Virus record (IMG/VR): IMGVR_UViG_3300042518_001688
Location: 1-64,000 of that record
DNA: 64,000 bases
Strand: one strand, 5' to 3'
Origin: a virus
Shown: in pieces, positions 1 through 64,000 of the stretch
How positions within the stretch are numbered: the stretch's first letter is position 1
Layout: every line of letters begins with the position of its first letter
The notes under the pieces: generated by a model
What the model saw: the letters and a program-made list of their open reading frames with translations, nothing else
Database searches by the model: none
Told to the model about the DNA's origin: nothing
Position numbers and translations under genes: made by a program

Positions 1-44
1 GTCCGAGTGGTTCTCGGACGAAACACTCTCTTGAGTGTCGCGGG
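1..44 (+). ncRNA. Hammerhead ribozyme copy 1 (5' part outside window)
   Basis: Identical to stem II-GAAAC-stem III-GTC-GCGG of copy 2; the CTGATGA core would lie before base 1. Confidence 0.6.
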
Positions 45-192
45 AAACCGCACATCATTCCTCTAAATGATGTTTGCTGATTAGCTTAGGTCTCATCAAC
101 CTAAGCTTTCTTCGGGGTGTAGCCGAAAGGGTAAGCAAGTGAGTAAAGTAATTGAGAAGATTCTAGCTATTGGAGAATAATCAAAAAACTAA

Positions 193-248
193 TCCGCCTG
201 ATGAGTCCGAGTGGTTCTCGGACGAAACACTCTCTTGAGTGTCGCGGG
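193..248 (+). ncRNA. Type I hammerhead ribozyme, predicted cleavage after C243
   Basis: TCCGC-CTGATGA-GTCCGAG(tggtt)CTCGGAC-GAAAC-ACTC(tctt)GAGT-GTC-GCGGG: complete core and three stems. Confidence 0.92.
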
Positions 249-316
249 AAACCGCACATCATTCCTCTAAATGATGTTTGCTGATTAGCTTAGGTCTCAT
301 CAACCTAAGCTTTCTT

Positions 317-411
317 CGGGGTGTAGCCGAATTGGAACAGGCGTAATTCCCAGTAAACATGAACGATGTGGTGATTCTATCCATGTGGGTTCGAGTCCCG
401 TCACCCCGACC
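317..411 (+). tRNA. tRNA-like element with non-canonical anticodon/variable region
   Basis: Acceptor CGGGGTG/CACCCCG-A-CC, D-arm GCC-GAATTGGAACA-GGC, T-arm GTGGG-TTCGAGT-CCCGT; no standard anticodon stem-loop. Confidence 0.65.
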
Positions 412-415
412 TGTC

Positions 416-442
416 CGACCTGAGTACGTCGTTAAACTGCTT
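416..442 (+). ncRNA. Small H-type pseudoknot motif
   Basis: CGAC-CTGAGTAC-GTCG stem; loop GAGTA can pair with downstream TGCTT; related GACCTGAGCAAGTC at 4463-4476. Confidence 0.45.
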
Positions 443-457
443 CTGTGTACGTTAATT

Positions 458-487
458 GGTTGCCTTTATCTTTGGCAACCTTTTCTT
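458..487 (+). terminator. Intrinsic terminator closing the RNA cassette
   Basis: GGTTGCC-9nt-GGCAACC-TTTTCTT. Confidence 0.7.
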
Positions 488-561
488 CAAAGTCGAAATA
501 GAAGCAATATCTATCTGCATGGGATAGCTACCCATGTACTGATGATGACAAGCTAAGAAAA

Positions 562-891
562 ATGACAGATACAGATTTTTCATTGGAACAAGAGTTCCGC
601 ATCTCCCACGATGGGAGACTCATCGTAGTTGACTACGATGAAACAGACGGAGAACCCGTCTGGTTTGAAGACGGGGCAAATGAAGTGTTTGATTTCTGGA
701 TGGGTGAAGACCCTTCCGGGGTATTGTCGGCCATCTGGTATGACAAAGCCTTGTACTCGGCCAAAGCCAAGCCCGTGTTAGATACGTCCGAGCTAACCGA
801 GCTAAAGGAGGGCGATCCAATGCTGCTCTCCCACCCAGAAAACTTTGAGTTCCCACTCCAGTGGGACTTAGTTCGAGGTTTCTTAGGGTAG
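562..891 (+). CDS. Hypothetical acidic phage protein
   Basis: 109-aa ORF starting the + strand cluster. Confidence 0.7.
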   Translation: MTDTDFSLEQEFRISHDGRLIVVDYDETDGEPVWFEDGANEVFDFWMGEDPSGVLSAIWYDKALYSAKAKPVLDTSELTELKEGDPMLLSHPENFEFPLQWDLVRGFLG

Positions 892-1089
892 GGTAATGCC
901 CCTCATAATTTTAAAGATAAAGGATGGTTTCAATCTTAATAACCATCCTTGCCTGACTAGAAAGGCTGGTATTGGAAATTATCTTTTGATATGCCATATA
1001 CCCCAGCCACAGATACAAAGCTTAAAAATAGATCCTTGCGTTGAATCGTTAAGGATTGAGAAATGGCTAAAAACTTATTTTAAAGACAA

Positions 1090-1500
1090 ATGAACGACGA
1101 ATTTCTGAAAAAGGCAATAGATTGGGCTTCTGCGAATAAGCCTGATGCAAGCATGAGCCACAAAGCAGCTTTCGCCAATTCTGTGGCTTACCTTTGCTCC
1201 GGCTGGAGCGGAGGTTATGGTGGACCCTCAATGAGGGAGCATCTTTGCTCTTGGGCATTAGCTGGAGATGAAGGACTGAATGAAACAGCAAGTCTCAATG
1301 GGCTTGCCATAACGATTCAATTCCCTGACAACAGGCTACCCCGCCCTGGACATTGGAGATTTGAGGAAGCAGTCAAGTTCTGCGAACCTCTCTGCTTTGA
1401 ACCAGCACAGAAGCATTTGAAAATTTTAGTGCAAATCTCCGAAAGAGAGCATTGCTTCGACGATGACCCCGAAGATATCAAAGTATTGCGGGGAAAGTAG
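1090..1500 (+). CDS. Hypothetical protein
   Basis: 136-aa ORF, co-oriented, overlapping start/stop. Confidence 0.7.
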   Translation: MNDEFLKKAIDWASANKPDASMSHKAAFANSVAYLCSGWSGGYGGPSMREHLCSWALAGDEGLNETASLNGLAITIQFPDNRLPRPGHWRFEEAVKFCEPLCFEPAQKHLKILVQISEREHCFDDDPEDIKVLRGK

Positions 1501-1568
1501 TTAAGTTAGTTAATGGCTGTTACTCCCTAGAACCAGCCAGAAAACTAACATCAAATCTTCTTGAATAT

Positions 1569-1739
1569 GTGTTGTCGGTGGCGCGTATTCAGGAAGGGGC
1601 AAACATCTGTAGAGGACTAAAAAATCCTTACACGGTGTGCTGTAAACATCTTGCAGTTCAAAATCGTTCTGGCTACTGCAAGAACCACCGTCACCAGTCA
1701 CCTTCCCAAAAGGCGGCTGTGAAAAAAGCCAGAAAGTAA
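1569..1739 (+). CDS. Small Zn-finger-tail protein (not in ORF track; start uncertain)
   Basis: ...TVCCKHLAVQNRSGYCKNHRHQSPSQKAAVKKARK*; same VC-x3-L-x7-YC-x2-H-x4-P spacing as the tails of the 18479 and 19999 ORFs. Confidence 0.6.
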   Translation: MLSVARIQEGANICRGLKNPYTVCCKHLAVQNRSGYCKNHRHQSPSQKAAVKKARK

Positions 1740-1792
1740 ACCCGTCCATGTTCGATTCGATTATCGGGCATGGGCGATCGCAAACCACTAAT

Positions 1793-2143
1793 ATGACTAC
1801 TTACCAAGACCACTACGAACACTCGAACCCCCTGTTCCCCCTGGTGTCCAAATACGTGTACCAAGAGGAATGGGACAGGCTGAAAAGCCTGGGGGCGAAG
1901 ATTGTCCCCGAACAGGAGCTATGCCCGGACGCATACTTCGCGGGTGACGACGACCCCACCATATCTGTTCCTGTAATTGAGTTTAAAGGGGTCAAATATG
2001 ATCGCTTTATGAACTTGATCAGACAAGTTCATGGCGATCGCGCCGCTCAGGAGTTAATCAATATTTGGAACAAGCAATTATTGGCAGACCGGCGATCGCG
2101 CTGGTCAATCAGCCAGTCAAACCCGGCAAGTTGGGACAGGTAA
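1793..2143 (+). CDS. Hypothetical protein
   Basis: ORF; start moved to MTTYQD because the upstream ATG is part of the TCGA palindrome. Confidence 0.65.
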   Translation: MTTYQDHYEHSNPLFPLVSKYVYQEEWDRLKSLGAKIVPEQELCPDAYFAGDDDPTISVPVIEFKGVKYDRFMNLIRQVHGDRAAQELINIWNKQLLADRRSRWSISQSNPASWDR

Positions 2144-2191
2144 GATATTCCTGCCAATGTTCGACTCGAATATTGGCGGACCCATTGGTAA

Positions 2192-3232
2192 TTGAAGTGG
2201 TTATTTCAGTTACCAATGGGTTTGTTTCCAGTGAGTCAACCCAATCCAATAGAGCCTATGCAAGCAAACGGTGAATTCTATCCCGCCATCCTCTTGATTG
2301 AGGTTTGGTGGGTAGGTAAAGATCAGCCCGTCATGATGAGGGCTGCTGGGTTTGTACCTAATGGGTACGGCGATGCTTGGGTTCGCCAATGTAAAACCCA
2401 AGAGGAATTTGATAAGTGGCGTTCGCACTCTCTAGCACTTATCAAAAGGTTCAATGGTCGGGCTCTTGATGTTACTCAATGGCGACCTAGACAACCTGAA
2501 CCTATCCCAACCCCAGTAGTTGACATGGAATCAATTGCCAACAAAATAAAGAAACTGTTGGCATTATCCCAGTCACCTAACGAAGCGGAGGCGATCGCTG
2601 CTTCACAAAAAGCCCAGGAACTGTTGACCCGCCATAATTTATCAATGGCGGATTTAGCTGACTCCTCTCAAGAGGATGTTGAAAGGTACGAGCTAGAAAC
2701 CTTTTCCAAGTTCGTTGGATGGAAAAGTCACTTGGCTGCTGGCGTTGCTAAATACAACGTCTGCAAGTGTATCCTGTCTGAAATCGAGGGGAAAAGTATT
2801 GTATTCATTGGCAGGTCAAGTAATTGTAAAGTTGCTGCACTGCAATATGAATACCTTGCTTCTACCATTGACCGATTAGCTAAAGAGCAGGAAGGCGATC
2901 GCTCTTACAAGAATGCCTTTCGATTGGGTGCTGCCGACAGGATATCCAAGAGGCTGGAATACTTGCGGATAGAACAAGAAGAAGATGGGCTTGAGTCAGA
3001 TGATGGCAATATATCAGCCATTGTCATCACCTCTTTGCACAAAAGACTTGAGGGTGAGATAGATGCTTTTTACAAATCTTACCTGAAGTCAAATAAAATA
3101 ACGAGTCGCGCAGTCAGGGGATCGTCATACTCGTCAAGAGGTGGCTATGCTGCTGGCGATCGCGCCGGTCAATCAGTAAGTCTCAACAAACAAGTTGGGG
3201 CAGGTAATCAGAAACAGTTAGGAGGCAGATAA
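2192..3232 (+). CDS. DUF2786-domain protein
   Basis: KIKKLLALSQSPNEAEAIAASQKAQELLTRHNL and C-terminal GYAAGDRAG pattern. Confidence 0.8.
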   Translation: MKWLFQLPMGLFPVSQPNPIEPMQANGEFYPAILLIEVWWVGKDQPVMMRAAGFVPNGYGDAWVRQCKTQEEFDKWRSHSLALIKRFNGRALDVTQWRPRQPEPIPTPVVDMESIANKIKKLLALSQSPNEAEAIAASQKAQELLTRHNLSMADLADSSQEDVERYELETFSKFVGWKSHLAAGVAKYNVCKCILSEIEGKSIVFIGRSSNCKVAALQYEYLASTIDRLAKEQEGDRSYKNAFRLGAADRISKRLEYLRIEQEEDGLESDDGNISAIVITSLHKRLEGEIDAFYKSYLKSNKITSRAVRGSSYSSRGGYAAGDRAGQSVSLNKQVGAGNQKQLGGR

Positions 3233-3406
3233 ATGGAAGTACAAATTAACGTAAAAATGGACAACTCAGCTTTCGTTGATAACGAAAATGAGTTAAAAGA
3301 AATTCTGATAAAAATTGCAGACAAAGTAGTAAAGCAACAGCAGCTATCAGGTACGGTCAATGATAGCAACGGAAACCGAGTAGCTACATTCTCTGTTGAA
3401 GATTAG
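3233..3406 (+). CDS. Small phage protein (57 aa, not in track)
   Basis: GGAGG RBS; MEVQINVKMDNSAF...DSNGNRVATFSVED. Confidence 0.75.
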   Translation: MEVQINVKMDNSAFVDNENELKEILIKIADKVVKQQQLSGTVNDSNGNRVATFSVED

Positions 3407-3473
3407 TCAAAAGCGATCGCCCCTCCGACCAAGAAGCAAGCGATCGCCTAGTCCACATCACAGGAATAATGAA

Positions 3474-3602
3474 ATGAGACTAGCAGCAAAGTATATCTTG
3501 ATTGCGGTCATCTTGATCATCTCTGCGAGAGATGATCAGACAGGGGACTGCCTGAGACGTGGTGACTGCAAGAATTTGAGGGTAGAGTGGACAAAATCAT
3601 AA
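3474..3602 (+). CDS. Small protein with signal-peptide-like N-terminus
   Basis: AGGA RBS; MRLAAKYILIAVILIISA followed by GDCLRRGDC. Confidence 0.55.
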   Translation: MRLAAKYILIAVILIISARDDQTGDCLRRGDCKNLRVEWTKS

Positions 3603-4081
3603 AAAGATCCTTCCCTGATCAGGAATGGAAATTTTTTGATGATGGTAAAACAGCCGTCTCCCAGACTAGCAAATTTACCATCAGAGAACTTGATTCTGGT
3701 GACTTCGTAGGGACGCTGAAGATACCAGCTAGTTTCTACACTGACCATTCCTATGAGGTCACTATACAAGATGATTCGTTGGAGTTCGTTTGCCAACGCT
3801 TCCTTGAATGGGGTCAATGCCGAACTGTTGACCATGATGACTGGATTGATCAGGCGATCGCGCTCTTTGGAGACAAACACCTCGATTGGCGGTTTAAATG
3901 CCCCAAGTGCGGGCAAAGCCAGTCTATTGGCGAGTGCCATAAGTGGGGGATGACAGGACTTCAACCCATGCAACTGTGTGGGAATTGCGGTCACTGCATC
4001 CCTCCGATCAATCCAGTAGTGATTGAGACAAAAGTTTGCAATCACTACGAACGAACCTATGTTTTTGAGTTTAAGGAGTAA
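3587..4081 (+). CDS. Zn-ribbon protein (VVA0879-like C-terminus)
   Basis: WRFKCPKCG...CGNCGHC. Confidence 0.6.
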   Translation: MDKIIKRSFPDQEWKFFDDGKTAVSQTSKFTIRELDSGDFVGTLKIPASFYTDHSYEVTIQDDSLEFVCQRFLEWGQCRTVDHDDWIDQAIALFGDKHLDWRFKCPKCGQSQSIGECHKWGMTGLQPMQLCGNCGHCIPPINPVVIETKVCNHYERTYVFEFKE

Positions 4082-4083
4082 GA

Positions 4084-4449
4084 ATGGAAATCAGAGAACA
4101 GATGGGTATGGTCAATGATTACATTGGTTTTACTCCTGTTAATTACATAGCCAGGGATGGTTATGTAGTGGGATTCATTGACTTTACAGGTGAATCTTAT
4201 GTCGCAGTTAAATTAAATGATGAGGGAGTTGTGTTGAGCGATCGCCAACTCCCCTGGCACGACAAGATCGCCGCAATCTTCCAATCAAACTCCCAATGGT
4301 GGGGGGAAGATGGGGAAGATACTCTAGACTTTCTATGTGAGGGATTATGGTGCGCCGGGTTTATCTCCTTTGACTCTCCAGAGTCACATGAAATTTATTT
4401 AGAATTCTGGAACAGGGTAGCGAGCTACCCTATGGCGAACGGGTCATAA
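4084..4449 (+). CDS. Hypothetical protein
   Basis: AAGGAG RBS, 121 aa. Confidence 0.75.
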   Translation: MEIREQMGMVNDYIGFTPVNYIARDGYVVGFIDFTGESYVAVKLNDEGVVLSDRQLPWHDKIAAIFQSNSQWWGEDGEDTLDFLCEGLWCAGFISFDSPESHEIYLEFWNRVASYPMANGS

Positions 4450-4588
4450 TCGAATCGAACACGACCTGAGCAAGTCAGAAAGAAGTTAATCTTGATGAAT
4501 TTTGTGAGTTTTAGCAGGAAATAGCGATCGCACGGGGTAACTAAGTGCGATGTTCGATTCGATTATTAAACCGAGGAGACAAAAAGCA

Positions 4589-5023
4589 ATGAAAGTATCT
4601 GAGTTACACCAATTAATCGGTCGCCCTGCTTTTAATATTGGCGATCGAGTTATCCACTCTTATGAAGTTGGTTGGGTATCCCACATCAACTTAAATCACG
4701 AAAAGAAACAGTACATCTATATGGTGGTAAACGAGGAAGGCGCGTACATCAATGGCACAGCAACAAATAGCGGGTTTTCTATCGAAGAAATCAAACCCGA
4801 TGAAGGAGAATTAGCCGATGTGTCTAATTGCTATCCTTGCCGATCGCTGTTTTTAAGAGCCTCTGGTAATCGCCCTGCTGTTAAAGTCAATAAATCATGT
4901 CATCTTGATTCAAGTAAGGATAGATGGATTTGCTGGTTGCTTGAGAACGGTGAATGGCAAATCAAAGGGGAGTTCAAAGATCCCGATGATGCGATCATGA
5001 TGGCTATGTCATACAGAAAATGA
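4589..5023 (+). CDS. Hypothetical protein
   Basis: GAGGAG RBS before MKVSE. Confidence 0.75.
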   Translation: MKVSELHQLIGRPAFNIGDRVIHSYEVGWVSHINLNHEKKQYIYMVVNEEGAYINGTATNSGFSIEEIKPDEGELADVSNCYPCRSLFLRASGNRPAVKVNKSCHLDSSKDRWICWLLENGEWQIKGEFKDPDDAIMMAMSYRK

Positions 5024-7095
5024 ATCTGACAAATAGAGAGTATTTGGAGGCAGCGATCGCCTCTATCAAAATCCTCCGCAAACAATCCCCCTTAACGGAA
5101 CAAGAAAGGGGGATTTTGCTTGCATTCCCTGGGGGTGGCATCCTCAAGGAGTGCGGGGTTTTCACCGACGACGATAAACCCCGTTGGTTAGTTGAGGGTC
5201 GGGAGGAGTTGCGATCGCTCCTCACCAATGAAGAATGGGAAGGGATACAGAATAGTGGGATGCAAAACTCCCACTACACCTTACCCCAAATACGTCAAGC
5301 TATGTGGGAGGCACTACTGCCATTAATAGAAGATCCTTGTGTTCTCAGGGTGCTTGATCCTGGATGTGGTACGGCTGGTTTTCTTTGGGATATGCCCAAT
5401 GATGACCGACTCACGTATTACGGCATTGACAAGGACGTTTTGCCTGTTGCGATCGCCCGGAAAGCGATAGGCAAAAGCAAGCACCAACTGGTAAAGCAGG
5501 ATTTCTTGCAACATGATCCCATGTTTCCTTATGGTGCTGCCATCGGCAATGTTCCGTTTGTTAATGGCGTTAACTCAATGGTGTTAGAGGGCAAGAAATT
5601 GGGTATTGCTATTCATGCCCAATTCTTCATTAAGTCCGTCCAGTTACTAGCACCTGGCGCACCTCTAATGTTCCTCACCTCAACTACGACACTTGATGCT
5701 AGGGGTGAGGATTACGTCTGGTTTCGCCGATGGTTGCACAGAAAATGTGAGTTCATCGGTGCGTTGAGATTACCTGCGGATGCCGTTCATCATGGCAACA
5801 CTCAGGTAACAACTGATTTGATTATCCTTCGTCGTCGCAAGGGTAAGGATTGCAATGAACCCGATACTAATTGGATTGAAGTGGTGGAAAGTGATTTGAT
5901 TAATCCCCACTACAACATCCCTGTGTTGTACAACCAATGGTTCATTGATAATCCCTGGTGTTTGTTAGGCGATCGCACTATTTCCAAAGTGCGAGGTAAA
6001 AACGGCAATCCTACCAATTGCCTTGCAATTCAATCTCGTCCAAATTTCGCAAAAGAATTGCGTGAGTCCTTAGCAAAACTCACGCATCAAAACAACGTAT
6101 CTAACAAGGAGAATCATATCATGGCTACATTAATCCCTGCTGATAAGTTCCAGTCTTATTCCGTTTTCTCTTTCATTCTCAGAGAGAATCCAAAACAACA
6201 AGGGGTTGAGATTCATTTCCCCCCTGAGTATGTAGCGGAAAGCGATGCTGAAAAAACCCTGTTAGAGCAAATTAAGTCTAAGGGGCTTGTCGCTGCTAAG
6301 TCTAATCCTTCGTTGTTCTACATCAAGCCCCGAACATCGGAAGAACACGCTCAACTAATGGCATATATGCGTAAGAAGGTAGCAGCTTGTTCTAAGTGGG
6401 GGGCTTGTGAATTAGATGCCGACACACCTGTGGAAGAAATTAAGCCGCGCCGTCGCTGGGGAGGCAACAAGGAAAACAAGCCCGTTGAACCTGTCGCTAC
6501 TCCTACGTCTGCTCCCATTGTGGATGCGATCGCCCAACGACTACAGCCGATGTTCGATGAATTGGCTAGTAAAATCCAAGTTCCTGCTGCTGACCCCAAA
6601 GAGTTGCAGGAGGCACAAGCGAAACTTACTGACTACCTGCACAGGTGGCAGAAGGATCAAGAAACTTTTAAGACGTTAAAATCGGAGGTGGATGTCTTTG
6701 TTGGTCTTAACGAAGAATTGAAAAGAGACAATGAGGATTTGCGATCGCAGCTTGCAGATGTTACCGCAAAAATCGTTGAACTCAATGGCACGGTTCATGA
6801 GTTACAAACGGAATTGAAAGAAACCAGGGAAGCTGATATAGAACTCATGAGGCAAGTTGAATCCTTGCAAGAAAAAAACGAGGGATTGCGATCGCAACTT
6901 GCAGAGTTTGGTGTTGGTGTAACCCAACAACCCGAACCTGACCTGGTTGACGATGAACCTGACTTGCAGGATGAACCTGACTTGCAGGATGAACCTGACT
7001 TGAGTGACGACGAAGACCTCCCCTCTGCATTCCAACCCCAATCATCTGATGACGATGATGAAGATGGCTTCAACATAGCGTTACTGGGGGAGTAA
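5020..7095 (+). CDS. DarB-like N6-adenine methyltransferase fragment, in frame with a coiled-coil/acidic protein (internal start 6121)
   Basis: HYT, VLDPGCGTAGF, GNVPF, RLP, TQVTTDLIIL; internal AAGGAG-ATG at 6121; DEPDLQ repeats. Confidence 0.8.
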   Translation: MNLTNREYLEAAIASIKILRKQSPLTEQERGILLAFPGGGILKECGVFTDDDKPRWLVEGREELRSLLTNEEWEGIQNSGMQNSHYTLPQIRQAMWEALLPLIEDPCVLRVLDPGCGTAGFLWDMPNDDRLTYYGIDKDVLPVAIARKAIGKSKHQLVKQDFLQHDPMFPYGAAIGNVPFVNGVNSMVLEGKKLGIAIHAQFFIKSVQLLAPGAPLMFLTSTTTLDARGEDYVWFRRWLHRKCEFIGALRLPADAVHHGNTQVTTDLIILRRRKGKDCNEPDTNWIEVVESDLINPHYNIPVLYNQWFIDNPWCLLGDRTISKVRGKNGNPTNCLAIQSRPNFAKELRESLAKLTHQNNVSNKENHIMATLIPADKFQSYSVFSFILRENPKQQGVEIHFPPEYVAESDAEKTLLEQIKSKGLVAAKSNPSLFYIKPRTSEEHAQLMAYMRKKVAACSKWGACELDADTPVEEIKPRRRWGGNKENKPVEPVATPTSAPIVDAIAQRLQPMFDELASKIQVPAADPKELQEAQAKLTDYLHRWQKDQETFKTLKSEVDVFVGLNEELKRDNEDLRSQLADVTAKIVELNGTVHELQTELKETREADIELMRQVESLQEKNEGLRSQLAEFGVGVTQQPEPDLVDDEPDLQDEPDLQDEPDLSDDEDLPSAFQPQSSDDDDEDGFNIALLGE
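6952..7003 (+). repeat. 18-bp tandem repeat (DEPDLQ, ~3 copies)
   Basis: GATGAACCTGACTTGCAG units. Confidence 0.85.
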
Positions 7096-7121
7096 CCAGG
7101 GATTATTCATCAATTATTCAG

Positions 7122-7481
7122 ATGTTCGACAAAGCATCCGAGCGTCTGAAAACCCCCAAAGTTACCTTCAGTGATTACCAACTGTACCGCACCAAATCAG
7201 GCAGATACCCTGGTGCGGTATATGTGCAACCTAATCATGGTGATGGATGGTATGCCAGGATTGAGCGTGATGGTTCATTGACCCTCAATCCTGGTCAATA
7301 CAAGAAGGGGTTAGAGGATGAATTATCCTTGCTGGCGCAAAACCCAGTAAAATTCGCTGCTGATTATGGCAAGAGGTCAGGTAGTTGTTGTTTTTGCCAC
7401 ACTACCCTGACCAATCCATTATCCCTGTCGGTTGGCTATGGACCAGTCTGCGCCGGTCGGTATGGGATGCCTTACGGCTAA
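7122..7481 (+). CDS. DUF6011-like Zn-binding protein
   Basis: CCFCHTTLTNPLSLSVGYGPVCA. Confidence 0.75.
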   Translation: MFDKASERLKTPKVTFSDYQLYRTKSGRYPGAVYVQPNHGDGWYARIERDGSLTLNPGQYKKGLEDELSLLAQNPVKFAADYGKRSGSCCFCHTTLTNPLSLSVGYGPVCAGRYGMPYG

Positions 7482-7621
7482 AACCGCACGGGGTGACTAA
7501 GTACTTCGAGATTAAATAACAGGAACAGCGATCGCCCCTCGGTAGATCGCATTCCCCCAATGGTAGCTAATCGGTGATTGGCTTTCATTGGGGGAATTTT
7601 GTTTCACACCCCATAAGGACA

Positions 7622-7891
7622 ATGACAATTGAAATTAACGTTGGATGCACTCAATACTCCAACTACGCTAACGCACGGGTCGAAGGGAACTTGGATGACT
7701 CTATAGAAGTAAATAGTCAAGAAGCTTTAGGCGCGATCGCTATTGCTTCTCTTAAACACCTGATGGTAACTGGACAACTGAAGTTAGTCTTAAATGGCAA
7801 AGAAGTTATCACCCAGGAGTTAGATGAAACCCCGTACCAAGACTTCTTTGAAGACTGTCAGTGGTTCTATGACCACGACATCATGAAATAA
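7622..7891 (+). CDS. Hypothetical protein
   Basis: AAGGA RBS. Confidence 0.65.
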   Translation: MTIEINVGCTQYSNYANARVEGNLDDSIEVNSQEALGAIAIASLKHLMVTGQLKLVLNGKEVITQELDETPYQDFFEDCQWFYDHDIMK

Positions 7892-8003
7892 ACAAATTAC
7901 CCGGAAGAAATTTCGCCGCCTTCCGGGGTTAAAATTCTCACCCAAATCTCATGTTCGACTAGGACATGGGATTTTCTTTATCAACAAACCAAGGAGTAAA
8001 AGA

Positions 8004-8297
8004 ATGCAATTACAATTAATCAAACAACAAGAAAATAACGTAACTCATGTTTCAGTCCAAATTACTGATCAACTCAGCGATCGCCTAATTCCTGTTGGAA
8101 GTGTGGAACAAGTTGATGGTTTGTGGTGCGCCTGTTTCTATCGCAATAACTATCGCATTATCTCTCATTGTCGAGAGGAAAGAGACGCAATTATTTACAT
8201 GATTCAATACGCCGTAGTTGGCGATAAAATCTCTACAGACGAGTATCACCAACTATGGAATGTCTTGTTTCCAGAAGATGCAGTAGTTATTAGATAG
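8004..8297 (+). CDS. Hypothetical protein
   Basis: AAGGAG RBS. Confidence 0.75.
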   Translation: MQLQLIKQQENNVTHVSVQITDQLSDRLIPVGSVEQVDGLWCACFYRNNYRIISHCREERDAIIYMIQYAVVGDKISTDEYHQLWNVLFPEDAVVIR

Positions 8298-8304
8298 AGC
8301 AACA

Positions 8305-8583
8305 ATGGAACTAAAACTTAGAAGAAAACCTTGTACAGATTGCCCCTTTCATGATGGTGGTGTTGAATTAACACCGGAATACATGAGCCATGTTATTCAA
8401 TATCTATCGGAAGGCGTGAACCACATCTGCCACACAACAAATAAGCACGTTTGTCATGGAGGTAGAGAGTTGCAATTAAAAATGTTTGTAGCTCAAGGCA
8501 AGATAGAAAAGCCTATAAATGAGTCGCTATTTGAGGCGATGAGGGAATTGGGAATAGAACCTACTCACACTTACGAAGACTAG
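8305..8583 (+). CDS. Cys/His-rich phage protein
   Basis: KPCTDCPF...HICH...VCHG. Confidence 0.7.
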   Translation: MELKLRRKPCTDCPFHDGGVELTPEYMSHVIQYLSEGVNHICHTTNKHVCHGGRELQLKMFVAQGKIEKPINESLFEAMRELGIEPTHTYED

Positions 8584-8603
8584 GAGAAAACAAGGAGAAA
8601 ACA

Positions 8604-8996
8604 ATGATTGAACTATTTTGGACGGGGAATAAAATCCCGCGTGGGTATGAAGAGTTTGAAATGACTTGGAATACCGAACAGTTTGTAGAAGAGGTGATAA
8701 TTCCAAACTACAACCCAAACGAAAAAGATAAATTGGAGGAACTAAAACTTTTTGCTCCCGTAGAAAAAGGAGAAATTCTTTATTACGAAGCTTATTGGGG
8801 TTTTCACCCCAGAGAATCAGGTGATTTAGACCTGAATCTAGACATATTCGCATTGGTAGAACCAAGCGAAATCGTTAAAGCAGACCGTAAAGATTATGGC
8901 TATGGAGAGAATATTAGCCTGTGGGGAATTGCGCCCACATCTTTAAGACACTGGATTAAAAAAATAGACGAGGATATGGATATATTCCCTCGCTAA
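8604..8996 (+). CDS. Hypothetical protein
   Basis: AAGGAG RBS. Confidence 0.75.
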   Translation: MIELFWTGNKIPRGYEEFEMTWNTEQFVEEVIIPNYNPNEKDKLEELKLFAPVEKGEILYYEAYWGFHPRESGDLDLNLDIFALVEPSEIVKADRKDYGYGENISLWGIAPTSLRHWIKKIDEDMDIFPR

Positions 8997-9054
8997 AAAG
9001 CTCACAACCGCACGAAGTAACTAAGTGCAACTAACAACCAAAGGAGCAAAAACA

Positions 9055-9588
9055 ATGACCGCAGCAGTTACACTAACAACCAATTCGGGTTATTCATGGA
9101 CGACTTCAGTAAACAAGGATTTATCTTGCCAAGACATTCTTGATTACTTTCTGGACAGCAAATTTGATATTTACCCGACTTGCCACAATGAAGAACGTAT
9201 GGAGCGAGTTGTTAAAGTAAAGATCGTCACGAAAGGCAAAGAGAACGGAGAAGAATTTTATACAACCAAGTCATTCACATCTCAAAGATTCTTGGAGTCT
9301 CAAGACAAAGCCCAAAAAGCTCTTGAGGAAAGTGTGGCAAAGTTTTCCCGTGTATATGTCACACTCGGAAAACATGATGGCTACTTAAAAGGGGTTGTTG
9401 CGACTAACGATTGCGGCGACTGGTTTATGGGTTCTCACCGCGATCGCACGGTAGATATTGATTGGTCAAGAATGAAAAAGGTTGGACTACCTGAAAATTT
9501 AATCTTCTTATTCTCTACCTACAAATCCCTAGAGTTATTAGTAAGAAAAGGTGACAGTTTTGATGTTGTCTTTTCTTACGACTGGTAA
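9055..9588 (+). CDS. Hypothetical protein
   Basis: AAGGAG RBS before MTAAV. Confidence 0.75.
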   Translation: MTAAVTLTTNSGYSWTTSVNKDLSCQDILDYFLDSKFDIYPTCHNEERMERVVKVKIVTKGKENGEEFYTTKSFTSQRFLESQDKAQKALEESVAKFSRVYVTLGKHDGYLKGVVATNDCGDWFMGSHRDRTVDIDWSRMKKVGLPENLIFLFSTYKSLELLVRKGDSFDVVFSYDW

Positions 9589-9672
9589 CAGCGATCGCAC
9601 GAAGTAACTAACCCAAATCTCATGTTCGATTAGGACATGGGATTTTTTTATTATTCACACAGGAGTAAAATC

Positions 9673-10092
9673 ATGGAAATCAAAGCCAAGTACGTCACTA
9701 ATAAGTACATTGACATCTTTGTAGAGGGTGTCACCCCATCAGATACCCACTGGGGAGGGGTGAAAGCTATGCTTGAGGGTGCAAAATTCAAGTTAGAAGG
9801 ATTTGCCTACCGCCGCACATTCGACAACCCCACTGAGTTTAGTAAGTGGTTAAGACATACCAGATCATTAACTACTAAATTCGGTGGTACTGAACCAGAG
9901 GAAATAGTAGACCCACTGCAAAATCTCATGGACATGATTGCCGAGTTCGAGTCCCGGTTCGATGAAATGAACCAGGAGGTATCTGTCCTAAAAAAGTTCG
10001 ACATCTCCGCGCAGGAGAGATTGAACAGCTTGAAGCAGCAATTAGAGCAACAACCGGACAAAAAGCCCCCAGCAAGAAGAAAGAAAAAATAA
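9673..10092 (+). CDS. Hypothetical coiled-coil protein
   Basis: AGGAG RBS before MEIKA. Confidence 0.75.
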   Translation: MEIKAKYVTNKYIDIFVEGVTPSDTHWGGVKAMLEGAKFKLEGFAYRRTFDNPTEFSKWLRHTRSLTTKFGGTEPEEIVDPLQNLMDMIAEFESRFDEMNQEVSVLKKFDISAQERLNSLKQQLEQQPDKKPPARRKKK

Positions 10093-10133
10093 TCCCCGAC
10101 ACATTCACCCCAACCGTCAAGTTCCTGGATGAG

Positions 10134-11372
10134 ATGGGGTCGGACAATTTCATTGATATTGACTCTCGCCCTGACCTTGAGTGGGCTAAACGTCATAAAG
10201 GGGGTATCTACACTTTCCATCGAGGTCAACTGGGTATCGCATTCAACGTTCCCCGCAACTTGTGGTGGCAAATTCCCAAAGAATGCTATTTGGGGAGTAT
10301 TGATGATATCCCTCGTTACGTGGAGATTCACGAAGAGGGTTATCTTCCCTGCGTGTGGCGTGATGGGGAACACCGATTCGTCTATGCTAACCAGTTCTTT
10401 CCGGTGTATGCACCGGACAACCAACTGGTTGTTATGGACAAGTTATTACGGATTGCCTCTATTACCGAGCGATTAATAGAGGCAGAATCCACAGAACAGG
10501 ACGACACCCATTGCACCTATCTCCGTAATGGGTTAAACGAGTTGTATTCCGACTTCGTGACCAATTACGGTGCTATCCGCAACTATCAAGTTTACTGGGA
10601 CAATGACCTCTGGTGTGACATGAGGTTAGAGACGTATATCACTAACCTAGTTGATGGGTACGGCAAACTTGCCGACATCTTCACCAAAAGAACCAAGTTC
10701 CCACCTTCTGACCCCGTTGGGCAACAGTTCTTTCAAGATTCAATTCCTGACAGAGTTGAGTCTGCATTGTCTTGGTGTATGGCTTGGTTGGGTAAAGTTG
10801 ATGTTCCTCAAATAGCAGAAAAAGCAGGTGTTGATGAGGCGATCGCTCTGGAAATCCTGCTAGAAAATGAACTGGTTTACCGAGTTCCTGAAGTTGTTGA
10901 GCCTCAGTGGTGGGAAGTATTAGGGGTTGATAAAGATATTGACTCTGATTACCAACTCACGACTGCATGGAAGGAACAGCGCGAGGATGATATTACCTTT
11001 GCACTGACTCTCGATGAGGCATACAAGAAAGCCTTGCCGATAGTTACCTCCCGGTTGCCTTATCCCGACTGGGAGGAAACAGAGGAGGTGGTTATCCTGC
11101 ATCATGCAGGTGGTACTTATACCTATCAAAAAGTACCCTGCAAGTCCGCTCACGGGTACAGCATTGGCACTGTACCCAAAGACTTCAAAGAAAGGTCAAA
11201 AACGGAAACACCTGTGTTCCTGATGAAAGAGGACATAATCGGGGTTTTCGCCAACGAAACCAAGGCTATTCGATGCCTGATTGAATTATCTAGGCATCCA
11301 AAGGCATACATCCACTCTATTGATATGCAAGTCATTATCAAGTTCTATGGCTTGTCTGCACACTGGCATTAA
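10134..11372 (+). CDS. DarB-like central fragment with an unrelated C-terminal extension
   Basis: LRNGLNELYSDFVTNYG, ADIFTKRT, GKVDVPQIA resemble the linker of DarB/N12-type methylase-helicases; then WWEVLGV (J-domain-like start). Confidence 0.7.
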   Translation: MGSDNFIDIDSRPDLEWAKRHKGGIYTFHRGQLGIAFNVPRNLWWQIPKECYLGSIDDIPRYVEIHEEGYLPCVWRDGEHRFVYANQFFPVYAPDNQLVVMDKLLRIASITERLIEAESTEQDDTHCTYLRNGLNELYSDFVTNYGAIRNYQVYWDNDLWCDMRLETYITNLVDGYGKLADIFTKRTKFPPSDPVGQQFFQDSIPDRVESALSWCMAWLGKVDVPQIAEKAGVDEAIALEILLENELVYRVPEVVEPQWWEVLGVDKDIDSDYQLTTAWKEQREDDITFALTLDEAYKKALPIVTSRLPYPDWEETEEVVILHHAGGTYTYQKVPCKSAHGYSIGTVPKDFKERSKTETPVFLMKEDIIGVFANETKAIRCLIELSRHPKAYIHSIDMQVIIKFYGLSAHWH

Positions 11373-11393
11373 CAAACATTAGGAGAAAATATC

Positions 11394-14300
11394 ATGGCTT
11401 ATCAAGATAAACGTACATTTTTGAGTGGTGACTTAGGCGAGAAATTAGAAAGGGTTAGAAGAGTAGTAGAAATAGATCCATCTTTTAAAAGAGAAGAGGA
11501 AGCGATCGCTAACGCTATCCCCAAACAAATACCTATTGAGTTGATTGACCTTTCCCCTGGTACGCAATGGATACCCACTACAACTTATGAAGAATTTATC
11601 TTGGAAACCTTTGGGGTTGAATGCAAGCTATTCTTCTCCCCCACTATGGGAGTATGGGACATTGTTGTCACAGATAACAAAGCACTAAAGAGTGAAAATA
11701 ATCCCCACGTCGAAGTTACCAAGAGAGAGAAGGGTGAAGACTATCAAGCGTGGGTTTATGCGATCGCTGAATCCATCAACAATGGTATTTTCACTTCTAT
11801 GTTCCACTTTAAATCCCCACCTGGGATTCAGTATGATACTGACAAGCAAGTTGTCAGAGCAAAGCAGGATGAACTCACGGATACTTTTGTTAAATGGTGC
11901 AGGAAAAATAAAGGTGAGGAACTGCAAAAACTGTATAACCGCAGATTTAATAGTGCGGTAATTCCTAACTGGGATAATTCAGCACCTAAGAACCTGAAGG
12001 AAATATTAAAAACTGCTGGTATGACTGGCAGGTTAAACGGTGTTAAAAAGTTTATTGATGTCTTTGTCCAAGAAGACGGAAGTGTTGTACAAGAAGAACG
12101 GATTGTAGAGGATGGGGTGCTATGGGTAGATGCGCTTCGCCCTTACCAGTTGGATGCAATATGGCGCATGGCTACCCAACCCTGCAACGGATTGTTAGGG
12201 CTGGAGGTAGGGTTAGGTAAAACCGCCTGTGGTATTGCCACTGCTATGTTGAGAAGGTATCTGAAAACCAGCAACTTGACGATGGTTGTGGTGCAAAAAT
12301 CCACCCTGCTCCAATTCGATAAAACCTTTCGGGAGATGTTTCCCAACGCCAAGGTTCTATGCGCCAAGAGTAATGACATGAATCAAAAATCAAGGCAATC
12401 GTTCTTGGCGAAGGCTGTCCTGTGGGAATGGGACGCAATCATCCTAACTCATGATAATTTTCAAGCAATTCCGGTGCGATCGGAAACAAATCGGGTTTAT
12501 ATCCAAAGAAAACTCGATTTGATTGAGTGGGAGATGACATCTATTGAATCATCTGGTGAAGTGTCCTATAAAACCAAGGGGAGGAGAGGTAACTACGTCC
12601 TCAAAAGGCTAGAGGCGGAAAGGGATAAGCTCAACAACGATTTATTAAAGTTAGAAAAGGACAGAGACGGTGGTATCCGCTTTGAGGATATTAACCCCTC
12701 GCTATTAATAGTAGACGAGGCGCAGAAGTACAAGAACAATCACTATGCCTCAAAAATCCAAGCCAAGGGGATTGGTGGTTCTCAATCCAATATGGCTCAA
12801 GACCTGGATATAAAGTTAGGGTTCTTGCGAGAAACCCGTGATAACCCTAACTTCCTGTTATTTATGACAGGAACGCCCGAACCCACCAATTCAATTGCGG
12901 GGGTGTATGTTTACCAGATGTATTTACACCCTGAAGAGTTGGAGAAACGAGGTATCAAACATTTTGACGCTTGGGCGCATCAGTTTGGTAAAGTTGTAAC
13001 TCGTGCCGAATACTCCCCGTCAGGGGGATTTGTGGAAACCACAAGGTTCTGCAAGTTTGTGAATATGCCTGAGTTATCGCTAATGTACAAGATGTCGCTC
13101 CACTACAAGCGATACTACCATGTGCAAGGTCAAGCAGGGTTCAAAAGACCAGAACCAAAAGAAATGAGGGTATCTTCACCGCTAACTGACTTCCAGATAC
13201 GTAGGATGGATCAGCTTTGCGATCGCTACAATGCACTCAAAATCGGCGTTCCTCTCAGATTCCCTGATCGGGACAACAGGGACGGGTGCTTGATTTACCA
13301 AGAAAGAGACTCAGAAGGCAAGAAGATAGGTAAACCGCAACGACTATACCATCCAGGGACGACTAACCCCATCAAGGATGAAAATGTTGCTAGTGATTAC
13401 GGACTTGTTTGGAGCGATCGCCCCGACGGGTATCTTGATGTCTATAACGAAATGCGGCGGTTAATGATTGCCCCGCAGTTTGAAGACCTTGATGAAGTCG
13501 TATTCAGTACCGATAAGATTGCTAAATGTGCCAGAAATATCTACCGGATATGGAAGGCAACAAAGAAAAGGCAAAGCACTCAGTTAGTATTCTTGGACAT
13601 GGGTGCGCCTAACGGTGGTTGCAAATTCCAAGCCTATCAATGGTTAAAAGAGCGATTAGTTGAATATGGGATACCCAAGGGAGAAATTGCCTTTATTCAA
13701 TCGGCAAAAACTGACCAAGCAAAAGCCGACTTATTCGATAAGGTTAACGCTGGTGAGGTTAGGGTACTAATCGGACACCGTGAGTCTATGGGTGTTGGGG
13801 TCAATGTCCAGAAGAAAGTTGTCGCCATGCACATGGTAGACATCCCATTCCGTCCTGACCAGAATGAGCAAGCGATCGGTAGAGGTATCAGGGATGGCAA
13901 CGAGAACGAGAAGGTTCTCATTCTCTGGTATATTTACCGCGCCAAAAAAGGCAGTAGTCAATGTAGTGCTGATACTGCATCAATGGATCTATTAGCCATT
14001 AAAGCTAAACAGCAATTCCAAGTTCTTGACGGTGACGCTACCGCTAGAGAGGTAGAGGAAGAAGACCATAAGAGTGCCGCTTACGCTGCTTTATCAGCCT
14101 ACGCCACTGGCGACCCAAGGCACATGGAATTGGCTAACTTGAAATCTGACATAGTTGGTGTATACGCCAAACATCGGTTGCTGGAAACCGAAACCATTGA
14201 CTTGAGAATTAATTTGTCTTCAACCCAAGAGCGTATCAAGAGCATGACCAGGAAACATGAGTTCTTACTTCCTGATGTGAATAGTGTAGAGACTAACAAA

Positions 14301-14909
14301 CATCGGTACTTCTCCGACAACCACTTTGCAATAGTGATTCATTCCAGAGGTGGGATACCAATGCTGTACGCTGGTTTCCAGAAGGGTTCTGAGTCCTTCG
14401 AGTTGGATGTACTGGAAAAAGTGGATAGGTGTGTTATTCGATATGAAGATGAGAAAGCTGTTAATACTCGACTAAGTATTGGGCAATCTCAGGAACGCGC
14501 ACGATTGGCATTACGGGGTAATATTTCCGACTTAGAAATGAAATATCAGGACACACCCATGCCTCAAATCCCAATTACAACAATTGGTTCTATTGGTGGT
14601 ATGCCCATCTTGTATCGAGCAAGAATTGGCTTGTTCTTGCAGGGATACGACCAAAACTACGAGATTAGTAGGGGGGAAACGGTAGTTCTCAAGAATATCA
14701 TAGGGGCATACTTGGGTATCCCCCAAAGACAACAGGCGATCGCTGACAACATCAAAAAAGCAGAAGATTCTATCGCCCCAATGAGCAAGGATCTTAATGA
14801 AAAATCACTCAGAAAGAGTGAAATAGCCAGGGAGTTGGAGGAAATGGAGTTCCGTAAAGCCCAACTTGAACGGGAGTTACATCCCAAAAAGGATGCTCCT
14901 ATTGAGTAA
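11394..14909 (+). CDS. DarB-like SNF2-family helicase
   Basis: FLSGDLGEKL start, LRPYQ, EVGLGKT, DEAQKYKN, MTGTP, GVGVNVQ, QAIGRGIRDGN. Confidence 0.88.
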   Translation: MAYQDKRTFLSGDLGEKLERVRRVVEIDPSFKREEEAIANAIPKQIPIELIDLSPGTQWIPTTTYEEFILETFGVECKLFFSPTMGVWDIVVTDNKALKSENNPHVEVTKREKGEDYQAWVYAIAESINNGIFTSMFHFKSPPGIQYDTDKQVVRAKQDELTDTFVKWCRKNKGEELQKLYNRRFNSAVIPNWDNSAPKNLKEILKTAGMTGRLNGVKKFIDVFVQEDGSVVQEERIVEDGVLWVDALRPYQLDAIWRMATQPCNGLLGLEVGLGKTACGIATAMLRRYLKTSNLTMVVVQKSTLLQFDKTFREMFPNAKVLCAKSNDMNQKSRQSFLAKAVLWEWDAIILTHDNFQAIPVRSETNRVYIQRKLDLIEWEMTSIESSGEVSYKTKGRRGNYVLKRLEAERDKLNNDLLKLEKDRDGGIRFEDINPSLLIVDEAQKYKNNHYASKIQAKGIGGSQSNMAQDLDIKLGFLRETRDNPNFLLFMTGTPEPTNSIAGVYVYQMYLHPEELEKRGIKHFDAWAHQFGKVVTRAEYSPSGGFVETTRFCKFVNMPELSLMYKMSLHYKRYYHVQGQAGFKRPEPKEMRVSSPLTDFQIRRMDQLCDRYNALKIGVPLRFPDRDNRDGCLIYQERDSEGKKIGKPQRLYHPGTTNPIKDENVASDYGLVWSDRPDGYLDVYNEMRRLMIAPQFEDLDEVVFSTDKIAKCARNIYRIWKATKKRQSTQLVFLDMGAPNGGCKFQAYQWLKERLVEYGIPKGEIAFIQSAKTDQAKADLFDKVNAGEVRVLIGHRESMGVGVNVQKKVVAMHMVDIPFRPDQNEQAIGRGIRDGNENEKVLILWYIYRAKKGSSQCSADTASMDLLAIKAKQQFQVLDGDATAREVEEEDHKSAAYAALSAYATGDPRHMELANLKSDIVGVYAKHRLLETETIDLRINLSSTQERIKSMTRKHEFLLPDVNSVETNKHRYFSDNHFAIVIHSRGGIPMLYAGFQKGSESFELDVLEKVDRCVIRYEDEKAVNTRLSIGQSQERARLALRGNISDLEMKYQDTPMPQIPITTIGSIGGMPILYRARIGLFLQGYDQNYEISRGETVVLKNIIGAYLGIPQRQQAIADNIKKAEDSIAPMSKDLNEKSLRKSEIARELEEMEFRKAQLERELHPKKDAPIE

Positions 14910-14991
14910 AGTATCAGGATATATTTTAGATATAAGCCGCACGGGGTGACTAAGTGCGGTATGTTCGATTCGATTATTACCAAGGAGAGCT

Positions 14992-15240
14992 ATGACATTA
15001 CAGGAATTACTGCAAGGCAAGTACAATGTAGTCGAATATCGGGGTGTTTCCATTAACAGCTTCGGTGATTATGTTGCTGGGCCTGAAAAATTTGAATTAG
15101 AGGATGAACTTGATCTTGGTGGTTTCTGCTGGGACTACGAGCTTGACGAAGAAGCACCTGATGACTTCTTAAACAAACCATCAGGTGGGGTGGTCGTCAA
15201 AGACCAAGATGGTCACAGGTTTGTTTACGTTTTCAAATAG
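14992..15240 (+). CDS. Hypothetical protein
   Basis: AAGGAG RBS. Confidence 0.7.
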   Translation: MTLQELLQGKYNVVEYRGVSINSFGDYVAGPEKFELEDELDLGGFCWDYELDEEAPDDFLNKPSGGVVVKDQDGHRFVYVFK

Positions 15241-15373
15241 AGTAAATAGCGATAGCGATCGCACAAACCAAAAGCGATCGCGTCAAACAGCACATATAGT
15301 GAAAAATAAACGATAAAACCCAATCAAGAGGCGATCGCCTTAATTGAGCAAGGACTGAAAAGATTAAACATAG

Positions 15374-15709
15374 TTAACTCCTAGTAATAGTAGAGATTCT
15401 GTAGTTTCCAGAAGTCCCAGCATAAGTGTAAGTATCTGTTACTGATAAAGATAAGGAAGCAGATGAATAAGTAATTGTAGAAACTCTTGCATCGGCAGTA
15501 CCAGCATCTAAATAAGAATAAGTTTCTACCTTGTCATTAGCTATTAATATTTGCTCTATTTTAGTTTTTGCGGGAATGCGATCAAGTAAAGTTGTGAAAT
15601 TTACGTTAGCTGCTGCCTCAGCGTTAGCGATCGCTTGTCGGGCTTGTTCTTCAGAGTAAGTGCCACCTAGTCCGTCAAGTGGTAAGTAATCGTCTAATTT
15701 GTTAGTCAT
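15374..15709 (-). CDS. Putative virion-associated protein
   Basis: Thr/Ser/Tyr-rich beta-type sequence next to the portal. Confidence 0.5.
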   Translation of the reverse strand: MTNKLDDYLPLDGLGGTYSEEQARQAIANAEAAANVNFTTLLDRIPAKTKIEQILIANDKVETYSYLDAGTADARVSTITYSSASLSLSVTDTYTYAGTSGNYRISTITRS

Positions 15710-16169
15710 GAGGTCTAATCAGTAAATTAAAATTAATAACCTGTCCAGATGTGGGAGTAAATGGTGTCCGAGTCGAACACAGCCCATAAAGTCTGCGTTC
15801 TTGACAAGTAAAAAGTATAGGATTAAACACAGGAACAGAAATAGCGATTGTACTTCCAGTCCCCTCAGTCATCCAGCCAAAAAAGTCTATAAAGCCAACT
15901 GGGGTTTGTTTGAGTGTAAATACTTCGTTGTCAGCGATCGCATCTACCACGTCTTCAAATAGATAAAGTCGTAATAACCCATCCATGCTGATGTTGTTGG
16001 TAGAGCAAACAGCACCATGTATTGCACCACTTCCGCGAGGGATGCGGTTAGCTTTGTCGAAAGTTAGGATTTTAGCAGGCGATTCCCCTACTGCGTCGTT
16101 AGCTGCATAAGGTGTAGTATTAGCTGGTCTGGTATAGCTTGCGGTGATCATGGGGATTGGGAAGAACAA
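15702..16169 (-). CDS. Putative virion-associated protein
   Basis: TRPANTTPYAANDAV motif typical of phage structural genes; start uncertain. Confidence 0.55.
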   Translation of the reverse strand: MFFPIPMITASYTRPANTTPYAANDAVGESPAKILTFDKANRIPRGSGAIHGAVCSTNNISMDGLLRLYLFEDVVDAIADNEVFTLKQTPVGFIDFFGWMTEGTGSTIAISVPVFNPILFTCQERRLYGLCSTRTPFTPTSGQVINFNLLIRPHD

Positions 16170-17610
16170 CCACAGTTATAGTTCCCTGCTTACCGTGCTT
16201 TATCCTTCCCAGCAAAAGGTTACTGTCAGTTCCCCAAAGATCACAGACATCAGACAATCCGCCCTTGCCCCTATGTCGGGGCAAATTACTAGCACTATTG
16301 CTAGATTGTCACAAGATGCTATCCAAGAAATTACCCGATTAAAGGGTAAATATAAATTGGATGAATTAATTGCAATGCTGAAATACGACCCCACAAGTAA
16401 GGCTTGTCGGCGGTTAAAAGCTTTGCGGGTACAAACGGCATTGGGAGACTATGGACACCCAGACAAAGATATAGATAAATGGGTACACGGCAACCTTGAT
16501 GAAATGGAAGGAACTCTACAAGAAGCGGCTGGGCATTTGTCTAATGCGATGGGATTGGGAACAGCATTGTGTGAAATTGTGCTTGATAACCGAGTACCTG
16601 GAAGATGGGGGGAGTGGAGATTAAAAGCATTAAACCCACTGGATATTACCAAGGTGACTTTTCGGGGAACGAAGGGGAAGATTACGGAAGTTGTTTATTT
16701 AGACGGTGATGGTAGGAAGAAATATATCCCCTACCATCGCGTAATTCACATCGTTAATGATCCAGAAATGGTATTTAATGATCCATTTGGTGCGGCTGAA
16801 TCTGAATCAGCTATGCCTTATTACAAATCTAAGCAATCTCTAACTGCCGAAATGCTGGTAGCAGGTAAAAACCAAGCTACGGGGATTCTTACTGCTTTTG
16901 CTGATAGCAACGACTCTGTAAGGTTGTTAGATGTTAATGGTAATCCACAGAAGAATATGGACGGTAGCGATAAAATCGTTTCTTCTGTTGAATCCTTGGC
17001 GTATCAATTAACTAATCTAGAAAATTCTAATGTTATTGTTACTGACTTAAAAAATAAAATTGTTCCCTTGGCAATGCCAACGGGGGATAGCTTCTTTATT
17101 AATAATTTGCAATACTTAAACAGGCAAATAATGTTGTCTTTCGGCGTGAGTGCCTTGATGTTTGATGAGGGAAGCATAGGGGGATTAGGTAACTCTGGTA
17201 TTTCTCAATCGCACAAATCGGTTCTTGATTCCCAGATTGATGGGATTGTTAAACAGATCCGGGACAAATTACTGGAAAAAGTAATTAAGCAGTTATTGAC
17301 TTATAACTTCGGTTCAAAGTATGCGAGGAATTTGGGGACGTTTGCCGTCAGTGCCAGCACCGACCCCAATATTATTATCTCTAAGGGCAACTTCTTATTA
17401 TCTGCCATTACTTCAGGTGCAATTCCCGCAAGTGACATCTCGGCTATTAATGTCCTGCGGGAAATGTGCGGTGTACCTAAAATTGATATGGAGGAGCAAC
17501 AAAGGATGATGAATGCTCAACTAGACCAACAGATGCAGCAACAACAAATGCAACAGGGGGCGATGCAACCACCACAACCGGGGGCTGAAGCTATGGGGCA
17601 ATATCCTTAA
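16144..17610 (+). CDS. Phage portal protein (DUF935/Mu gp29-like)
   Basis: GTALCEIV, DPFG, FINNLQYLNRQI, Q-rich tail, ~480 aa; start uncertain. Confidence 0.7.
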   Translation: MIMGIGKNNHSYSSLLTVLYPSQQKVTVSSPKITDIRQSALAPMSGQITSTIARLSQDAIQEITRLKGKYKLDELIAMLKYDPTSKACRRLKALRVQTALGDYGHPDKDIDKWVHGNLDEMEGTLQEAAGHLSNAMGLGTALCEIVLDNRVPGRWGEWRLKALNPLDITKVTFRGTKGKITEVVYLDGDGRKKYIPYHRVIHIVNDPEMVFNDPFGAAESESAMPYYKSKQSLTAEMLVAGKNQATGILTAFADSNDSVRLLDVNGNPQKNMDGSDKIVSSVESLAYQLTNLENSNVIVTDLKNKIVPLAMPTGDSFFINNLQYLNRQIMLSFGVSALMFDEGSIGGLGNSGISQSHKSVLDSQIDGIVKQIRDKLLEKVIKQLLTYNFGSKYARNLGTFAVSASTDPNIIISKGNFLLSAITSGAIPASDISAINVLREMCGVPKIDMEEQQRMMNAQLDQQMQQQQMQQGAMQPPQPGAEAMGQYP

Positions 17611-17939
17611 TCCCCCACTAACCTGTATTTCATAACGGGAACTTTATCGTCAGTCAAAAAAGACTCGATCACACCTTCGGCAACTAATTGTTTGTAGGCG
17701 ATCGCTAGTTGGGAGTAAGAAGCTTCAGTAATTTGCTTGATTGCCCCAGGTGTAAGACCCCGGACTACAAGCAAATCCTTGATTCTATTTTTCAAAGCTT
17801 CCACATGACGACGGTTAGATCCTTTTAATGGATGCTCGTAGGTGTCGGGGTGAGTAAATTCTGTACCAATCCCAGTAAAAACAGATTCTTCATGGAGAAG
17901 AGTGGGATCAACCCGGTAATGGATGCAAGCTAAATTCAT
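17607..17939 (-). CDS. Putative winged-helix protein
   Basis: LTPGAIKQIT...YKQLVAEGVI. Confidence 0.5.
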   Translation of the reverse strand: MNLACIHYRVDPTLLHEESVFTGIGTEFTHPDTYEHPLKGSNRRHVEALKNRIKDLLVVRGLTPGAIKQITEASYSQLAIAYKQLVAEGVIESFLTDDKVPVMKYRLVGD

Positions 17940-18388
17940 GCTTGACCCCCTTCCTGTTCGGCTTTAAGGGCATCCATTTTTGCTCTCTTACTCCAGTTGG
18001 CTACGGGTTCGCGTGTTGGTATCGCGTCTGGAGGCGTGGCTTTAGCGAGTCTTTCTTTGAGCCTCCTAGATGCGAAGAATTTAACTGATCTGCGTGGAGG
18101 TATGTGAACTAACTGCCTTTCGGCATTACTCACAGAATCTTTGCTAATCTGATGTGGACCCCTGATAACTGGTAAATTTGTGGTTCTGGGCTTGGTTATC
18201 CAAGTCTGTGCAGAAAATAACCCTGGCCAATCTATCATCTCTCCTCTTTCAAGGTGGTCTACCGCAATCTCCACCATTGCTTTCATCACCATAGCGACGC
18301 GACGTTTCCCAAGTCCAGTTTTTTCTATTACTAACTTGCGCCACCTGACTGGAGTTAGTGCGCCTTCTGGGATATTTCTAGTTGCCAT
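17936..18388 (-). CDS. HU/IHF-family DNA-binding protein
   Basis: LERGEMIDWPGLFS...KPR...IPPRRSVKFFASRRLKE. Confidence 0.8.
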   Translation of the reverse strand: MATRNIPEGALTPVRWRKLVIEKTGLGKRRVAMVMKAMVEIAVDHLERGEMIDWPGLFSAQTWITKPRTTNLPVIRGPHQISKDSVSNAERQLVHIPPRRSVKFFASRRLKERLAKATPPDAIPTREPVANWSKRAKMDALKAEQEGGQA

Positions 18389-18478
18389 ATAACTATGCCT
18401 GCCAGCAATAATAATTTATTAATTCAAGATAGCAAAATAGCGATCACACTAGCAATAAATAGGCGATCGCTTAATTAT

Positions 18479-18754
18479 TTATTTTTTCTTCTGATAAGTT
18501 TGTCTCTCTGGCGCGTGATTTTTGTGGGCTTCGCAATATGGATAGATTGCGTCGCTTCTTAAACCAGGATTACACACAAGGCAGTTCATACTAGCTGCTA
18601 TTTCTTCAGGTGGCCAAACCGGAAAACCTGAGTCTGATATTTTCTGTAAAAGTTCAACATGATATGCCCTGATGATTCTGTGGCGGTGAGTAGGGATATC
18701 TTGTTTAAATAACAAAATATAGTCAGAATTGTTGAAATCTAAACGAATATACAT
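18479..18754 (-). CDS. Small protein with C-terminal CxxC...CxxH Zn finger
   Basis: CLVCNPGLRSDAIYPYCEAH. Confidence 0.7.
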   Translation of the reverse strand: MYIRLDFNNSDYILLFKQDIPTHRHRIIRAYHVELLQKISDSGFPVWPPEEIAASMNCLVCNPGLRSDAIYPYCEAHKNHAPERQTYQKKK

Positions 18755-18780
18755 ATTTTAAAGATACGGACACTTTACTA

Positions 18781-18810
18781 TTGACAAGGATAAAATATAA
18801 TGATTTAATA
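18781..18810 (+). promoter_or_regulatory. Sigma70-type promoter
   Basis: TTGACA-17-TTTAAT, followed by a leader hairpin GAGGC...GCCTC. Confidence 0.55.
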
Positions 18811-18877
18811 TAAATGTGAGGCAAGGGAGACAGCCCAAGCCTCAAAAGTAAATCAAGTAAGTTAAGGAAATTATATC

Positions 18878-19393
18878 ATGGCTATCAAACAAGGCAGAAT
18901 TTTAAATAGGTTTGATACTTCCGGTATTAAAACAGTCCGCGTAGATTTTAAGAATCCAGAAGCTCAAAAAGCTGTTAAAAAAGTAGTTGAGTTTCTAAAA
19001 GACAATGCAGAAGAATTTGAGCTAGAACCAGGGGAAACCTATCAGGGTGTGGCAGAAAATTTAGTTTGTGATGTAATCATGGAAGAAAGGTTCATAGTTT
19101 CTTCCATCCCCATACATGAAATAATTGTTAGTGCAGTATTAAAAAATTTAGAAGCTTTGAATGAAGATGAGTCTTACACTTCTGAATCTGAGGTGGCTGA
19201 ACCTGACATAGAAGACGCTTTGCATTACATAGAATCTTTAGCTTTTCAAGGCTCTGAAAGGCAAATTAAATGGGCTAAAGATATAGCTCTAAAAAACATT
19301 GATGATGTTGCAATTGCTTTAAAGAAAAACAAAACAATTCCTGCATCTGCAAAATGGTGGATTGATAATAGAAGCAATATTTCTATTTCATGA
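18878..19393 (+). CDS. Hypothetical protein
   Basis: AAGGA RBS; C-terminal GSERQIKWAKDI...AKWWIDNR motif common in mobile elements. Confidence 0.75.
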   Translation: MAIKQGRILNRFDTSGIKTVRVDFKNPEAQKAVKKVVEFLKDNAEEFELEPGETYQGVAENLVCDVIMEERFIVSSIPIHEIIVSAVLKNLEALNEDESYTSESEVAEPDIEDALHYIESLAFQGSERQIKWAKDIALKNIDDVAIALKKNKTIPASAKWWIDNRSNISIS

Positions 19394-19641
19394 GCAGAAA
19401 ACAGGAGAGCATCACACTCTCCCTTTCACTGGAACACAAAGCCAAACTTGAACAAAAAGCCTTAGAGTTTGGCTGTTTATGGGGCGATCGCCCTAACATT
19501 TCATCGCTACTAAAAGCGATCGCAGATGGTGAACTACTGCTTTCAAAAGCAGACAAACCCGCAAAGCAAAAGCGGGCATTAATCAAGAATGCGATCGCCA
19601 GCATTCAAGACGCACTCACAATTTTACTGGAGTTAATTTAA
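19390..19641 (+). CDS. RHH/WYL-N-terminal-like DNA-binding protein
   Basis: SITLSLSLEHKAKLEQKALEFGCLWGDRPNISSLLKAIADG. Confidence 0.6.
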   Translation: MSRKQESITLSLSLEHKAKLEQKALEFGCLWGDRPNISSLLKAIADGELLLSKADKPAKQKRALIKNAIASIQDALTILLELI

Positions 19642-19642
19642 A

Positions 19643-19909
19643 ATGATTGAAAATTTAAGAACGCTTGATCATACATACAGCGAACCCAATGTATTGACAA
19701 ATTTAAACCGGTCAATAGACCGCGATAATTTAACTTATCAATTCTTTGATAGTTACTCTGAAGATGTCAAGAGACTAATAAGTGACAGTCAAGGATATTA
19801 CATAGATTGTCCTTACTTCAATTCACAAGAAGAACAAGAGAAATTTGAAAATGACTGGATTATTATTTCTCGTTCAGAAGGACAGGTTAGATTAAGTAAA
19901 AAGAATTAG
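19643..19909 (+). CDS. Hypothetical protein
   Basis: 88-aa co-oriented ORF. Confidence 0.6.
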   Translation: MIENLRTLDHTYSEPNVLTNLNRSIDRDNLTYQFFDSYSEDVKRLISDSQGYYIDCPYFNSQEEQEKFENDWIIISRSEGQVRLSKKN

Positions 19910-19998
19910 CGATCGCCACAACCAGCCCTCGCTTTCCTTTCCCCTTCACCAAATACCAAGCGATCGCACTAGCAATAAATAGGCGATCGCTTAATTAT

Positions 19999-20403
19999 TT
20001 ATTTTTTCTTCTGATAAGCTTGTCTCTCTGGCGCGTGATTTTTGTGGACTTCGCAATATGGATAAATTGCGTCGCTTCTTAAATTAGAATTGCACACAAG
20101 GCAGTTCATACTAGCTGCTATTTCACTAGCTATGGGCGTATCCGGATCAAATGATGTTGTGACAATAGCTATAGGTTTACCCGCTTCTTTAATGGCTTGC
20201 CATTTACATCTATTCCTGTAGTGGCTAACTATGGGTGCTGCTAACCAGTAGGGTATTCTCCCACAGGATATAATTAGTCCCTTTGTTCCATTAATTTCCG
20301 GGAATGTCATCTGTAGTAAGTCTAGTCTATCTGCTTTTCCCCTGACTTGAATAAATATCCAAGTCTCCAAGTCTTTTTCTACGGTGGTAATTTTTGTAGT
20401 CAT
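19999..20403 (-). CDS. csx3: Degenerate Csx3/Crn3-like domain fused to Zn-finger tail
   Basis: PEINGTKGLIISCGRIPYWL matches Csx3 KGVVISGRGPIWL; YDPR and SH motifs lost. Confidence 0.65.
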   Translation of the reverse strand: MTTKITTVEKDLETWIFIQVRGKADRLDLLQMTFPEINGTKGLIISCGRIPYWLAAPIVSHYRNRCKWQAIKEAGKPIAIVTTSFDPDTPIASEIAASMNCLVCNSNLRSDAIYPYCEVHKNHAPERQAYQKKK

Positions 20404-20431
20404 AATCAACATTTTAGCTAATTTTAAAGTA

Positions 20432-20478
20432 ATTATAGTAGGATGCTTGACAACTTACTATAATCTTTGCTATTGTAG
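20432..20478. promoter_or_regulatory. Divergent promoter region with inverted repeat
   Basis: ATTATAGTA...TACTATAAT inverted repeat bracketing TTGACA. Confidence 0.55.
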
Positions 20479-20515
20479 TTTACATAAGAAAAAGCCAGCC
20501 AAGGAGCTACTACGT

Positions 20516-20818
20516 ATGTCCACTTACAATATTGACTTAGTTGATGGCATTGTAAAAGTTGGCTTTGGTGAGCCAGCGCAAAATGACCAAATCGTTAAAG
20601 ATGCAAAAGCCCTAGCTGATGCCTTAGTATCTTCCGGCGAATTAAATGGTCAATTGGTTAAGATTAGCGGACCCGCTTCTCTTCCTGTTGCTTTTGTTTT
20701 AGCTAAATCTTTTTCTGCGGTTGCTGCGGCGATCGCTTGCTATGATCCCAAATTGCAAAAATATGTGGTTGCTATCAGCCACAATCCTAAATATCAAATT
20801 GGTGATTTAGTTGATTAA
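20516..20818 (+). CDS. csx3: CRISPR-associated Csx3/Crn3-family protein
   Basis: AAGGAG RBS; VKISGPASLPVAFVLA...CYDPKLQKYVVAISHNP. Confidence 0.82.
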   Translation: MSTYNIDLVDGIVKVGFGEPAQNDQIVKDAKALADALVSSGELNGQLVKISGPASLPVAFVLAKSFSAVAAAIACYDPKLQKYVVAISHNPKYQIGDLVD

Positions 20819-20824
20819 TTAGTT

Positions 20825-20873
20825 AAAAGCGATTTGATTTGCTCGTTGCAAAATATCAAGTCGCTTTTTTTTA
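20825..20873 (+). terminator. Intrinsic terminator after csx3
   Basis: AAAAGCGATTTGAT...ATCAAGTCGCTTTTTTTT. Confidence 0.7.
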
Positions 20874-20883
20874 TGAGGATTTT

Positions 20884-21330
20884 ATGCAACAAAAATGCTT
20901 AGAAAAATGGAATAGCAATTTATTTTGGGAGTTAGTTGATCCTCCTAAAATAAATATCCCCAGCCATCTTGGTTGGGTTGAATATGAGGAATACATGAAA
21001 GCCATTCTGGTTAATTGTGTTCCTGGAGAACTCGGTAGATTATTGGTAGACTTCCCTGCTAACTCTACTGAAGATAATAAACTACACACGCATCCAGCAA
21101 GCGATCGCTGTGTAACAGTCATCAAAGGTAGTGGAGATTTTATCTGCTATCGTGACAAAAAAGTTCAAACTTTTCCTTTAGTTCCTGGCGTTCGTGTCTG
21201 GATGCCCAGGGGGATTTTACACACTTTTAAGAGTGGAAATGAAGGGTTGTTAGTTGAGAGCCTACACAATCCCTTTATTCCACTAGATCATCCCAAATGC
21301 TTGATTTATCCAAAGTTAGCAATTGAGTAA
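20884..21330 (+). CDS. Cupin-domain protein
   Basis: LHTHP...VIKGSG...MPRGILHTF. Confidence 0.8.
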   Translation: MQQKCLEKWNSNLFWELVDPPKINIPSHLGWVEYEEYMKAILVNCVPGELGRLLVDFPANSTEDNKLHTHPASDRCVTVIKGSGDFICYRDKKVQTFPLVPGVRVWMPRGILHTFKSGNEGLLVESLHNPFIPLDHPKCLIYPKLAIE

Positions 21331-21651
21331 TTTAATTATGCGTCAAGAGTGGCTAGGTTTGTTAAGAGATTTGCCAGTCTCTATAAATAATTTGGCTGAT
21401 CCTAGTATTCTGCGGCTTTCCACAGAGGCAAAGCTAAACCAGTTGGTGAGCGATCGCCATACTGGGCCAGTTGCCATCATCAAATCAGGCTTACTTCGTG
21501 CGCCCGTTATCCCTCATAATTTTAATTTAAAATCTGTCAGTCTCCTACAAAGACGTACTAGATATTTGGGATGTTTAAAATCCTGGTTGAACTTGTTACA
21601 TAACCAAGGAATTACAGGAAATTTCATGCTATGAGAGATGGAATGTATTTT

Positions 21652-22437
21652 CTAATTAAATAGTTTTATTATGCCTCTAATCAATTGAAAATGCGGGATA
21701 TTATCAAGTCTAAGTTGATTTTGCAAAACCTCCTTGCCAACAATACCACCACAAGTTAATAGGCATACTGCTGATGATTGAGCAAGGATTTTATCCGTTG
21801 ATAGCAGAAATGAACCGATTGTTTCAAGTAAATGGTGGTTATTAATTTGAGTTTCTGTATCAGCTAAAACTGACACAATTTTATGTCTAGCTGGTGATGA
21901 CATATTCTGAAGTTCAATAGCTAGGCTTGCTTGATATTCATCGGATTCGTCTGCTAACCAGTCAACTATTGTTTCTGCAATTTCATAAAGAGCATCTTCA
22001 TCTTCTAGCCCTGCGCGTAACTGATTAAGAAATTCCTTAATGTGAATAGGAAAATCATTTAATCCTATGAGACTCAATTGAGGCGCTGTTACTGTAGAAT
22101 TTAAAAAAACTTCATTCCCAGGTCTTTGCAATGGTGTGTCAGGGCTTAATAGAATAGTAGCTTGCCCACTGAGTAACTTAAATAAAGTTTCTTGGTCAAT
22201 TAAAAGTTTTTCACTATTATGTTTAATATAATCTCTCAATAGATCCAAATTTACAGATGATGATCGAGTATTTGTTGGTACGTCAGTATTAACATTGGTA
22301 AATACACTTCCTATGGTTTCATCTTGCCTAACCTTCAATTGGTTCTGGTTGTAAGCATTGATGTAATTCCTGGGTAATACACCACTGGAAAAAGTTTCTG
22401 GCTTCTTGATTAAATTTGTTGAGGTTTCCATTAACAT
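21652..22437 (-). CDS. Hypothetical partner of TIGR04255 gene (helical C-terminus)
   Basis: 261-aa ORF directly downstream; true start uncertain. Confidence 0.6.
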   Translation of the reverse strand: MLMETSTNLIKKPETFSSGVLPRNYINAYNQNQLKVRQDETIGSVFTNVNTDVPTNTRSSSVNLDLLRDYIKHNSEKLLIDQETLFKLLSGQATILLSPDTPLQRPGNEVFLNSTVTAPQLSLIGLNDFPIHIKEFLNQLRAGLEDEDALYEIAETIVDWLADESDEYQASLAIELQNMSSPARHKIVSVLADTETQINNHHLLETIGSFLLSTDKILAQSSAVCLLTCGGIVGKEVLQNQLRLDNIPHFQLIRGIIKLFN

Positions 22438-23113
22438 CTTTTATCTCCGTTATATTTTCAGTGTGAAAATCAGCATCTATAAAATAACCCAGTTCAGTAG
22501 ATTCTTTTTTCCGTGCAAGTCCATACCGAACACTCATTATTGCATCTGCATAACCCAGACGGCACATGAAAAACGAGAATGCGTCAGGAAAATTATCTTC
22601 TGGCAAGTCCTCAGCCGCAAATATACCTAACATTGGTGGTTTAAGTAGGTCTCGCCAGTGCCTATTCTCTAAACCCAGTTCAGAGCGCATAATAAAGTCC
22701 TGGTATCGCAGTCCAATTCTGGTAAAGTATGACGGTTGATAGTGTTTGACCACTAATTCAATAGCAGTAGATAGTCGCTTACTGAAATCCTCCCAACTGG
22801 TATATTTCAAAGTAGAAAGGGCTATAAAGTCACTTGATAAAACAAGTTTCCATACTCCTTCTTTGTCAGCAAACTCGTAAGAAAAGCCTTGTCCTAACAG
22901 CAACGGAGGTGAATTAGGTTGTGGGTTGGACGATATAGACATTTCAATGGATTGAGGTTGACTGAATAGTGGATAATCAGACCTCACCGCTTCCTGAAAG
23001 TCTACAGGAGCTTCTTTCTCAATTTTTAATATTTTTGGAAACCTAAGTTGACAAATTACTTCCACAAGAGGATTGCGGGAATATCTAACGCGAGGAGATT
23101 CAGGAAATTTCAT
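22328..23113 (-). CDS. TIGR04255-family protein
   Basis: YSRNPLVEVICQLRFP...YTSWEDF...RIGLRY...IDAD. Confidence 0.85.
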   Translation of the reverse strand: MKFPESPRVRYSRNPLVEVICQLRFPKILKIEKEAPVDFQEAVRSDYPLFSQPQSIEMSISSNPQPNSPPLLLGQGFSYEFADKEGVWKLVLSSDFIALSTLKYTSWEDFSKRLSTAIELVVKHYQPSYFTRIGLRYQDFIMRSELGLENRHWRDLLKPPMLGIFAAEDLPEDNFPDAFSFFMCRLGYADAIMSVRYGLARKKESTELGYFIDADFHTENITEIKDVNGNLNKFNQEARNFFQWCITQELHQCLQPEPIEG

Positions 23114-23423
23114 AGACTTGTTTAACTTAGCTAATCGGCAACCAAATTAAGGTTCTGTTTAAGACATAGATAAAGGTATACCTAAAAAACTCAGGTTGAA
23201 GTAAATAATAAAACTCTGTATAGAGATTTATAGAAATTTTGAGTTTGGTTAACCCAAAATTAACCTTCTCACTTTTATATGATTTTAATTCTAAAACACT
23301 ATATATTTCCTGTCTTCCGCACTCCTAAATAGACATTTTACAATCTCTTTACACAAAAAATTGATAGTCAAGTTATGATTTCAGTATTATGACCATGAAT
23401 CAGTAGTATAGCTTATCACGAGC

Positions 23424-23640
23424 ATGAGTGCCGAATATTCCGAAGATATCCTAGTTCAACAAACCACAGCAGACTTCTTTGAACATACCCTGAAATGGCA
23501 TTGCGTTTACGCCTATAATCAGGAAACCTTCGGTATTGACGGTACACTGGGACGCAAAGACAAAAAAGAAATAGTCCTCAAACGCTATCTCCGGGAAGCA
23601 CTAGCAAAAATAAACCCTGGTCATCCCCAGCAAGTATTAC
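23424..23640 (+). pseudogene. hsdR: Truncated type I restriction HsdR N-terminus
   Basis: YSEDILVQQ...ETFG..GTLGR...LREALAKINP, then runs into the antisense of the helicase. Confidence 0.7.
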
Positions 23641-24603
23641 GACTACTAAGGCATCTTCAGCAGTCAAACTACGAATGCGGTCTTTCATTTGCCGTGCCGC
23701 AGCAATTGTTGGAACTCTTATATAAGTAGCGCACTCAGGAAGTCCCTTGGCTCGGTCTAGTTTCATCCGACCATGCGCCCACAAAATTGCTTTTTCAACC
23801 CAACCGCCTTGAACATCAATGGCTGTATTTAAAGAATCAGTTAACTGTTGTTCATTAGTTGCGTTAGTAAAAGTTTTACCGTTGTAGACAGCACGACCTC
23901 TACGATAGGAAAATTCCCCTTCCATTGTCACAAACGAAAAAGCAGGAATTATGCCATCACGCAAGGCATCTTCCAATCTATACTGGAAGTCAGGAACGCA
24001 TTGGTAAGCATTCTCTTCCACAGGGGTATAAGTTAGCCAGTTACCCAAAATCCTCTTGTTATCGGAACGGAACGGTGTACCGGAAGTCATTAATCGGTGG
24101 GATACAATCGCATCTGGAAACGCTTGTTCACAAGCTTGGCCAAAAGCTAAATCGGAACTAACATGATGAACTTCGTCCAGAATCACCAATAATTTGCGTG
24201 CTACAGTTCTGGATAAATGATCTAGAAGCGAGTCAGAGTTACCTGAATAACTGAGCCATTGATAACTGACAACCAAACCGTGATAAGATTGTGATAATAA
24301 CTCTTCTGGTGTGGGCAACCTGCCTAAGCTTTTCACAGTCCCTGAGTAAAAAAGATTAAGGTTAAAAAGATTGAAAGCATCCTGGGCATATTGCCGTTTC
24401 AAGTGTTCTGCCGGAACAACAACAACCAGAAATTTCCAGTCAAAACCATTTTTGAGAGAATTGAAAGCGTGTAATGCTCCAGCCGTTTTTCCTGCTGATG
24501 TACAAGCTTCAACTAGGAAGTTCTTTTTGGGGTTGGTTTGATATGCTCTGACAAATCTTTCTTGCCTCCATCTTCTGACTTTGCCTTTGGACAGTAAATT
24601 CAT
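23578..24603 (-). pseudogene. DEAD/DEAH-box helicase, C-terminally truncated
   Basis: RRWRQ, TSAGKT, LDEVHH, SGTPFRSD; second RecA-domain motifs V/VI absent. Confidence 0.7.
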
Positions 24604-24615
24604 ATTTTATTTCTC

Positions 24616-25293
24616 CTAGATCAAAAATGTTGTTGATGAGTTTTCTTTACCTAATCTAATGTCAAACACAGCGTCATAGCATTGCCTACCACTGTTTTTA
24701 ATCGGCTTACCATTTTTAAATTGTGGTATGCCATTAATAGTTTTTTGGCATTTACTCATGGGTTCACCGTCTTTCAAGTAATCAATTCGCTTGGGGATTA
24801 AGTGAGTGTGGTGAATATGTGCTTCTAAGTTTTTTAAGCTTTCACTTCTTGCCTGGCTTGAAAAGGTATCCAGTGGAATTAGGAACAATAATCTCGCAGT
24901 TGGATTATCGGGATTTAATAGCTTAAGAGAATGGCTAATTGCCTCCATGCACAAACTAAATGGTGGATTGGTGATAATTAAGTCGTAGTAACCACCATGC
25001 TGAAATTCAAAAAAGCTACCATGATATGCAAAACAATGGTTTTTTAGTTGAATAAGTTGCAGGTAGCGAGAATACTTTATTTCTAGAACATCAATTATGC
25101 GATCGCTCGGTAAATACTTCACGATTTGACCACTTCCTGCGAAGGGTTCTAGTATTTTCATATCTGTTGGTAATACTAAGCTTGCGATCGCTTGTGCTTC
25201 TTTATCGGGAGTCTCATAGTCATCATTCGTAAACTCCTCAACCGATCTAATTGATAATAGCTGATTCATGTTATTTTGTTCAGTAGTTTTCAT
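24616..25293 (-). CDS. Adenine DNA methyltransferase
   Basis: DDYETP, ILEPFAGSG, IITNPPF. Confidence 0.85.
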   Translation of the reverse strand: MKTTEQNNMNQLLSIRSVEEFTNDDYETPDKEAQAIASLVLPTDMKILEPFAGSGQIVKYLPSDRIIDVLEIKYSRYLQLIQLKNHCFAYHGSFFEFQHGGYYDLIITNPPFSLCMEAISHSLKLLNPDNPTARLLFLIPLDTFSSQARSESLKNLEAHIHHTHLIPKRIDYLKDGEPMSKCQKTINGIPQFKNGKPIKNSGRQCYDAVFDIRLGKENSSTTFLI

Positions 25294-25324
25294 TGTTATT
25301 CTTCTAGTTTTGGGGAGAAATAGA

Positions 25325-25570
25325 TCATAAAGTTTTAAATCCATACAAATTCCAAATCCAAGTTTTACCGTTTCTGGTAATTTCCTGGGGTCTGTCAATT
25401 ACCACGTCAAAATTTCTGCCGCGACAATTTTTATTACTTGACCAAGTTTGTAACATTCTTTGTTCTGAACACTCTCTATCGAGAGATTTCATCCGCATCC
25501 AACGACCATCAGAATCCTTAAAGTAGTTACCGCAAATGCCTACTTTTTCTCCATTTTTTAATGTTATCAT
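25325..25570 (-). CDS. Hypothetical protein
   Basis: 81 aa with RBS, in - strand operon. Confidence 0.6.
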   Translation of the reverse strand: MITLKNGEKVGICGNYFKDSDGRWMRMKSLDRECSEQRMLQTWSSNKNCRGRNFDVVIDRPQEITRNGKTWIWNLYGFKTL

Positions 25571-25625
25571 TTTTCCCTACCATCAAAAGAAATTTTGTTA
25601 GCGATCTGCTTGATTATGTACCGCA

Positions 25626-26966
25626 TTAATAACCACCTGTGGCTAAATTTCTGAACTTGGTATATTGCGGATCAAACAGAAGTTTAACTGTTCCTGTTGG
25701 TCCATTCCGATGCTTGGCAATAATTATCTCGGCAATCCCTCTGTCTGGAGTATCGGGATTGTAGTATTCATCCCGATACAACATCATCACGATATCTGCA
25801 TCCTGTTCTATAGATCCGCTTTGACGTAAATCAGACAACATAGGGCGTTTATTGGTTCTTGCCTCAACCCCACGATTTAACTGAGATAAGGCAATAATTG
25901 GTACATTCAATTCCCTGGCTAACTTCTTTAGTCCGCGAGTGATTCTGGATATTTCCTTAACATCATCATCACCAGAACCACCCATCAGTTGCAAATAATC
26001 AATCACCACTAAGCCCAAATCACCCTTTGCTTTTTGGAGTCTCCGACATTGCGATCGCACATGATTGACTGTAATATCTGCGGTGTCGTCAATGTAAATT
26101 TCTGACTCGCTTAACGAGTTGATGGCGCGAAACAAAGAATCCCATTGAGTGCTAGAAACCTTACCAGTTCGCAAGGATGACGACTCAATTCCTGTCTCAC
26201 TGGACAATAGCCTTTGAACTAATTGATCCTTGCTCATTTCTAAGCTAAAGAATGCGATCGGCATCTTGGCTGCACCTATGTAATGCGCCATATTCAAAGC
26301 AAATGCTGTTTTGCCGAGCGATGGCCTAGCTGCCACGATAATTAAATCGGAGCGTTGAAAGCCACTGGTCATTGCATCTAAATCATAAAACCCGCAAGGT
26401 ATTCCCGGTGACGCAGTGCCATTAGACCTGGTTTCAATATCTTGATAGGTAGTAATTAGCGTTTCTGATATATGAACTAATCCCGACTCTTTCTTCTCTT
26501 CGGCAATGGTACTGATTCGCTGGTCTATCCTGTCCCGAATCTCAGGTAGTTCAGTTTCGGTTTGGTATCCCAACTCAATTAGGTCATTACCTGCCTTGAT
26601 GATGTTTCGGCGCTCATACAACTCCATCAGCCTTTTAGCTTGGAAATCAATATTTACGGCGGAAACAACACTATCGGCTAAACTAGCAATCTTATTTCTG
26701 CCACCTACCGTTTTCAAGAATCCCTTGTCTGTCAACCAACCAGTAATCGGACCCAATGATACAAGAGGCAATCCCTTGGAGTGAAGATCCAAAAACCCCT
26801 TGTAGATGGTCACATGAGATGAATCAGAGAATGCTTCAAACTTGAGGATGTCAATAACTCTACCCATTGCTTCGGGGTCAAGCATTATCCCCCCTAGAAT
26901 TGCCTCCTCGCATTCGATATCGGTAGGGGGCAATCCGTGATTACTACGGAAGTTTAAATCTGTCAT
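25626..26966 (-). CDS. dnaB: Replicative DNA helicase
   Basis: AARPSLGKT, IDYLQL, SQLNRGVE, SDLRQSGSIEQDAD, KHRNGPTG. Confidence 0.97.
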   Translation of the reverse strand: MTDLNFRSNHGLPPTDIECEEAILGGIMLDPEAMGRVIDILKFEAFSDSSHVTIYKGFLDLHSKGLPLVSLGPITGWLTDKGFLKTVGGRNKIASLADSVVSAVNIDFQAKRLMELYERRNIIKAGNDLIELGYQTETELPEIRDRIDQRISTIAEEKKESGLVHISETLITTYQDIETRSNGTASPGIPCGFYDLDAMTSGFQRSDLIIVAARPSLGKTAFALNMAHYIGAAKMPIAFFSLEMSKDQLVQRLLSSETGIESSSLRTGKVSSTQWDSLFRAINSLSESEIYIDDTADITVNHVRSQCRRLQKAKGDLGLVVIDYLQLMGGSGDDDVKEISRITRGLKKLARELNVPIIALSQLNRGVEARTNKRPMLSDLRQSGSIEQDADIVMMLYRDEYYNPDTPDRGIAEIIIAKHRNGPTGTVKLLFDPQYTKFRNLATGGY

Positions 26967-27739
26967 GGTTTTATCGCCCCGATCGCTTTCAATTTCTCAC
27001 TTAACTCAATTCGCTGTTCTTCTGTAATGGGTACGCCTTCCTGCACGGGCTTCTTAGAAGAACCGGGGGTTTCGTTATACTTGGTCTTGAATGATTTCCA
27101 CAGTTCACCGGATATCAGAGAGGATATGGTTAATTCCATGCCAACTGACTCAAGGCACAACCGACCTTTTTCTGATAGTTGAGAGAGGTGGTATTCTTTC
27201 TCGCCTCGGCAAGCTCTCTCAACATGATCCCAATCGTAGGCGATATCTACAATTACTTCCTGGATTTCCAATACCGCAGCCTGGGGTAAGCACAAAACGG
27301 ATTTATCAATTGGTTGGGTGTGGACGGAAATAAACTGCTTTTCCAGTTTTGGTAATTCCTTGGGGTCAGCAAACTTAACCGAACCCAGACCACCGATCGC
27401 TTGCAATGCAGTCCTAGCTTGCGGATTGAGTTGCAATAGTTTCTCCCTAGCTTCTGGGATTGGCAGGGGAACTATCTGAGCGATCGCTCCCCAATCCTGA
27501 AGTGCTTGGGCTTCTTTATTGGGTTTGACAAACTCAATGATTTTCTCAACCGGTGGCATAAACTCACAACGGGCGATCGCTGTTTCGACAGCTTGAAGCC
27601 ATTCTTGGTCGTTCAGGTGTTGGGATGCAGTATTTAACCAAACACCCTGAATTAATGGGTTGCTTAATTTACCAGCTTCTCTTGGCCATTGTGCAGCGAT
27701 CGCCTCTAAGCCAATTTGAAAGGACTCAGGAGTTATCAT
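26963..27739 (-). CDS. Putative helicase loader / replication accessory protein
   Basis: Position between initiator-like gene and dnaB; FMPPVEKI motif. Confidence 0.5.
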   Translation of the reverse strand: MITPESFQIGLEAIAAQWPREAGKLSNPLIQGVWLNTASQHLNDQEWLQAVETAIARCEFMPPVEKIIEFVKPNKEAQALQDWGAIAQIVPLPIPEAREKLLQLNPQARTALQAIGGLGSVKFADPKELPKLEKQFISVHTQPIDKSVLCLPQAAVLEIQEVIVDIAYDWDHVERACRGEKEYHLSQLSEKGRLCLESVGMELTISSLISGELWKSFKTKYNETPGSSKKPVQEGVPITEEQRIELSEKLKAIGAIKP

Positions 27740-28649
27740 TTTTGTTCTCCCATAGGTGTGCGTGGAATACTATTTTGGGTGCTGATTCTTGTTGCTTGGT
27801 GTAAGAATTTAAAGCTTTTTGTCCTTGGGCGATTTGTGATTTATCTACTCCTGGTACAGCCCGTCCAATATCCTTTGAATTACCGCCTTCAACCCTTGCT
27901 TTATATTCTGGGTTATTTTCCATTGCTGTAGCGTGAGCGTCGGAATATTTAAAGAGTTTCTCGTTGGTGCAAAGGTTGTCTAAATCCCACTGTCCACTTC
28001 TGCACCAATCAGTAGATTTATCCCCTTCCCTAGCCCAAGTCAAGGCATCAATAAACTTTTGAGGGGCATCATCAGGATACATCTCAATCAACCTTTTAAT
28101 AGCCTTCATTGAATTACTGGGAATCCATTGGTGCTTTGTCCAGGTTGTTAATTTATACTCCATGTAGATAGGCAGGAATATTCTATCTATCTCTAAATCC
28201 TGTGCTGATCTTGGTTTGGTGGTTTTCTTTTTGGTTACTGTTTTTGGTTCTGCGACAACTATCTGACTAGATTCTTGTGGGATAGCTACAGGTAAAGGTA
28301 GTTGCTCTACTACCTCTTCTTTCTTTTCTGGTTCTACTACCTCACCAATCCCCGCCAGCTTTGCATCAACAACTTTATGATTAACCCGAAATCTGATTAT
28401 TTCTGGGTCATCTTCCTGTGTTTCCATTAGTCCCCGTTCTACAGCGATCGCTAATGCTGCATCAATCTCTTCCTTGGTCATCCCTGTGTCCTTTTGCCAT
28501 TGGACATAGGTTCTGGGAACAAAACGCCCACCGGAATTTGCTACGAGTTCATAATTGACGGCTTGAGTCAGCAATAAACCGCCTAGTACACCCGCGATCG
28601 CGCAAAAAGGACGTTGCAAAATAATCGGTTTGAAAAAAGTAGACAACAT
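27726..28649 (-). CDS. Putative phage replication initiator
   Basis: N-terminal wHTH-like (WQKDTGMTKEEIDAA), linker, C-terminal WDLDNL; upstream of loader and dnaB. Confidence 0.55.
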   Translation of the reverse strand: MLSTFFKPIILQRPFCAIAGVLGGLLLTQAVNYELVANSGGRFVPRTYVQWQKDTGMTKEEIDAALAIAVERGLMETQEDDPEIIRFRVNHKVVDAKLAGIGEVVEPEKKEEVVEQLPLPVAIPQESSQIVVAEPKTVTKKKTTKPRSAQDLEIDRIFLPIYMEYKLTTWTKHQWIPSNSMKAIKRLIEMYPDDAPQKFIDALTWAREGDKSTDWCRSGQWDLDNLCTNEKLFKYSDAHATAMENNPEYKARVEGGNSKDIGRAVPGVDKSQIAQGQKALNSYTKQQESAPKIVFHAHLWENKNDNS

Positions 28650-28728
28650 AGGTTATAAAAGGGAGATACATTAAATCTATTTTTCCTTAGCACGACACTG
28701 GTTGGTATCCAATATCGTGCTATTTTTC

Positions 28729-28923
28729 TTAGGATACAGTATTGGATTGCCTATTTAAAATGAAAATAGCAGAAGGGCATTCATTACCATTTATATCTTT
28801 ACTGTCTGTGCGACACGCATATCCATCAGACATCCCATAGACTTTTCTCTCGATAGTCCATGCAATGCCATACGAATCAACAAACTTCATCCCTGGTTTA
28901 ATTTCTGTATTCGAGTCGAACAT
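28729..28923 (-). CDS. Hypothetical protein
   Basis: Small ORF in operon; start overlaps the TCGA palindrome. Confidence 0.5.
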   Translation of the reverse strand: MFDSNTEIKPGMKFVDSYGIAWTIERKVYGMSDGYACRTDSKDINGNECPSAIFILNRQSNTVS

Positions 28924-28927
28924 CGCG

Positions 28928-29131
28928 TTATTTTCCTTTTACTTCCTTAACTGTGATATCTTGTTCATCCTCTCTACCAGAGGACATTATTCTTTTTTTA
29001 GCGTTATTAGCGATCGCTTCTGACTTATACTTTTTAGCCTTTGATTCTAAGTCATCCCACTGTCTTTTTGTCGTCCAATACTGGGTTAGCGTAAGACCCA
29101 TTAACCGATATTTTCTTGCCAAAATGTACAT
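28928..29131 (-). CDS. Hypothetical protein
   Basis: AGGAG RBS. Confidence 0.65.
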   Translation of the reverse strand: MYILARKYRLMGLTLTQYWTTKRQWDDLESKAKKYKSEAIANNAKKRIMSSGREDEQDITVKEVKGK

Positions 29132-29153
29132 TTATTCTCCTTGGGTGCGATCG

Positions 29154-29351
29154 CTAAACTATTTTGACGTGAGCCAAGACATCATTCATATCTTGTCCAT
29201 AATATTGAACCTCAGCCGTTCTCCGAGCAAACTTGATATCTTTGTCTCCGCCGAAGGTTCTGACTTTACCTGCTGACAACTTGACGTAAACCTCGCCGTC
29301 AAGAAAAAAATATCCGCAAACTGGCACATCTTTAAATTGTCTAGATTCCAT
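29154..29351 (-). CDS. Hypothetical protein
   Basis: AAGGAG RBS before MESRQF. Confidence 0.65.
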   Translation of the reverse strand: MESRQFKDVPVCGYFFLDGEVYVKLSAGKVRTFGGDKDIKFARRTAEVQYYGQDMNDVLAHVKIV

Positions 29352-29357
29352 TGTTAT

Positions 29358-29927
29358 TCTCCTTGTTTCCTTGGTTTTTTCGAGGCTCTCTGTTCCCATA
29401 CCAACCCCTTGCGATCTCACTCAACGTATTTTAGTTGTTTAATAGTGAAATCTTGTTCAGTCCCCCCGTGATGGTAAATTATGGAATTTATGGCTTGAGT
29501 AGCCCAAAATTCAGAGGCATAGGTTTGCGCCTCACACGCGCCACTCCAGTTATCATTCTCTGACCAAAAATGTCCATTCTTGGCTAAGACATACAAAGTC
29601 TGCCTAGCTTGTTCTTGCATTTCATGGAAGACATCTAGTAACGCTGGATTGTGCATTATCCTAGAGGATTCAGGTTCGTCCCCGTATTCATGCCATGTTT
29701 GCACAAGAATTGAATTATCAACAGGGTAAACAATTAAGTAATGATACATACCCTCCTGTGAATCCCATCTAGCATCCTCAATAGAATAACCAAATCCTCC
29801 GTTTTCGTGTAATCCCGATGGTTTACAGTATTCCAATAACATTCTTAATTCATTTTCAGTCACCTTACTCTCCTTGTTTCCTTGGTTTTTTCGAGGCTCT
29901 CTGTTCCCATACCAACCCTTTGCGATC
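29358..29927. repeat. 59-bp direct repeat (29358-29416, 29869-29927) flanking one gene
   Basis: One mismatch; contains the RBS and ends at a HIP1-like site. Confidence 0.9.
29417..29863 (-). CDS. Hypothetical protein
   Basis: Likely GTG start just after the repeat-borne RBS. Confidence 0.65.
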   Translation of the reverse strand: MTENELRMLLEYCKPSGLHENGGFGYSIEDARWDSQEGMYHYLIVYPVDNSILVQTWHEYGDEPESSRIMHNPALLDVFHEMQEQARQTLYVLAKNGHFWSENDNWSGACEAQTYASEFWATQAINSIIYHHGGTEQDFTIKQLKYVE

Positions 29928-30137
29928 GCCTTTCCCACTTTCTCTAATAGCCAAAGCTAAATCATCGAGAGAGCATTTGTAGAGGTTCGCTAACTGAATG
30001 AACTTGTCGAGGGACATTGTTGGAGTAGAACTACCTTTTTCCCAGTTAATAAGGGTTCGTTCTGTTACCCCAATCACCTCCTTTGCATCACTCAGTCTTA
30101 TGTCGTGAGCTAACCTTAACGACCTTAAATCAATCAT
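29865..30137 (-). CDS. XRE/Cro-like HTH regulator
   Basis: LRSLR...IGVTERTLINWEKG...LANLYKCSLDDL. Confidence 0.85.
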   Translation of the reverse strand: MIDLRSLRLAHDIRLSDAKEVIGVTERTLINWEKGSSTPTMSLDKFIQLANLYKCSLDDLALAIRESGKGDRKGLVWEQRASKKPRKQGE

Positions 30138-30361
30138 ACACGAAATATAATTCAGGTGTCAACCAAATATAGCAACTATTTTTGGAAAGTGCAAGTTTTC
30201 CAATGTTCGACTCGATTATTTGATTTAATCGAAATTTTCCCAACAGGAAGCCCGACCCAAATCAAAACCTTGATTTAAGTGGATTCTTATTTTTGCTCTA
30301 GTTCTTCTGCTTTTATTGACTTCCTGAATCTTAAAAAAAGAAGAGAGAAATCAAGGGGAAA

Positions 30362-31357
30362 TCAAGGGGAAATCCCTATTTTGCCATTTTCGGCTCGTTT
30401 AAGCAGTGCCTTATACTTTGAGCGTGTGTACCGCATTGACTCCAGGTGGAAATCAATCTGATACAAGTTGCATCGTCTCAAAAATACCTGACCCGAATAA
30501 TCCGTAAAGAACCTACCTTTCTCAATACGATGACCACCTGGCTTTGAAGCAGACGATCGCCCATTCTTCTCATATAAAGTTATGGTTTTGTCGTCAACCT
30601 CAAAATAGGTCACTTCACCGGATTCACAATAACTGGCATTGTGGTTTATGGCTGATAGGATGTGTTGGTATTCGGGTTTGGTTTGAACTATCTGAAGGCG
30701 AATAATATCCTTCAGGTAAGAGCGTAGTGTAGTTGGATGACAACCTAGAATCGCGCTGATGCTGTCTTGACTAGCACCATACGGAACAAAAGTTTCATCC
30801 ACTTTGATTTGACCACCGCCGACACTTATAACTCCGGCTGCTGAAAAATCCCCTCTGGGCAGTTGTGGAGAGGCATCAGAAGACAAAGCTAAAATATCGT
30901 CAACAGTCGGAGGAGTAAAATGTTTCCGTTCCCTGGACTTCATACTGTTTTTAGCAGCATAGCGAGAACGGTTTTGTGCATCTAGGGTAGCGATCGCTGC
31001 TGCAATCTGTTTGTGACGTTCCAATATGTCGGTAATCTCAACAGTTGCAACAGCACCCCAACCATCTAGCTCATTGACTAGACAGGCATGGAGAAGACCA
31101 CCTAAGCGGATGGTAAATACTCCATTTTCCGATCTATAACTCCTGAAGAATCCAAGTCTCACGCCCTCTTTAAGCCATCTATATATAGTTGACATTGATT
31201 CTTTGAGTGAGCTAAGTTCCGCATAACCAACTACCACCCTTCCGCTACCTGACTCGTCAAGGGATCTAAACAAGTACCAGGCTTTAACGCAAGGATGGAG
31301 TAATAGTAGGTTTTGATGGACGCGGACTTGGCTCATGGATTCTCTACAGGGTTGCAA
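30362..31357 (-). CDS. Hypothetical wHTH-containing protein
   Basis: STIYRWLKEGVRLGFFRSY; 331 aa. Confidence 0.7.
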   Translation of the reverse strand: MQPCRESMSQVRVHQNLLLLHPCVKAWYLFRSLDESGSGRVVVGYAELSSLKESMSTIYRWLKEGVRLGFFRSYRSENGVFTIRLGGLLHACLVNELDGWGAVATVEITDILERHKQIAAAIATLDAQNRSRYAAKNSMKSRERKHFTPPTVDDILALSSDASPQLPRGDFSAAGVISVGGGQIKVDETFVPYGASQDSISAILGCHPTTLRSYLKDIIRLQIVQTKPEYQHILSAINHNASYCESGEVTYFEVDDKTITLYEKNGRSSASKPGGHRIEKGRFFTDYSGQVFLRRCNLYQIDFHLESMRYTRSKYKALLKRAENGKIGISP

Positions 31358-31698
31358 TAGTTAGCTAACTCTGCAACATCAATGAAAGCAGGTGAAGCCC
31401 AGTATTCAATATCGTTTTCCCAATGAATCTTTGTGAAATTACGTAAATAGACAACGAGTGTTTTAGTTTCGTCGTCTACTCTCCAATTGCGAAAGAAACC
31501 AAGGGACTGCCCGATAATGAGCCACTGAATAATATCCTCTGCTGATGCCTTGAGTAAACGAAGTTCATTGACACCAAGCCTTACTATCCCTTGACGTTTT
31601 TCGTCAAAGAACTGTGCCAAATACCAAAGTGCGCCGCACGGGTATTCTTTTAGTAATTTTCGGTCAACTCTGATCTCGCTGCTCATGCACATTACCAA
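31333..31698 (-). CDS. Short paralogue of the N-terminus of 30362-31357
   Basis: PC..WYL...D...G...EL..LK...WL..G..LGFFR shared. Confidence 0.7.
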   Translation of the reverse strand: MVMCMSSEIRVDRKLLKEYPCGALWYLAQFFDEKRQGIVRLGVNELRLLKASAEDIIQWLIIGQSLGFFRNWRVDDETKTLVVYLRNFTKIHWENDIEYWASPAFIDVAELANYCNPVENP

Positions 31699-31794
31699 AG
31701 ATGTTGTCAGTTAACCGAAACCGTGATACAATAGAATGAAACCAATATTTAAAAAGCGGTTGAATCACATTAGATGATTCGTTTTTTGTATCAC

Positions 31795-31826
31795 GGAGAA
31801 CTCCTTGCAGGGAGTTCTTTTTTTTC
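31795..31826 (+). terminator. Intrinsic terminator-like hairpin
   Basis: GAGAACTCC-TTGCAG-GGAGTTCTTTTTTT. Confidence 0.6.
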
Positions 31827-31924
31827 GGTTATTCTCATTCTATACCAGATTTCGGCATTTGCGGTAACAATTTTGGAATACCCAAATGTTCGACTCGATT
31901 ATTGCGATCGCATACCACATTGCT

Positions 31925-32443
31925 TCATGCAACCTGATCCTGTTCTTCAGGGTGATGAATACAATATATTGCCAATGAGAATACAAATAACATAGTTTTT
32001 ACATCCTTTTCTGAATTTACATTACATTCTTTGAAATTTATTACAGTGCATCTTTCTGCATTAAACATCTCAGCGATACAAGCAAGAGCAATAGATACTC
32101 GTTTCACTATGTCACCTATTGAAATAAGTTCATCTTCTTTAAGCGATCGCTCGAAGTCTTCGCTATTGAATCTTTCCCACCATTTATCTATTTCTTTTAA
32201 GATAACTTCGACCTTCTTTTCTTTAACCGATATCTTGTTTAGCCCAGAAAGAAACCCGTGATTCCAGTTCTCTATGACAAACATCCATATAATTGGAGTC
32301 CATTGCCCACATTGTGGATTTTTCATCATATCGCTAGTTAATTTATCTTTAGTAAATTTCTTGTATTTCTTGTTGCTATATTCTGGATCACCATATTTAT
32401 CTCCTAGTAATCTCTTTCTTCTTTTTGCTTCTCCCATTGCCAT
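31925..32443 (-). CDS. Hypothetical protein with MGEAKRRK N-terminus
   Basis: AAGGAG RBS; DUF2839-like leader. Confidence 0.7.
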   Translation of the reverse strand: MAMGEAKRRKRLLGDKYGDPEYSNKKYKKFTKDKLTSDMMKNPQCGQWTPIIWMFVIENWNHGFLSGLNKISVKEKKVEVILKEIDKWWERFNSEDFERSLKEDELISIGDIVKRVSIALACIAEMFNAERCTVINFKECNVNSEKDVKTMLFVFSLAIYCIHHPEEQDQVA

Positions 32444-32632
32444 GCTCCTTTGTATTCTTTTTGAGGAAATATAGTTAATATTTTACCATGTTTTGTAAGT
32501 TGTTAAGCCAATGCTTTTATAGTGTAAACTTGTTGTGATCGCACCACTAATAAAAACTGATGAAATAAGTAATCCATCCATATTATTTAGGTTAGCCAAA
32601 GAGAATGTTATTGTCGCCCATCATCTTAAACT

Positions 32633-32705
32633 GTGGGAAGCAGGGCTACGGTGCGCTCGGTCGGTACAAAACGACACTTAGTTGGTTCAACTCCATCCCT
32701 CGACT
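32633..32705 (+). pseudogene. Degenerate tRNA remnant (possibly Cys-derived)
   Basis: GTCG-GTACAAAA-CGAC arm and GG-TTCAACT-CC T-loop; acceptor stem poorly paired. Confidence 0.35.
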
Positions 32706-32715
32706 CTAAAATCAA

Positions 32716-33444
32716 ATGTTCGACTCGATTATTCCGATCGCTCCCAAACCTGCTCAACAACCGCTACACAAGTGGCGGTTTTGTTGCTACAATGGCGATT
32801 TTATTTTGCGATCGCACATGACCTTTAGCATTGACATCCCCCACTTCAAATGCTTCATTAACAAATCCTTCCTTTTTGACTGGGATTTACAGCAGACAGG
32901 GTATGTACCAGTACGAGTATTTGGCATGACCTCTATTCCTGGTCGGTCAGTTGGATTTAACTTGATGACCGACCAGGGAGCGCAATTTGCTAGAGTTCCG
33001 GTTCATGCTCTAGCTTGGAAGGAAGACTGTGAACAATTACCTTTAGATTGGTTGCAGTTGTGGGATTGCCTAAGTTATGAACCCTGCGCGATCGCCTATT
33101 CCTATCTTTCTGAATTACGCTGTAAGACTATTCTCAAAGACGGAAAATGGTACGGTGGCGAATATGTATTCACGATTGATTGGGCTGGTGGTGACTGGGC
33201 AGAAGACCCAAGTGAACACAAATGCGGTCATGTTTTAAAATTAGATAACGGTTGCTTTACCATACAACCAAATAACAGGATAATTTGGTTTGATCCTAGT
33301 TTCATTACTGAACCACTAACAAAAAATCCTGGATATAAAATCCACACTCACAGATATAAAAGCGAATCTTCTGGTAAGTGGGTATCGGAAGATAGTGATA
33401 AGTTTTTCTATGATATTCATGAATCTACCTTACCAATCACATGA
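32716..33444 (+). CDS. Conserved phage protein
   Basis: LWDC, IDW, EHKCGH, QPNNRIIWFD motifs recur in aquatic phages; true start probably MTFSID. Confidence 0.7.
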   Translation: MFDSIIPIAPKPAQQPLHKWRFCCYNGDFILRSHMTFSIDIPHFKCFINKSFLFDWDLQQTGYVPVRVFGMTSIPGRSVGFNLMTDQGAQFARVPVHALAWKEDCEQLPLDWLQLWDCLSYEPCAIAYSYLSELRCKTILKDGKWYGGEYVFTIDWAGGDWAEDPSEHKCGHVLKLDNGCFTIQPNNRIIWFDPSFITEPLTKNPGYKIHTHRYKSESSGKWVSEDSDKFFYDIHESTLPIT

Positions 33445-33665
33445 TATCCTCCGTCATTCCCAGCATTGTCTATTTCCTTTTTGAGTAATTCTCTTAATTT
33501 TACCAAGTCATCATAATATCCTTGGCAAATTAACCAAGCACTAAAAGCTAAGACTTCTGGCTGTGATTCATCTGCTGATTGTATCTGCTCTAAGATAGCC
33601 TCAATGTGTTCGGCATCTGTACAGTCTATCTTAACTGTAATTTCATCTGTGGATGGATTAAACAC
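33417..33665 (-). CDS. Hypothetical protein
   Basis: AAGGAGG RBS. Confidence 0.65.
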   Translation of the reverse strand: MFNPSTDEITVKIDCTDAEHIEAILEQIQSADESQPEVLAFSAWLICQGYYDDLVKLRELLKKEIDNAGNDGGYHVIGKVDS

Positions 33666-33777
33666 AATTCCTCCTTAAATACATAGATAAACAGGCGCGA
33701 TCGCATTTCCATCGTACATCGTTTTTAACTAATGTTATTATCTCTATTTAATTTGTAATATACAATAAAACAGGATT

Positions 33778-34110
33778 ATGCAACTAGAAAGAATGCCGCA
33801 GCTTGGTCAAGTCTGGCAAGATTTTAAGAATAATAAATACAAAATACTTTTTGTCACTGGTAGTCCAATTAAATTGCTGGAGGATTTATATAATGTTAAT
33901 GAAGACATTAAACATCATGAAACAGGATATAAATGTCTTCTAGCCTATAAGAACAATAAGACTGCTTTGATTTACGAACATGATGTGTGTACTGGCAATT
34001 GTTTAGAAGGTGATTATGTGATTTATCGGCGCATGAATCCTAAGTATCCACAAATATGGGCGTGTTCATTAGATGAGTTTTTAGAAATAATTAGTTCACC
34101 AGTAAGTTGA
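33778..34110 (+). CDS. DUF1653-like protein
   Basis: GQVWQDFKNNKYKIL...VIYR...IWACSLDEFL. Confidence 0.55.
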   Translation: MQLERMPQLGQVWQDFKNNKYKILFVTGSPIKLLEDLYNVNEDIKHHETGYKCLLAYKNNKTALIYEHDVCTGNCLEGDYVIYRRMNPKYPQIWACSLDEFLEIISSPVS

Positions 34111-34141
34111 TAGCTTACTATTTTAGCGATGCGATCACAAA

Positions 34142-34405
34142 TCATTGACTACAAAGAATATCCCAAAACATTGAGTCATCTATCAGTGAACTTGGTCTAG
34201 GGTCTATATGCAATCGCCACCATCTGAAGTTTTTCCAGATATATCTAAACCCTCTAAGAAATTTGTTGTCAGAATATTTATCCGTTTTAGAAACAACTAA
34301 GTATTCAATGCTGCGATGATTTACGCTCTCTAATAAATTGATAATTTCATCTTCTGAGAGATCATCATCAGCTTCGATTTTGACTTCTATTCTCCAGATT
34401 TTCAT
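34142..34405 (-). CDS. Hypothetical protein
   Basis: AAGGA RBS. Confidence 0.6.
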   Translation of the reverse strand: MKIWRIEVKIEADDDLSEDEIINLLESVNHRSIEYLVVSKTDKYSDNKFLRGFRYIWKNFRWWRLHIDPRPSSLIDDSMFWDILCSQ

Positions 34406-34429
34406 GATTTTCCTTGGTTATGCGATCGC

Positions 34430-34945
34430 TTATTTATTTCCTCTCCAAATCATATCACTGAAAAATCCCCAACCGTCAATTCTAGAATCAACATTGCTGT
34501 AGGTAGATAAACCATCTTTAGTCAATTCAAGAAAGCATTTACCATGCTTTTCTTCTGTGTAGTTTTCAATGAAAACACCATCCAATCCATCGGATGAAGG
34601 ACAAAACCGAACATGAGGAGGAGATATGATGATTGCCAATTTAGTATTTTTTGGAGGATAAATACACTTGTAGGCGATCGCACCATACTCAGCTAATATA
34701 GCGATCGCTGCTTTTCCTTTGATTGGATTTCTGCTCTCGTCGCTGGCATACTTATCAAGATTTTCTACTGCTTTTAAAGCGTATTCCCAATCAATTATGA
34801 CTGGTTTGTTGATTTCTTTGAATGGTTCTAATTGAATTTCCATGTTACCCCCGGATACTAGCTGTATATTAAATTGTATAACATTACTCATTCCTTTGTA
34901 TACATGACTTCTAGAGGTCAAATGCAAGGTGCATCTAACCCCCAA
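34430..34945 (-). CDS. Hypothetical protein
   Basis: ORF; start uncertain. Confidence 0.6.
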   Translation of the reverse strand: MGVRCTLHLTSRSHVYKGMSNVIQFNIQLVSGGNMEIQLEPFKEINKPVIIDWEYALKAVENLDKYASDESRNPIKGKAAIAILAEYGAIAYKCIYPPKNTKLAIIISPPHVRFCPSSDGLDGVFIENYTEEKHGKCFLELTKDGLSTYSNVDSRIDGWGFFSDMIWRGNK

Positions 34946-35091
34946 TTATTTAAAATCTATAATTATAATTGTTTATGCTGTATATACATTATTTGTATAT
35001 CAAATTGTGTATCATTTTAGTTTTATTATTAATGTTTGTTTATGGCAATAGCGATCGCTGCACTATTTTTCTCTCACTTTTTTGTGAACAA

Positions 35092-35183
35092 GTGCAATAG
35101 TCCGTCACGAAGTCAACGGCTTCCCACTTGCTATGTGTAGCATGAAGCTCTCCAAGCAATTTGATAGGGCGGAGTGTCGCCAC
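35092..35183. mobile_element. Degenerate IS200/IS605-type non-autonomous mini-element
   Basis: Facing end-like hairpins CCGTCACGAAGTCAACGGCTTC and GAAGCTC...GGAGTGTCGCCAC with no ORF. Confidence 0.4.
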
Positions 35184-35275
35184 TGGAGCGATCGCACTCT
35201 AACTTTAACATATTTTTATAGCATTTGAAGTAATAATCAATTACAATTATTGCTTCGTTTCTATCTATTCAAGAT

Positions 35276-37612
35276 ATGTTTTCAGATAATGCTCCTTCTG
35301 CTAATCCGGTGTTTTTTAGAACCTACAGCAGACGCACGAAATTGGGCTATAGAGAAACATGGGGTCAGGTTTGCGATCGCACGGCAAAAGCAACTTCTGT
35401 AATTGGCAGATTCACAGAAGAAGAATGGGCGTTAATTGATAAATACCAACGTGAATTAAAAACCCTGTCTAGTGGTAGATGGTTGTGGGTTGGTGGTACA
35501 AAATGGATTGGAGATCCACTTAATGTTTATGGTGGGTACAATTGCTCTGGTACTGCTGTTGTTGATTGGGCAGCATTTGGATTGATCATGAATCTTGCTA
35601 TGACTGGCTGTGGAACAGGGGCAGGTTTAGAAGAGAAATTTATTAGTCAATTACCAGTTATTAGAAATAAATTAACTGTTGAGATTAAACAGGAGATTGG
35701 CGCGATTGAGCCGCGCTTCAGGGAAGAAGAAACAGAGATATTTTACTACGAGGGCGATCGCACTGTAGATATAAATGTTGGTGATAGTCGGAAGGGTTGG
35801 GTTGATGCTTATAGAGGATTTTTAGAATTATCCTCAGACGAAAGAATTGTTGATGATTTAAAAGTCAATATTTATTTAGGTCATGTCCGCAAATCTGGGG
35901 AAAAACTAAAATCTTTTGGTGGCACTGCTAACCCTGCAAAATTAACTGATTTGTGGGAGAAGTTAGCACGGGTTCTTAATGGGGCGATTGGTAGAAAACT
36001 TAATTATGAAGAATGCTGTTTGTTGATAGATGAAGCAGCTATTGTGATCGTTGCCGGAAATATTAGGAGGAGTGCTGGGATTCGTCAATTTGATGTATCG
36101 GCAAAGCTTTTAAAATCTGATTTATGGCAACAAGATGAACAAGGTAATTGGTTTATTGACCCTGCCAGGGATGCTTTAAGAATTGCTAATCATACCCGTG
36201 TTTACCACCAAAAACCAACCAAGGAAGAATGTATTGATGCCGTGAGAAGTCAGTATTATTCTGGTGAGGGTGCTATCCAATGGGCAGGGGAGGCGATCGC
36301 ACGAAGTAATGCAGATTTGTTAAATAATCCTAATCTTAAAAAAGAGTTCTTGGCTTCATATCAGGAATGCCCTGATGATGCTAAATTCATTCTTGGTTAT
36401 ATTGCCTACAAGAAAAATAATGGTGTTAGTTTAGGTGAAAAAGAATTAAATCACCGTATAAACCGTTGTCTGCTCAACCCATGCGGAGAAATAACGGGTT
36501 TTGACTTCATGTGTGATTTATCAGAAGTGCATCTAAACAATGTTGATCCGCTTAACTTTGAGGAACAGAAAAGCGCGTTCGAGGCAGGTGCATTAAATGT
36601 TGTTGCTTTACTTCATCAAAAATTCCCAGATGAGAGATATCAATACAGTCGGGAAATAGATCCCATTGTTGCAGTATGCCCAACAGGAGTATTTGACTTC
36701 TTTGTTAAATTATTCGGTGTTGATTGGCTGAAGTGGTGGGAAGCTGGTAGACCTGAAGAGTGGAAAGCTGAAGATAATATTAAATTGTGGTACGCGACTG
36801 GCTGCTTCCCGGAAGAGTCTGAAGGTAATATTTATAAGCGAATTGAGAAAAAGATTCTTTCTTGGTGGTCTGATATTGTTCATAAAAAAGCATGGGAATA
36901 TTGCGATCGCCACAACCTCCGTCGCCCCAATAGATGTACCGCCGTGCAACCTAGCGGTTCAAAAAGTTTGTTAACGGGCGCAAGTTCTGGTTGGCATCCT
37001 CCAAAGGCGCAAAGATTTATCCGTCGTATCACCTTTCGTAAAAATGATCCAGTGGCATTAGCTTGTATTGACTATGGCTACAACGTCATCCCCTCCCAGT
37101 CTGACAAGGATGAGAATGGTAATTTACTCAATGATCCACATAGCCCTTTTTGTACAGAATGGTTGGTAGAAATTCCTACAGAAGTACCTTGGGCTAATCT
37201 GCCCGGTGCTGACCAAATTGATATATCCAAGTTTTCAGCATTAGCCCAGTTTGATTTTTGGATGCAAGTTCAGAAGCACTATGTAACTCATAACGCAAGT
37301 TCAACTATTGAATTGAGAGAAGGGGAAATAGAAGAATTAGGCGATCGCATTTACCGAGCAATTCAAAATGATGAGGGATATATCTCAACAGCATTATTAG
37401 CTCGGTTTGACGACCTGCAATCATTCCCCCGGCTGCCATTTGAACCAATAGACAAAGAAACCTACGATCGCTTATCCCAAGAAGTAAAAGCCCGACGCAA
37501 AACCGATGATTTTTGCGAGGCATTAGCCCATTATGACTTGGGAGAAATAGACCAAGCTGGTCCGGCTGGATGTGACTCTGATAAATGTATGTTTCCAATG
37601 GAGAAACCATGA
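35276..37612 (+). CDS. nrdJ: Class II (B12-dependent) ribonucleoside-triphosphate reductase
   Basis: GYNCS, NPCGEI, CDLSEVHL, TAVQPSGSKSLL, C-terminal GCDSDKC. Confidence 0.95.
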   Translation: MFSDNAPSANPVFFRTYSRRTKLGYRETWGQVCDRTAKATSVIGRFTEEEWALIDKYQRELKTLSSGRWLWVGGTKWIGDPLNVYGGYNCSGTAVVDWAAFGLIMNLAMTGCGTGAGLEEKFISQLPVIRNKLTVEIKQEIGAIEPRFREEETEIFYYEGDRTVDINVGDSRKGWVDAYRGFLELSSDERIVDDLKVNIYLGHVRKSGEKLKSFGGTANPAKLTDLWEKLARVLNGAIGRKLNYEECCLLIDEAAIVIVAGNIRRSAGIRQFDVSAKLLKSDLWQQDEQGNWFIDPARDALRIANHTRVYHQKPTKEECIDAVRSQYYSGEGAIQWAGEAIARSNADLLNNPNLKKEFLASYQECPDDAKFILGYIAYKKNNGVSLGEKELNHRINRCLLNPCGEITGFDFMCDLSEVHLNNVDPLNFEEQKSAFEAGALNVVALLHQKFPDERYQYSREIDPIVAVCPTGVFDFFVKLFGVDWLKWWEAGRPEEWKAEDNIKLWYATGCFPEESEGNIYKRIEKKILSWWSDIVHKKAWEYCDRHNLRRPNRCTAVQPSGSKSLLTGASSGWHPPKAQRFIRRITFRKNDPVALACIDYGYNVIPSQSDKDENGNLLNDPHSPFCTEWLVEIPTEVPWANLPGADQIDISKFSALAQFDFWMQVQKHYVTHNASSTIELREGEIEELGDRIYRAIQNDEGYISTALLARFDDLQSFPRLPFEPIDKETYDRLSQEVKARRKTDDFCEALAHYDLGEIDQAGPAGCDSDKCMFPMEKP

Positions 37613-37797
37613 CTCAATTGACAACAGAACAACAATTCTCTATTCACTCATTTGCTCATCAGGTAAAACAAATGAGTGAGGCACAAGCGAAAGAGCTTTT
37701 GATAAAGCTGCATGAGCAAATGATTGTCCGTGAAGCGACTTATCAGGAATTACTCAAACATCAATGGGGTATTAGTAGCGTAGAGGAATTAGGATGA
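37609..37797 (+). CDS. nblA: Phycobilisome degradation protein NblA
   Basis: LTTEQQFSIHSFAHQVKQMSEAQAKELLIKLHEQMIVREATYQELLKHQWG. Confidence 0.93.
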   Translation: MTQLTTEQQFSIHSFAHQVKQMSEAQAKELLIKLHEQMIVREATYQELLKHQWGISSVEELG

Positions 37798-38402
37798 TAT
37801 TAAACGATAAGCAGATAACAGAATTAGCTCAAAAAGGGATGATTCAACCATTTGAATCTTCACTGGTTCGGGAAGTTGAGATATCTGGATATCCTGGTAT
37901 GACCCAACGGATTCCGGTTGTTAGTTATGGTTTAGGCTCTTTTGGTTATGATATTCGTCTTAGTTCCAAGGAATTTAGGATTTTTAAGCATATTCCAGGC
38001 ACGGTTATAGATCCTAAAAACTTTAATCCCGACAACCTTGAATCTGTCCAACTGCATCACGATCCTAATGGTAGTTTCTTTATTCTTCCAGGTCATTCCT
38101 ATGGACTTGGTGTAGCGGTTGAAAAGATAGAAATGCCAGCAGACTTAACCGCAATCTGTTTAACCAAGAGTACGTATGCTAGGGTTGCGATCATTGCAAA
38201 CCTTACGCCAATAGAAAGTCAGTGGCGAGGACATTTAACTATCGAGATATCTAATAATTGTAGTGCTGATTGCAGAGTTTATGCCAACGAAGGAATAGCG
38301 CAATTGTTGTTTTTAAAAGGTGAACCTTGCTCTGTTTCCTACCAAGACAGAAAAGGTAAATACCAAGACCAGCCAGAACAGATTGTATTCGCAAAGGTTT
38401 AA
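37794..38402 (+). CDS. dcd: dCTP deaminase
   Basis: SYGLGSFGYDIRL, KSTYAR, YANEGIAQLLF. Confidence 0.95.
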   Translation: MILNDKQITELAQKGMIQPFESSLVREVEISGYPGMTQRIPVVSYGLGSFGYDIRLSSKEFRIFKHIPGTVIDPKNFNPDNLESVQLHHDPNGSFFILPGHSYGLGVAVEKIEMPADLTAICLTKSTYARVAIIANLTPIESQWRGHLTIEISNNCSADCRVYANEGIAQLLFLKGEPCSVSYQDRKGKYQDQPEQIVFAKV

Positions 38403-38403
38403 T

Positions 38404-39138
38404 ATGCAGTTAATTAAAGATTCCCGTTTTTTGGTTGCAATTGATAAAGATGCTAGTTCACCTAATCCACAGGTTGCTATCTGGAAGGGACAGCATCGTT
38501 GTGTTGCTGAAAAGTTTTTACCTGATGATCCAACGCCTTCCCCGGAAAAGTGTGCAGAAACAATTATTAAACATCAGTTAGCCGGAGATAGAGGTCATTA
38601 CTCTGTTCTTAGAAACGCATTTGTTAAGTTTCATTGCTTGGGTTTTCCCCATAGTGCCGTTTCTCAAATCACAAGGCATCAGGATTCGGCTTTTCTGGTT
38701 CAATCAATGCGATATACAGGGAGACGGATTGTTGATTGTGCAGAATATGAATTACCTTTTGAAGATGTTTTTTATTTCCGACCAGTCGGCAGTTATTGCG
38801 ATCGCCAGGGTAATAAGTACGATTACACTGCTGCTGATTTACTGGATGATAGAGCAGCTTCTTATAGATCAGCAGTTTTGTATAGTGAAAAGATTAGGGA
38901 TGGACACTCTGAAGAACACGCTAGGGATTTTTTAACATATAACTTCCGTCAAGACTTCGATTTGAGTGGAGACTTACAAGCTATCTGGCATTTATTGGAT
39001 CAGCGAACCAAAGCTGATTCTCAAGCGGAGGTCAGGACACTAGCTTGGATGATGCTGGATTGCCTCAAAGAGTTTACCCCTGAACTCACCCAGTGGTATT
39101 TAGAGAATAGAGCAGGGAAAGCTAGGTTAGCTCCATGA
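38404..39138 (+). CDS. thyX: FAD-dependent thymidylate synthase
   Basis: GHYSVL, QITRH...VQSMRY, EEHARD, QAEVR. Confidence 0.9.
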   Translation: MQLIKDSRFLVAIDKDASSPNPQVAIWKGQHRCVAEKFLPDDPTPSPEKCAETIIKHQLAGDRGHYSVLRNAFVKFHCLGFPHSAVSQITRHQDSAFLVQSMRYTGRRIVDCAEYELPFEDVFYFRPVGSYCDRQGNKYDYTAADLLDDRAASYRSAVLYSEKIRDGHSEEHARDFLTYNFRQDFDLSGDLQAIWHLLDQRTKADSQAEVRTLAWMMLDCLKEFTPELTQWYLENRAGKARLAP

Positions 39139-39147
39139 TATTGGGAT

Positions 39148-39543
39148 ATGCCAAGACAGAAAGGTAATAAGGATTGGAGTGAAAAAGAGCAGGAAATATT
39201 AGATGAAAACCTTGGTTTTGTACCTCCGAGTCAAATAGTTGAAATCTTGGCTAGGCATGGTTTTAACCGCACAGAACAGGCTATTAAAAACCGATGCACT
39301 TTCTCTAATATTTCCTTTGCTTGCCATTATGATAATTTCTCCTTACGGAAGATTGCCGAATTGTTAAAAGTAAGTGCCTCTACCACAGGAAATTGGTACA
39401 GGTCTGGTCAACTTCCAGGTGAGAAGAATAATAAATATCAAGTGATGGTGCGATACGATGATATTAGGAAATTCCTGAAGAGTCGTAAGTTTAAAACTAA
39501 ATTCGACCCTGACGGATTGAACTTTTTTTTGGGAGACAAATAA
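39148..39543 (+). CDS. Myb/HTH-like DNA-binding protein
   Basis: WSEKEQEIL...RTEQAIKNR; IAELLKVSASTTGNW. Confidence 0.65.
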   Translation: MPRQKGNKDWSEKEQEILDENLGFVPPSQIVEILARHGFNRTEQAIKNRCTFSNISFACHYDNFSLRKIAELLKVSASTTGNWYRSGQLPGEKNNKYQVMVRYDDIRKFLKSRKFKTKFDPDGLNFFLGDK

Positions 39544-40142
39544 TGGATATTGCTGTCAAGAAGATGCCCAGGGTGGCATTGTCTAAAAGGGATGAATTGC
39601 CTGAATCATCAGGGCTTTATTTTTTGGTTGATAATGCTGGTCGAGTTTATTATCTCGCTGCTTGCGATCGCATTAAATCAGATGTATTAGACAATCCGTT
39701 GCTAAAAGATTTTCTAGCGAGTAAAGCAGAATTTATTCATTACTTTCTGTGGCAAGACATAGAAGATTTATCTGACTGGGAAAATGAGTATTTGGTGAAA
39801 TTAGATCCACCTCTAAACAGGGGTAGTGATGAATTACCTGTAACTAATCTCGGCTATTCAGAATCCCAGTTTATTGAACGGTATAAAGAAATTAATTTAA
39901 CGATCGCTGAATTAGAAAAAGAGCGAGATGAACTTAGACCCAATATTGTCTCCTTAATAGAAAATAACGGTGACACCATCAAGTCCAATGGCATCACCGC
40001 ATATCTAAATAGACGCACTACTTTTGAGTATTCTACAAGGGTGTCAATTCTCAACCAACAGATCAAAGAACTGAAAAAGGAAGAGGAGAAAACAGGTGTG
40101 GCCATTCCTAAGTCGGTCGTTGTTTTCCCTGTAGTTCGATGA
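39543..40142 (+). CDS. Degenerate GIY-YIG-like plus coiled-coil protein
   Basis: LPESSGLYFL...VYY...E..YL..LDPPLN. Confidence 0.55.
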   Translation: MDIAVKKMPRVALSKRDELPESSGLYFLVDNAGRVYYLAACDRIKSDVLDNPLLKDFLASKAEFIHYFLWQDIEDLSDWENEYLVKLDPPLNRGSDELPVTNLGYSESQFIERYKEINLTIAELEKERDELRPNIVSLIENNGDTIKSNGITAYLNRRTTFEYSTRVSILNQQIKELKKEEEKTGVAIPKSVVVFPVVR

Positions 40143-40413
40143 TTTTTCTTCCAGAGGAACAGCTACGACATATTTCGAGACTTCCCGGCGAAGGACACAA
40201 GCAACTTAGTTTGTAGAGGTTCCGAGGTTTAGTTGTTGCGTCCTCTTCTTGATTAACTGATACTATGCCTAGTTGATTGAGTTCTCTTAGATAGCATTGC
40301 AGGGTTTTTCTTTCGATATTGACTTCTTCTGCGATGTCTTGAGATACAGACACCCCTCTTGTAAACAAAACATCTATTACTATCAATAGATTGGTATATT
40401 TACATCTTGGCAT
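40108..40413 (-). CDS. Winged-helix protein
   Basis: SQDIAEEVNIERKTLQCYLRELNQLGIV. Confidence 0.65.
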   Translation of the reverse strand: MPRCKYTNLLIVIDVLFTRGVSVSQDIAEEVNIERKTLQCYLRELNQLGIVSVNQEEDATTKPRNLYKLSCLCPSPGSLEICRSCSSGRKIIELQGKQRPT

Positions 40414-40417
40414 GGGA

Positions 40418-41569
40418 TTAACTTCTTAATTGTACGGGCATGGCTAAATAAGTCATTTTCAATCCACCCACAGGTGTAAAAATAACTGGGGTTAAACTCT
40501 GATTTAAGTGCATTTGAATTTCTGAAGATGGTAATTCTTTTAACCCTTCCATGAGATATTTGACATTTAAAGCAATGTCTATATTTCCTCCAGATATTTG
40601 GGCTGGCATTGATTCTGTGCCACTACCAACATCTTGAGCTTCACAAGATAGGGTTATTTCTTGATTTCCGTTATCAATGCTGAGTTTGACAATATTATTT
40701 TTCTGGTCTGCTAACACTGCAATTCGTTCTAAGGTGCTGATAAATCGCTTTTTTTCTAATGTAACTTGGCGTTCAAATTGGCGAGGAATTAATTGCCGAT
40801 AGGCGGGATATTGTTCTTCTAAGGTGCGGCTGGTTAACCGTTGATTTTGCCAAGCAAATGCTACTTGTCCTTGATCTAAATATACGGCTACCGTTTCTTC
40901 TGAATTGGCGTGTTGGACTAACATCCGTTGTAGTTCTCGTAATGCTTTGGCTGGTACTGTGACTTCTAACTGTTCGCTACCCTTTACAGGACGTTCATTT
41001 GTGGTTTCTAACACTGCTAAACGGTGTCCGTCGGTGGCCGCAAATTCTAAGGTGTCTTGTTTGAGGGTTAAATGTACACCGGTGAGGACTTGCTTGGTTT
41101 CATCGGAACTGGTGGCAAATAAAGAACCTTTTAAACCCTCAATTAGTGCCGCAGTTGTGAGGTGAATTGCTTCGGCATTTTCCATAATTGGTAATTCGGG
41201 AAATTCTTCTGCACCCATAGCCCGAACTTGATACTTGCCGCTTCTAGGTTTGAGGGTAACAATTATACCTTCTCCTCCTGCATCGCCAGAGGCATCATCA
41301 AGGGTAATTTCCCCTTCTGGTAAGCGTGAGGTGATGTCTACCAGGAGTTTGGCAGGGAGGGCAATTTCTCCACCTTCTAATACTTCGGCTGTAAAACTGG
41401 TACAGATACCTAAACTGAGGTCAAAGGCGGACAAACTAACTTGGCTAGTATTAGCGTCTGCCTTTAATAAGATGTTAGCCAGGACTGGGTGAGTTGGTCT
41501 AGATGGGACTGCACGACTGACTAGGGAAAGGTTACTGCTGAGATCCGATTGAGAACAGGTTATTTTCAT
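40418..41569 (-). CDS. dnaN: DNA polymerase III beta clamp
   Basis: RAVPSRPTHPVLAN, AATDGHRL, YPAYRQLIP, YLAMPVQ; cyanobacterial type. Confidence 0.97.
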   Translation of the reverse strand: MKITCSQSDLSSNLSLVSRAVPSRPTHPVLANILLKADANTSQVSLSAFDLSLGICTSFTAEVLEGGEIALPAKLLVDITSRLPEGEITLDDASGDAGGEGIIVTLKPRSGKYQVRAMGAEEFPELPIMENAEAIHLTTAALIEGLKGSLFATSSDETKQVLTGVHLTLKQDTLEFAATDGHRLAVLETTNERPVKGSEQLEVTVPAKALRELQRMLVQHANSEETVAVYLDQGQVAFAWQNQRLTSRTLEEQYPAYRQLIPRQFERQVTLEKKRFISTLERIAVLADQKNNIVKLSIDNGNQEITLSCEAQDVGSGTESMPAQISGGNIDIALNVKYLMEGLKELPSSEIQMHLNQSLTPVIFTPVGGLKMTYLAMPVQLRS

Positions 41570-41611
41570 GGTTGTTTTTGGATAGAGTAGTTGATGTTCG
41601 AGTCGAATATT

Positions 41612-41995
41612 TTAGAATGGGATGTCGTCTGGTTCTGATGTATCTTGATTAGTTGGATTAGTTGGATTTACTGGTGCAGGTGCAGCCATTGGGCTTGATG
41701 CTCCACTATTAACCTTTTCAAATTTCTGAACCACTAATTCCACTCTTTTTTCTTTGAATCCTTCTGGGCGGTCAACTGTATTAATTTGAAGACTTCCTTC
41801 AAATATAACTACATCACCCTGCCGTAATTCCTGATGAAAAGAGGTTGCTGTTTTCCCCCAGGCGATCGCTCTCAGGGTATAAGTAGTTTCTTTCCCTTCA
41901 AATGAAACTACTGTTTCTGAGACTTCTTTGCTGTCAATTGTGTGTCTAAGCTCTGGGGAATATTCGAGTGTTGCTAATAGGACTGTGTTATTCAT
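41612..41995 (-). CDS. ssb: Single-stranded DNA-binding protein
   Basis: Cyanobacterial SSB pattern RPEGFKEKRVEL; C-terminal DDIPF. Confidence 0.9.
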   Translation of the reverse strand: MNNTVLLATLEYSPELRHTIDSKEVSETVVSFEGKETTYTLRAIAWGKTATSFHQELRQGDVVIFEGSLQINTVDRPEGFKEKRVELVVQKFEKVNSGASSPMAAPAPVNPTNPTNQDTSEPDDIPF

Positions 41996-42242
41996 GGGTT
42001 AATTCTTTGATGAGGTTAAGTCTATCTTCTGCTGGAAGTTCTTCAAGCTTTTTTAGTGTTCCAACTAATTCACCCGTGCGAACAGCCCCTTTAGCTTCTT
42101 GGCAGAGTTGGTATCCCAATCTTTTGATTAGGAAGCGTTTTTCTCTGGTATTTAGATTTTCAAAATAAACACCATATTCTTGCTTGAACTTTTCAATGCT
42201 ATAAGCTTTCTCTGTTGTGTCGGGGTAATCTAGTTGAGCCAT
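41988..42242 (-). CDS. Hypothetical protein
   Basis: GAGGAG RBS. Confidence 0.65.
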   Translation of the reverse strand: MAQLDYPDTTEKAYSIEKFKQEYGVYFENLNTREKRFLIKRLGYQLCQEAKGAVRTGELVGTLKKLEELPAEDRLNLIKELTHE

Positions 42243-42510
42243 ATTGCTCCTCGGTGTTTTTTAGAAGTAACCATTCTAATTTCCATATTCTAACTCTTTT
42301 TATGACCTGAATTTTATGGAAAATAGAAAGTCTTTTGTTGAAATGTTCATCTGATTTTCTCCATTCTCCTCTTTGGTGAAAATCATTCGCCATGTCACCT
42401 TCTAAGTTGTAAAAAACCTTTTCTGTTTCCAGTTCTTGCCCCAACACAGAAATTGGCATTAGGAGATATTTGCAGAGGAACTTTACCTCTTCTATCCAAT
42501 AGTTAATCAT
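42199..42510 (-). CDS. Hypothetical protein
   Basis: Coupled ORF in operon. Confidence 0.55.
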   Translation of the reverse strand: MINYWIEEVKFLCKYLLMPISVLGQELETEKVFYNLEGDMANDFHQRGEWRKSDEHFNKRLSIFHKIQVIKRVRIWKLEWLLLKNTEEQYGSTRLPRHNRESL

Positions 42511-43162
42511 TATCTTCGCTGGATAAAATAAGGGGTTTTACTTCTGTTTCTGCTAAACGTAATCTATTGCTTGGTTTACTGGCGTTTGGTAGAACTCTGG
42601 TAATGTAGTCTGAACGCAAGAAGTCCTGTAAACTTTCTACTGAAACCATGTGGTTCTTTGCTTGCAACCCTCTCTCGCTTACCCACTTTAAAACAGTGCT
42701 GTGGTGTACACCCAATAGTGATGCGGTGTAGTCGTAGTTGAATGATTTGAGGACTAGATCCTCTCCAATTAACTTTTTAATTTCCTTGGGATCTGCCTTC
42801 ACGATCGCGTTGAAAACCGTGTTAGGGGGATTTTCCAGGAATGCCCTTAAATCCTCTTTATTTATTATGTAAGTCCAACTCTCTTGATAAGCAGGTAACA
42901 ACCCCTTCCGCACCCAGTTGCTTACCGTTAGGTAGTTTATTTTCAGAACTTCAGCTATCTGTCTGATAGCAATACCCACTTCTTTTTTCTCTTTAGGTAC
43001 TCTAATCTTTTTCCGCCTAGTGGGTTTAGGTAGTCTTACCTCTTGTTGGGTAGTTTTGGGTGTTTCTACCCTGGGTAAGGGTGTGTGAATGTCAATCCCT
43101 GCCAACTTTGCTAGTCGCAATTCTTTCTTTAGCTCAATATCATCTCTTGTAGCCATAGTCAT
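42503..43162 (-). CDS. Double HTH (excisionase/MerR-like) DNA-binding protein
   Basis: IAEVLKINYLTVSNWVRKGLL and ASLLGVHHSTVLKWV. Confidence 0.75.
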   Translation of the reverse strand: MTMATRDDIELKKELRLAKLAGIDIHTPLPRVETPKTTQQEVRLPKPTRRKKIRVPKEKKEVGIAIRQIAEVLKINYLTVSNWVRKGLLPAYQESWTYIINKEDLRAFLENPPNTVFNAIVKADPKEIKKLIGEDLVLKSFNYDYTASLLGVHHSTVLKWVSERGLQAKNHMVSVESLQDFLRSDYITRVLPNASKPSNRLRLAETEVKPLILSSEDND

Positions 43163-43185
43163 AGCCTGCCAGCCCTTTTATTTGA

Positions 43186-43332
43186 TTAAGCGGTCTTGAG
43201 TGACCGGATTAGCGATCGCACAACCTCACTGGTAGTAAGGTCTTTCTGTCTGCAATAATTTTCCAGAATTTCCTTGTCTTCTGGTTTAACGAGTGCGTTC
43301 ACGCGCTCCGTCAATCCCCTCGATTTACTCAT
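43186..43332 (-). CDS. CopG/RHH protein (48 aa, not in track)
   Basis: MSKSRGLTERVNALVKPEDKEILENYCRQKDLTTSEVVRSLIRSLKTA; AAGGA RBS. Confidence 0.8.
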   Translation of the reverse strand: MSKSRGLTERVNALVKPEDKEILENYCRQKDLTTSEVVRSLIRSLKTA

Positions 43333-43343
43333 ATCTGATTTCC

Positions 43344-43400
43344 TTTTTCTTGCTAAAGAACATAATATAATATATTATATTATTAATTTAGCAAGAAAAA
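43344..43400. promoter_or_regulatory. 57-bp near-perfect palindrome (14+4+22+3+14) with symmetric promoter-like elements
   Basis: TTTTTCTTGCTAAA-gaac-ATAATATAATATATTATATTAT-taa-TTTAGCAAGAAAAA. Confidence 0.8.
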
Positions 43401-43660
43401 CAATACCAAAAAGTAATACTTTTGGGGGATGACATGAAATACCGAATATCTATGTATGCCGTCTGTAAAAAATACCAATGCAGAGCTGACACAAAATTGT
43501 ATCCCGTGTATAATAGTAAAAGTGCAATAGAGAATAACCCTACGACAATCGGGTTGGCAGGCTTTTGTGTCGCAGGGTTATCCAGAGAATGTTAGGGCGG
43601 TAAACCAAAAAGGTTTCCCGTCCCATTTTCGTTTCTATTTAATTCTCCAAGGTCATTATA

Positions 43661-45037
43661 ATGCAAATAATCACTACAAGCAATACCCTAGAGATAGGTG
43701 TCAAAGCATCTGAATTTAAGTTAGAATCTCAGATCGTAAGTTCCAGCAACACGGAAATCGGTAATTTCTCAACTGCACCAACCCAAGAACTGCATCAAAA
43801 AGATAAAGAACCTGCATCAACTAGGGAGGAGGATGCTATGAAGCTCCTGTCCCGGTTAGTATCAGGTCAAGAAATCTGGGTCAAGAATCGCAAGGGTGAG
43901 TTTTTGGCATTTGATGGTGCGATCGCGGATGTCGAGTTTTGTGATACTGGCAAAATGGAGCAAGTGTGTGGACTTGATATTTCCTTAGTCCCAGAAAGAC
44001 CAATTAACCCCACAGAGTCCGATATCCTGGAATTTATTCAATCTTTTGCAACCTCTGTTTGCGATTCTCAAATAGCTGAAGCATTGGATTTGGTTGAGAT
44101 TCAGGTGAGGGGATTCGCTAGAAATCTGATTGGATTTGGTTTAATCTCATCTTTTGTAGATCAAGAAGGTGATACTTGGTATTCTGCTAAGTCTGCTGCG
44201 GCTGAAGTCTGCAAGGATATGGAGGAGATTGCTAAAGTTCGAGTCGAACTTAATGGAAATCCAGTCGTTGATGACGTATTTTTGTCAGCAGGTGATTTGG
44301 ATATTGAGATTGAACTCCAGTCAGTTGACCTACCGTTTACCGATTATGACGATAGCGAAGTACCTTTAACTAAAGACCAAGCAAGATCAATAGTTGATGA
44401 AATAAACCACGATATTGTCGAGCTAAAAGGAATTGTTGGGCGCACAAGAGATGGAGTTAGAATCAATATTCAAACCCTAGATAGTGGGAAGGGCTATTTA
44501 GCTCTGGGCTTTGAGAATATGTCAGCCTTGTTTGAATCTGATTTATTCGCCGAGTCCCGTTCTACCTGCCAAAAAGAATGGCAGGTAGGTAGGGTAGAGA
44601 AAGCTTTAGGAAAGGATACAGGTACTTTGGTTCTGGAGCATGGCTTAAAACTATTTCCTGTTTTTAAGAAAAAACCTGAGAAACTGGAAGAAGTTTATCA
44701 AGCAGCCGTTGAGGAGGCAGGTACGGAATCTGATTTAAACGCTCGGTGTATTCGGGATGCGATCGCCCAAGTTGCCCCAGAACTTAAGCCTAAATCCAAG
44801 GCTAAGAGTAAAGTTGTTCAAGATGGTGGTTCGCGTCGCTTTGATGTGGTTCTACCTGGGATGAAGATCCAGATACAGAACGACGATACTATTCATGATT
44901 TACTGGAATTAGACCGACCAGTGGAAGAAGTTATTTGTCAGGGAGCGATTGAGTTGATTATGGAAATGATGGGCTTTACGCTTCGTGAGGATGCGATCGC
45001 TCACCTTGTTGAGAGAGAGAAAAATAAAAACTGCTAA
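43661..45037 (+). CDS. Hypothetical protein with wHTH-like segment
   Basis: 458-aa ORF; start uncertain (GGAGG before MKLLSR). Confidence 0.75.
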   Translation: MQIITTSNTLEIGVKASEFKLESQIVSSSNTEIGNFSTAPTQELHQKDKEPASTREEDAMKLLSRLVSGQEIWVKNRKGEFLAFDGAIADVEFCDTGKMEQVCGLDISLVPERPINPTESDILEFIQSFATSVCDSQIAEALDLVEIQVRGFARNLIGFGLISSFVDQEGDTWYSAKSAAAEVCKDMEEIAKVRVELNGNPVVDDVFLSAGDLDIEIELQSVDLPFTDYDDSEVPLTKDQARSIVDEINHDIVELKGIVGRTRDGVRINIQTLDSGKGYLALGFENMSALFESDLFAESRSTCQKEWQVGRVEKALGKDTGTLVLEHGLKLFPVFKKKPEKLEEVYQAAVEEAGTESDLNARCIRDAIAQVAPELKPKSKAKSKVVQDGGSRRFDVVLPGMKIQIQNDDTIHDLLELDRPVEEVICQGAIELIMEMMGFTLREDAIAHLVEREKNKNC

Positions 45038-45041
45038 TGAG

Positions 45042-45070
45042 AAAGCCCCGACCGTTCGGGGCTTATTTTT
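45042..45070. terminator. Terminator between convergent genes
   Basis: AAGCCCCGA-CCGT-TCGGGGCTT-ATTTTT. Confidence 0.8.
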
Positions 45071-45086
45071 GTAAACAATCTGTTAA

Positions 45087-45488
45087 CTACTGTCTTGCTA
45101 TTAAATAGCTTTCAAAAAAGCGATGAAGTTGCTCTGTCGTATTTATTTCTGTTTCCCACAAGTAAGGGAATAGTTTGCTCTGATCTCCTGGGTCGAAATC
45201 AATACTAAATTCTGGATTGTGGCAGACAATTAATTTGTTCTGACGTGGCATCAAAACAATTTCATATCTTTTCCCTTTTTTGTAGCCAACATATTGATCT
45301 CTCTGAATGAAAACTAACTCTGTGAAATCATCTAAATAGTCTCTTGCGAGAGAATATAGATCGGAAGAATCGCCTATTACCTTGATATCAGTTGACAAGA
45401 TATTAGGAATCCCATCAATAACTTCTACTATTTGATTTATACAGAATTTCATACTTTCCTCTTTTTCTTTTCTTGGTATCGTTTGCAC
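45087..45488 (-). CDS. Hypothetical protein
   Basis: ORF in - operon; probable start MKFCIN. Confidence 0.65.
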   Translation of the reverse strand: MQTIPRKEKEESMKFCINQIVEVIDGIPNILSTDIKVIGDSSDLYSLARDYLDDFTELVFIQRDQYVGYKKGKRYEIVLMPRQNKLIVCHNPEFSIDFDPGDQSKLFPYLWETEINTTEQLHRFFESYLIARQ

Positions 45489-45763
45489 CTGATTGATTCT
45501 ACACTTCGTCCCGTTTCCTGTGCTGCGAAAAATGCCTCTCCTTTTTTGCCAATTCCAGCGATCGCTAACTCCACTTCCTTTTGTGAGTAATGGTTAAATG
45601 TTTTCTTGGGTTTCAACCCCAACTTCCCCATCAACCATTTCATCTGTTGATACCTGCACCCTACTTTGCGACTTAATTCCGCTATTGGGATTATTTGATG
45701 ATGTGCCTTGATGTAGGTTATTTCATCTTCAGTCCAGCGACGTACATTTTCCCTGGTTCTCAT
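45449..45763 (-). CDS. Myb/HTH-like protein
   Basis: RRWTEDEITYIK...GRSVESIR. Confidence 0.65.
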   Translation of the reverse strand: MRTRENVRRWTEDEITYIKAHHQIIPIAELSRKVGCRYQQMKWLMGKLGLKPKKTFNHYSQKEVELAIAGIGKKGEAFFAAQETGRSVESIRCKRYQEKKKRKV

Positions 45764-46152
45764 GTCGCCACCTGGATTTTTAGTTGTATGTAATTTACCT
45801 CATATCCATGCTCTCTTTCTAGCACTTTGAGAGCATCTTTGATGTGGTAGGACATCTGCCCAAACCATTTAGGACAAGGCGATTCTCCCATTAAGTCACA
45901 ATATGAGTCATGAGCTTCCATCGCATCCAAAATACTGGTCTTAATATCAAACGCCAATCGGTTCAGTTTCTCCTTGACTCGATTTTTTGTAGTTGTACTA
46001 GAATCGTTCCACCAGATACTATTCTCAATTTCTATGTATGATTTCGATAGCGCGATCGCAGCAGTCAGATGTAATTTGATATCTGCCAATAATTCGTGTT
46101 CCACTTTGAGGTGATTATTGGCAACAACTAAAGCGGCATTTGTTATTACCAT
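45760..46152 (-). CDS. Hypothetical protein
   Basis: Coupled ORF. Confidence 0.65.
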   Translation of the reverse strand: MVITNAALVVANNHLKVEHELLADIKLHLTAAIALSKSYIEIENSIWWNDSSTTTKNRVKEKLNRLAFDIKTSILDAMEAHDSYCDLMGESPCPKWFGQMSYHIKDALKVLEREHGYEVNYIQLKIQVAT

Positions 46153-46415
46153 TACGCCACCTTTTCCCTGATGCTTGTTAATATCAAATCTTTAACGAAC
46201 TTTTGGTGAGCGCACATTCTATATTTGTCCCCCCAATGTGACCACTCGCATTCGCATCTTTCTCTGGGATCTGGAGCGTAAGGTCTTACCGTGTATCGGT
46301 TCTCTCTAGTAACCTTTTCCTCTCCTTGGAAATGTTGACTGAGGACTACAAACTCAGGGTATCCTTGCTCATTTGTGAGCCACCCATCTAACTGTATTTT
46401 TCTTTCTTTTTTCAT
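46152..46415 (-). CDS. SWIM-like Zn-finger protein
   Basis: CECE...MCAH. Confidence 0.6.
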   Translation of the reverse strand: MKKERKIQLDGWLTNEQGYPEFVVLSQHFQGEEKVTRENRYTVRPYAPDPRERCECEWSHWGDKYRMCAHQKFVKDLILTSIREKVA

Positions 46416-46512
46416 ATTAAGCACCTGCCAGCACTGAGAACAGTATATATTAATTTACGATAAAATGTAAATACTTTTTTGCAATTAACGGTAAAAGTGG
46501 TATTCTGGAAGC

Positions 46513-47169
46513 ATGAAAATATCACTACTCTCCCAAAAAGGGGGTGTCGGTAAAACCACGCTGTCAATCCACCTGTGTCACGCTCTGTCGCTCAAAGGGT
46601 TTAACCCAATTTTGATAGACAGCGATCCTCAAGGATCTTCCTTGGACTGGTCATTAAGGAGGCAAGGGGAAAGATTGTTTCCAGTGGTTGCACTTGACCG
46701 CCCCATTATCCATAAAGAGTTACCCAGTTTAATGAGGAGTTACAATTTTGCCGTAATTGATGGTGCGCCCAGGTTATCTAGCTTGACTCGCTCGGCAATC
46801 ATGGCATCTGACCTGATTGTTATTCCTGTACAGCCCAGTCCCTTGGACGTTTGGGCGATACATGAAGTTATTGAGCTTATCAAGGAAATACCAGAGGATA
46901 TCCTGAATGAAAACCTAAAAACTGTGTTTTTGGTTTCTCGGAAAATCGTGAATACTGCGATCGCTAGAGATTTCCTGGAGGTGTTAGCTACCTACGATAT
47001 TCCTATCCTCAACTCACAAATTGCTCAACGGGTTGTGTTTGCCGAAAGCCTTGCTTCAGGTAGCACGGTTTTAGAAGTAGCACCATTCACTCAAGCAGCT
47101 AATGAAATTAGACAACTTTGTAAGGAGATATTGACGTATGGCGACGAAGAAAGTGCCAATCACGATTAG
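46513..47169 (+). CDS. parA: ParA/ParF partition ATPase
   Basis: QKGGVGKTT, DSDPQGS, IDGAP, PVQPSPLD. Confidence 0.95.
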   Translation: MKISLLSQKGGVGKTTLSIHLCHALSLKGFNPILIDSDPQGSSLDWSLRRQGERLFPVVALDRPIIHKELPSLMRSYNFAVIDGAPRLSSLTRSAIMASDLIVIPVQPSPLDVWAIHEVIELIKEIPEDILNENLKTVFLVSRKIVNTAIARDFLEVLATYDIPILNSQIAQRVVFAESLASGSTVLEVAPFTQAANEIRQLCKEILTYGDEESANHD

Positions 47170-47524
47170 TCCATCGGTGGCGATGAGAAGTCAACTTAGT
47201 CAAGCTGATGAATGGGTTAACGAAAAAGATAGTGGGATGAAGAATTTTACTTTCTTTATCCCTGCTGCAATGAAAAAGAGGTTAGATATCTTGGCGGTCA
47301 ATAAAGAAGTGCCTATGAAATCGTTGATAGTTGATGCGGTGGCAGGTGATTTATCTTTGTTGGGTGAAATTTCCTCTTATCCACTACCACCAAAAACCAA
47401 GAAGATATCTATTAACAATATTCCTGCTGATCTTCACTCTAAGCTCAAAACCTTTGCCATTGAAAGGGGTGTGAGTATGCAGGATATTCTTATTCATTTG
47501 ATTCAGGATATTTTGAAAAAATAG
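47138..47524 (+). CDS. Tandem-RHH partition adaptor (ParG-like)
   Basis: Overlaps parA; two RHH-like units (NFTFFIPAAMKKRL, ISINNIPADLHSKLK). Confidence 0.7.
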   Translation: MATKKVPITISPSVAMRSQLSQADEWVNEKDSGMKNFTFFIPAAMKKRLDILAVNKEVPMKSLIVDAVAGDLSLLGEISSYPLPPKTKKISINNIPADLHSKLKTFAIERGVSMQDILIHLIQDILKK

Positions 47525-47553
47525 TTGCAGGTTGCGGTATTTACCGCTATACT
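47525..47553 (+). promoter_or_regulatory. Sigma70 promoter with palindromic operator in spacer
   Basis: TTGCAG-17-TATACT; spacer holds GCGGTA-TT-TACCGC. Confidence 0.7.
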
Positions 47554-47583
47554 GTAAATAGTAAACAAAAGGGCTGGCAGGTC

Positions 47584-47637
47584 ATGAATCAAGATTATAT
47601 TCCGCATCGTGGTAGTGGCAGAAAGGGGGCTGAATAA
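47584..47637 (+). CDS. 17-aa RGSGR peptide, PatS/PatX-like (not in track)
   Basis: MNQDYIPHRGSGRKGAE*; first ORF after the promoter; TAATG-coupled to the next gene. Confidence 0.65.
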   Translation: MNQDYIPHRGSGRKGAE

Positions 47638-48185
47638 TGAAGGGAAAGCCAATTTCATTTAGTCCTGCGATGGTGCAAGCTATCCAAGAAAATAGAAAAA
47701 CACAGACCAGAAGGATAGCTAACAATCTCGGAAAACCACCTTACGAGAAAAGCGATCGCTTGTGGGTTCAGGAGAACTACCGTCTATCAAAAGACGGAGA
47801 TAAATACTGGTGTGAGTATGACGACGGCGCGAAAAAGTTAGTTAATTTAAGCACGGCTGAATTAACTAAATTGAGGAAACGGAAAACGCCACACTTCAAA
47901 AAGCAACCAGGAAGATTCATGTATCGCTCTTGTAGTCGCATCTTATTGGAAGTGACAGACGTTTATAGTGAGCAATTGCAGAATATTTCTGATGAAGATG
48001 CGATCGCAGAGGGGATTGAGAAAATCAGCGAAACACAATACAGGAATTATGTAGAAACGACATATCCTTTAGTGTATCCTTTTGCTTCATTTCATAGTCT
48101 ATGGCAGTCAATTTATGGTGCTAAATCTTGGCTAGATAATCCTTTTGTTTGGGTGATTAAGTTTAAGCAGTTGGAGGCGAACTAA
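47637..48185 (+). CDS. ASCH/PUA-like phage protein
   Basis: PISFSPAMVQAI...KTQTRR...LQNISDEDAIAEG...NPFVWVIKF. Confidence 0.8.
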   Translation: MKGKPISFSPAMVQAIQENRKTQTRRIANNLGKPPYEKSDRLWVQENYRLSKDGDKYWCEYDDGAKKLVNLSTAELTKLRKRKTPHFKKQPGRFMYRSCSRILLEVTDVYSEQLQNISDEDAIAEGIEKISETQYRNYVETTYPLVYPFASFHSLWQSIYGAKSWLDNPFVWVIKFKQLEAN

Positions 48186-48445
48186 TGGAAGATATCGCTT
48201 ACAAAATCGCAATGCTTGAAACTGAGGTTTTGTTTTACAAGATGATGACCGGATGCTTGGCTAAAACTTTGGCCACAGATGAAAATGATGTAGTTGACAA
48301 AGAGTTGTACAGGCAAATTCAAGTTAATGCGTCCAATCATGTGGTTGTCTTGATAAATCAAGATTCTGGTAAGGCTCAAGATTGGGTTAACAGAAATGTT
48401 TTTGACTTTCGGACAAAGATTGATATGGAGATGAAAAATGATTGA
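48185..48445 (+). CDS. Hypothetical protein
   Basis: GGAGG RBS, coupled. Confidence 0.7.
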   Translation: MEDIAYKIAMLETEVLFYKMMTGCLAKTLATDENDVVDKELYRQIQVNASNHVVVLINQDSGKAQDWVNRNVFDFRTKIDMEMKND

Positions 48446-48749
48446 CAATCAATTAATATCTGACAACTTCCTTTTATCCCCAATGGGTAAACCAGAGACA
48501 TCTGGATATAAAGAATTTGATGACGAGTACAGAGGATGGAGGATTTGGCTTGATTGTCCCAATGGCGGAATATTGGCGGTTGATATTCTTCATTATGAAC
48601 GGGGTCTGTGGTTAGGTTGCTCTACTTGTGAAAAGTTTGATTATGATGACGATGAAGGTATTGTTAATTATGCAAAAGAAATAATTGACAAAATAGAATC
48701 TTTTCTGGATGGACTGTCTGGTCAATTATCGTTGCTTGAGGTGGTGTAA
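48438..48749 (+). CDS. Hypothetical protein
   Basis: Coupled ORF ending in GQLSLL (clamp-binding-like). Confidence 0.65.
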   Translation: MIDNQLISDNFLLSPMGKPETSGYKEFDDEYRGWRIWLDCPNGGILAVDILHYERGLWLGCSTCEKFDYDDDEGIVNYAKEIIDKIESFLDGLSGQLSLLEVV

Positions 48750-48952
48750 TGAAGATTGAAGTTAACGCAAATGGATGGCTAATGATTGATTTTGGTTTCC
48801 TAGAAATCAATTCCAGTGGAAGACAAGAAGGTGAGTACCCATTTGGCTGGTTTGATGTTAATTTCTATTATTTTCATCCCACAACCAAAATAGTAAAAAG
48901 GTTGATTTTTACAAAGCCTGTGTTAAGTGACAACAGTAATCCGCCGTTTTGA
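48749..48952 (+). CDS. Hypothetical protein
   Basis: GAGG RBS, TAATG coupling. Confidence 0.6.
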   Translation: MKIEVNANGWLMIDFGFLEINSSGRQEGEYPFGWFDVNFYYFHPTTKIVKRLIFTKPVLSDNSNPPF

Positions 48953-49021
48953 TTTTTGGAAAATATGCGATCGCCTTTATTCAGTTAGAGCGATGCAGTT
49001 AAAAAGCAACGTAATTTAGGA

Positions 49022-49237
49022 GTGGTTAAAATGCGCGATGAATTGAAAGAAACTGTTGAAACTTTGGTAAATGAAATTCTTGACTACGAAAGTGATACTT
49101 TTTCTAGTGGAGCTAACGTAGTCACCAGAAAAGAAGCTGAACACATGGCGGCACAAGTGATCAGTAATTGCTTTGATAAATACGATGGATATTGTGTACA
49201 GGATTTACTGGACAATATTAGGGGAGAAGAAGATTAA
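49022..49237 (+). CDS. Hypothetical protein
   Basis: AGGAG RBS. Confidence 0.6.
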   Translation: MVKMRDELKETVETLVNEILDYESDTFSSGANVVTRKEAEHMAAQVISNCFDKYDGYCVQDLLDNIRGEED

Positions 49238-49262
49238 TCTTGTAGGTTTATCGAAATGAAAT

Positions 49263-49636
49263 AAATATGCGATCGCAATTATTAAAGCGATCGCACATAA
49301 GGAGAATTATGAAGAAACCAATAGCAATGAGACAGTATAGGTTAACTATCGTACCTTACGACAATAACGCTAGAAAAATCTGTGAGAGATTAAATGATAT
49401 TTGGGGTCATGGCGTTTTCCGTGAGTGCCGTAATGATAATGAGATATCACACCTTGGGTATCTTAAATGGGATGATTGGGAAAGTGATATCGCTAAGATT
49501 CAAAAAGATTTTCCCGATATCAAAATCCAAGTAGAAATTGATTAGTTTGGCAACAAGATAGTTTCCCATCTAGAAAATATGCGATCGCAATTATTAAAGC
49601 GATCGCACATAAGGAGAATTATGAAGAAACCAATAG
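49263..49636 (+). repeat. 62-bp direct repeat (49263-49324, 49575-49636): two HIP1, RBS and MKKPI start
   Basis: Exact duplication. Confidence 0.92.
49309..49545 (+). CDS. Hypothetical protein
   Basis: Start within repeat copy 1. Confidence 0.65.
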   Translation: MKKPIAMRQYRLTIVPYDNNARKICERLNDIWGHGVFRECRNDNEISHLGYLKWDDWESDIAKIQKDFPDIKIQVEID

Positions 49637-49764
49637 TCATCGTTTGTGAAGTGCCTGGTGAAGACCCAAGGGTAGTTATAAAGTTCGATGATTACCAAGA
49701 AGCCGTTAATCATCTAGCAATGCTGAATCAAGAAACAAACACCAATCCTTATAGAATTTTCTGA
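49621..49764 (+). CDS. Hypothetical protein
   Basis: Start within repeat copy 2. Confidence 0.6.
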   Translation: MKKPIVIVCEVPGEDPRVVIKFDDYQEAVNHLAMLNQETNTNPYRIF

Positions 49765-49984
49765 TTGATGTTGATATGCGATCGCGCAAATACGATCAAA
49801 CACAGGAATAAGGAGAACAATAAAATGCAATCAGTAACTTGATAAGTATAATTAAAGGAGTAATTGATTACTCCTTTTTTTATTAATTAACCTTGTAGAT
49901 CCAATAATGGGAAATATTGAAATATGGGATCAGATAAGAAATGACTCGAACTTGGGGAATCACAAGAGAAATTAATTAATATTT

Positions 49985-52687
49985 ATGTGGTTATTGGGAA
50001 ATGACGATCTTCCCCATGTGGCAGTAGAGTCAATTAGCGGACTACCCTTGGCTACATTGGGCGGAGCAAAGAGAGATAATATCGGATTATGCCTTATTGA
50101 TATACCTGATTTAATAACCGGGGGTTTGTCGGCTATCACGATAAATACTGCGGTAGTAACGGTAAGTGACACCCTTGCCGTATTTGAAGTTACCTATGGC
50201 AACAATGTTTTTACTCTCGCCGACACCGACACACCCCAACCCGGACAATTCACTTTTGATCACAGTACCCAACAAATAACCCTGCACACCAGCACGGCGT
50301 TACCGATAGGAATGAATGCAGTAGTTAGAGGTGGGAAGAACCTTACACCAGCGATCGCACATGGTTCTGGCTTACCTCCTGCGGTAAATACTGCTTTACC
50401 TTTAGAAACAAATTATGTTAGCCCTGGATTGTTTTGGTTGTTTTGGGGATTACCCATAATTGGTACTATCAATTGGGGTTGTTCCTTTGAGCAGCAGCCA
50501 TCAGGAAGCATCAATTTATTTGTCCCAAGGTCAAGTATTGGTACGGTGCGATCGCGCTTCGCTAGAGGAGAGGAACTGCAATTTGCTGGTATAGGTTTTA
50601 GTGTCAACGCCTATAGTGAAAAATTATTGAATACAGAGGAATATCCTGGTGGGTTCTACGAGGTAGGAGTTAGTCTAACTGGTTGGTCTAACCAATATAA
50701 ATATTTAAAGCCAGTATTATTGAAAGACCAATTTGATGCGGATTGCTCATTAATTGCTAATGGTGATTCAATTACTTTCGGTTCTGGCACGGCAACCAAA
50801 ACAAGCGTTAGCTCTCTATCAAAAAAGAATGGTGTCAGTGTTAACCTTGTTGGGGAGAAGTGGGATGTGAGTATTCCTGCTGGTGCTGCGGCTGACGCTA
50901 CAACCAGTTGGCAAGGGGAAATGCAATCTCGACTGAGAGTGAATGGAGCATTTATCAGCTATTGCTCTCCGGGTGTGGTTAAAGCCAAAGGTATTAATTC
51001 CGTTTCCCGGTGGAGTTTTCACGTACCTGAGTTTGAAATCGCCTACCAAGGGGAGATTAAACCTGTTCACTGGAAAGTAGACGGGCAGTTCTCTAAAGAA
51101 GCAAACAATGAAGACACAGAAGATACTCAAAGCAAGAATGTAGTAACTAGCGCCGAACCCAAGTGGCAGAAGAAAGAACCATTTACTGAGATAGTAACCA
51201 ATGGTGATGAAAATGCAGCTACTTGTCCTGATGTGGGGGGAGAATTAAAAGATCCTAGTTCCAATTTCGATACATCTGGACCAACTAAGAGTTTAGAAAT
51301 ATCTGTGATGATAGACGGTTCACCTTTGTCTCGCAGGAATGTAACCTTTGGTTATGCTTACACCGCGTATGACATTTACGAAGGTGAAGACTCCGATACT
51401 GAAACGCCTGTTTTCTCTGGCGCACCTGAGAACTATTGGCAGATTATTAAAGACCAGACAGAAAACTTCTACTATGACGATAAAACTGGGTATTTAACTG
51501 GTAGTCAGATACATGGTTGGCAGTTGGTAAGGTTTAAAACAGAGTCTTTCAAAGTTGGTGAAGTTGCCAATCCCCCAACCGTAGTAGGTAATGCGGAAGA
51601 TGCGGATGTAGAGGATGTCCTGTCACTGGAATATTACAAGTTCCGACAAGCACCTATAAACGGGTTTAGCGAATATTATTTATTGCAACACTCCGATTAC
51701 TACAAAGATGTTGAGCCACCACCAAAAGTACAGTATCCGGTGTGTACTAAAGCGGGAATTAATCAATGGGTGAAAGAGTACAAGGAAGTTGTAGACCCTA
51801 ACTGGATTCCTTCAATGTTTGTTAAAAAGGAACAGAGGTTTGTTAATACTTTTTTCTCTATCAAAGATCCATTAAATCGGCTTAAAGAAGAGGATGAGCC
51901 AAGAAACCCAGATTTAACCACAGGGGAAGAATCCTACCAATCCAGACAAATTTATATTTTGGCATCGGCAAATACTACGATGCCGAGATTGGTTTTTGAT
52001 TTATTCGACAAAAGTGATACTGCACCAGATAGATATTTAGAATACAACAAACAATATAGTGCCAGTGGTCCACAATTTAATAGTGTGGCTGAAGAGGTAA
52101 AGGCATCCCAACAGTCGGGTAGACCCGGAATAGCTACAAAACGAAATATTACTTATGACAGGGTTAAACCTGAAGGTGTTGATTTCAGGGTTAGTTCCGG
52201 CGGAGGTAATAACTCTGGGACAAAATACGAGTTTCATCTATTGTCGGGAAAGGATATTAATGACGTAGTTGACGGGTCTGTGTCTTACCCTTATGCAGAA
52301 ACAAAAGCGGATGCTATTAGAAATGCTGAAACTGAATTAACTATTCAACGTATTCAAGAAGTTGGTTCTGCTTCGGCAGTTATACCGTTTAATCCAGATA
52401 TTCGTGAATTTGATAAAGTGACTATTTCCACTGGTTATGACAGTTATAGGTTAAGAGTTTTATCATTTTCCAATAGTGTGGAAATACATGGTCAATTAGA
52501 TGGATTACCGTTTGTTACTTCTGATGGCACTAAATTGTCATTGGGGTTAGATCAGTCCGCTAGTTTTACTATGCAAGAAAAAGCTATTCCTCAGCCAAAA
52601 ATAACCCCAGCCGGTGATCCCAGTAAAAAGGGATTAACACTAGGCTGGGTGAGTAATATTGTTCTTAAAAACAGGAGAAGACCATGA
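49985..52687 (+). CDS. Putative tail/baseplate structural protein
   Basis: 900 aa, beta-rich, in the virion gene region. Confidence 0.6.
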   Translation: MWLLGNDDLPHVAVESISGLPLATLGGAKRDNIGLCLIDIPDLITGGLSAITINTAVVTVSDTLAVFEVTYGNNVFTLADTDTPQPGQFTFDHSTQQITLHTSTALPIGMNAVVRGGKNLTPAIAHGSGLPPAVNTALPLETNYVSPGLFWLFWGLPIIGTINWGCSFEQQPSGSINLFVPRSSIGTVRSRFARGEELQFAGIGFSVNAYSEKLLNTEEYPGGFYEVGVSLTGWSNQYKYLKPVLLKDQFDADCSLIANGDSITFGSGTATKTSVSSLSKKNGVSVNLVGEKWDVSIPAGAAADATTSWQGEMQSRLRVNGAFISYCSPGVVKAKGINSVSRWSFHVPEFEIAYQGEIKPVHWKVDGQFSKEANNEDTEDTQSKNVVTSAEPKWQKKEPFTEIVTNGDENAATCPDVGGELKDPSSNFDTSGPTKSLEISVMIDGSPLSRRNVTFGYAYTAYDIYEGEDSDTETPVFSGAPENYWQIIKDQTENFYYDDKTGYLTGSQIHGWQLVRFKTESFKVGEVANPPTVVGNAEDADVEDVLSLEYYKFRQAPINGFSEYYLLQHSDYYKDVEPPPKVQYPVCTKAGINQWVKEYKEVVDPNWIPSMFVKKEQRFVNTFFSIKDPLNRLKEEDEPRNPDLTTGEESYQSRQIYILASANTTMPRLVFDLFDKSDTAPDRYLEYNKQYSASGPQFNSVAEEVKASQQSGRPGIATKRNITYDRVKPEGVDFRVSSGGGNNSGTKYEFHLLSGKDINDVVDGSVSYPYAETKADAIRNAETELTIQRIQEVGSASAVIPFNPDIREFDKVTISTGYDSYRLRVLSFSNSVEIHGQLDGLPFVTSDGTKLSLGLDQSASFTMQEKAIPQPKITPAGDPSKKGLTLGWVSNIVLKNRRRP

Positions 52688-52851
52688 TAACTAAAATTCA
52701 ATTAGAAGATGCGATCGCTCAAATGTTAAAGTCCAGTCGCCCCACGATTACTTTTTCAGATAATTCAATAACTATTAGTCAAGATGGAAATTCCCAGGTT
52801 CTCCGGGGGATTCAACGGAATAACTCTGGGAATGTAATTAGGTTGAAGTAG
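52684..52851 (+). CDS. Small hypothetical protein (not in track)
   Basis: AGGAG RBS, ATGA overlap. Confidence 0.55.
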   Translation: MITKIQLEDAIAQMLKSSRPTITFSDNSITISQDGNSQVLRGIQRNNSGNVIRLK

Positions 52852-52853
52852 TA

Positions 52854-53297
52854 TCAATCCTGCCAATATCTACTAATTTTCTTTGTTAGCTTCCGGGGAG
52901 AACTGCTAAACTGCTTGCCTTCCCGAAATGCTTTTTGCTTGCTACGGTTTAAGGATTTCACTTCACTCTTGGATAAATCCTCCCACGCTGCTGAAGGTAA
53001 ATATTTTTTAACTACTGTTCGCCCGCTCTTGGTTTTCCGATAGCTCTTACCTCCATCGGCGGTTCTCCATTTTTGTTTAGTCCACTTAACCATACTGTTG
53101 CTGCGGGTTTTCTTGCCCTTATAACCACCACCTTTATCTTTGTATATCTTGGTGGCTAATTGCATGGCTCTAGCACTATGTTTTCCACCCATTCGAGCAA
53201 CGGCTGTACGCTTGGCTTGTTCCCATAATCCGGGCTTGGTTTTGGTGGCAGTATTGAATTTGGCTGTTTGAATGTATGACTCCAGCAGTCCAGGCAT
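52854..53297 (-). CDS. Basic DUF5872-like protein
   Basis: SARAMQLATKIYKDKGGGYKG...KWTKQKWRT...YLPSAAW. Confidence 0.7.
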   Translation of the reverse strand: MPGLLESYIQTAKFNTATKTKPGLWEQAKRTAVARMGGKHSARAMQLATKIYKDKGGGYKGKKTRSNSMVKWTKQKWRTADGGKSYRKTKSGRTVVKKYLPSAAWEDLSKSEVKSLNRSKQKAFREGKQFSSSPRKLTKKISRYWQD

Positions 53298-53412
53298 AGG
53301 CTTATTGGTAATTAATGTATTAATTCCCTAAGATGCACTGGAATAGAGTGGCGCGATCGCACTCTTGTTAGTGAGTGCGATCGCCTATCAAAAGTGCGAT
53401 CGCTGTTATTTA

Positions 53413-54258
53413 CTAAATTGCTTCAATTACAGATGGATACCACTTTAACGATGTCACAGATTTATTGTGTCCTTTGGCTGTATCCATGACAGTTTGAGAA
53501 TATCCTTTACCTTCCTCTGTTGGCTTCCAAGCGGGTTCACTTCCATTCGGGTTTTTAAATTGTAAACCTTTATCTACTAGGAGTTTGTTCATCTTTTGCG
53601 CTGACAATTTAATGCCAGTTTTAGCTTCGTATAGTTCTGCTAGTTTTCCATGTCTAACTAACTCGTCTTCGATGGGGATACTTAACAACTTCTTGGCTTC
53701 TTCCATTGCAGGTGCAAGCTCCGGGTAAATCTTGGAGAAATAATTAGCCTTAACACCAGCAATTAATCTGGAGTCTGTTCCTGTAGGTATCAAAACCAAG
53801 TCAATAGCAGTAGCACTTGCTTGTAAGTAAAGAGGGTTGCTTAGTTCTTGGTTTATTTGCTCCACTTGCTTGGGTTCTTGTCTTTTCCATCCTGTCTGTT
53901 GTTGTATCCAAGACCGGACACCAATACCAGTAAAAGCAGTGTCAACCATTTCCGCTTGTTTCTTGCATCTTTGTCCAGCTTTATAAGCGTAGTATTTGGC
54001 TATGATCGCGATCGCTAAATCAGGAATACCATTTTCAGTCCAAAACAAAATCCCACCAGCATCAAAGCCTTGCTCTGTAAGCAGTGCAACCAATTTACTA
54101 GGAGAAATCCCACCAGCAGTTTTAAGCGATTCCAGTAAACTTGTATGATCAACATCCATCAACCTAGCAACTGCACGAATTGACGCTTTACCTTTTCCGG
54201 TTGCATCAACAGAGATTTCATTTTTGATCTGATCAACGATTAATGCTAAATTAGTCAT
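53413..54258 (-). CDS. Phage antirepressor-like protein
   Basis: ASIRAVARL N-domain; C-terminal SAQKMNKLL..GLQ...WKPTEEGK...LKW (ANT/KilAC-like). Confidence 0.7.
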   Translation of the reverse strand: MTNLALIVDQIKNEISVDATGKGKASIRAVARLMDVDHTSLLESLKTAGGISPSKLVALLTEQGFDAGGILFWTENGIPDLAIAIIAKYYAYKAGQRCKKQAEMVDTAFTGIGVRSWIQQQTGWKRQEPKQVEQINQELSNPLYLQASATAIDLVLIPTGTDSRLIAGVKANYFSKIYPELAPAMEEAKKLLSIPIEDELVRHGKLAELYEAKTGIKLSAQKMNKLLVDKGLQFKNPNGSEPAWKPTEEGKGYSQTVMDTAKGHNKSVTSLKWYPSVIEAI

Positions 54259-54465
54259 AACAGATTAACCCAGCCCTTTTGGGTGAAATGTTTGCCAGCG
54301 ATATAACCTCTTTGGTGGTCTTAACCCACCTCTGCGGTGCTGGTATTTTAATATTATACAACAGCTTTGGTATAAATCAAGTAAAACATAGACCAATAAA
54401 TAATTCTGTTGACAAAATGTAAAATATCTCCATAATGATATTTATAGGAGTTAAGTAATTGTGTT

Positions 54466-54825
54466 ATGAAGAATAAAGTTAAGTCTGTTGCAATGCACGA
54501 AGTTAGGAACACATTGCCAAAAATCAGAAGACAAGTCCAAATTGGTGGTGCGACAATTCTCCCCACTTATCACAACGGTGTCGTTGGTGTGTTTATTAGC
54601 GTCCCTACTTCAAAATCATTATTTATCCAAGCGTCAGAAGAAGTGCCAATAACTAAATTCAGGCAATCCGCTACTGAATACTGGGAAAGACTGCAAACTG
54701 AAGTTGAGTGCATCTATCTAACAAACCACTCAAGAAAGGTTGTAGCCTTTGTTTCAACCAAGTTTATTCCTGACTTAAAGATAGAACTGCCCACTATCAA
54801 AATACTGGATTGCGGACTTTCGTAA
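54466..54825 (+). CDS. Tandem Phd/YefM-like protein
   Basis: Two units: VAMHEVRNTL and VPITKFRQSA...LTNHSRKVVAFV; TTGACA promoter upstream. Confidence 0.55.
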   Translation: MKNKVKSVAMHEVRNTLPKIRRQVQIGGATILPTYHNGVVGVFISVPTSKSLFIQASEEVPITKFRQSATEYWERLQTEVECIYLTNHSRKVVAFVSTKFIPDLKIELPTIKILDCGLS

Positions 54826-54874
54826 TTTATCACCAAGGGAACTACAGCCATGTTCCCTCAAGTTCGACTCGAAC

Positions 54875-57800
54875 ATGGCAAAAGTCACTTACGCTAACGG
54901 CAGGCAACAACTACCATTCAATAACTCAAAAGTAGTAGTTTCCACCGGAGGCACAAGCACCCAGGCGCGATCGCTCTACTTTGCAATTCAAGGACAAAAC
55001 CCCGCAGGTAAAAACCTGTTGTCCTCGGTTGTCGGTCCAATAGCGATCGCATCAGGTCAACAAGTCACAATCACGATTGACACCAACTGCCGATTAGCAG
55101 GTGAGTGGTGGACTGATTTTGTGATATCTGCAAACACCACTAACGATGTCACCACCTTTGTACAAGTGGCCAAGATTCCTGGGAATTTGACACTACCGCA
55201 AACAGTGGTATTGAACAGCGATGAAGATTTTAAATTAAGCAATATAGTAGCCACCCCAAGTAATTTACCAGCAGCAGCCGATGTCCTTCATGGTGCATTA
55301 CGTGGTATCACTTCATTGGATGCAGTTTATGAATATGATGCTTTCTCGACTAAAACAGCAAATGGTATTAATGTACTTACGGCTACTACAGGTAGATGGC
55401 TTCTCAAAGGTGTTAGTTTTTCTTCTTACGTGGCTTCAGTAACGGGTATTGGTGGTTGCGCTCAAGATGTTAATGATTTAGCACCAGATGAGGTAATTCT
55501 GCCTACCTACGCAGTAGATGGAACTGTCGGAACAACTCAGAAGTTTTGGCTTGTAAATGACAGTACCGCAAATGAACCCGCAGGACGTAGGGTAGGCGTT
55601 ACTGTCTTGGTAAACGATGAACCTAAAACTACATTATTCAATAATCTAATTAAAGTTATATTTCGTGGATATGCCGATACCGAATTAGGAACACTCCGCA
55701 CTACAGATACATTAAGCAACCCACTTTATTTGCTAGATCAGGAAGTAGGGGTTAAAGCCAGAAAATCTAACTTAATTCTGTCAGATCCTCTTGCCCCTGA
55801 TGAGGCGATGGTGTTGGAGTTTTACCCTAAATTCTCGGCATCTGACCTGAATAAATTAATCCCTAGAGGTAGCGTTATTGCTCTGTTCCCATTCTTCTAT
55901 GACCAAGCAGGAGAATATACAGAAGCAGGTGCGCCTCTAGGGAATTTGATTTACAACAGGGGCGATTATCGTTTACTTGTTCCTGGAGTTGGGTTACTGG
56001 CTAAAGCCCTACCCGGTGGTGGGATGGTAGAGTTTATCAGTTTCCTTGATACTCCTGAATCAGTAGTTGCTGGTTTTGCTAATAATAAAAATAATCAAAT
56101 TGTTGCTGTCAATGGTAATGGTGTCGTCCTTCAATTAACTGTTCCTTCACCTAATCAAGCTGCGGTTGATGCTGCTATTGGTATGGGATTGGCTTCAACC
56201 TTGCGATCGCTCGGCATTATGGACGAAACAGAGGATGTTAGAGCGATAATAGGGACGGCAAACGGTGAAGGATTTGCAACTGCATGGAGTGGAAATTTTG
56301 CTAATACAGGTAATCAGGTATTCACTATTTCCTCTGCATATCCTTGTAATGCAGATGGTAATGGTACAATTCGGAGTGATTACCCTGATACCAGATTAAG
56401 GGGTAGAACTGGTTATTTTAATCCAGGTGAAGTTGTAATTTACGTCAAGAGGGTCAGTAATGGTGAAATTCGTAAGTTTACTGGTTCTGTCGTCACCATA
56501 GGTACAAGTCAATCATTCTCTATCCCCAACTGGAGTACAGGGACAGTTACCACTGTTGCCGTCCCCAGCGATGATTCTTTTGGGCTGTATGCCCCTGGTA
56601 CACCAACTGCCACTATTACCACAGGAACAAGTGATTACGCTGCTGGTAATTACCAATTTGCGATCGCCTTCAAATACACTAATGTTATTACCAGCATCTC
56701 CCATAGTGAATACGATGGTTGTTTGTTGACGTTAGATGATATTGACATGGCTAAATTGGTACTGCGATCGCGTGACAGTACCCGAATTTTAGCGGGAGAA
56801 GGTGTACCATCTCCGTCTTTGGATATAGACGGTAGTTTCTATCTTGATAAATTAAATAATGATTTTTATGGACCTAAAACGAGTGGGGTATGGGGAACTC
56901 CTGTTTCATTGGTTGGGACTCCTGGATATAACGCCTATACAGCCACTACCGCAAGCTTTTCAATTCCCAATATCGGCAACACTGTAACTATTTCAGTTGC
57001 TAGGTCTGATTGGATGGTTGTAGGTCAATTAATTTATATTGAAACTGCGGGTAGTTTTACTATTACTGCAAAACCTAGCTCCACGTCGGCAACTATTCAA
57101 AATAATGGTTATCAAGGTAATGCGGCTGCAACTACTACAATTACCACAGCTAAAGGTGTGTCTCCTAGTGGTGCAGTAGGCTTGACTGGCGCACCTGGAG
57201 GATACACAACTACTACCTCAAGTTTTGTGCAACCGTCGGCAAATAGTAATGTCACAGTCGCGGTAGTTGATAGTACCTGGATGTCGTCTGGGTTGACTAT
57301 CTACATAGAAAATGGTGGTTATTATTCAGTGATATCTAAACCTAATGCAACTTCTGTGATTGTTGCCAACTTAGGGTATTCAGAAAATGCTAGTCCTGGT
57401 ACAACGATAGCTACAACTAAAACGGTTTCTAGCAGTGGTGTGAGGGGAGCAACAGGACAAACGGGAGCTACAGGTGCTACAGGAGCGACAGGAGCTACAG
57501 GTGCAAATGGGACTAATGGTGTATCTAGCTACACTTATATAGCTTATGCTGAAGATACTAATGGTACAGGATTTACCAATACTTTTAGTAGCACTAAGGA
57601 TTTTATAGCAGTAAAAACTACAACATCACCAATTGCTTCTCCTATTGCAAGTGACTTTACTGGTTTATGGAAAAATTATAAAGGTGCTACAGGTGCGCCG
57701 GGTAGCATTACAGCCGCTTCTGAGGTAACACTAACAGAGGTAAATGTTGATGCTACAACAGCAATAGATCAAATAAAAATTTTCAATAAATTAGGGGAAC

Positions 57801-58333
57801 TATTAGCAAGAAATGAAAGTGATGGCACGATAATCAAATTAGGTAATTATCAAAATACATTATTTTTACTACCAACCACAGCACCTACAACGCCAGCTAC
57901 AGCTAGAGGCTTATTTACGGATACGGCGGATGGATTATTAAAAGTTAGAGATGCAAGTAACGGAACAATTAGGACTTTAGCATCCCTGGAAAGAACACAA
58001 GCATTTACTCAAGCACAATATGTTACACCCGTTATTAATAATACTGCCACTGGATCATTAATATTAGATGGGAGTGCCAGCAATGTCTTCATACTAACCC
58101 TAACTGGAAATCTTACTTTGAGCATGAATAATATACAAGTTGGTGCGAGCTATGTTATTTACCTAATCGAAGATGCAACAGGTGGTAGAACTGTAACTTT
58201 AAATTCGATTTTCAAAAGAATAACTGGAGATACAACTACTATTAATACAGCAGCAAACAAAGTTAATATGTTGACTGGGATAGCAAGATCATCTAGTGCG
58301 ATTACGTTAGCTCCTATAGCAGTTGAGGTTTAA
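54875..58333 (+). CDS. Tail fibre-like protein with collagen-like repeat
   Basis: Thr/Gly-rich, duplicated ~90-aa module, GATGQTGATGAT repeat, YTYIAYA motif. Confidence 0.8.
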   Translation: MAKVTYANGRQQLPFNNSKVVVSTGGTSTQARSLYFAIQGQNPAGKNLLSSVVGPIAIASGQQVTITIDTNCRLAGEWWTDFVISANTTNDVTTFVQVAKIPGNLTLPQTVVLNSDEDFKLSNIVATPSNLPAAADVLHGALRGITSLDAVYEYDAFSTKTANGINVLTATTGRWLLKGVSFSSYVASVTGIGGCAQDVNDLAPDEVILPTYAVDGTVGTTQKFWLVNDSTANEPAGRRVGVTVLVNDEPKTTLFNNLIKVIFRGYADTELGTLRTTDTLSNPLYLLDQEVGVKARKSNLILSDPLAPDEAMVLEFYPKFSASDLNKLIPRGSVIALFPFFYDQAGEYTEAGAPLGNLIYNRGDYRLLVPGVGLLAKALPGGGMVEFISFLDTPESVVAGFANNKNNQIVAVNGNGVVLQLTVPSPNQAAVDAAIGMGLASTLRSLGIMDETEDVRAIIGTANGEGFATAWSGNFANTGNQVFTISSAYPCNADGNGTIRSDYPDTRLRGRTGYFNPGEVVIYVKRVSNGEIRKFTGSVVTIGTSQSFSIPNWSTGTVTTVAVPSDDSFGLYAPGTPTATITTGTSDYAAGNYQFAIAFKYTNVITSISHSEYDGCLLTLDDIDMAKLVLRSRDSTRILAGEGVPSPSLDIDGSFYLDKLNNDFYGPKTSGVWGTPVSLVGTPGYNAYTATTASFSIPNIGNTVTISVARSDWMVVGQLIYIETAGSFTITAKPSSTSATIQNNGYQGNAAATTTITTAKGVSPSGAVGLTGAPGGYTTTTSSFVQPSANSNVTVAVVDSTWMSSGLTIYIENGGYYSVISKPNATSVIVANLGYSENASPGTTIATTKTVSSSGVRGATGQTGATGATGATGATGANGTNGVSSYTYIAYAEDTNGTGFTNTFSSTKDFIAVKTTTSPIASPIASDFTGLWKNYKGATGAPGSITAASEVTLTEVNVDATTAIDQIKIFNKLGELLARNESDGTIIKLGNYQNTLFLLPTTAPTTPATARGLFTDTADGLLKVRDASNGTIRTLASLERTQAFTQAQYVTPVINNTATGSLILDGSASNVFILTLTGNLTLSMNNIQVGASYVIYLIEDATGGRTVTLNSIFKRITGDTTTINTAANKVNMLTGIARSSSAITLAPIAVEV

Positions 58334-58335
58334 TT

Positions 58336-59607
58336 ATGTTTACATTCCCGGTTGGTTTCTTTAATTTCGTAGCATCAGGTGGTGGTGCTACAGATCCTTT
58401 TGCAGCTAATGTAGTTTTATTCTTGAAAGGTGATGGAACTAATGGCAGTACAAATATTGTTGATAGTTCGCCAAGTCCAAAAACTATTTCGGTTTTTGGT
58501 AATGCTCAAATATCTACAGCGCAAAGTAAATATGGTGGGAGTAGTATTTATCTTAACGGTTCTAGTTGGCTAGAAATAGCGCATGATAGTAGTTTGAATT
58601 TCTTCGCGTCTGATTTCACAATAGAGCTTTGGGTGAGGGTTGCAAATAATAATCAATCTGTAATTATAGAGAAAAGAAGCACTGGTTTTACCACAGGTGA
58701 TTGGATTTTTTGGCAAAGAGATGTAGCTTCTTATGATATTGATAATGTTGGCAACGGTATACTAACTGCAACGCCACCAACTATTGACTTATGGGTACAT
58801 TTTGTATTGCAACGTAGAGATAATCTGTATTCAAAATACATAGATGGAACTTTAGTAGTATCAGGTAATTTCACTCAAACAATACAGAACAGCACACAAC
58901 CCATTACTATAGGTAGAGATAGAGTAGGTGGAGGTAGATTTTACTTAACTGGGTATATAGATTCGTTAAGAATAACATCTGCGGCTAGATACACGACTAA
59001 TTTTAATCCTGAAACAGATACTTATTTAGATATCCAAGATCCGATTAGCAATCTCCAGCTTTTATTAGATGGAGAGCAAGCTAGTATTGTTGATAGTAGT
59101 GGCAAAAATCGAACCGTAAATAACTTGGGTTCTGGTGTCACATTAGATAGTTCTATAAAATATGCCGGGAATAAGTCTTTAAGATTTAATGGATCTAGCT
59201 TTTTGGATTGCACAGGATCTTATCTTGATTTTGGATTGTCTGATTATGAGATAGATTTTCAGCTTTATCTTGATAATGGTGCAGCGACTTATCAGATATT
59301 AGATATGCGCCCGCCTTCAACGACGGGTATGTACATGGATTTGTACTGTCAAAATAGAACTTTAGTTTTTGATGAAAATGGTGTAGGAGTAATTACTTCC
59401 GGTTCGATTTTGTTAGATGCAACTTGGACAAACATCAATATAAAAAGAGTTTCCTCTGTAGTTACCTTAAAAGTGAATAATATAACTATAGGTAGTGTTA
59501 ACAGTATTACTTACGCAAATTCGGCCAGATTGCTAATAGGTGGTAATGCTTTTGTATCTACAGTAAGTCCGGTAGGAAATATTGACGACTTCTCTATTAA
59601 ATTTTAA
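58336..59607 (+). CDS. LamG/concanavalin A-like receptor-binding protein
   Basis: DFTIELWV, WVHFVLQR, YIDG, GYIDSLRIT; two domains. Confidence 0.85.
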   Translation: MFTFPVGFFNFVASGGGATDPFAANVVLFLKGDGTNGSTNIVDSSPSPKTISVFGNAQISTAQSKYGGSSIYLNGSSWLEIAHDSSLNFFASDFTIELWVRVANNNQSVIIEKRSTGFTTGDWIFWQRDVASYDIDNVGNGILTATPPTIDLWVHFVLQRRDNLYSKYIDGTLVVSGNFTQTIQNSTQPITIGRDRVGGGRFYLTGYIDSLRITSAARYTTNFNPETDTYLDIQDPISNLQLLLDGEQASIVDSSGKNRTVNNLGSGVTLDSSIKYAGNKSLRFNGSSFLDCTGSYLDFGLSDYEIDFQLYLDNGAATYQILDMRPPSTTGMYMDLYCQNRTLVFDENGVGVITSGSILLDATWTNINIKRVSSVVTLKVNNITIGSVNSITYANSARLLIGGNAFVSTVSPVGNIDDFSIKF

Positions 59608-59652
59608 TTATGCGATCGCATAATTCACATTGCAGGAGCTACAGCTTGACAC

Positions 59653-61737
59653 ATGAACGAATACAACCAAGAACAAATAGCAACCGAAATAGCTGAATTG
59701 TTGAACAGCGATCGCTTCCTAGATGCACTAATAGGTAAAACAGGTGGCGCACAATCCGGCGGTTCACTTGTTGTTAAAAGTAATGGGAGACAAATTAGTG
59801 CGATCGCTGTGGGTGAAGTTCCTCCAGGTGATTGTGTTGCCTTGAAGGACACAAAAACTGGTCAATGGTATGCGGTTTCTAGTTACGGTGAAGGGAAAAG
59901 TGATGAGTATTTGATTAGGTATAGGAGATGGAGACAACCAGAAGATGACCTCTATCCGGTAATTGTCTCTTATTTAATGACTGAGACAGTAGAGGGAAAT
60001 AAAGATAATTTTGATTGGGTAGGCGGCAACAAACCAAGTAGAAAAGTATTAAACATAAGAGTACCAGATCAAATACCTGAAAATGAGTTATTCCCAATTA
60101 GGTATGTAGTCAATCTAGGAAGAAAATATACTTTGTATGGCACAAACAGAAGAGATGATAATTACTCAAGATTTGATTGGGATAGCGAAGACAAGCCTTA
60201 TACTCAAGTTATTTTTGTTGAAAATAATGAAAAAATAGAACTAATTTTTAACGAGTGGGATAATCATTTTACGGGCGATATGTATTTAGGACATGGTGTA
60301 GCTGCTACATCTTTGTTACGTAATCCCGTAGAAGAAACTTCTGAGATATTTATTGATTCAGATATTACTTATAATTTTGCAAATATAGATCCAATTGTTA
60401 GTTTTGAATTTGAAAGAAAAACTTTTACATTTCAATCTATTATTTTAAATAAGGGTGTGCCGGAAACTTACAATATAATTTTTAAGATTGTTGGTAAAAA
60501 TAGTTCTCAACAATCAGAAGGAAAAGGGTATTATTTTATTTCAGAAGATTATAATTTTAGGCTACAACAATTTACTATAAATGGTGGAATGGGAGAAGTT
60601 GAGTTTACTAATAGTTTAGGTAGTTATAAATATACAAAAAAAATAACAGGCATAGATCAAGATTTAACTCCCAACCCAAGTTATCCACTCTTACAAGGTT
60701 ATTATCTTTATCCAAGTAACAATTTAATGACTATAGAGGAGTTGATCGATTCCAATTTAAAAATATATATCAATAAAGATGGTTATTTTAAGCAGATACA
60801 AAAATATAAAATAACACAACAAATTGTAGCTCCTGCTGGTGGCATTTTTTCTCCCCCAGAAGAACAAGTAAAAGTACCTTTTAGGTTTAATGCTGATATA
60901 ACAGAGGATAGAATAATTTTTGTTAAAAAGGATGATACTATTATTGATTTTGATTCTTCAGATTTTTTCTGCTATAAAAGTGCTAATTCATTTCAAGGTA
61001 AGGGTTTAGGCACTCATACATTAATCATTAACCCTTGTTATGTTATAGGCGTAAGAAATACTTTAAACATGGCTTACCTGATTGGTAAAAAAGTTTTAAT
61101 AGGTAAGACAGAAACAGTAGATAATAAAGCAAAATATTACAGAATGAGGGGAGTAATAAATGCTGTTGATGTCATCAAGATTCTGTCTGATGAGCATAAC
61201 GATGTTACACACTTTGAATTAAGAATTAATTACACAATTACAGAAGTCAAAAAAGTTTTAAATGATTATTTTTATAATTTTATGACAGAGGGATCAATTT
61301 ATAGCTTTATTTGTGGTGCAGGAGGGTTGGGATACTCTTATGGCTTTACTCCTCAAACAGCTTTTAATTTATATTATGTTCCTAACGGATTTCCTGTACA
61401 ATATTCTGTTTTATTCAAGCAAAACCTTGGAGTTTATAATTTTAGTTACTTGAATCCTGCAAATCAACCTTGGAAAGGTACTTCATATTTGTATAACGGG
61501 AAAAGGATATACTCAGCATTTCCCTATACTTTTCATAATTATAACTATGCAAACGGTAAGTTTTATGGAGTTCTTGGTTTTAACCAACAGAAGGGAGAAG
61601 CATACATTGATACATGGAAAAGGAAAAATAATGGTGAAGTTGTTTGGGATAAAATAATAGAAGTTCCCTTTTATAAACTTAAACTCAATAAAGATGAGGT
61701 GGTTAGGCTGCAATCCTATAGTTACTACCCTATTTAA
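59653..61737 (+). CDS. Hypothetical virion-region protein, AT-rich C-terminus
   Basis: 694-aa ORF. Confidence 0.7.
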   Translation: MNEYNQEQIATEIAELLNSDRFLDALIGKTGGAQSGGSLVVKSNGRQISAIAVGEVPPGDCVALKDTKTGQWYAVSSYGEGKSDEYLIRYRRWRQPEDDLYPVIVSYLMTETVEGNKDNFDWVGGNKPSRKVLNIRVPDQIPENELFPIRYVVNLGRKYTLYGTNRRDDNYSRFDWDSEDKPYTQVIFVENNEKIELIFNEWDNHFTGDMYLGHGVAATSLLRNPVEETSEIFIDSDITYNFANIDPIVSFEFERKTFTFQSIILNKGVPETYNIIFKIVGKNSSQQSEGKGYYFISEDYNFRLQQFTINGGMGEVEFTNSLGSYKYTKKITGIDQDLTPNPSYPLLQGYYLYPSNNLMTIEELIDSNLKIYINKDGYFKQIQKYKITQQIVAPAGGIFSPPEEQVKVPFRFNADITEDRIIFVKKDDTIIDFDSSDFFCYKSANSFQGKGLGTHTLIINPCYVIGVRNTLNMAYLIGKKVLIGKTETVDNKAKYYRMRGVINAVDVIKILSDEHNDVTHFELRINYTITEVKKVLNDYFYNFMTEGSIYSFICGAGGLGYSYGFTPQTAFNLYYVPNGFPVQYSVLFKQNLGVYNFSYLNPANQPWKGTSYLYNGKRIYSAFPYTFHNYNYANGKFYGVLGFNQQKGEAYIDTWKRKNNGEVVWDKIIEVPFYKLKLNKDEVVRLQSYSYYPI

Positions 61738-61772
61738 TAATTGTTTAAAAGCGATCGCCCAACCATAAAAAT

Positions 61773-64000
61773 ATGAAATCCTCTACTCCACTTTTATCCA
61801 AATTTGATTCCGTCTTTTCTCAATTTGCAAAAGATGATAATTCTCCATTGGATAAATTAGAAAATGAATTTGTCCAACGCATGATTACCCTTGTTCAAGC
61901 GGAAAGTAATTCATTAATCAAATCTTTAAGGGGGGCAACATCAGAGGAAGATATAGATAAAGCCAAGTGGAATTTAATCCCCAGGATGCAACAATTATTG
62001 TGGTATCTATGGCGCGATGGTTGGGCATTGGGTAAGGATACTGCTGTTAGAGAATTAGCCCTTGCCAAATTCACCACAAACAATGAACTAGCCGAGTTTG
62101 CTTCTGATTCAGATAGTACGGGAAGCAGGCGATCGCTCCGCAATAAAACCCGAATCTCTAGCATAAAAACACCATTGGAGGATTCACGGGTTAAGAAAGC
62201 GATTGAAGATAGAACTTTGGAATTATCTAACGATTACAGCGAAAGCACCAACAAGGAAATTAAAGATGCTTTTCGGGAGTTTAATAATAGCAAGGATAAG
62301 AAGGATGCAAGGGCTAAATTAGAGGAACGGATTGCAAGGGCGATCGGTGCTAATAATGAACAGAGCAACAAGCGAGTTCGAGATACTGCGGCTAGGGCAA
62401 AGGTTATTGCTAGGACTGAATTAACCGGTGCATACAACACAGCTAGGGTAGATTCATTTGCTGCTGCTGGTGTGAAAAGATTCCTATGGGTTGCCAACAT
62501 AGTTCCAGGAAGAACTTGTAACCCCTGCTTGGAACGAAATGGGGTAATTTACACACTGGAAGAAATAAGGACTAATTTTCCTCCTTTACACCCCCACTGT
62601 AGGTGTACCCTTAAACCCTTGCAAGAGGATGACGACAGGGTTAAAAACCAGAAGAAAGGTATTAAGGATGCGATCGCTCCTATAGCTGCTGGGTGGTTAT
62701 TTGGTAAAGCCGCAGAGAAAGTTAGTGCAGCAGCGATGGCGGAAATAGATAAAATCCCTGACAAAGAGGAAAAGAAAAATGATATTGGCACTAAGTTGTT
62801 TATCGGCATTAGTGCTGCATTAGGATTGGCTGGTATTTACTATTTAGTTACCAGAAACCCAACTGTTAAACAAGCCACACAAAGAGCAACCAAGGAAACT
62901 GTAGAAGAGCTTGGCGATCAGGTAGAAGCTTATCGTCAGAGGAAACAAGCCCAAGAGGGATTAACAGAAGATAAACAACCATCGGCATTAGGACAAGGGG
63001 CTGTTACAGCCGCATCTTTACCTCCATCGGTTCAGCAAAATTTACCTTCAGAGTTGGTTAATTCTAATGCCGACATTCGGAATATATCACCCCAGGAAAT
63101 TAGTCGGTTAACTGGAATGTCGATCAGAGATGCAACTAGATTGAGATTGCAACTTGATGAGGAGTTAGCTAAAAATCCTGTCAAGCCTGAAAAGACTGTT
63201 GACAAGATGAACAATAAGCAATTGAAAGCACTGGGTTTAACAAATAAACAAATTAATCAATTAAGGAGAATGAAGCGACAAGGACAATCTTTTGCTACCA
63301 TTGATGACTTGAAGAAAATCAAGGGGGTGAGCGATCGCAAGATTCAAGAGATAAAACGCAGGGTAGAAGAAGAAAGAGATCCTTCTTTAGTCTTGGGTGG
63401 CAAAAAGATTGAGGAATTATCAACCAAAGAATTAAAAGAGTATTTGCGATTAAGCCAAAATCAAGCTGTAGCTGTTAGGGAATATTTGAGGAAAAACCGA
63501 ATTACTAAAATTGAGGATTTAAGAAATGTCCCAGGTATAGGTAAAGAGACTGTGGCTAGGGCTGCTTATGGGGTGATGAGAACTACCCCCCGTGCTAATA
63601 TCAATAACTTTGGAAACGAGGGTGGAGTAAGTAACGTAAACCTACTTTCGGAACGGACTGGAATAAGTAGAAACCTTGCTCAGATAATTGCGGATGAAAG
63701 ACAACAAAATGGAAACTTTGCTGATATGGATGATTTTAGAAAACGAGTGAACAAGCGACTAAAAGATAGTGGTAGCAAGGTAAGGCTGGGTAAGTCAGTG
63801 ATTAAAAAGATTAATGATAATGTGACGTTCCTGCCTAGTGGTGAGGAGGAAAAACCACTTATCATCCCTCCTAAAATAAACCCATCAAAACCACTACCCC
63901 AAAAACAGACACGAATGGGTGATCCGAGAACACCGCAGGTAGAACCAGAGAGAATGGTAGCACCATCACCTCAGAAAAAAGTATTACCAGGATCTACAAG
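61773..64000 (+). CDS. MuF-like head morphogenesis protein with hydrophobic segment and HhH repeats (runs off window; not in track)
   Basis: IARTELTGAYNTAR, RTCNPC, PPLHPHCRC; LFIGISAALGLAGIYYLV; DLKKIKGVS, DLRNVPGIG. Confidence 0.85.
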   Translation, partial: MKSSTPLLSKFDSVFSQFAKDDNSPLDKLENEFVQRMITLVQAESNSLIKSLRGATSEEDIDKAKWNLIPRMQQLLWYLWRDGWALGKDTAVRELALAKFTTNNELAEFASDSDSTGSRRSLRNKTRISSIKTPLEDSRVKKAIEDRTLELSNDYSESTNKEIKDAFREFNNSKDKKDARAKLEERIARAIGANNEQSNKRVRDTAARAKVIARTELTGAYNTARVDSFAAAGVKRFLWVANIVPGRTCNPCLERNGVIYTLEEIRTNFPPLHPHCRCTLKPLQEDDDRVKNQKKGIKDAIAPIAAGWLFGKAAEKVSAAAMAEIDKIPDKEEKKNDIGTKLFIGISAALGLAGIYYLVTRNPTVKQATQRATKETVEELGDQVEAYRQRKQAQEGLTEDKQPSALGQGAVTAASLPPSVQQNLPSELVNSNADIRNISPQEISRLTGMSIRDATRLRLQLDEELAKNPVKPEKTVDKMNNKQLKALGLTNKQINQLRRMKRQGQSFATIDDLKKIKGVSDRKIQEIKRRVEEERDPSLVLGGKKIEELSTKELKEYLRLSQNQAVAVREYLRKNRITKIEDLRNVPGIGKETVARAAYGVMRTTPRANINNFGNEGGVSNVNLLSERTGISRNLAQIIADERQQNGNFADMDDFRKRVNKRLKDSGSKVRLGKSVIKKINDNVTFLPSGEEEKPLIIPPKINPSKPLPQKQTRMGDPRTPQVEPERMVAPSPQKKVLPGST

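Follow-up and report, generated by a model that had tools for sequence, protein, structure and literature searches.

A stretch near the left end of the IMG/VR virus record IMGVR_UViG_3300042518_001688 can be read as an accessory non-coding RNA-processing module that is situated within a longer phage transcript and does not form its start; we assign this reading a probability of about 0.5. The cassette probably cuts this transcript and shields parts of it, using a hammerhead ribozyme, a tRNA-like domain and a pseudoknot that are arranged one after the other. The window, i.e. the whole stretch of DNA analyzed, comprises 64,000 nt from base 1 of the record, which is fragmentary (83,408 nt, 71% complete). 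By sequence inspection we located all RNA elements that had been predicted for 193–487, with coordinates that were exact or off by 1–2 nt. The features are as follows:

1–127, + strand: upstream exact repeat of 205–331 (100% identity over 127 nt)
128–170, + strand: linker of 43 nt, specific to the form that the locus has in this contig (three DNA runs gave no cover)
171–192, + strand: hammerhead leader, at the left end of the cassette (unitig junctions)
193–248, + strand: type I hammerhead, predicted cut C243/G244 (core, three stems, relatives)
244–255, + strand: GNRA hairpin GCGG-GAAA-CCGC at the predicted new 5' end (sequence, re-pairing count, energies)
256–277, + strand: hairpin 2, 7 bp (256–262 with 271–277), loop UCCUCUAA (thermodynamic prediction only; no relatives)
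287–311, + strand: hairpin 3, 9 bp (287–295 with 303–311), loop CUCAUCA (thermodynamic prediction only; no relatives)
317–409, + strand: tRNA-like domain, discriminator A409 (RF00005 match, likeness to tRNA arrays, CRISPR spacer)
414–450, + strand: 37-nt direct repeat, located at either side of the cassette in other lake runs (unitig evidence)
416–442, + strand: H-type pseudoknot YGAC-CU-GAGUA-Y-GUCG-UUAAAC-URCUY (copies in phages; coremin spacer)
458–487, + strand: terminator-like hairpin, 7 bp (4 G-C) with a 9-nt loop, then UUUUCUU at 481–487 (seen directly)

Intergenic hammerheads of phages have been known since 2011. The locus offers a compact and testable case of ~320 nt, which lines up a ribozyme cleavage site with a probable substrate of RNase P/Z and a probable stop for an exonuclease.

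Locus arrangement and copy number of the cassette

The contig derives from a freshwater cyanophage frequent in lake metagenomes. In the upstream repeat (1–127) the hammerhead lacks everything before stem II and the tRNA-like domain is limited to its first 15 nt, while all three hairpins are present; the first base of the contig falls within this copy. Its length of 127 nt is the same as the largest k used in JGI metaSPAdes runs, and we read the contig start as a graph node of a tandem repeat. Because the contig starts inside a repeat, the cassette does not stand at the head of the early region, as had been proposed: position 1 is a mere fragment end, and contigs of 9.3–10.9 kb precede the cassette in three other runs, which places at least 9 kb of sequence upstream of it. 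In the DNA runs X3, X6 and X7 the contig bases 1–170 were not seen, and the copy at 1–127 had no placement of its own. We considered the linker (128–170) as a diverged copy of the core and rejected this, with a local alignment score against 332–520 of 17 compared to 16.8 ± 2.8 for shuffled sequences.

In three independent lake metagenome runs we observed the order knot–cassette–knot, with one to two copies of a 243-nt cassette. In other runs a preceding copy of 414–450 meets the cassette at base 171: in X3, unitigs join 421–450 directly to 171–443, and in X6 and X7, 421–450 reaches 180–443 via TGGAGAATATTT. The 37-nt unitig (414–450) showed 2.3–3.4 times the depth of its flanks and the cassette 1.1–1.8 times in three lake runs, with about one cassette copy in X3. 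The arrangement of the locus differs between samples, the tandem unit measuring 204 nt in this contig and 280–283 nt in X6 and X7, and the cassette (171/180–443) was identical across three studies with 0 other letters. At the DNA level the cassette may be one module in a knot-punctuated operon. As it is bracketed by knots, its copy number would shift by unequal crossing-over.

A type I hammerhead and the predicted refolding of its 3' product

The hammerhead at 193–248 is a complete type I ribozyme for which cleavage activity is predicted from its sequence. Stem I pairs C194–C197 with G244–G247, plus U193·G248 (4–5 bp), and is open; the core CUGAUGA occupies 198–204; stem II (205–211 with 217–223, 7 bp) is closed by the loop UGGUU; GAAA follows at 224–227, and stem III (227–232 with 237–242, 6 bp) is closed by UCUU. 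Cleavage is predicted behind C243 of the GUC site, and A227 pairs with U242. The element therefore shows the type I consensus core (CUGANGA, GAAA, UH site, A15.1–U16.1), an open stem I and loop-closed stems II and III, so that the claim of a complete hammerhead, with the core residues and three stems all in place, holds. The Infernal check that had been suggested for it failed: Rfam Hammerhead_1 (RF00163) gave 20.3 bits at a gathering threshold of 34 (E 0.041 in 700 nt). As none of 15 related loci with equally clear hammerheads reached this threshold either, the RF00163 model does not reach this phage lineage.

For the search elsewhere we used a pattern that fixed the core and stem II only, and 26 of the 30 distinct matches were complete (stem III, UH and stem I), compared to 0.2 in shuffled sequences. 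Among 36 distinct hammerheads, stem II occurred in variants such as GUCCG, GCCGG, GGGAGG, GGGGAG and GUUCGG. Compensating stem changes maintain the hammerhead in two relatives, namely L034, which lies beside an ortholog of ORF 1090–1500 and has stem II GGGGAG/CUCCCC, CUGACGA and a GUA site, and L053, a locus in a cyanobacterial genome, with the stems UUCGG/CCGAA and ACCC/GGGU. The hammerhead family is common between phage genes.

Cleavage after C243 would give an RNA that starts at G244, in agreement with the proposal that self-cleavage sets the 5' end of a structured non-coding RNA. The hairpin at 244–255 takes over the 3' strand of stem I as well as the loop II partner, as loop II (UGGUU, 212–216) is able to form 5 bp with AACCG at 250–254. 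We calculated nearest-neighbour energies of −26.0 kcal/mol for the hairpin form versus −23.6 kcal/mol for the catalytic fold, which is not the minimum-energy fold (−23.6 versus −26.0 to −28.3 kcal/mol). The re-pairing 4-mer was found in 17 of the 36 hammerheads (2.3 expected); energies and counts both agree with the predicted competition of a GNRA hairpin with stem I. Pairing between loop II and the start of the 3' product is possible in 22 of the 36, the window included, where 13.7 are expected.

The tRNA-like domain, the hairpins and the terminator-like element

Infernal matched the domain at 317–409 to the tRNA model RF00005 with 32.9 bits, above the gathering threshold of 29. The acceptor arm (7 bp), the D arm (loop with GG) and the T arm are canonical, and the T loop UUCGAGU fits the consensus. 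The anticodon arm is swapped for an irregular hairpin of ~31 nt, which appears in the RF00005 alignment as a 29-nt insert with no stem of five pairs and no 7-nt loop. Because the anticodon loop is missing, the domain is not a decoding tRNA. ARAGORN reported no tRNA with default settings and needed an ad hoc 17-nt 'intron' or lowered thresholds to call one. A tmRNA was considered and dropped, as the tmRNA mode of ARAGORN found none. The isolated domain folds into the cloverleaf at −20.8 or −21.5 kcal/mol versus −29.3 kcal/mol for the minimum-energy fold, a deficit of ~8 kcal/mol that is weak evidence because energy models frequently miss genuine tRNAs.

By sequence the domain is a mosaic: the D arm agrees in 20 of 20 positions with tRNAs encoded in cyanobacterial arrays (L065, L066), the T arm together with the acceptor 3' strand agrees in 21 of 22 with tRNA-Gly(CCC), and the trailer behind the domain is similar to that of a host tRNA-Tyr in L054. 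A CRISPR spacer in L063, a locus of a cyanobacterial genome, matches 374–407 at 29 of 34 positions, with two T-stem changes that preserve pairing; it is the only one of the 22 spacers in this array that matches the phage. We discarded the spacer as a sign of transcription, since the array is an orphan, with tig-clpP-clpX on one side and housekeeping genes on the other, and a Cmr2 gene lies on another contig.

Both the hairpins at 256–277 and 287–311 and the terminator-like hairpin (stem 458–464 with 474–480) are present in the sequence as had been described, and the fold z-score of 185–490 is −4.33. A terminator scan made no call at 458–487; the scan is limited to loops of 8 nt and the loop here has 9 nt. 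The three hairpins are without comparative support, because no other locus pairs a hammerhead with a tRNA-like element.

A coremin-like knot at the borders of RNA units

The claim of a pseudoknot was borne out at 416–442, where S1 (416–419 with 428–431) and S2 (422–426 with 438–442) form a near-invariant motif of 27 nt. Over 19 distinct copies 95.9% of the cells are paired; covariation is weak, the observed score being reached by shuffles in 76 of 500 trials. The knot is the part of the locus with the widest reach. It is carried by 26 IMG/VR loci and 100 GenBank phage records and was found in phages of Staphylococcus (S. aureus), Lactobacillus and Anoxybacillus, in cyanophages (Cylindrospermopsis) and in a single RNA-virus contig. 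Its start lies 6–19 nt past the stop codon of the preceding gene in 16 of 27 loci. Phages of S. aureus have it between the minor head and scaffold genes, and Cylindrospermopsis virus RM-2018a carries three knots after consecutive small genes and three more in an inverted copy. Elsewhere, too, the knot lies at borders of RNA units, before genes and, in L093, before a tRNA. Positions 431–440 of the window (GUUAAACUGC) match the coremin spacer GUUAAACUAC at 9 of 10 positions, and knot copies with UACUC (L083, L084) match it at 10 of 10. Two other assignments were rejected. The promoter label in Staphylococcus phage records is a BPROM prediction, and the motif is present in an RNA virus too; a pistol or other catalogued ribozyme found no Rfam match at E ≤ 10.

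Relatives of the cassette and expression

Structure was expected to be conserved in relatives. This held for the hammerhead and the knot, but neither for the three hairpins nor for the complete cassette, of which we found no relative. No other locus has a tRNA-like element behind its hammerhead: Rfam matches numbered 0 in 15 related loci, the Cylindrospermopsis virus has no such element, and ARAGORN saw no tRNA in the 600 nt that follow the other hammerheads (L002–L036). GenBank phages searched with 1–600 gave no match. IMG/VR yielded 0 matches each in exact scans with the T arm, the 37-nt core and a spacer-derived 25-mer, 0 with a degenerate T-arm pattern, and no relative of the protein of ORF 562–891. 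A metagenome scan with 31 nt of the hammerhead returned the L010 contig only. The 18-mer at the 5' end of the tRNA-like domain had 8 genome matches, which is near chance; seven are apparently coding and one lies in a Fischerella tRNA array. Among cyanobacterial genomes, 9 of 401 match 171–490 at E ≤ 0.01 and 97 of 401 match 317–470 at E ≤ 0.05, mostly in the T arm (query 68–91), and the 11 loci inspected among the latter are tRNA-Gly(CCC). With 244–384 as query, 4 of 389 genomes matched at E ≤ 0.005, none of them related to the hairpins, and L081 is without a hammerhead. In the one metatranscriptome considered (RNA run X20), 171–413 was uncovered, which is no evidence of silence; cover was restricted to 414–473 and 602–921 of a relative.

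A proposed mechanism and its alternatives

We propose that upstream genes supply the transcription through the locus. The hammerhead would fold with stem I as CCGC/GCGG and loop II UGGUU docked on AACCG, and would cut after C243. In the released RNA, G244–C255 would close into the GNRA hairpin, whereby both hammerhead contacts would be lost, religation blocked and the 5'-OH end capped. The acceptor, D and T arms of a tRNA are the parts read by RNase P and the tRNA 3' enzymes, and given that these arms are intact at 317–409, RNase P may cut on the 5' side of the domain and the tRNA 3' enzymes on its 3' side. The products would be a three-hairpin RNA of 73 nt (244–316), a tRNA-like RNA of ~93 nt, and a 3' piece that starts 7 nt before the knot and finishes at the putative terminator. 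By its likeness to coremin, which stops Xrn1, the knot could mechanically halt an exonuclease that runs 5'-to-3', in these hosts RNase J. A wider reading is tentative, and we regard it as possible at best: the phage knot as a coremin-type RNase J stop that makes up, with the hammerhead and the tRNA mimic, a kit for carving end-protected small RNAs, the knots being crossover points through which such modules spread between phages and multiply. If the knot does block RNase J, it would represent a cross-kingdom way to shield RNA ends and a small transcript-stabilising tool for Gram-positive bacteria and cyanobacteria.

The 3' product might also act whole, as one stable RNA of ~240 nt (244 to ~487) in which the tRNA-like domain is structural or binds a protein and is no cutting signal. 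Its contiguous parts with a terminator-like hairpin at the end would suit such an RNA, as would a domain that has no anticodon loop to decode with and whose predicted minimum-energy fold, not being a cloverleaf, could escape RNase P. However, three intact arms with a consensus T loop, and a knot that marks the borders of RNA units in other loci, speak for processing; as the tRNA-shaped element sits in the middle of the RNA, further cutting of the 3' product is more likely than an intact 240-mer, and we consider the single RNA unlikely. Still lower we rate the idea of an ordinary hammerhead that divides phage messages, next to a tRNA-like domain and hairpins that are the decaying, functionless remains of a captured tRNA gene or of a former attachment site. 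The patchwork of host-like tRNA pieces, the Tyr-like trailer, the absence of the cassette from the closest phage relatives (L033, L034, MH636380) and the rearrangement of the locus from sample to sample would all follow from such an origin, but scrap is hard to reconcile with three perfect tRNA arms beside an anticodon arm that alone is replaced, with T-stem pairing kept in the spacer homologue and with the letter identity of the cassette in three studies. Moreover, no tyrosine integrase or resolvase-family (serine) recombinase was found in the 83 kb, with 29% of the genome missing, and the L054 contig is without an integrase.

The short stem I (4–5 pairs), its absence from the minimum-energy fold and the Rfam score under gathering raise the question whether, in its native context, stem I loses to the GNRA hairpin and other pairings and leaves the hammerhead inactive. 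We think this very improbable: 17 of 36 hammerheads, from several lineages, combine a short stem I with a strand downstream that can re-pair, a loop II contact would contribute pairs not counted in the energy model, and every core residue is consensus. We give the least credence to tandem hammerheads that release unit-length RNA with 5'-OH and cyclic-phosphate ends, to be ligated into circles as in retrozymes. Tandem copies were indeed found, and Perreault et al. (PMC3088659) suggest circular products for clustered phage hammerheads as a possibility; they also report that such products were sought and none was found, and run X3 has only about one cassette copy. Taken together, we favor the processing module within a longer transcript.

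Comparison with known systems

The knot most resembles coremin/xrRNA_C of RNA viruses of plants and fungi (Dilweg et al. 2019, PMC6546385; 2023, PMC10520033 and PMC10321173), where a short first hairpin is followed by the spacer GUUAAACUAC, and mutation shows that this spacer is needed for Xrn1 stalling in plant viruses. Phage copies read GUUAAACURC at this place, the tested coremin heptaloop CGAGUAA resembles the phage loop CUGAGUAY, and the coremin papers likewise propose a loop–spacer pseudoknot. However, the stem letters are reversed (GAC/GUC in the phage knot, GUC/GAC in coremin). The phage stem YGAC/GUCG carries an 8-nt loop, CUGAGUAY, for which five ordinary pairs with URCUC are possible, whereas the coremin loop is either of the YGAD type or a longer one beginning with YG. 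The phage loop has its G at position 3 and not 2, and of the coremin loops the tested heptaloop comes closest to it. A second hairpin comes right after the spacer in coremin, while the next hairpin behind the phage knot (458–480) lies 16 nt on. The hosts of the phage knot are bacteria, which are without Xrn1; the terms 'phage' and 'RNase J' are absent from PMC10520033 and PMC10321173, as are 'bacteriophage' and 'prokaryot' from PMC10520033 and 'bacteri' from PMC10321173. GP20-b (RF03003) takes the same place as the knot, before GP20/scaffold genes of Firmicutes phages. It matched weakly at the knot start of phage B236 (11 bits versus a gathering threshold of 36.2), gave no match at 416–442 and scored 15.2 bits elsewhere in the window's genome.

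Retrozymes and other tandem hammerhead repeats share tandem units that each carry a type I hammerhead; unlike them, the locus here belongs to a DNA phage and has no more than one to two copies. Type I hammerheads of phages and prophages (RF00163; PMC3088659) have in common with ours the core, three stems, an open stem I and an intergenic place in phage operons, and their loop II–stem I contact may have a counterpart here. They lie beside genes and cleave polycistronic transcripts in vitro. The original prediction of a different layout is therefore only partly right: phage intergenic hammerheads have already been published in that source, and what differs is the cargo, which is non-coding here (hairpins and a tRNA look-alike), while in other phage cases the hammerhead is followed by a ribosome-binding site and a gene. 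Theta ribozymes (Kienbeck et al. 2024, PMC10879173), whose description does not mention hammerheads, likewise couple a self-cleaving ribozyme to a tRNA-shaped RNA in phage. They are HDV-like, are located at the 3' trailer of the tRNA and serve real suppressor tRNAs, whereas in our locus a hammerhead lies 73 nt upstream of a tRNA look-alike that does not decode.

The hammerhead ribozyme

The original prediction had listed a hammerhead, three hairpins, a tRNA-like domain, a pseudoknot and a terminator, and by direct reading of positions 181-490 we found each of these elements in place.

Hammerhead parts (from direct reading) and hairpins of the cassette
C194-C197 with G244-G247: hammerhead stem I
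CUGAUGA: hammerhead core
7 bp, loop UGGUU, GAAA after it: hammerhead stem II
6 bp, loop UCUU: hammerhead stem III
GUC, predicted cut after C243: hammerhead cleavage site
G244-C255: GNRA hairpin, GCGG-GAAA-CCGC
256-277 and 287-311: hairpins 2 and 3, plain inverted repeats

The Rfam model Hammerhead_1 spans 192-249 end to end with 20.3 bits, under its gathering score of 34; since none of 15 related loci, all with plain hammerheads, reached gathering in Rfam, this score was not counted against the window hammerhead. With a search pattern in which nothing but the core and the opening pairs of stem II was fixed, we obtained 31 matching IMG/VR loci. Stem III, UH and at least four stem I pairs were also in place in 26 of the 30 distinct matches not situated at a locus end, compared to 0.2 for shuffled flanks, and the remaining 4 were off by one mismatch or bulge. 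Of the relatives, two are the most telling. The locus L034 carries an ortholog of the window ORF 1090-1500 (65% identity) and, ~180 nt upstream of it, a hammerhead with stem III as in the window, a stem II that is entirely different yet paired (GGGGAG/CUCCCC), CUGACGA and a GUA site, while the hammerhead of L053, within a cyanobacterial genome, shows UUCGG/CCGAA and ACCC/GGGU. The window hammerhead is a genuine member of the known class. Clear type I hammerheads, all under Rfam gathering, were seen in the freshwater phage contigs L003, L006, L009, L012, L013, L019, L027, L029, L031, L032 and L034, and L006, L012 and L031 have gene dividers of two kinds, hammerheads and diverged knots. At 152-181 a promoter-like TTGAGA-18-AATAAT (10/12) crosses the 170/171 junction and ends 12 nt 5' of the hammerhead; 2 such sites were observed in 1200 nt against 1.7 expected, and this one may be due to chance.

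The 3' product

The complement of the first four letters of the product occurs 7-34 nt further on in 17 of 36 distinct complete hammerheads (2.3 in shuffles of that stretch). These 17 represent a few lineages (GUGGG, GCGG, UGCG); as the loops between the arms vary widely among them, we regard the re-pairing as kept and not merely inherited. Loop II can pair with the letters just 3' of stem I (UGGUU/AACCG in the window, UGGU/ACCA in L034, UGGUUA/UAACCA in L023), and its pairing with the product start was found in 22 of the 36 hammerheads against 13.7 expected, a modest excess. Pseudoknots of this kind are, according to Perreault et al. (PMC3088659), what usually keeps stems I and II in contact. 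Because the GNRA hairpin re-uses the 3' strand of stem I together with the partner of loop II, the same 12 letters would belong to the catalytic fold until cleavage and form a terminal hairpin from then on. That this hairpin competes with stem I, as had been proposed, agrees with the energy model, in which the hairpin form (-26.0 kcal/mol) is ahead of the catalytic fold (-23.6 kcal/mol) by 2.4 kcal/mol; on these energies cutting may be slow. The fold of 185-490 was better than 100 of 100 shuffles (z = -4.33). No relatives of 244-316 were found among GenBank phages and cyanobacterial genomes, so that hairpins 256-277 and 287-311 are without comparative support.

The tRNA-like domain

RF00005 matched 317-409 with 32.9 bits (gathering 29), aligning the acceptor stem and the D and T arms with high posterior probability; in the position of the anticodon arm it has a 29-nt insert, which may form an irregular hairpin (345-348/373-376, 350-352/369-371, 358-360/366-368). 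ARAGORN reported no tRNA in the domain at default settings; hits appeared only when a 17-nt intron was allowed arbitrarily or the thresholds were lowered. The cloverleaf-like fold lies ~8 kcal/mol above the minimum-energy fold, which pairs the variable region with the T arm. Judged by sequence identity, parts of the domain look host-derived: the D arm is identical (20/20) to odd 75-nt tRNAs of cyanobacterial tRNA arrays (L065, L066), and the T arm plus 3' acceptor strand shares 21 of 22 positions with tRNA-Gly(CCC) from many genomes. In Fischerella muscicola PCC 7414 (L038:5700-6010, minus strand) a tRNA array has spacers that recur (..AAGCTTACATAC), and at one point a T arm plus 3' acceptor strand runs straight into a 5' acceptor strand with its D arm, an order that results in a weak permuted-tmRNA match (23.5 bits).

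One cyanobacterial genome, G733, contains a CRISPR array of 23 repeats (L063:241-1871, G733:C76) whose spacer 18 agrees with 374-407 in 29 of 34 positions when counted by hand (BLAST 87% over 30-31 nt); in the variable region, which is not tRNA sequence, 10 of 11 letters agree. Two T-stem changes leave the pairing intact (U.G to C-G, G-C to G.U), and two T-loop changes retain the purine at position 57. We took this match as evidence that a related phage carries a homologue of the tRNA-like element; the remaining 21 spacers gave no match to the window's phage. The array is an orphan, located between tig-clpP-clpX and housekeeping genes, and is therefore uninformative on transcription.

The knot

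What separates the tRNA-like domain from the terminator is more than filler, and its letters permit an H-type pseudoknot of 4 + 5 pairs. A 21-nt pattern from 417-437 was found in 26 IMG/VR loci, and BLAST placed the knot in 100 phage records of GenBank, 88 of them from Staphylococcus, 8 from Lactobacillus and 2 each from Cylindrospermopsis and Anoxybacillus phages. All 27 loci examined have it between genes, on the coding strand. In 16 it starts 6-19 nt past the stop codon of the ORF before it; in the remaining 11, no ORF of at least 45 aa ends that near. Firmicutes phages carry it in the gap that separates the Mu F-like minor head gene from the scaffold gene. Cylindrospermopsis virus RM-2018a has one after each of three consecutive small genes, plus an inverted copy of the region; all six knots are directly 3' of a small gene and ~25 nt before the next ribosome-binding site, and two have an A-U pair where other copies have G-C. 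A 4.8-kb RNA-virus contig (L083) has the knot between its RdRP_1 and Viral_coat ORFs, which argues for action at the RNA level.

Knot copies in two viruses
MH636380.1 (L110, Cylindrospermopsis virus RM-2018a), 2332-2358, 2638-2664 and 3002-3028: knots; the inverted ones are at about 98.6-99.3 kb in the record
L083:2082-2108, minus strand of the locus: knot of the RNA-virus contig, letter-for-letter the phage consensus with UACUC

Among 19 distinct copies, pairing held in 95.9% of cells; pair 10-24 is U.G in 12, C-G in 5, U-A in 2 and never C-A, and pair 7-27 is G-C in 9, G.U in 5, A-U in 1, U.G in 1 and mismatched in 3. Most columns were fixed by the search pattern, and a shuffle control was not beaten (51/500 for cells paired, 76/500 for covariation).

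The phage contig L093 (7233-7306, 7728-7754, 9416-9518) contains a pistol ribozyme (60.2 bits), two knots and a tRNA 9 nt past the second knot, and a full tmRNA (99.9 bits) lies at L090:7520-7875 on a viral contig that also has the knot. In a cyanobacterial element (L062:900-1620, G476:C56) the knot follows one gene, a repeated leader (hairpin GCTGC..GCAGC, then ACATCAAGAGGTAA) stands ahead of two genes, and the contig encodes a tyrosine integrase at a distance of 27 kb.

Architecture of the locus and host

Positions 1-127 are an exact repeat of 205-331, and the contig starts at the first base of the repeat. We compared the locus with Logan contigs from three DNA runs of different studies, in which 1-170 is uncovered and 421-450 is joined to 171-443 instead, with three extra T at the junction in two of the three. 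The 37-nt unitig 414-450 has 2.3-3.4x the depth of its flanks and the cassette unitig 1.1x, 1.8x and 1.65x. These contigs allow a single linear order, in which the cassette, present once or twice, has knots on both sides and lies between upstream and downstream DNA. The locus had been predicted to be the head of the early region; it is instead a module, which a 9.3-10.9 kb contig enters from the left at 414. Cassette-free sites exist as well, since in the RNA contig of a relative the end of a gene runs straight into 414-473 and the knot of L062 follows an unrelated gene. Unequal crossing-over between the flanking knots would be an easy source of changes in cassette copy number, and the window contig's own form (204-nt period, linker 128-170) is a second, different, putative duplication.

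The source, an IMG/VR virus record, has 83,408 nt, is classed as linear and 71% complete, and contributes its bases 1-64000 to the window. GGCGATCGC-type repeats, known as HIP1, are present in the window and, together with sequence matches, point to filamentous freshwater cyanobacteria as host. The first 1500 nt are present in 20 public runs (19 labelled lake-water/freshwater, 1 marine), with at least half of the sampled words in 12. A hairpin, CGCAC-GGGGTRACTAA-GTGCG, has five window copies (4527-4551, 7485-7502, 9009-9028, 9596-9611, 14937-14959), several immediately 5' of ATGTTCGAT gene starts, and makes up another intergenic module in this phage besides the cassette, of RNA or DNA. Outside the window, in the head-gene region (G000:C1:76387-76442, the window's own genome), we saw a weak GP20-b-like match (15.2 bits, gathering 36.2).

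Proposed working and comparison with known systems

What the data show is the sequence anatomy, hammerhead family membership, the knot's spread and the module structure in populations. In the proposed working, the cassette would be transcribed from upstream, the hammerhead would cleave and its 3' product refold, RNase P/Z might cut, an exonuclease would stall, and the released RNAs may have roles of their own. The hosts of these phages are not known to have Xrn1.

Hammerheads that divide phage messages are already in print (PMC3088659); a hammerhead with non-coding cargo and a tRNA mimic, and a coremin-like knot in DNA phages, are both absent from the literature searched. RNase J has been studied in Staphylococcus and Synechocystis, judging from paper titles; our literature search found no paper linking xrRNA, RNase J and phage, and two 2023 coremin papers (PMC10520033, PMC10321173) mention neither phage nor RNase J, nor did the bacteria-related words sought in them occur. 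The former gives the coremin 20-mer as GUCCGAAGACGUUAAACUAC, and mutations in PMC6546385 showed that its 10-nt spacer is required for Xrn1 stalling. Although coremin needs a second hairpin directly after the spacer, which is absent from the knot and places it outside that class, the phage knot has the same spacer (GUUAAACURC) 3' of a short hairpin, and its loop CUGAGUAY is close to the coremin heptaloop CGAGUAA, which was tested and is Xrn1-resistant.

What the first reader, a model, noticed from the sequence alone, without database searches (positions are those of the whole stretch)
19999..20873. Divergent pair of Csx3/Crn3-like genes on a phage with no cas locus: candidate anti-type III CRISPR module
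Seen: the + gene (strong RBS, own terminator) is Csx3-like and keeps YDPK and SH, but has no His in the helix segment (LAKSFSAV). The divergent - gene is a second Csx3-like domain (KGLIISCGRIPYWL) lacking YDPR/SH and fused to a Zn-finger tail. An inverted repeat overlaps the shared promoter. Known: Csx3/Crn3 binds and degrades cA4, using H60 and D69 on opposite faces in A. fulgidus; viral cA4 removal (AcrIII-1) defeats type III CRISPR, which is common in filamentous cyanobacteria. Inference: the + protein is a cA4 sponge or variant nuclease, and the - protein is a regulator, sensor or hetero-oligomer partner.
Basis: partly seen in the sequence, partly recalled or inferred. Interest (0 to 1): 0.8.

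Follow-up and report, generated by a model that had tools for sequence, protein, structure and literature searches.

The report
Cyanophage pair of disarmed Csx3 genes
A virus of filamentous cyanobacteria carries two back-to-back genes copied from the host enzyme that destroys the type III CRISPR alarm molecule, both stripped of their cutting residues, so one probably soaks up the alarm and the other, fused to a zinc finger, probably controls the promoter between them.

Summary
Both genes pass Pfam's Cas_csx3 threshold. The 83-kb virus record has no Cas10, RAMP or Cas1 gene and no CRISPR array.

The + gene (20516-20818) is about 60% identical to the Csx3 that heads type III operons in Nostocales, including Aphanizomenon. 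In an alignment of 126 relatives, 119 keep two helix histidines, which align with the Mn-site His57 and His60/61 of A. fulgidus Csx3. The 7 that lack both (Lys, Ala) form one phage clade. The cA4-face residues are kept, and dN/dS is 0.11.

The - gene (19999-20403) is a closer Csx3 homologue (profile against PDB 3WZI, E 4e-16). It lacks all five catalytic residues and ends in a CxxC...CxxH knuckle with a basic tail. This architecture was found only in viral or metagenomic DNA.

A distant 154-kb phage has the same divergent pair. Its 33-bp inverted repeat has a different sequence but brackets the -35 box with identical geometry.

Best reading: a cA4 sponge or crippled ring nuclease, plus a Csx3-fold, zinc-finger operator-binding regulator.

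This scan has noted phage Csx3-like genes before on other DNA. My literature searches found no described viral Crn3.

The parts
19999..20403 (-). Partner gene: a Csx3-fold domain with no catalytic residues, fused to a zinc knuckle and basic tail. It is 134 aa from ATG 20403; an upstream in-frame ATG at 20412 would give 137 aa (P0001).
   Evidence: Pfam PF09620 24.1 bits, GA 21. The family profile A4 matches AfCsx3 3WZI at E 4.3e-16 over profile positions 1-100. The Atlas model matches a Crn3/Csx3 cluster at TM 0.84/0.87. All five near homologues start at MTTK. dN/dS is 0.03-0.08.
20002..20127 (-). C-terminal tail of the partner (residues 96-137): C104-x2-C107 ... C120-x2-H123 zinc knuckle, then a Lys-rich end.
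   Evidence: The four Cys/His are invariant in 7 of 7 sequences of alignment A2. There is no Pfam or PHROG match. The Atlas gives only weak zinc-ribbon leads, all below 0.9.
20432..20464 (.). 33-bp inverted repeat between the two genes, the candidate operator. Core 11-nt arms are 20432-20442 and 20454-20464, 11 nt apart.
   Evidence: unique in the 83-kb record. It is conserved in L004 and L093, each with a different single mismatch. L005 has a perfect repeat of different sequence with the same 33-bp span, also bracketing the -35 hexamer.
20447..20476 (+). Promoter-like site for the Csx3 gene: TTGACA, 18-nt spacer, TG-TATTGT. The -35 hexamer lies between the repeat arms.
   Evidence: 10 of 12 matches, TG before the second hexamer. 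This is a consensus match only, and the region's count is not above its shuffles.
20501..20506 (+). Shine-Dalgarno AAGGAG, nine bases before the ATG.
   Evidence: Read directly.
20516..20818 (+). Phage Csx3/Crn3 homologue (100 aa, P0003). It keeps S51-G52, D77-P78-K79 and H89, but has K64 and A68 where relatives have His.
   Evidence: Pfam PF09620 29.1 bits. 190 homologues were found, most named Csx3, from Nostocales. The residue-level alignment to AfCsx3 is. dN/dS is 0.11 against L004.
20825..20872 (+). Intrinsic terminator after the Csx3 gene: hairpin 20825-20868 plus a U run.
   Evidence: -20.1 kcal/mol, z -3.78.

Best explanation
This is a two-gene accessory module of a CL131-like cyanophage, built from two different lineages of the host's type III CRISPR ring nuclease Csx3/Crn3.

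(1) The + protein descends from the 101-aa Csx3 that sits directly upstream of cas10 in Nostocales type III operons. It keeps the residues that align with the cA4-binding 'D69 face' of A. fulgidus Csx3 (S51/G52 = S44/G45, D77 = D69, K79 = R71) and H89 (= H80). In this phage clade alone, both helix histidines have been replaced by Lys64 and Ala68. Those histidines align with the Mn-site H57 and H60/61.

In AfCsx3 the H60A mutant is inactive but still binds cA4 and forms fibres. I therefore infer that the phage protein binds the cA4 made by host Cas10 and holds it between stacked dimers. It would act as a sponge, or at most a very slow nuclease, and would keep the host's CARF effectors switched off.

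(2) The - protein is a more canonical Csx3 fold that has lost all five catalytic residues (H57 to S, H60 to N, D69 to E, R71 to G, H80 to F). It keeps S-x-G-R and carries a CxxC...CxxH zinc knuckle with a basic tail. I infer that it is a dimeric DNA-binding regulator that sits on the 33-bp inverted repeat bracketing the -35 box of the Csx3 promoter, and that its Csx3 domain may make this control respond to cA4.

Shown: the homology, the residue pattern, the phage-clade specificity, purifying selection, the absence of cas genes, and the conserved pair and operator geometry. Inferred: cA4 binding, sequestration, DNA binding, ligand response and the anti-CRISPR effect.
For: Homology
- Both proteins pass PF09620.
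- Profile A6 finds only AfCsx3 chains among its top five PDB hits (E 0.004-0.012).
- Profile A4 hits AfCsx3 at E 4.3e-16.
- hhalign of A4 against A6 gives 90% probability, E 1.6e-6.
- The Atlas model of the - protein matches a Crn3/Csx3 cluster at TM 0.84/0.87.

Host origin and type III link
- 190 homologues, at about 55-64% identity, mostly Nostocales proteins named Csx3.
- In Aphanizomenon flos-aquae FACHB-1287 the homologue is followed by Cas10/Csm1, Csm2, three RAMP proteins, Cas6 and a Cas_APE2256 CARF protein.
- In 5 of 5 host genomes checked, the homologue lies 1.4-3.2 kb from a Cas10 palm match. The contig identity for one of them, L039, is assumed.

Histidine loss
- 119 of 126 relatives have His at both columns. 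The 7 with K and A are exactly P0003-P0009.
- Those 7 form one clade (support 0.951, stem 0.30 substitutions per site).
- D77, P78 and K79 are kept in 126 of 126 and H89 in 124 of 126.
- The AfCsx3 residue roles and the H60A fibres come from passages of PMC7371418.

Selection
- dN/dS is 0.11 for Csx3 and 0.03-0.08 for the partner.

Phage context
- Portal, DnaB-like, pol III beta and RNR-related genes.
- 84% DNA identity over 1 kb to Aphanizomenon phage CL131, whose host has type III-B and I-D systems (PMC6293099).
- 109 copies of GCGATCGC against 0.21 expected.
- No cas genes or array.

Regulator
- The divergent pair recurs in L005, a 154-kb virus record estimated 98% complete.
- In both phages a 33-bp inverted repeat starts 15 nt before the -35 hexamer, and an 18-nt spacer follows. 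The arms match at only 6 of 11 positions. The L005 repeat is expected 0.00 times by chance.
- The Zn-tail architecture was not found in 401 cyanobacterial genomes at E 1e-12. The positive control did find G000 and G002.

Weak hint of expression
- Contigs from RNA libraries of two studies cover parts of both genes.
Against: - No biochemical property was tested.
- The second helix His of the cyanobacterial subfamily is spaced HxxxH. It aligns with AfCsx3 H61, not H60, next to a one-residue gap, so its equivalence to H60 is inferred.
- The whole subfamily has Pro where AfCsx3 has the cA4-contacting R46, and it scores far below the TIGR02579 cut-off (21.6 against 55.4). Even the host proteins are therefore unproven ring nucleases.
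- The Csx15 paper argues that sponging may be futile against type III because much cOA is made (PMC13148439).
- L005's phage Csx3, and those of four other viral contigs, keep both His. Histidine loss is therefore not needed for life on a phage.
- One lineage (L091-L094, near-identical contigs) has the partner and operator but no Csx3. This is a deletion derivative, so the partner can persist, at least briefly, without the + gene.
- The tail has no recognised DNA-binding family.
- In this window each repeat arm contains TATAAT reading outwards. The repeat could therefore be two back-to-back -10 boxes, although L005's arms contain none.
- Only two independent lineages support the conserved geometry.
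Confidence: 0.5

Rival explanations
1. The + protein is still a working ring nuclease, an AcrIII-like enzyme. Either it uses other residues (for example K64) without metal, or its intact D77/K79 face stacks on the intact His face of host Csx3 dimers to form composite active sites.
For: Mixing the inactive H60A and D69A variants of AfCsx3 restores activity, because the active site is shared between stacked dimers (PMC7371418). The phage protein is about 58-60% identical to the host Csx3 of likely hosts. It keeps D77, K79 and H89. Known viral counter-measures to type III are enzymes (AcrIII-1, AcrIII-2).
Against: H60A alone is dead in AfCsx3. P0003 has a single histidine in total, so it cannot build its own metal site. 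Mixed stacks would also produce dead-end interfaces. Other viral Csx3 copies keep both His, so the specific double loss, held under purifying selection, suggests a changed activity.
Confidence: 0.2
2. The two phage proteins work as one hetero-oligomer. Dimers of the - protein and the + protein stack on cA4, and the zinc tail serves something other than operator binding, such as tethering to nucleic acid or to the Cas10 complex.
For: Both are Csx3 folds, and Csx3 stacks head to tail. The divergent pairing is kept in two distant phages.
Against: Together the two proteins still lack H57 and H60, so no composite catalytic site can form. The inverted repeat with conserved geometry points to DNA binding at the locus. 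The L091-L094 lineage keeps the partner without the + gene.
Confidence: 0.1
3. The module is not aimed at CRISPR. The Csx3/STAS-like folds have been reused to bind another ligand, RNA or protein, and they regulate phage genes such as the cupin operon downstream.
For: Crn3 is structurally closer to STAS/anti-sigma antagonist domains than to CARF (review PMC8284326). AfCsx3 also binds RNA. The promoter reads on towards a cupin-like gene, and in relatives a 404-aa Cys-rich gene follows it. An earlier scan note on another phage Csx3-like protein left its role open (e1-5724918).
Against: The + protein's nearest cellular relatives are physically tied to cas10 operons. It keeps the residues that align with the cA4 face. 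The likely hosts carry type III systems with CARF effectors.
Confidence: 0.15
4. These are passenger genes in decay: host-derived Csx3 copies that are losing function in a rearranging accessory region.
For: The locus is clearly in flux. The window has a 165-nt duplication that creates a chimeric ORF and a 404-aa neighbour truncated to 61 codons. A Csx3 deletion has occurred in L091-L094.
Against: Frames are intact in all 7 clade members, which carry the same K/A replacements. dN/dS is 0.11 and 0.03-0.08. The gene has its own RBS, promoter-like site and terminator. Outside the three possible source runs, the stretch stands in lake and freshwater metagenomes of 6 further studies that hold at least half of its sampled words.
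Confidence: 0.05

Closest known systems
Crn3/Csx3 ring nuclease of Archaeoglobus fulgidus (AF1864; PDB 3WZG, 3WZH, 3WZI, 6VJG, 6YUD; Pfam PF09620, TIGR02579)
   Same: Both phage proteins are sequence homologues. The + protein keeps equivalents of S44, G45, D69, R71 (as Lys) and H80. The - protein keeps S44, G45 and R46, and its Atlas model has the Crn3/Csx3 fold.
   Different: Neither has the H57/H60 pair. The - protein also lacks D69, R71 and H80 and carries a zinc-knuckle tail. Neither reaches the TIGR02579 cut-off. Both are on a phage with no cas genes.
The 101-aa Csx3 subfamily that heads type III (Csm) operons of Nostocales, for example in Aphanizomenon flos-aquae FACHB-1287 (L048)
   Same: About 58-62% identity over the full length to the + protein, with the same length and the same G-P-x-S, D-P-K and S/T-H motifs.
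   Different: The cellular proteins have His at both helix positions (119 of 126 sequences in A6, five of which are from other viral contigs), and they sit next to cas10. The phage clade has Lys and Ala and no cas neighbour.
Viral ring nucleases AcrIII-1 (DUF1874) and AcrIII-2 (viral SAVED)
   Same: The proposed role is the same: a phage-encoded protein that removes cA4 to defeat type III CRISPR signalling. AcrIII-2 is likewise a defence domain scavenged by a virus, with a composite head-to-tail site (PMC12751052).
   Different: The folds are unrelated and both are true enzymes. The protein here lacks the catalytic histidines of its own family. Pfam gave no DUF1874 or SAVED match.
Csx15 (a cA4-binding, filament-forming, slow or non-cleaving 'sponge-like' ring nuclease family) and the phage sponges Acb2, Tad1 and Tad2
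   Same: The proposed mechanism is the same: sequestering a cyclic nucleotide by stoichiometric binding. Csx15 does this through head-to-tail oligomers reminiscent of Csx3 (PMC13148439).
   Different: Csx15 is a cellular CARF protein that its authors did not find in phages. Acb2 and Tad1/2 are unrelated folds that act on CBASS and Thoeris signals.
Csa3 (CARF-wHTH, cA4-responsive transcription factor) and Aca repressors of anti-CRISPR operons
   Same: The proposed logic for the - protein is the same: a cOA-sensor fold fused to a DNA-binding module (Csa3; abstract of PMC8699464), and a small repressor acting on an inverted repeat in the promoter of a counter-defence gene. The Aca comparison is from my own knowledge, not from a call.
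   Different: There is no HTH. The sensor is a Csx3 fold rather than CARF, the DNA-binding part would be a 40-aa zinc knuckle of no known family, and the gene is divergent rather than downstream.
Cyanobacterial Csx3-AAA+ fusions
   Same: This is another case of a Csx3 domain fused to a second module. The N domain of the - protein matches these proteins and stand-alone canonical Csx3 in 79 of 301 Nostocales genomes. The family is mentioned in PMC8284326.
   Different: Those fusions carry a P-loop ATPase, keep HxxH/YDPR or close variants, and are cellular. No Zn-knuckle tail was found in the cellular genomes searched.

Membership tests
Csx3/Crn3 (Pfam PF09620), + protein | Scores above Pfam's gathering threshold | tested here: met
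   29.1 bits against 21, residues 47-99. The six-frame search of the record finds the same place.
Csx3/Crn3 (Pfam PF09620), - protein | Scores above Pfam's gathering threshold | tested here: met
   24.1 bits against 21, residues 29-77. Family profile A4 against AfCsx3 in the PDB gives E 4.3e-16 over the whole domain.
Crn3/Csx3 equivalog (NCBIfam TIGR02579) | Scores above the curated equivalog cut-off (55.4 bits) | tested here: not met
   21.6 bits (+ protein) and 18.0 bits (- protein). Neither should be named an equivalog, that is, a working Crn3.
Crn3/Csx3 ring nuclease (enzyme) | His face: H57 and H60 (Mn site). H60A is inactive in AfCsx3. | tested here: not met
   The + protein has K64 and A68, where 119 of 126 relatives have His. 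The - protein has S63/H64 and N67 at these positions. Residue roles are from PMC7371418.
Crn3/Csx3 ring nuclease (enzyme) | D69 and R71 on the cA4 face; H80 | tested here: inconclusive
   The + protein has D77, K79 (Arg to Lys in all 126 sequences) and H89, so these are met by alignment. The - protein has E, G and F, so they are not met. The two proteins give opposite answers.
Crn3/Csx3 ring nuclease (enzyme) | Csx3 fold and head-to-tail dimer stacking | tested here: inconclusive
   The Atlas's own model of the - protein (pTM 0.68) matches a Crn3/Csx3 cluster at TM 0.84/0.87 over 96 residues.
Crn3/Csx3 ring nuclease (enzyme) | Binds and cleaves cA4 with Mn2+ | not testable with these tools
   This needs binding and TLC/HPLC cleavage assays.
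CRISPR-associated (type III accessory) gene | Encoded next to a cas10 / type III locus | tested here: not met
   The 83-kb record has no Cas10 palm, RAMP or Cas1 match and no array. The cellular homologues of the + protein do meet this criterion.
AcrIII-1 (DUF1874) / AcrIII-2 (SAVED) viral ring nucleases | DUF1874 or SAVED domain | tested here: not met
   A Pfam scan at E up to 1 gave only PF09620 for both proteins. The likeness is in proposed role only.
Csa3-type or Aca-type regulators | A helix-turn-helix DNA-binding domain | tested here: not met
   The - protein has no HTH family in Pfam, NCBIfam or PHROGs. Its tail is a Cys2-Cys-His knuckle with only weak zinc-ribbon look-alikes.
Operator-binding autoregulator (functional class) | A palindromic site in its own or the divergent promoter, conserved with the gene | tested here: met
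   A 33-bp inverted repeat brackets the -35 hexamer in both the window and L005, with the same offsets and different arm sequences. It is unique in the record. Actual binding is untested.

The most novel reading that the evidence does not exclude
This could be a self-sensing, inducible anti-type III device made entirely from disarmed copies of the host's own off-switch. A dead-Csx3 zinc-finger repressor would detect cA4 and release the promoter of a histidine-less Csx3, which then polymerises on cA4 as a stoichiometric sponge. If so, it would be the first Crn3-derived viral anti-CRISPR, the first cA4 sponge used by a phage against type III CRISPR, and the first phage transcription factor that responds to cyclic oligoadenylate.
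Probability: 0.2. Interest if true: 0.85.

Novelty: new variant of a known kind. Interest (0 to 1): 0.66.

Why it matters
Described viral answers to type III CRISPR signalling are enzymes: AcrIII-1, AcrIII-2 and a few Csx16/Csx20 copies. A survey of 28,114 phage genomes reported no Crn3 (PMC12409355). tblastn of the + protein, of the - protein and of one histidine-intact viral Csx3 (from L007) found nothing in 50,697 GenBank phage records.

Here a phage lineage of bloom-forming cyanobacteria carries a Crn3 copy with a natural, clade-wide loss of the metal-binding histidines. In vitro, the equivalent single change (H60A) turns AfCsx3 into a cA4-binding, fibre-forming, inactive protein. This gives a direct test of whether sponging can work against type III systems, which the field currently doubts.

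The partner would add a new sensor-to-DNA architecture, Csx3 fold plus zinc knuckle, found so far only in viral or metagenomic DNA. Its operator would be a ready-made cA4 reporter if the ligand response holds.

The hosts are Aphanizomenon/Dolichospermum-type bloom formers, so the module also bears on phage-host dynamics in lakes.

Tried and rejected
- **P0003 alone against the PDB.** phmmer gave only three chance-level hits (E 0.49 or worse) and no Csx3. The profile A6 was needed to reach AfCsx3.
- **Partner-family contexts.** Viral scans with P0134 and P0131 found nothing. The metagenome scan with A2 gave only two near-identical loci. Viral scans with A5 and A2 gave the same four contigs. The contexts of most of the 19 family representatives are therefore unknown. 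Cluster look-ups gave only sources and contig lengths.
- **Zinc tail.** No Pfam, NCBIfam or PHROG family matched. All Atlas feature scores were below 0.9 and the structure rows cover short stretches, so these are leads only.
- **Idea that the partner is independent of Csx3, based on L091-L094.** I downgraded this. Those four contigs differ by 0-2 nt in the partner gene and are a single recent deletion derivative.
- **Idea that P0002 is a second functional zinc-finger protein.** I rejected this as the main reading. It is the first ~50 aa of a 220-aa phage family (phrog_23655) joined to a 165-nt duplicate of the partner's 3' end.
- **Catalytic complementation between the two phage proteins.** I rejected this on residues, because neither supplies H57 or H60.
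- **Transcription evidence.** RNA-library contigs cover 20515-20750 (X15), and 20148-20300 plus 20594-20747 (X18). The tool states that this does not show transcription. Parts without cover say nothing.
- **CARF check on the record.** The PF09651 search was empty, but its control also rang nowhere, so it is uninformative.
- **Promoter scans.** The counts are not above shuffles.
- **Papers.** The phage ring-nuclease table of PMC12409355 (its supplement S1) could bear on the claim that no viral Crn3 is described. 'Csx3' plus 'cyanophage' found no paper. The searches surfaced no viral Crn3. For all papers I read only search listings and 'find' passages, not whole texts.
Full report
**What is there**

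The window is the first 64 kb of an 83,408-bp IMG/VR virus record. The record is linear, and CheckV estimates it at 71% complete.

It is a tailed-phage genome:
- It has a portal gene, a 446-aa gene that reads as a DnaB-type helicase, a pol III beta clamp, an RNR-related gene, an HU gene and helicases.
- Its only DNA match among 50,697 GenBank phages is 84% identity over about 1 kb (window 18604-19639) to Aphanizomenon phage vB_AphaS-CL131.
- GCGATCGC occurs 109 times against 0.21 expected. I recall this palindrome as the cyanobacterial HIP1 signature.

The finding's two genes are real open frames.
- The + gene runs from 20516 to 20818 and encodes 100 aa (P0003). AAGGAG lies at 20501-20506. A hairpin at 20825-20868 (-20.1 kcal/mol, z -3.78) with a U run follows it.
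- The - gene runs from 19999 to 20412 and encodes 137 aa (P0001). Its five near homologues all begin at MTTK, so ATG 20403 (134 aa) is the likelier start.

**Both are Csx3 homologues, from two different lineages**

Pfam Cas_csx3 is passed by both: 29.1 and 24.1 bits against a gathering score of 21. Neither reaches the NCBIfam equivalog cut-off: 21.6 and 18.0 bits against 55.4.

*The + protein.* P0003 has 190 relatives in the 5.8-billion-protein search.
- Six are 82-98% identical and sit on contigs of up to 116 kb, close to CL131's 112.8 kb.
- The rest are about 55-64% identical proteins of about 101 aa, mostly named Csx3, from Nodularia, Anabaena, Sphaerospermopsis, Nostoc and Calothrix.
- A scan of species-representative genomes found 170 relatives and kept 80, one of them from Aphanizomenon flos-aquae FACHB-1287.
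- In that genome the homologue is followed 243 nt later by Cas10 (Cas10-Cmr2_palm2 plus Csm1_B), then Csm2, three RAMP proteins, Cas6, a Cas_APE2256 CARF protein and a weak HEPN match.
- In 5 of 5 host genomes checked, a Cas10 palm match lies 1.4-3.2 kb from the Csx3 homologue. For L039 I assumed that the contig numbers correspond.

*The - protein.* P0001 has only five near relatives. A profile search of 1.84 billion representatives gave 19 proteins at E up to 0.001. The family profile (A4) matches solved AfCsx3 (3WZI) at E 4.3e-16 across the whole Csx3 domain. That is much stronger than the + family's profile, which scores E 0.004-0.012. The two profiles align with each other at 90% probability, E 1.6e-6. 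The ESM Atlas's own model of P0001 (pTM 0.68) superposes on a Crn3/Csx3 cluster at TM 0.84/0.87 over 96 residues.

In 79 of 301 Nostocales genomes, the N domain of the - family matches canonical Csx3 (HxxH, YDPR) and Csx3-AAA fusions. None of these matches runs through the zinc knuckle. There is one tail-only hit at E 2.6e-4.

**Catalytic residues**

Passages of PMC7371418 give the roles of residues in AfCsx3:
- H57, H60 and H80 lie on one face; H57 and H60 are the probable Mn ligands.
- D69 and R71, together with S44, G45, R46 and I49, lie on the cA4 face.
- H60A and D69A are each inactive, but mixing them restores activity.
- H60A bound to cA4 forms fibres.

The HMMER alignment of profile A6 to AfCsx3 gives these correspondences for P0003:

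| P0003 | AfCsx3 |
|---|---|
| S51, G52 | S44, G45 |
| K64 | H57 |
| A68 | H61, next to H60, beside a one-residue gap |
| D77 | D69 |
| K79 | R71 |
| H89 | H80 |

Alignment A6 holds 126 sequences: P0003, the 120 listed hits and five viral-contig translations. 119 have His at both helix columns. The 7 with Lys and Ala are exactly P0003-P0009. D77, P78 and K79 are present in 126 of 126, and H89 in 124 of 126. These seven form one clade (support 0.951) on a stem of 0.30 substitutions per site, against a median branch of 0.09. P0003 contains one histidine in total. Between the window and L004, the gene differs at 17 nucleotides but only 4 residues, giving dN/dS 0.11.

For P0001, one search aligns S63/H64 with H57/K58, N67 with H60, E with D69, G with R71, and F with H80. 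S49, G51 and R52 match S44, G45 and R46. More distant family members keep YDP but not R71, H60 or H80.

By AfCsx3 criteria, therefore, neither protein can be a normal ring nuclease, and together they still lack the histidine pair.

**Context and conservation of the pair**

The record has no Cas10 palm (0 of 5 viral records), no RAMP, no Cas1 and no array.

The pair, its repeat and its promoter recur at 96-98% identity in L004/L090. More tellingly, they recur in L005, a 154-kb virus record estimated 98% complete. There a Csx3 of 57% identity, which keeps both His and has an extra 125-aa C-terminal region with no Pfam match, faces a partner-family gene.

The intergenic architecture is the same in both:

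| Feature | Window | L005 |
|---|---|---|
| Inverted repeat | 20432-20464 (33 bp) | 5917-5949 (33 bp, perfect 11-nt arms) |
| -35 hexamer | TTGACA, starts 15 nt after the repeat begins | TAGACA, starts 15 nt after the repeat begins |
| Spacer | 18 nt | 18 nt |
| -10 hexamer | TATTGT | TATATT |

The arms agree at only 6 of 11 positions. The window's repeat is unique in the 83 kb. L005's repeat is expected 0.00 times by chance.

With a profile of the closer partner relatives (A5), no match at E 1e-12 was found in 401 cyanobacterial genomes. The same search finds both virus records.

**A locus in flux**

- In L004 the Csx3 gene is followed by a 59-aa basic Cys-rich ORF, then a terminator and a cupin-like gene.
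- In L091-L094, which are near-identical contigs, the promoter is joined to the last ~20 nt of that small ORF. Csx3 has therefore been deleted while the partner and operator remain.
- In the window the small ORF is absent. A 404-aa neighbour is cut to 61 codons. A 165-nt copy of the partner's 3' end is fused to the first ~50 codons of a phrog_23655-type gene, giving the chimeric P0002.

Such cassette turnover is typical of phage accessory and counter-defence regions. This is my own judgement, not a tool result.

**Mechanism**

The best-supported reading has two parts.

First, the + protein binds the cA4 made by the host's Cas10 on its conserved D77/K79 face. Lacking the metal site, it retains cA4 between stacked dimers, as the AfCsx3 H60A mutant does. 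It would be a sponge or a very slow nuclease that keeps CARF effectors off.

Second, the - protein is a dimeric Csx3-fold sensor whose zinc knuckle and basic tail bind the palindrome over the -35 box. It would control the Csx3 promoter and probably its own, possibly in response to cA4.

The steps shown are homology, the residue pattern, clade specificity, purifying selection (partner dN/dS 0.03-0.08), the absence of cas genes and the conserved architecture. All ligand, DNA-binding and anti-CRISPR steps are inferred.

Points against this reading:
- The HxxxH spacing makes the equivalence to H60 indirect.
- The subfamily has Pro at the R46 position.
- Sponging type III signals has been argued to be ineffective (PMC13148439).
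- Other viral Csx3 copies keep their histidines.
- The tail belongs to no known DNA-binding family.
- In the window, but not in L005, each arm contains an outward TATAAT, so the arms could be -10 boxes.
- Only two independent lineages support the geometry.

**Comparison with what is known, and novelty**

The proteins belong to the Csx3 superfamily (Pfam) but fail the enzyme's defining residues and the equivalog cut-off. I therefore file them as Csx3-derived, not as Crn3 ring nucleases.

Functionally, the + protein would resemble AcrIII-1 and AcrIII-2 in purpose, and Csx15 or Acb2 in mechanism. The - protein would resemble Csa3 or Aca proteins in logic, but with a different sensor fold and no HTH.

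On the literature:
- Hoikkala et al. report only AcrIII-1 (36), Csx20 (4) and Csx16 (2) among 28,114 phage genomes.
- The AcrIII-2 paper says only one viral ring nuclease was known before it.
- My searches found no paper holding both 'Csx3' and 'cyanophage', and no viral Crn3.
- Supplements were closed, and I read only passages.

This scan's own notes list 15 findings of phage Csx3-like genes in at least 12 genomes. One is a cyanophage Csx3 without catalytic histidines, and another is a Csx3-fold protein with a DNA-binding tail. Those notes are unchecked leads. They show that the theme recurs and is not unique to this window.

**Ecology and expression**

Leaving out three possible source samples, runs from 6 further studies of lake and freshwater metagenomes hold at least half of the stretch's sampled words. 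Contigs from two RNA libraries cover parts of both genes. The tool warns that this is not proof of transcription.

**Verdict**

The finding is a new variant of a known kind. It is worth bench work because a few simple assays would decide between the sponge, enzyme and regulator readings.

Noticed in passing
window 18447-18610 and 19967-20130; ORF 18479-18754 (-): A direct repeat of about 165 nt at about 95% identity copies the partner gene's zinc-finger tail and its 3' flank, including two GCGATCGC sites. The upstream copy is fused to the first ~50 codons of a phrog_23655-type gene (220-aa family). This gives a chimeric 91-aa ORF (P0002) that looks like a rearrangement scar. The same chimera is on record on 5 contigs, the longest 105 kb.
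   Followed up: partly
window 21323-21634; L004 7032-8246: The gene after the cupin-like gene encodes a 404-aa Cys-rich protein in relatives, with no Pfam or PHROG match. In this window only its first 61 codons survive, at 92% identity; the rest is deleted.
   Followed up: partly
L004 6376-6555; L093 4855-4925: In L004 a 59-aa very basic, Cys-rich ORF follows Csx3 before the terminator. It has no Pfam match and is absent from the window's record. L091-L094 keep only its last ~20 nt, joined to the promoter, which marks a clean deletion of Csx3 plus this ORF.
   Followed up: partly
L005 5467-5889 (-) and 6001-6681 (+): The distant phage's Csx3 keeps both histidines and carries an extra 125-aa C-terminal region with no Pfam family. 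Its partner gene has no in-frame ATG before the first strand of the domain. By my reading of the sequence, the ATG that would give the family's usual MI... start lies in another frame. This could be a rare start codon, a frameshift or an assembly error.
   Followed up: no
L006, L007, L008, L009 (IMG/VR contigs of 71-156 kb): Four more viral contigs carry stand-alone Csx3 homologues at 40-54% identity, with both helix histidines intact. They lie among phage-like genes. No partner-family gene was found beside them in the 12-kb loci. The whole records of L006 and L007 have no Cas10 palm match; L008 and L009 were not checked for it. One of these proteins has no tblastn match in 50,697 GenBank phages.
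   Followed up: partly
window 1569-1739 (+): A 56-aa ORF has Cys/His spacing like the partner's tail and a Lys/Arg-rich end. It matches DUF5763 weakly (E 0.0048, below the cut-off). The lead came from scan note e1-6129231. Whether it is a gene is open.
   Followed up: partly
L013, L017, L052, L056, L081, L083 (genome contigs): Cyanobacterial-type 101-aa Csx3 genes, 56-62% identical to the phage protein, sit on contigs binned as Saccharibacteria, Patescibacteria, Paceibacterota, Taylorbacteria, Gracilibacteria and Portnoybacteria MAGs. These are probably mis-binned cyanobacterial or phage contigs.
   Followed up: no
L039 5657-6700 (-): In Sphaerospermopsis aphanizomenoides, a 348-aa open frame about 3.3 kb from the 101-aa Csx3 matches the partner-family profile at E 5.5e-13. 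By its length it is probably a Csx3-AAA type fusion. I did not check this.
   Followed up: no
window, whole: GCGATCGC occurs 109 times in 64 kb against 0.21 expected. Copies lie inside the Csx3 gene (20729) and flank the partner gene's 3' hairpin (19960, 19983).
   Followed up: no

Follow-up and report, generated by a model that had tools for sequence, protein, structure and literature searches.

The HetR protein and its RG(S/T)GR-containing inhibitors are the textbook bacterial case of Turing-type patterning. PatS is given as 17 amino acids (aa) long in the excerpt available of PMC12756182 and as 13–17 aa in that of PMC9284123; it carries the motif at its C-terminus, is expressed from a developmental promoter and is processed to RGSGR or ERGSGR (PatS6). 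PatX is a protein of about 65–110 residues with a Sec signal peptide, a Pro-rich N-Q-P-E spacer and a P-H-R-G-S-G-R-[RK] core that is followed by further residues, and its developmental promoter is of the DIF1 (TCCGGA) type (PMC7377430, in the part available). According to the available portion of PMC12756182, PatX depends for its activity on export and on trimming to a hexapeptide, its maturation needs both export and PatP, and cytosolic PatX is inactive in Nostoc. HetN is a full-size ketoacyl-reductase-like protein that uses an internal RGSGR (excerpt of PMC4649674). RGSGR, ERGSGR and HRGTGR peptides are reported to bind HetR and to block differentiation (PMC4649674 and PMC12756182, both as excerpts). 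In the crystal structure of the HetR hood with PatS6, the free amino group of the hexapeptide and its C-terminal carboxyl both contact HetR, and substitution of the residue ahead of RGSGR is described as leaving the affinity for HetR unchanged (PMC4649674, same excerpt).

The locus described here lies in a linear IMG/VR virus record of 83,408 b, estimated to be 71% complete and with a GC content of 0.41; the window comprises its first 64,000 nucleotides (64 kb). An initial annotation had proposed that a 17-codon small open reading frame (smORF) in the window encodes a PatS/PatX mimic, and every sequence feature that it named was found at its named position. The features discussed below are these:

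37615–37764, + strand: nblA (PF04485, 70.7 bits, over the cut-off)
40418–41569, - strand: phage dnaN (beta clamp; phrog_947)
46513–47169, + strand: ParA ATPase gene, in the region directly upstream of the smORF
47138–47524, + strand: gene for an RHH, Arc/CopG-like protein of 128 aa, adjoining the putative promoter
47525–47553, + strand: putative early promoter TTGCAG-17-TATACT, directly after the RHH stop
47534–47547, no strand assigned: perfect palindrome GCGGTA-tt-TACCGC, candidate operator within the promoter spacer
47573–47581, + strand: leader 9-mer GCTGGCAGG, one of four exact copies, each 5' of an ORF start
47584–47637, + strand: smORF, 17 codons (MNQDYIPHRGSGRKGAE) and stop, with ATG at 47584 and TAA at 47635–47637
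47599–47628, + strand: PatX-like core I-P-H-R-G-S-G-R-K-G, from the PatX profile, a core matrix and 30 native PatX genes
47637–48185, + strand: ASCH-like gene, 182 aa (phrog_874, E 1.2e-46; homologues named 'ASCH domain-containing protein')
48185–49877, + strand: remaining small genes of the presumed operon, without assigned function (ORFs of 86, 103, 67, 71, 92 and 61 aa)

The smORF occupies an intergenic gap and is co-directional with the neighbouring genes, and its ATG is the sole in-frame start codon 3' of the putative -10 hexamer. The RGSGR codons are at 47608–47622 and are followed by KGAE to the end of the peptide; RG[ST]GR occurs this one time in the six frames of the window, and likewise in those of the whole 83,408-b record. 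Seven residues (MNQDYIP) stand ahead of the core, they include no hydrophobic stretch, and the peptide accordingly has no Sec signal peptide.

With PatS the smORF peptide has in common its size class, the absence of a signal peptide and RGSGR, and like PatS it would presumably be cytoplasmic. It differs from PatS in that KGAE follows the motif, in having H instead of E ahead of it, as in PatX, and in standing behind a putative phage promoter. The motif is internal as in HetN, however, there is no likeness to HetN outside the motif. With PatX the peptide shares the P-H-R-G-S-G-R-[RK] core and the presence of further residues after the motif, whereas it is only 17 residues long, lacks both the signal peptide and the N-Q-P-E spacer, and has no TCCGGA nearby, the one copy in the window being at 20141. 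It is also virus-encoded, is not near a hetR gene and shows no DNA-level sign of recent patX capture. What is new here is that the match to PatX extends past RGSGR to the P-H and K flanks. On the evidence of this comparison, the peptide would work like PatX and PatS while being a member of neither family. As a separate observation, the single TCCGGA in the window compares with 9.9 ± 3.5 expected, and this scarcity suggests restriction-site avoidance.

Of 151 Nostocaceae genomes, 140 contain a match to the PatX profile NF047413 that exceeds its cut-off. In the best 30 Nostocaceae PatX loci RGSGR is invariant (30/30), H at -1 and R or K at +1 are each found in 28 and P at -2 in 27, and 4–14 further residues follow the motif. 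The IPHRGSGRKG stretch of the smORF comprises the whole of this conserved core and includes G at +2 as well, a residue that among these best 30 loci is confined to a group including G054 and G056. A search of the 83-kb genome with NF047413 gave one match, at 47554–47625, which covers profile positions 44–67 of 69 with 16.9 bits and E 7.9e-4, a score below the curated cut-off of 30 bits. In 638 kb of sequence from five cultured phages whose hosts are filamentous cyanobacteria, the same profile found nothing at E<=10. With a matrix derived from 11 unique 12-residue PatX cores, the smORF scored 25.6 bits and the runner-up site in the genome 9.2, and none of 150 shuffled genomes reached the score of the smORF (maximum 21.8; Gumbel p ~2e-4).

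These scores bear on the possibility that the smORF is an unselected intergenic ORF that spells PHRGSGRK by pure chance. RGSGR by itself is weak evidence: in Markov-1 shuffles of the window it appears 0.12 times per window and at least once in 11% of 300 shuffles, the corresponding frequency of HRG[ST]GR being 0.003. Very many windows were surveyed, moreover, and the motif was actively looked for. An IMG/VR-wide search with the DNA pattern P-H(CAT)-R-G-S(AGY)-G-R-[K/R as ARR] retrieved 21 stretches, 11 of which truly encode PHRGSGR[KR]; none of these 11 is a credible gene, and they include no second phage smORF. However, 10 of the 11 lie in contigs with a GC content of at least 0.61, far from the composition of the present contig. 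The remaining one, L152 (MRHSPPHRGSGRK..., GC 0.42), was considered as a second phage case and rejected, as it runs antisense inside a virion structural gene. In metagenome contigs the core pattern gave 65 true matches in 80 loci among the matches listed; at a GC content of ~0.4, four of the five true matches listed are complete PatX genes that encode a hydrophobic leader, and beyond host patX genes the listed matches are high-GC chance matches. Because of these IMG/VR and metagenome counts, the octapeptide in low-GC DNA is taken mostly to mark PatX. Chance is very unlikely in our estimation, because the PatX flanks, the profile match, the matrix score and a host lineage with patX and hetR coincide, in an ORF that is ATG-led, apparently coupled and intergenic, in a phage whose host lineage uses the PatX signal.

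The host lineage is indicated by the phage dnaN, which is 93% identical at the nucleotide level to dnaN of G054 and 91% to that of G056, two Nostocaceae genomes of 4.5 and 4.7 Mb; among the matches listed, about twenty more genomes are at 81–87% and most other matches at 76–87%. These identities suggest that the gene was captured recently from a host, and as such it would mark the host lineage. Both G054 and G056 carry patX with the sequence PN[TP]HRGSGRRGLD, which has G at +2 in common with the phage, and HetR_C scores 148 bits in G054, G056, G055 and G083, whose dnaN genes are 87–93% identical to that of the phage. The initial annotation had pointed out that a host lacking hetR would count against its proposal; the probable host lineage has both hetR and patX. 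The closest named homologues of the ASCH-like gene come from Dolichospermum metagenome-assembled genomes (MAGs).

Compared with patX of G054 and G056, the smORF core has eight identical residues, three of them with the same codon, and 21–23 of 39 nt match. Over host patX genes overall, 17–23 of 39 nt match and 2–4 of the 5–8 identical residues use the same codon. This likeness of the core DNA to host patX is far below the 93% of dnaN. Residues that are kept while their codons differ would fit convergence, or a capture long ago with selection since then, but not a recent copy; with eight codons as its basis, this is suggestive only.

The same comparison is relevant to a second explanation, namely that the smORF is a PatX-related sequence without HetR-directed work: a decayed remnant of a captured patX, an untranslated ORF in the 5' leader, or an upstream ORF through which translation of the coupled ASCH-like gene is regulated. 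The missing signal peptide and the mere seven residues ahead of the core speak for this explanation, as does the inactivity of cytosolic PatX in Nostoc. A neutral remnant, however, is not expected to lose all else and yet retain exactly the 8–10 residue active core, with an ATG and an uninterrupted frame, and the retention of residues with codons that differ from host patX also argues against it. Taking these points together with the signals up- and downstream of the smORF considered below, we regard this explanation as unlikely, although it is to be taken seriously.

Since both termini of the hexapeptide contact HetR, the 17-mer would need trimming at both ends. The initial annotation had expressed the concern that the motif is not C-terminal, and KGAE does follow it, but the concern loses force because native Nostocaceae PatX likewise has 4–14 residues after RGSGR. 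Native Nostocaceae PatX needs trimming at both ends as well, presumably in the periplasm. The K-G-A-E codons may in addition be constrained by the following gene, the Shine-Dalgarno-like sequence AAAGGGGG at 47622–47629 being located inside the last smORF codons.

Upstream of the smORF, TTGCAG (47525–47530) directly follows the TAG stop (47522–47524) of the RHH gene and is separated by 17 nt from TATACT (47548–47553). The hexamers and the spacer of the promoter proposed earlier are present; the match to the sigma-70 consensus is nevertheless weak (8 of 12 positions), and TTGCAG-17-TATACT is absent from the list returned by a promoter scan. The Arc/CopG-like RHH protein encoded immediately upstream would be a candidate binder of the palindrome in the spacer. 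The leader 9-mer GCTGGCAGG has four exact copies in the window (47573+, 46424-, 43165- and 18398-), where ~0.5 are expected (128,000 positions / 4^9), and each is located 2–11 nt 5' of an ORF start. A leader shared by the smORF with other genes had been claimed before, and the three further ORF starts bear this out. The ATG follows GCTGGCAGG after 8–11 nt at the other three copies and after 2 nt at the smORF; the gene at 43162 also has a first ATG 2 nt after the 9-mer. The 20-nt leader of the smORF shows 80% likeness to the leader at 46416–46435, which belongs to the divergent gene. The 9-mer may be a phage-specific leader or a regulator site that marks one transcript class. For the reading of the smORF as a remnant or an upstream ORF, the poor spacing between leader motif and ATG and the weak promoter match are favourable observations.

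Two of the GCTGGCAGG copies have a longer sequence, AAAAGGGCTGGCAGG, in common. The RNA fold of the smORF leader showed no significant structure (z -0.09), and a repeat search near the smORF yielded nothing further than the leader motif. We also considered that RGSGR might be the by-product of a degenerate second leader copy (AGTGGCAGA compared with GCTGGCAGG, 6 of 9 positions), and rejected this as too weak to account for the P-H and K flanks.

Downstream, the smORF stop overlaps the ATG of the ASCH-like gene, as had been noted from the outset, in a TAATG with a shared A at 47637. From this arrangement the ASCH-like gene is presumed to be translationally coupled to the smORF. A hairpin resembling an intrinsic terminator at 49854–49877 closes the run of small genes, and we infer that the smORF, the ASCH-like gene and the small genes form one operon. 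The TAATG overlap and the Shine-Dalgarno-like run in the last codons would suit a coupling or leader role of the smORF, and to this extent they fit the explanation in which it does no HetR-directed work; a pure coupling ORF, on the other hand, would not need this particular peptide. Within the small-gene run, the adjacent ORFs at 49267–49545 (+) and 49579–49764 (+), of 92 and 61 aa, start with an identical stretch of 19 residues (MRSQLLKRSHIRRIMKKPI) and differ beyond it, so that a 5' end is present in duplicate.

The wider gene content of the window includes genes for ribonucleotide reductase, DnaB, the beta clamp and DarB-like proteins. The 900-aa protein at 49985 has cultured relatives only in phages of Nodularia, Planktothrix and Aphanizomenon, at 22–25% identity. 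ParA together with the RHH protein suggests a plasmid-prophage lifestyle. The presence of nblA, which the initial annotation had put forward as a first handle on the nitrogen-starvation programme, is confirmed by the PF04485 match listed above.

The reading we favour, and to which we give about an even chance of being right, is that the smORF is a genuine phage gene, expressed early, for a minimal virus-borne HetR antagonist of the PatX/PatS type. The earlier proposal of a PatS/PatX mimic gains from the PatX-like flanks, the unique profile match and the presence of patX and hetR in the host lineage, while the published data speak against activity of an unprocessed cytosolic peptide. Upon infection, or upon induction of the plasmid-prophage, host RNA polymerase would transcribe the unit from the operator-bearing promoter, and translation of the first cistron, in coupling with the ASCH-like gene, would yield the peptide. 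Host peptidases would then trim it to an HRGSGR-type peptide, which would fit as a β-strand into the lateral cleft that the hood domain of HetR has, and take HetR off the DNA. As a result, commitment to terminal heterocyst differentiation would fail in the infected cell and perhaps in adjoining ones, which would stay vegetative. In a phage that also breaks down phycobilisomes by means of NblA, this would prevent a host starved of nitrogen from passing into a terminal state in which it no longer divides. The steps of this scheme, from transcription and translation of the smORF to trimming of its product, HetR binding and the phenotype, are all inferred, and the missing Sec signal peptide, the need for trimming at both ends and the weak initiation signals would weigh against activity.

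If the smORF product does antagonize HetR, it would represent a new class of host take-over, in which the virus controls cell fate rather than metabolism, and with nblA the phage would have two ways to act on how bloom-forming Nostocales respond to nitrogen starvation. The 17-residue natural variant with both flanks would, in addition, be a tool for finding out which peptide forms act and how they are trimmed. An extension of the HetR-antagonist reading is that the peptide acts as a diffusible mimic of the host morphogen, with trimmed HRGSGR spreading along the filament and holding uninfected neighbours vegetative and phage-permissive. In that case the virus would alter, from a distance, the developmental pattern of a multicellular organism, and would in effect announce itself to other cells of the filament. 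Judged by the sequence evidence at hand, we attach a low probability to this extension.

A PatX mimic could also be directed at a target other than DNA binding by HetR in the infected cell: it might compete for HetL or for the machinery of PatX/PatS maturation or transport, such as the PatP peptidase, exporters and septal junctions, or it could serve as a phage-to-phage signal along the filament. Both flanks of the smORF core resemble the processing context of native PatX, whose maturation relies on export and PatP as outlined above, and HetL is reported to bind HetR and to block inhibitor binding (PMC12756182, in the portion available). For a phage with the plasmid-prophage look conferred by ParA and RHH, communication could pay. 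However, PatP acts in the periplasm, and how a peptide that lacks a signal peptide would get there is not obvious; the smORF, moreover, has no linked gene for a receptor or regulator, and HetR is the simplest target of an RGSGR peptide. Such alternative targets are in our view distinctly improbable, and HetR remains the target that we favour.

RGSGR motifs are also present in another phage of a heterocystous host, Aphanizomenon phage vB_AphaS-CL131 (MG209611.1). Its gp091 (81116–81514, - strand, 132 aa) has HRGSGR at residues 6–11, and in the start of this protein (MRTKSHRGSGRRKM) a basic residue comes after HRGSGR, as in the smORF. The gp103 protein (87056–87493, - strand, 145 aa) has CDERGSGR at residues 129–136, nine residues from its end. 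Both are annotated early-region genes, with the motif in frame. Outside the motif, gp091 and gp103 have no homologue in the genome studied here and none in the phage collection, and neither is matched by NF047413. The CL131 motifs count in favour of the HetR-antagonist reading, and the lack of any RG[ST]GR in three Nodularia phages and PaV-LD counts against it. Our literature search, for which the sources were available in part, retrieved no paper on a phage-encoded RGSGR peptide. Two side observations concern the same phage: CL131 has a third motif, RGTGR, antisense to its DnaD gene, and the 90-aa protein encoded beside parA (46152–46424, - strand) aligns with the part of gp103 that precedes RGSGR at 25% identity over 80 residues, which is not significant (E 0.78).

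As single queries, the ASCH, RHH and 900-aa proteins found no close relative among the scanned loci. A search with an ASCH alignment retrieved three loci at 31–35% in viral contigs, 60 loci at 25–39% identity in genome contigs and none in metagenome contigs, and 389 Nostocaceae genomes held no ASCH homologue above 43% identity. In blastn comparisons there was no match in the phage collection, and parA was the sole match among plasmids. Among ASCH homologues known as proteins, P0002, P0124 and P0125 are 79% identical and are encoded on contigs of 5.6–7.4 kb, whereas P0003/P0127 and P0005/P0141 come from contigs of 129,682 and 26,380 nt. The closest named ASCH homologues, P0004 and P0006 from the Dolichospermum MAGs, have other upstream sequence, with the frame continuing as MNDLLSHFDISVVPIKPIS, and they lack the smORF. 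Because their upstream sequence differs, the smORF is not a fixed partner of the ASCH-like gene; its absence from these two loci is a further point for the view that it is a remnant or a leader ORF. The ASCH reading frame of P0004 (295 aa) continues into the following gene, in a gene order unlike that of the window, and MNDLLSH.DI.VV.IKP occurs in it twice, once before the ASCH portion and once where the two genes join.

The stretch itself is contained in 20 rows from 14 lake and freshwater metagenome studies; no RNA dataset containing it is among the matches listed. Four metagenome runs that were compared are near-identical to the window. The strain in run X14, which differs by ~1%, has no change in the smORF, where ~0.5 would be expected, so that the lack of change carries no weight either way. 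This run, a lagoon metagenome, also contains a second variant, whose contig departs from the window sequence at 47923 and codes for the KSCTRLWLEV version that P0002 has; two related phages thus co-occur.
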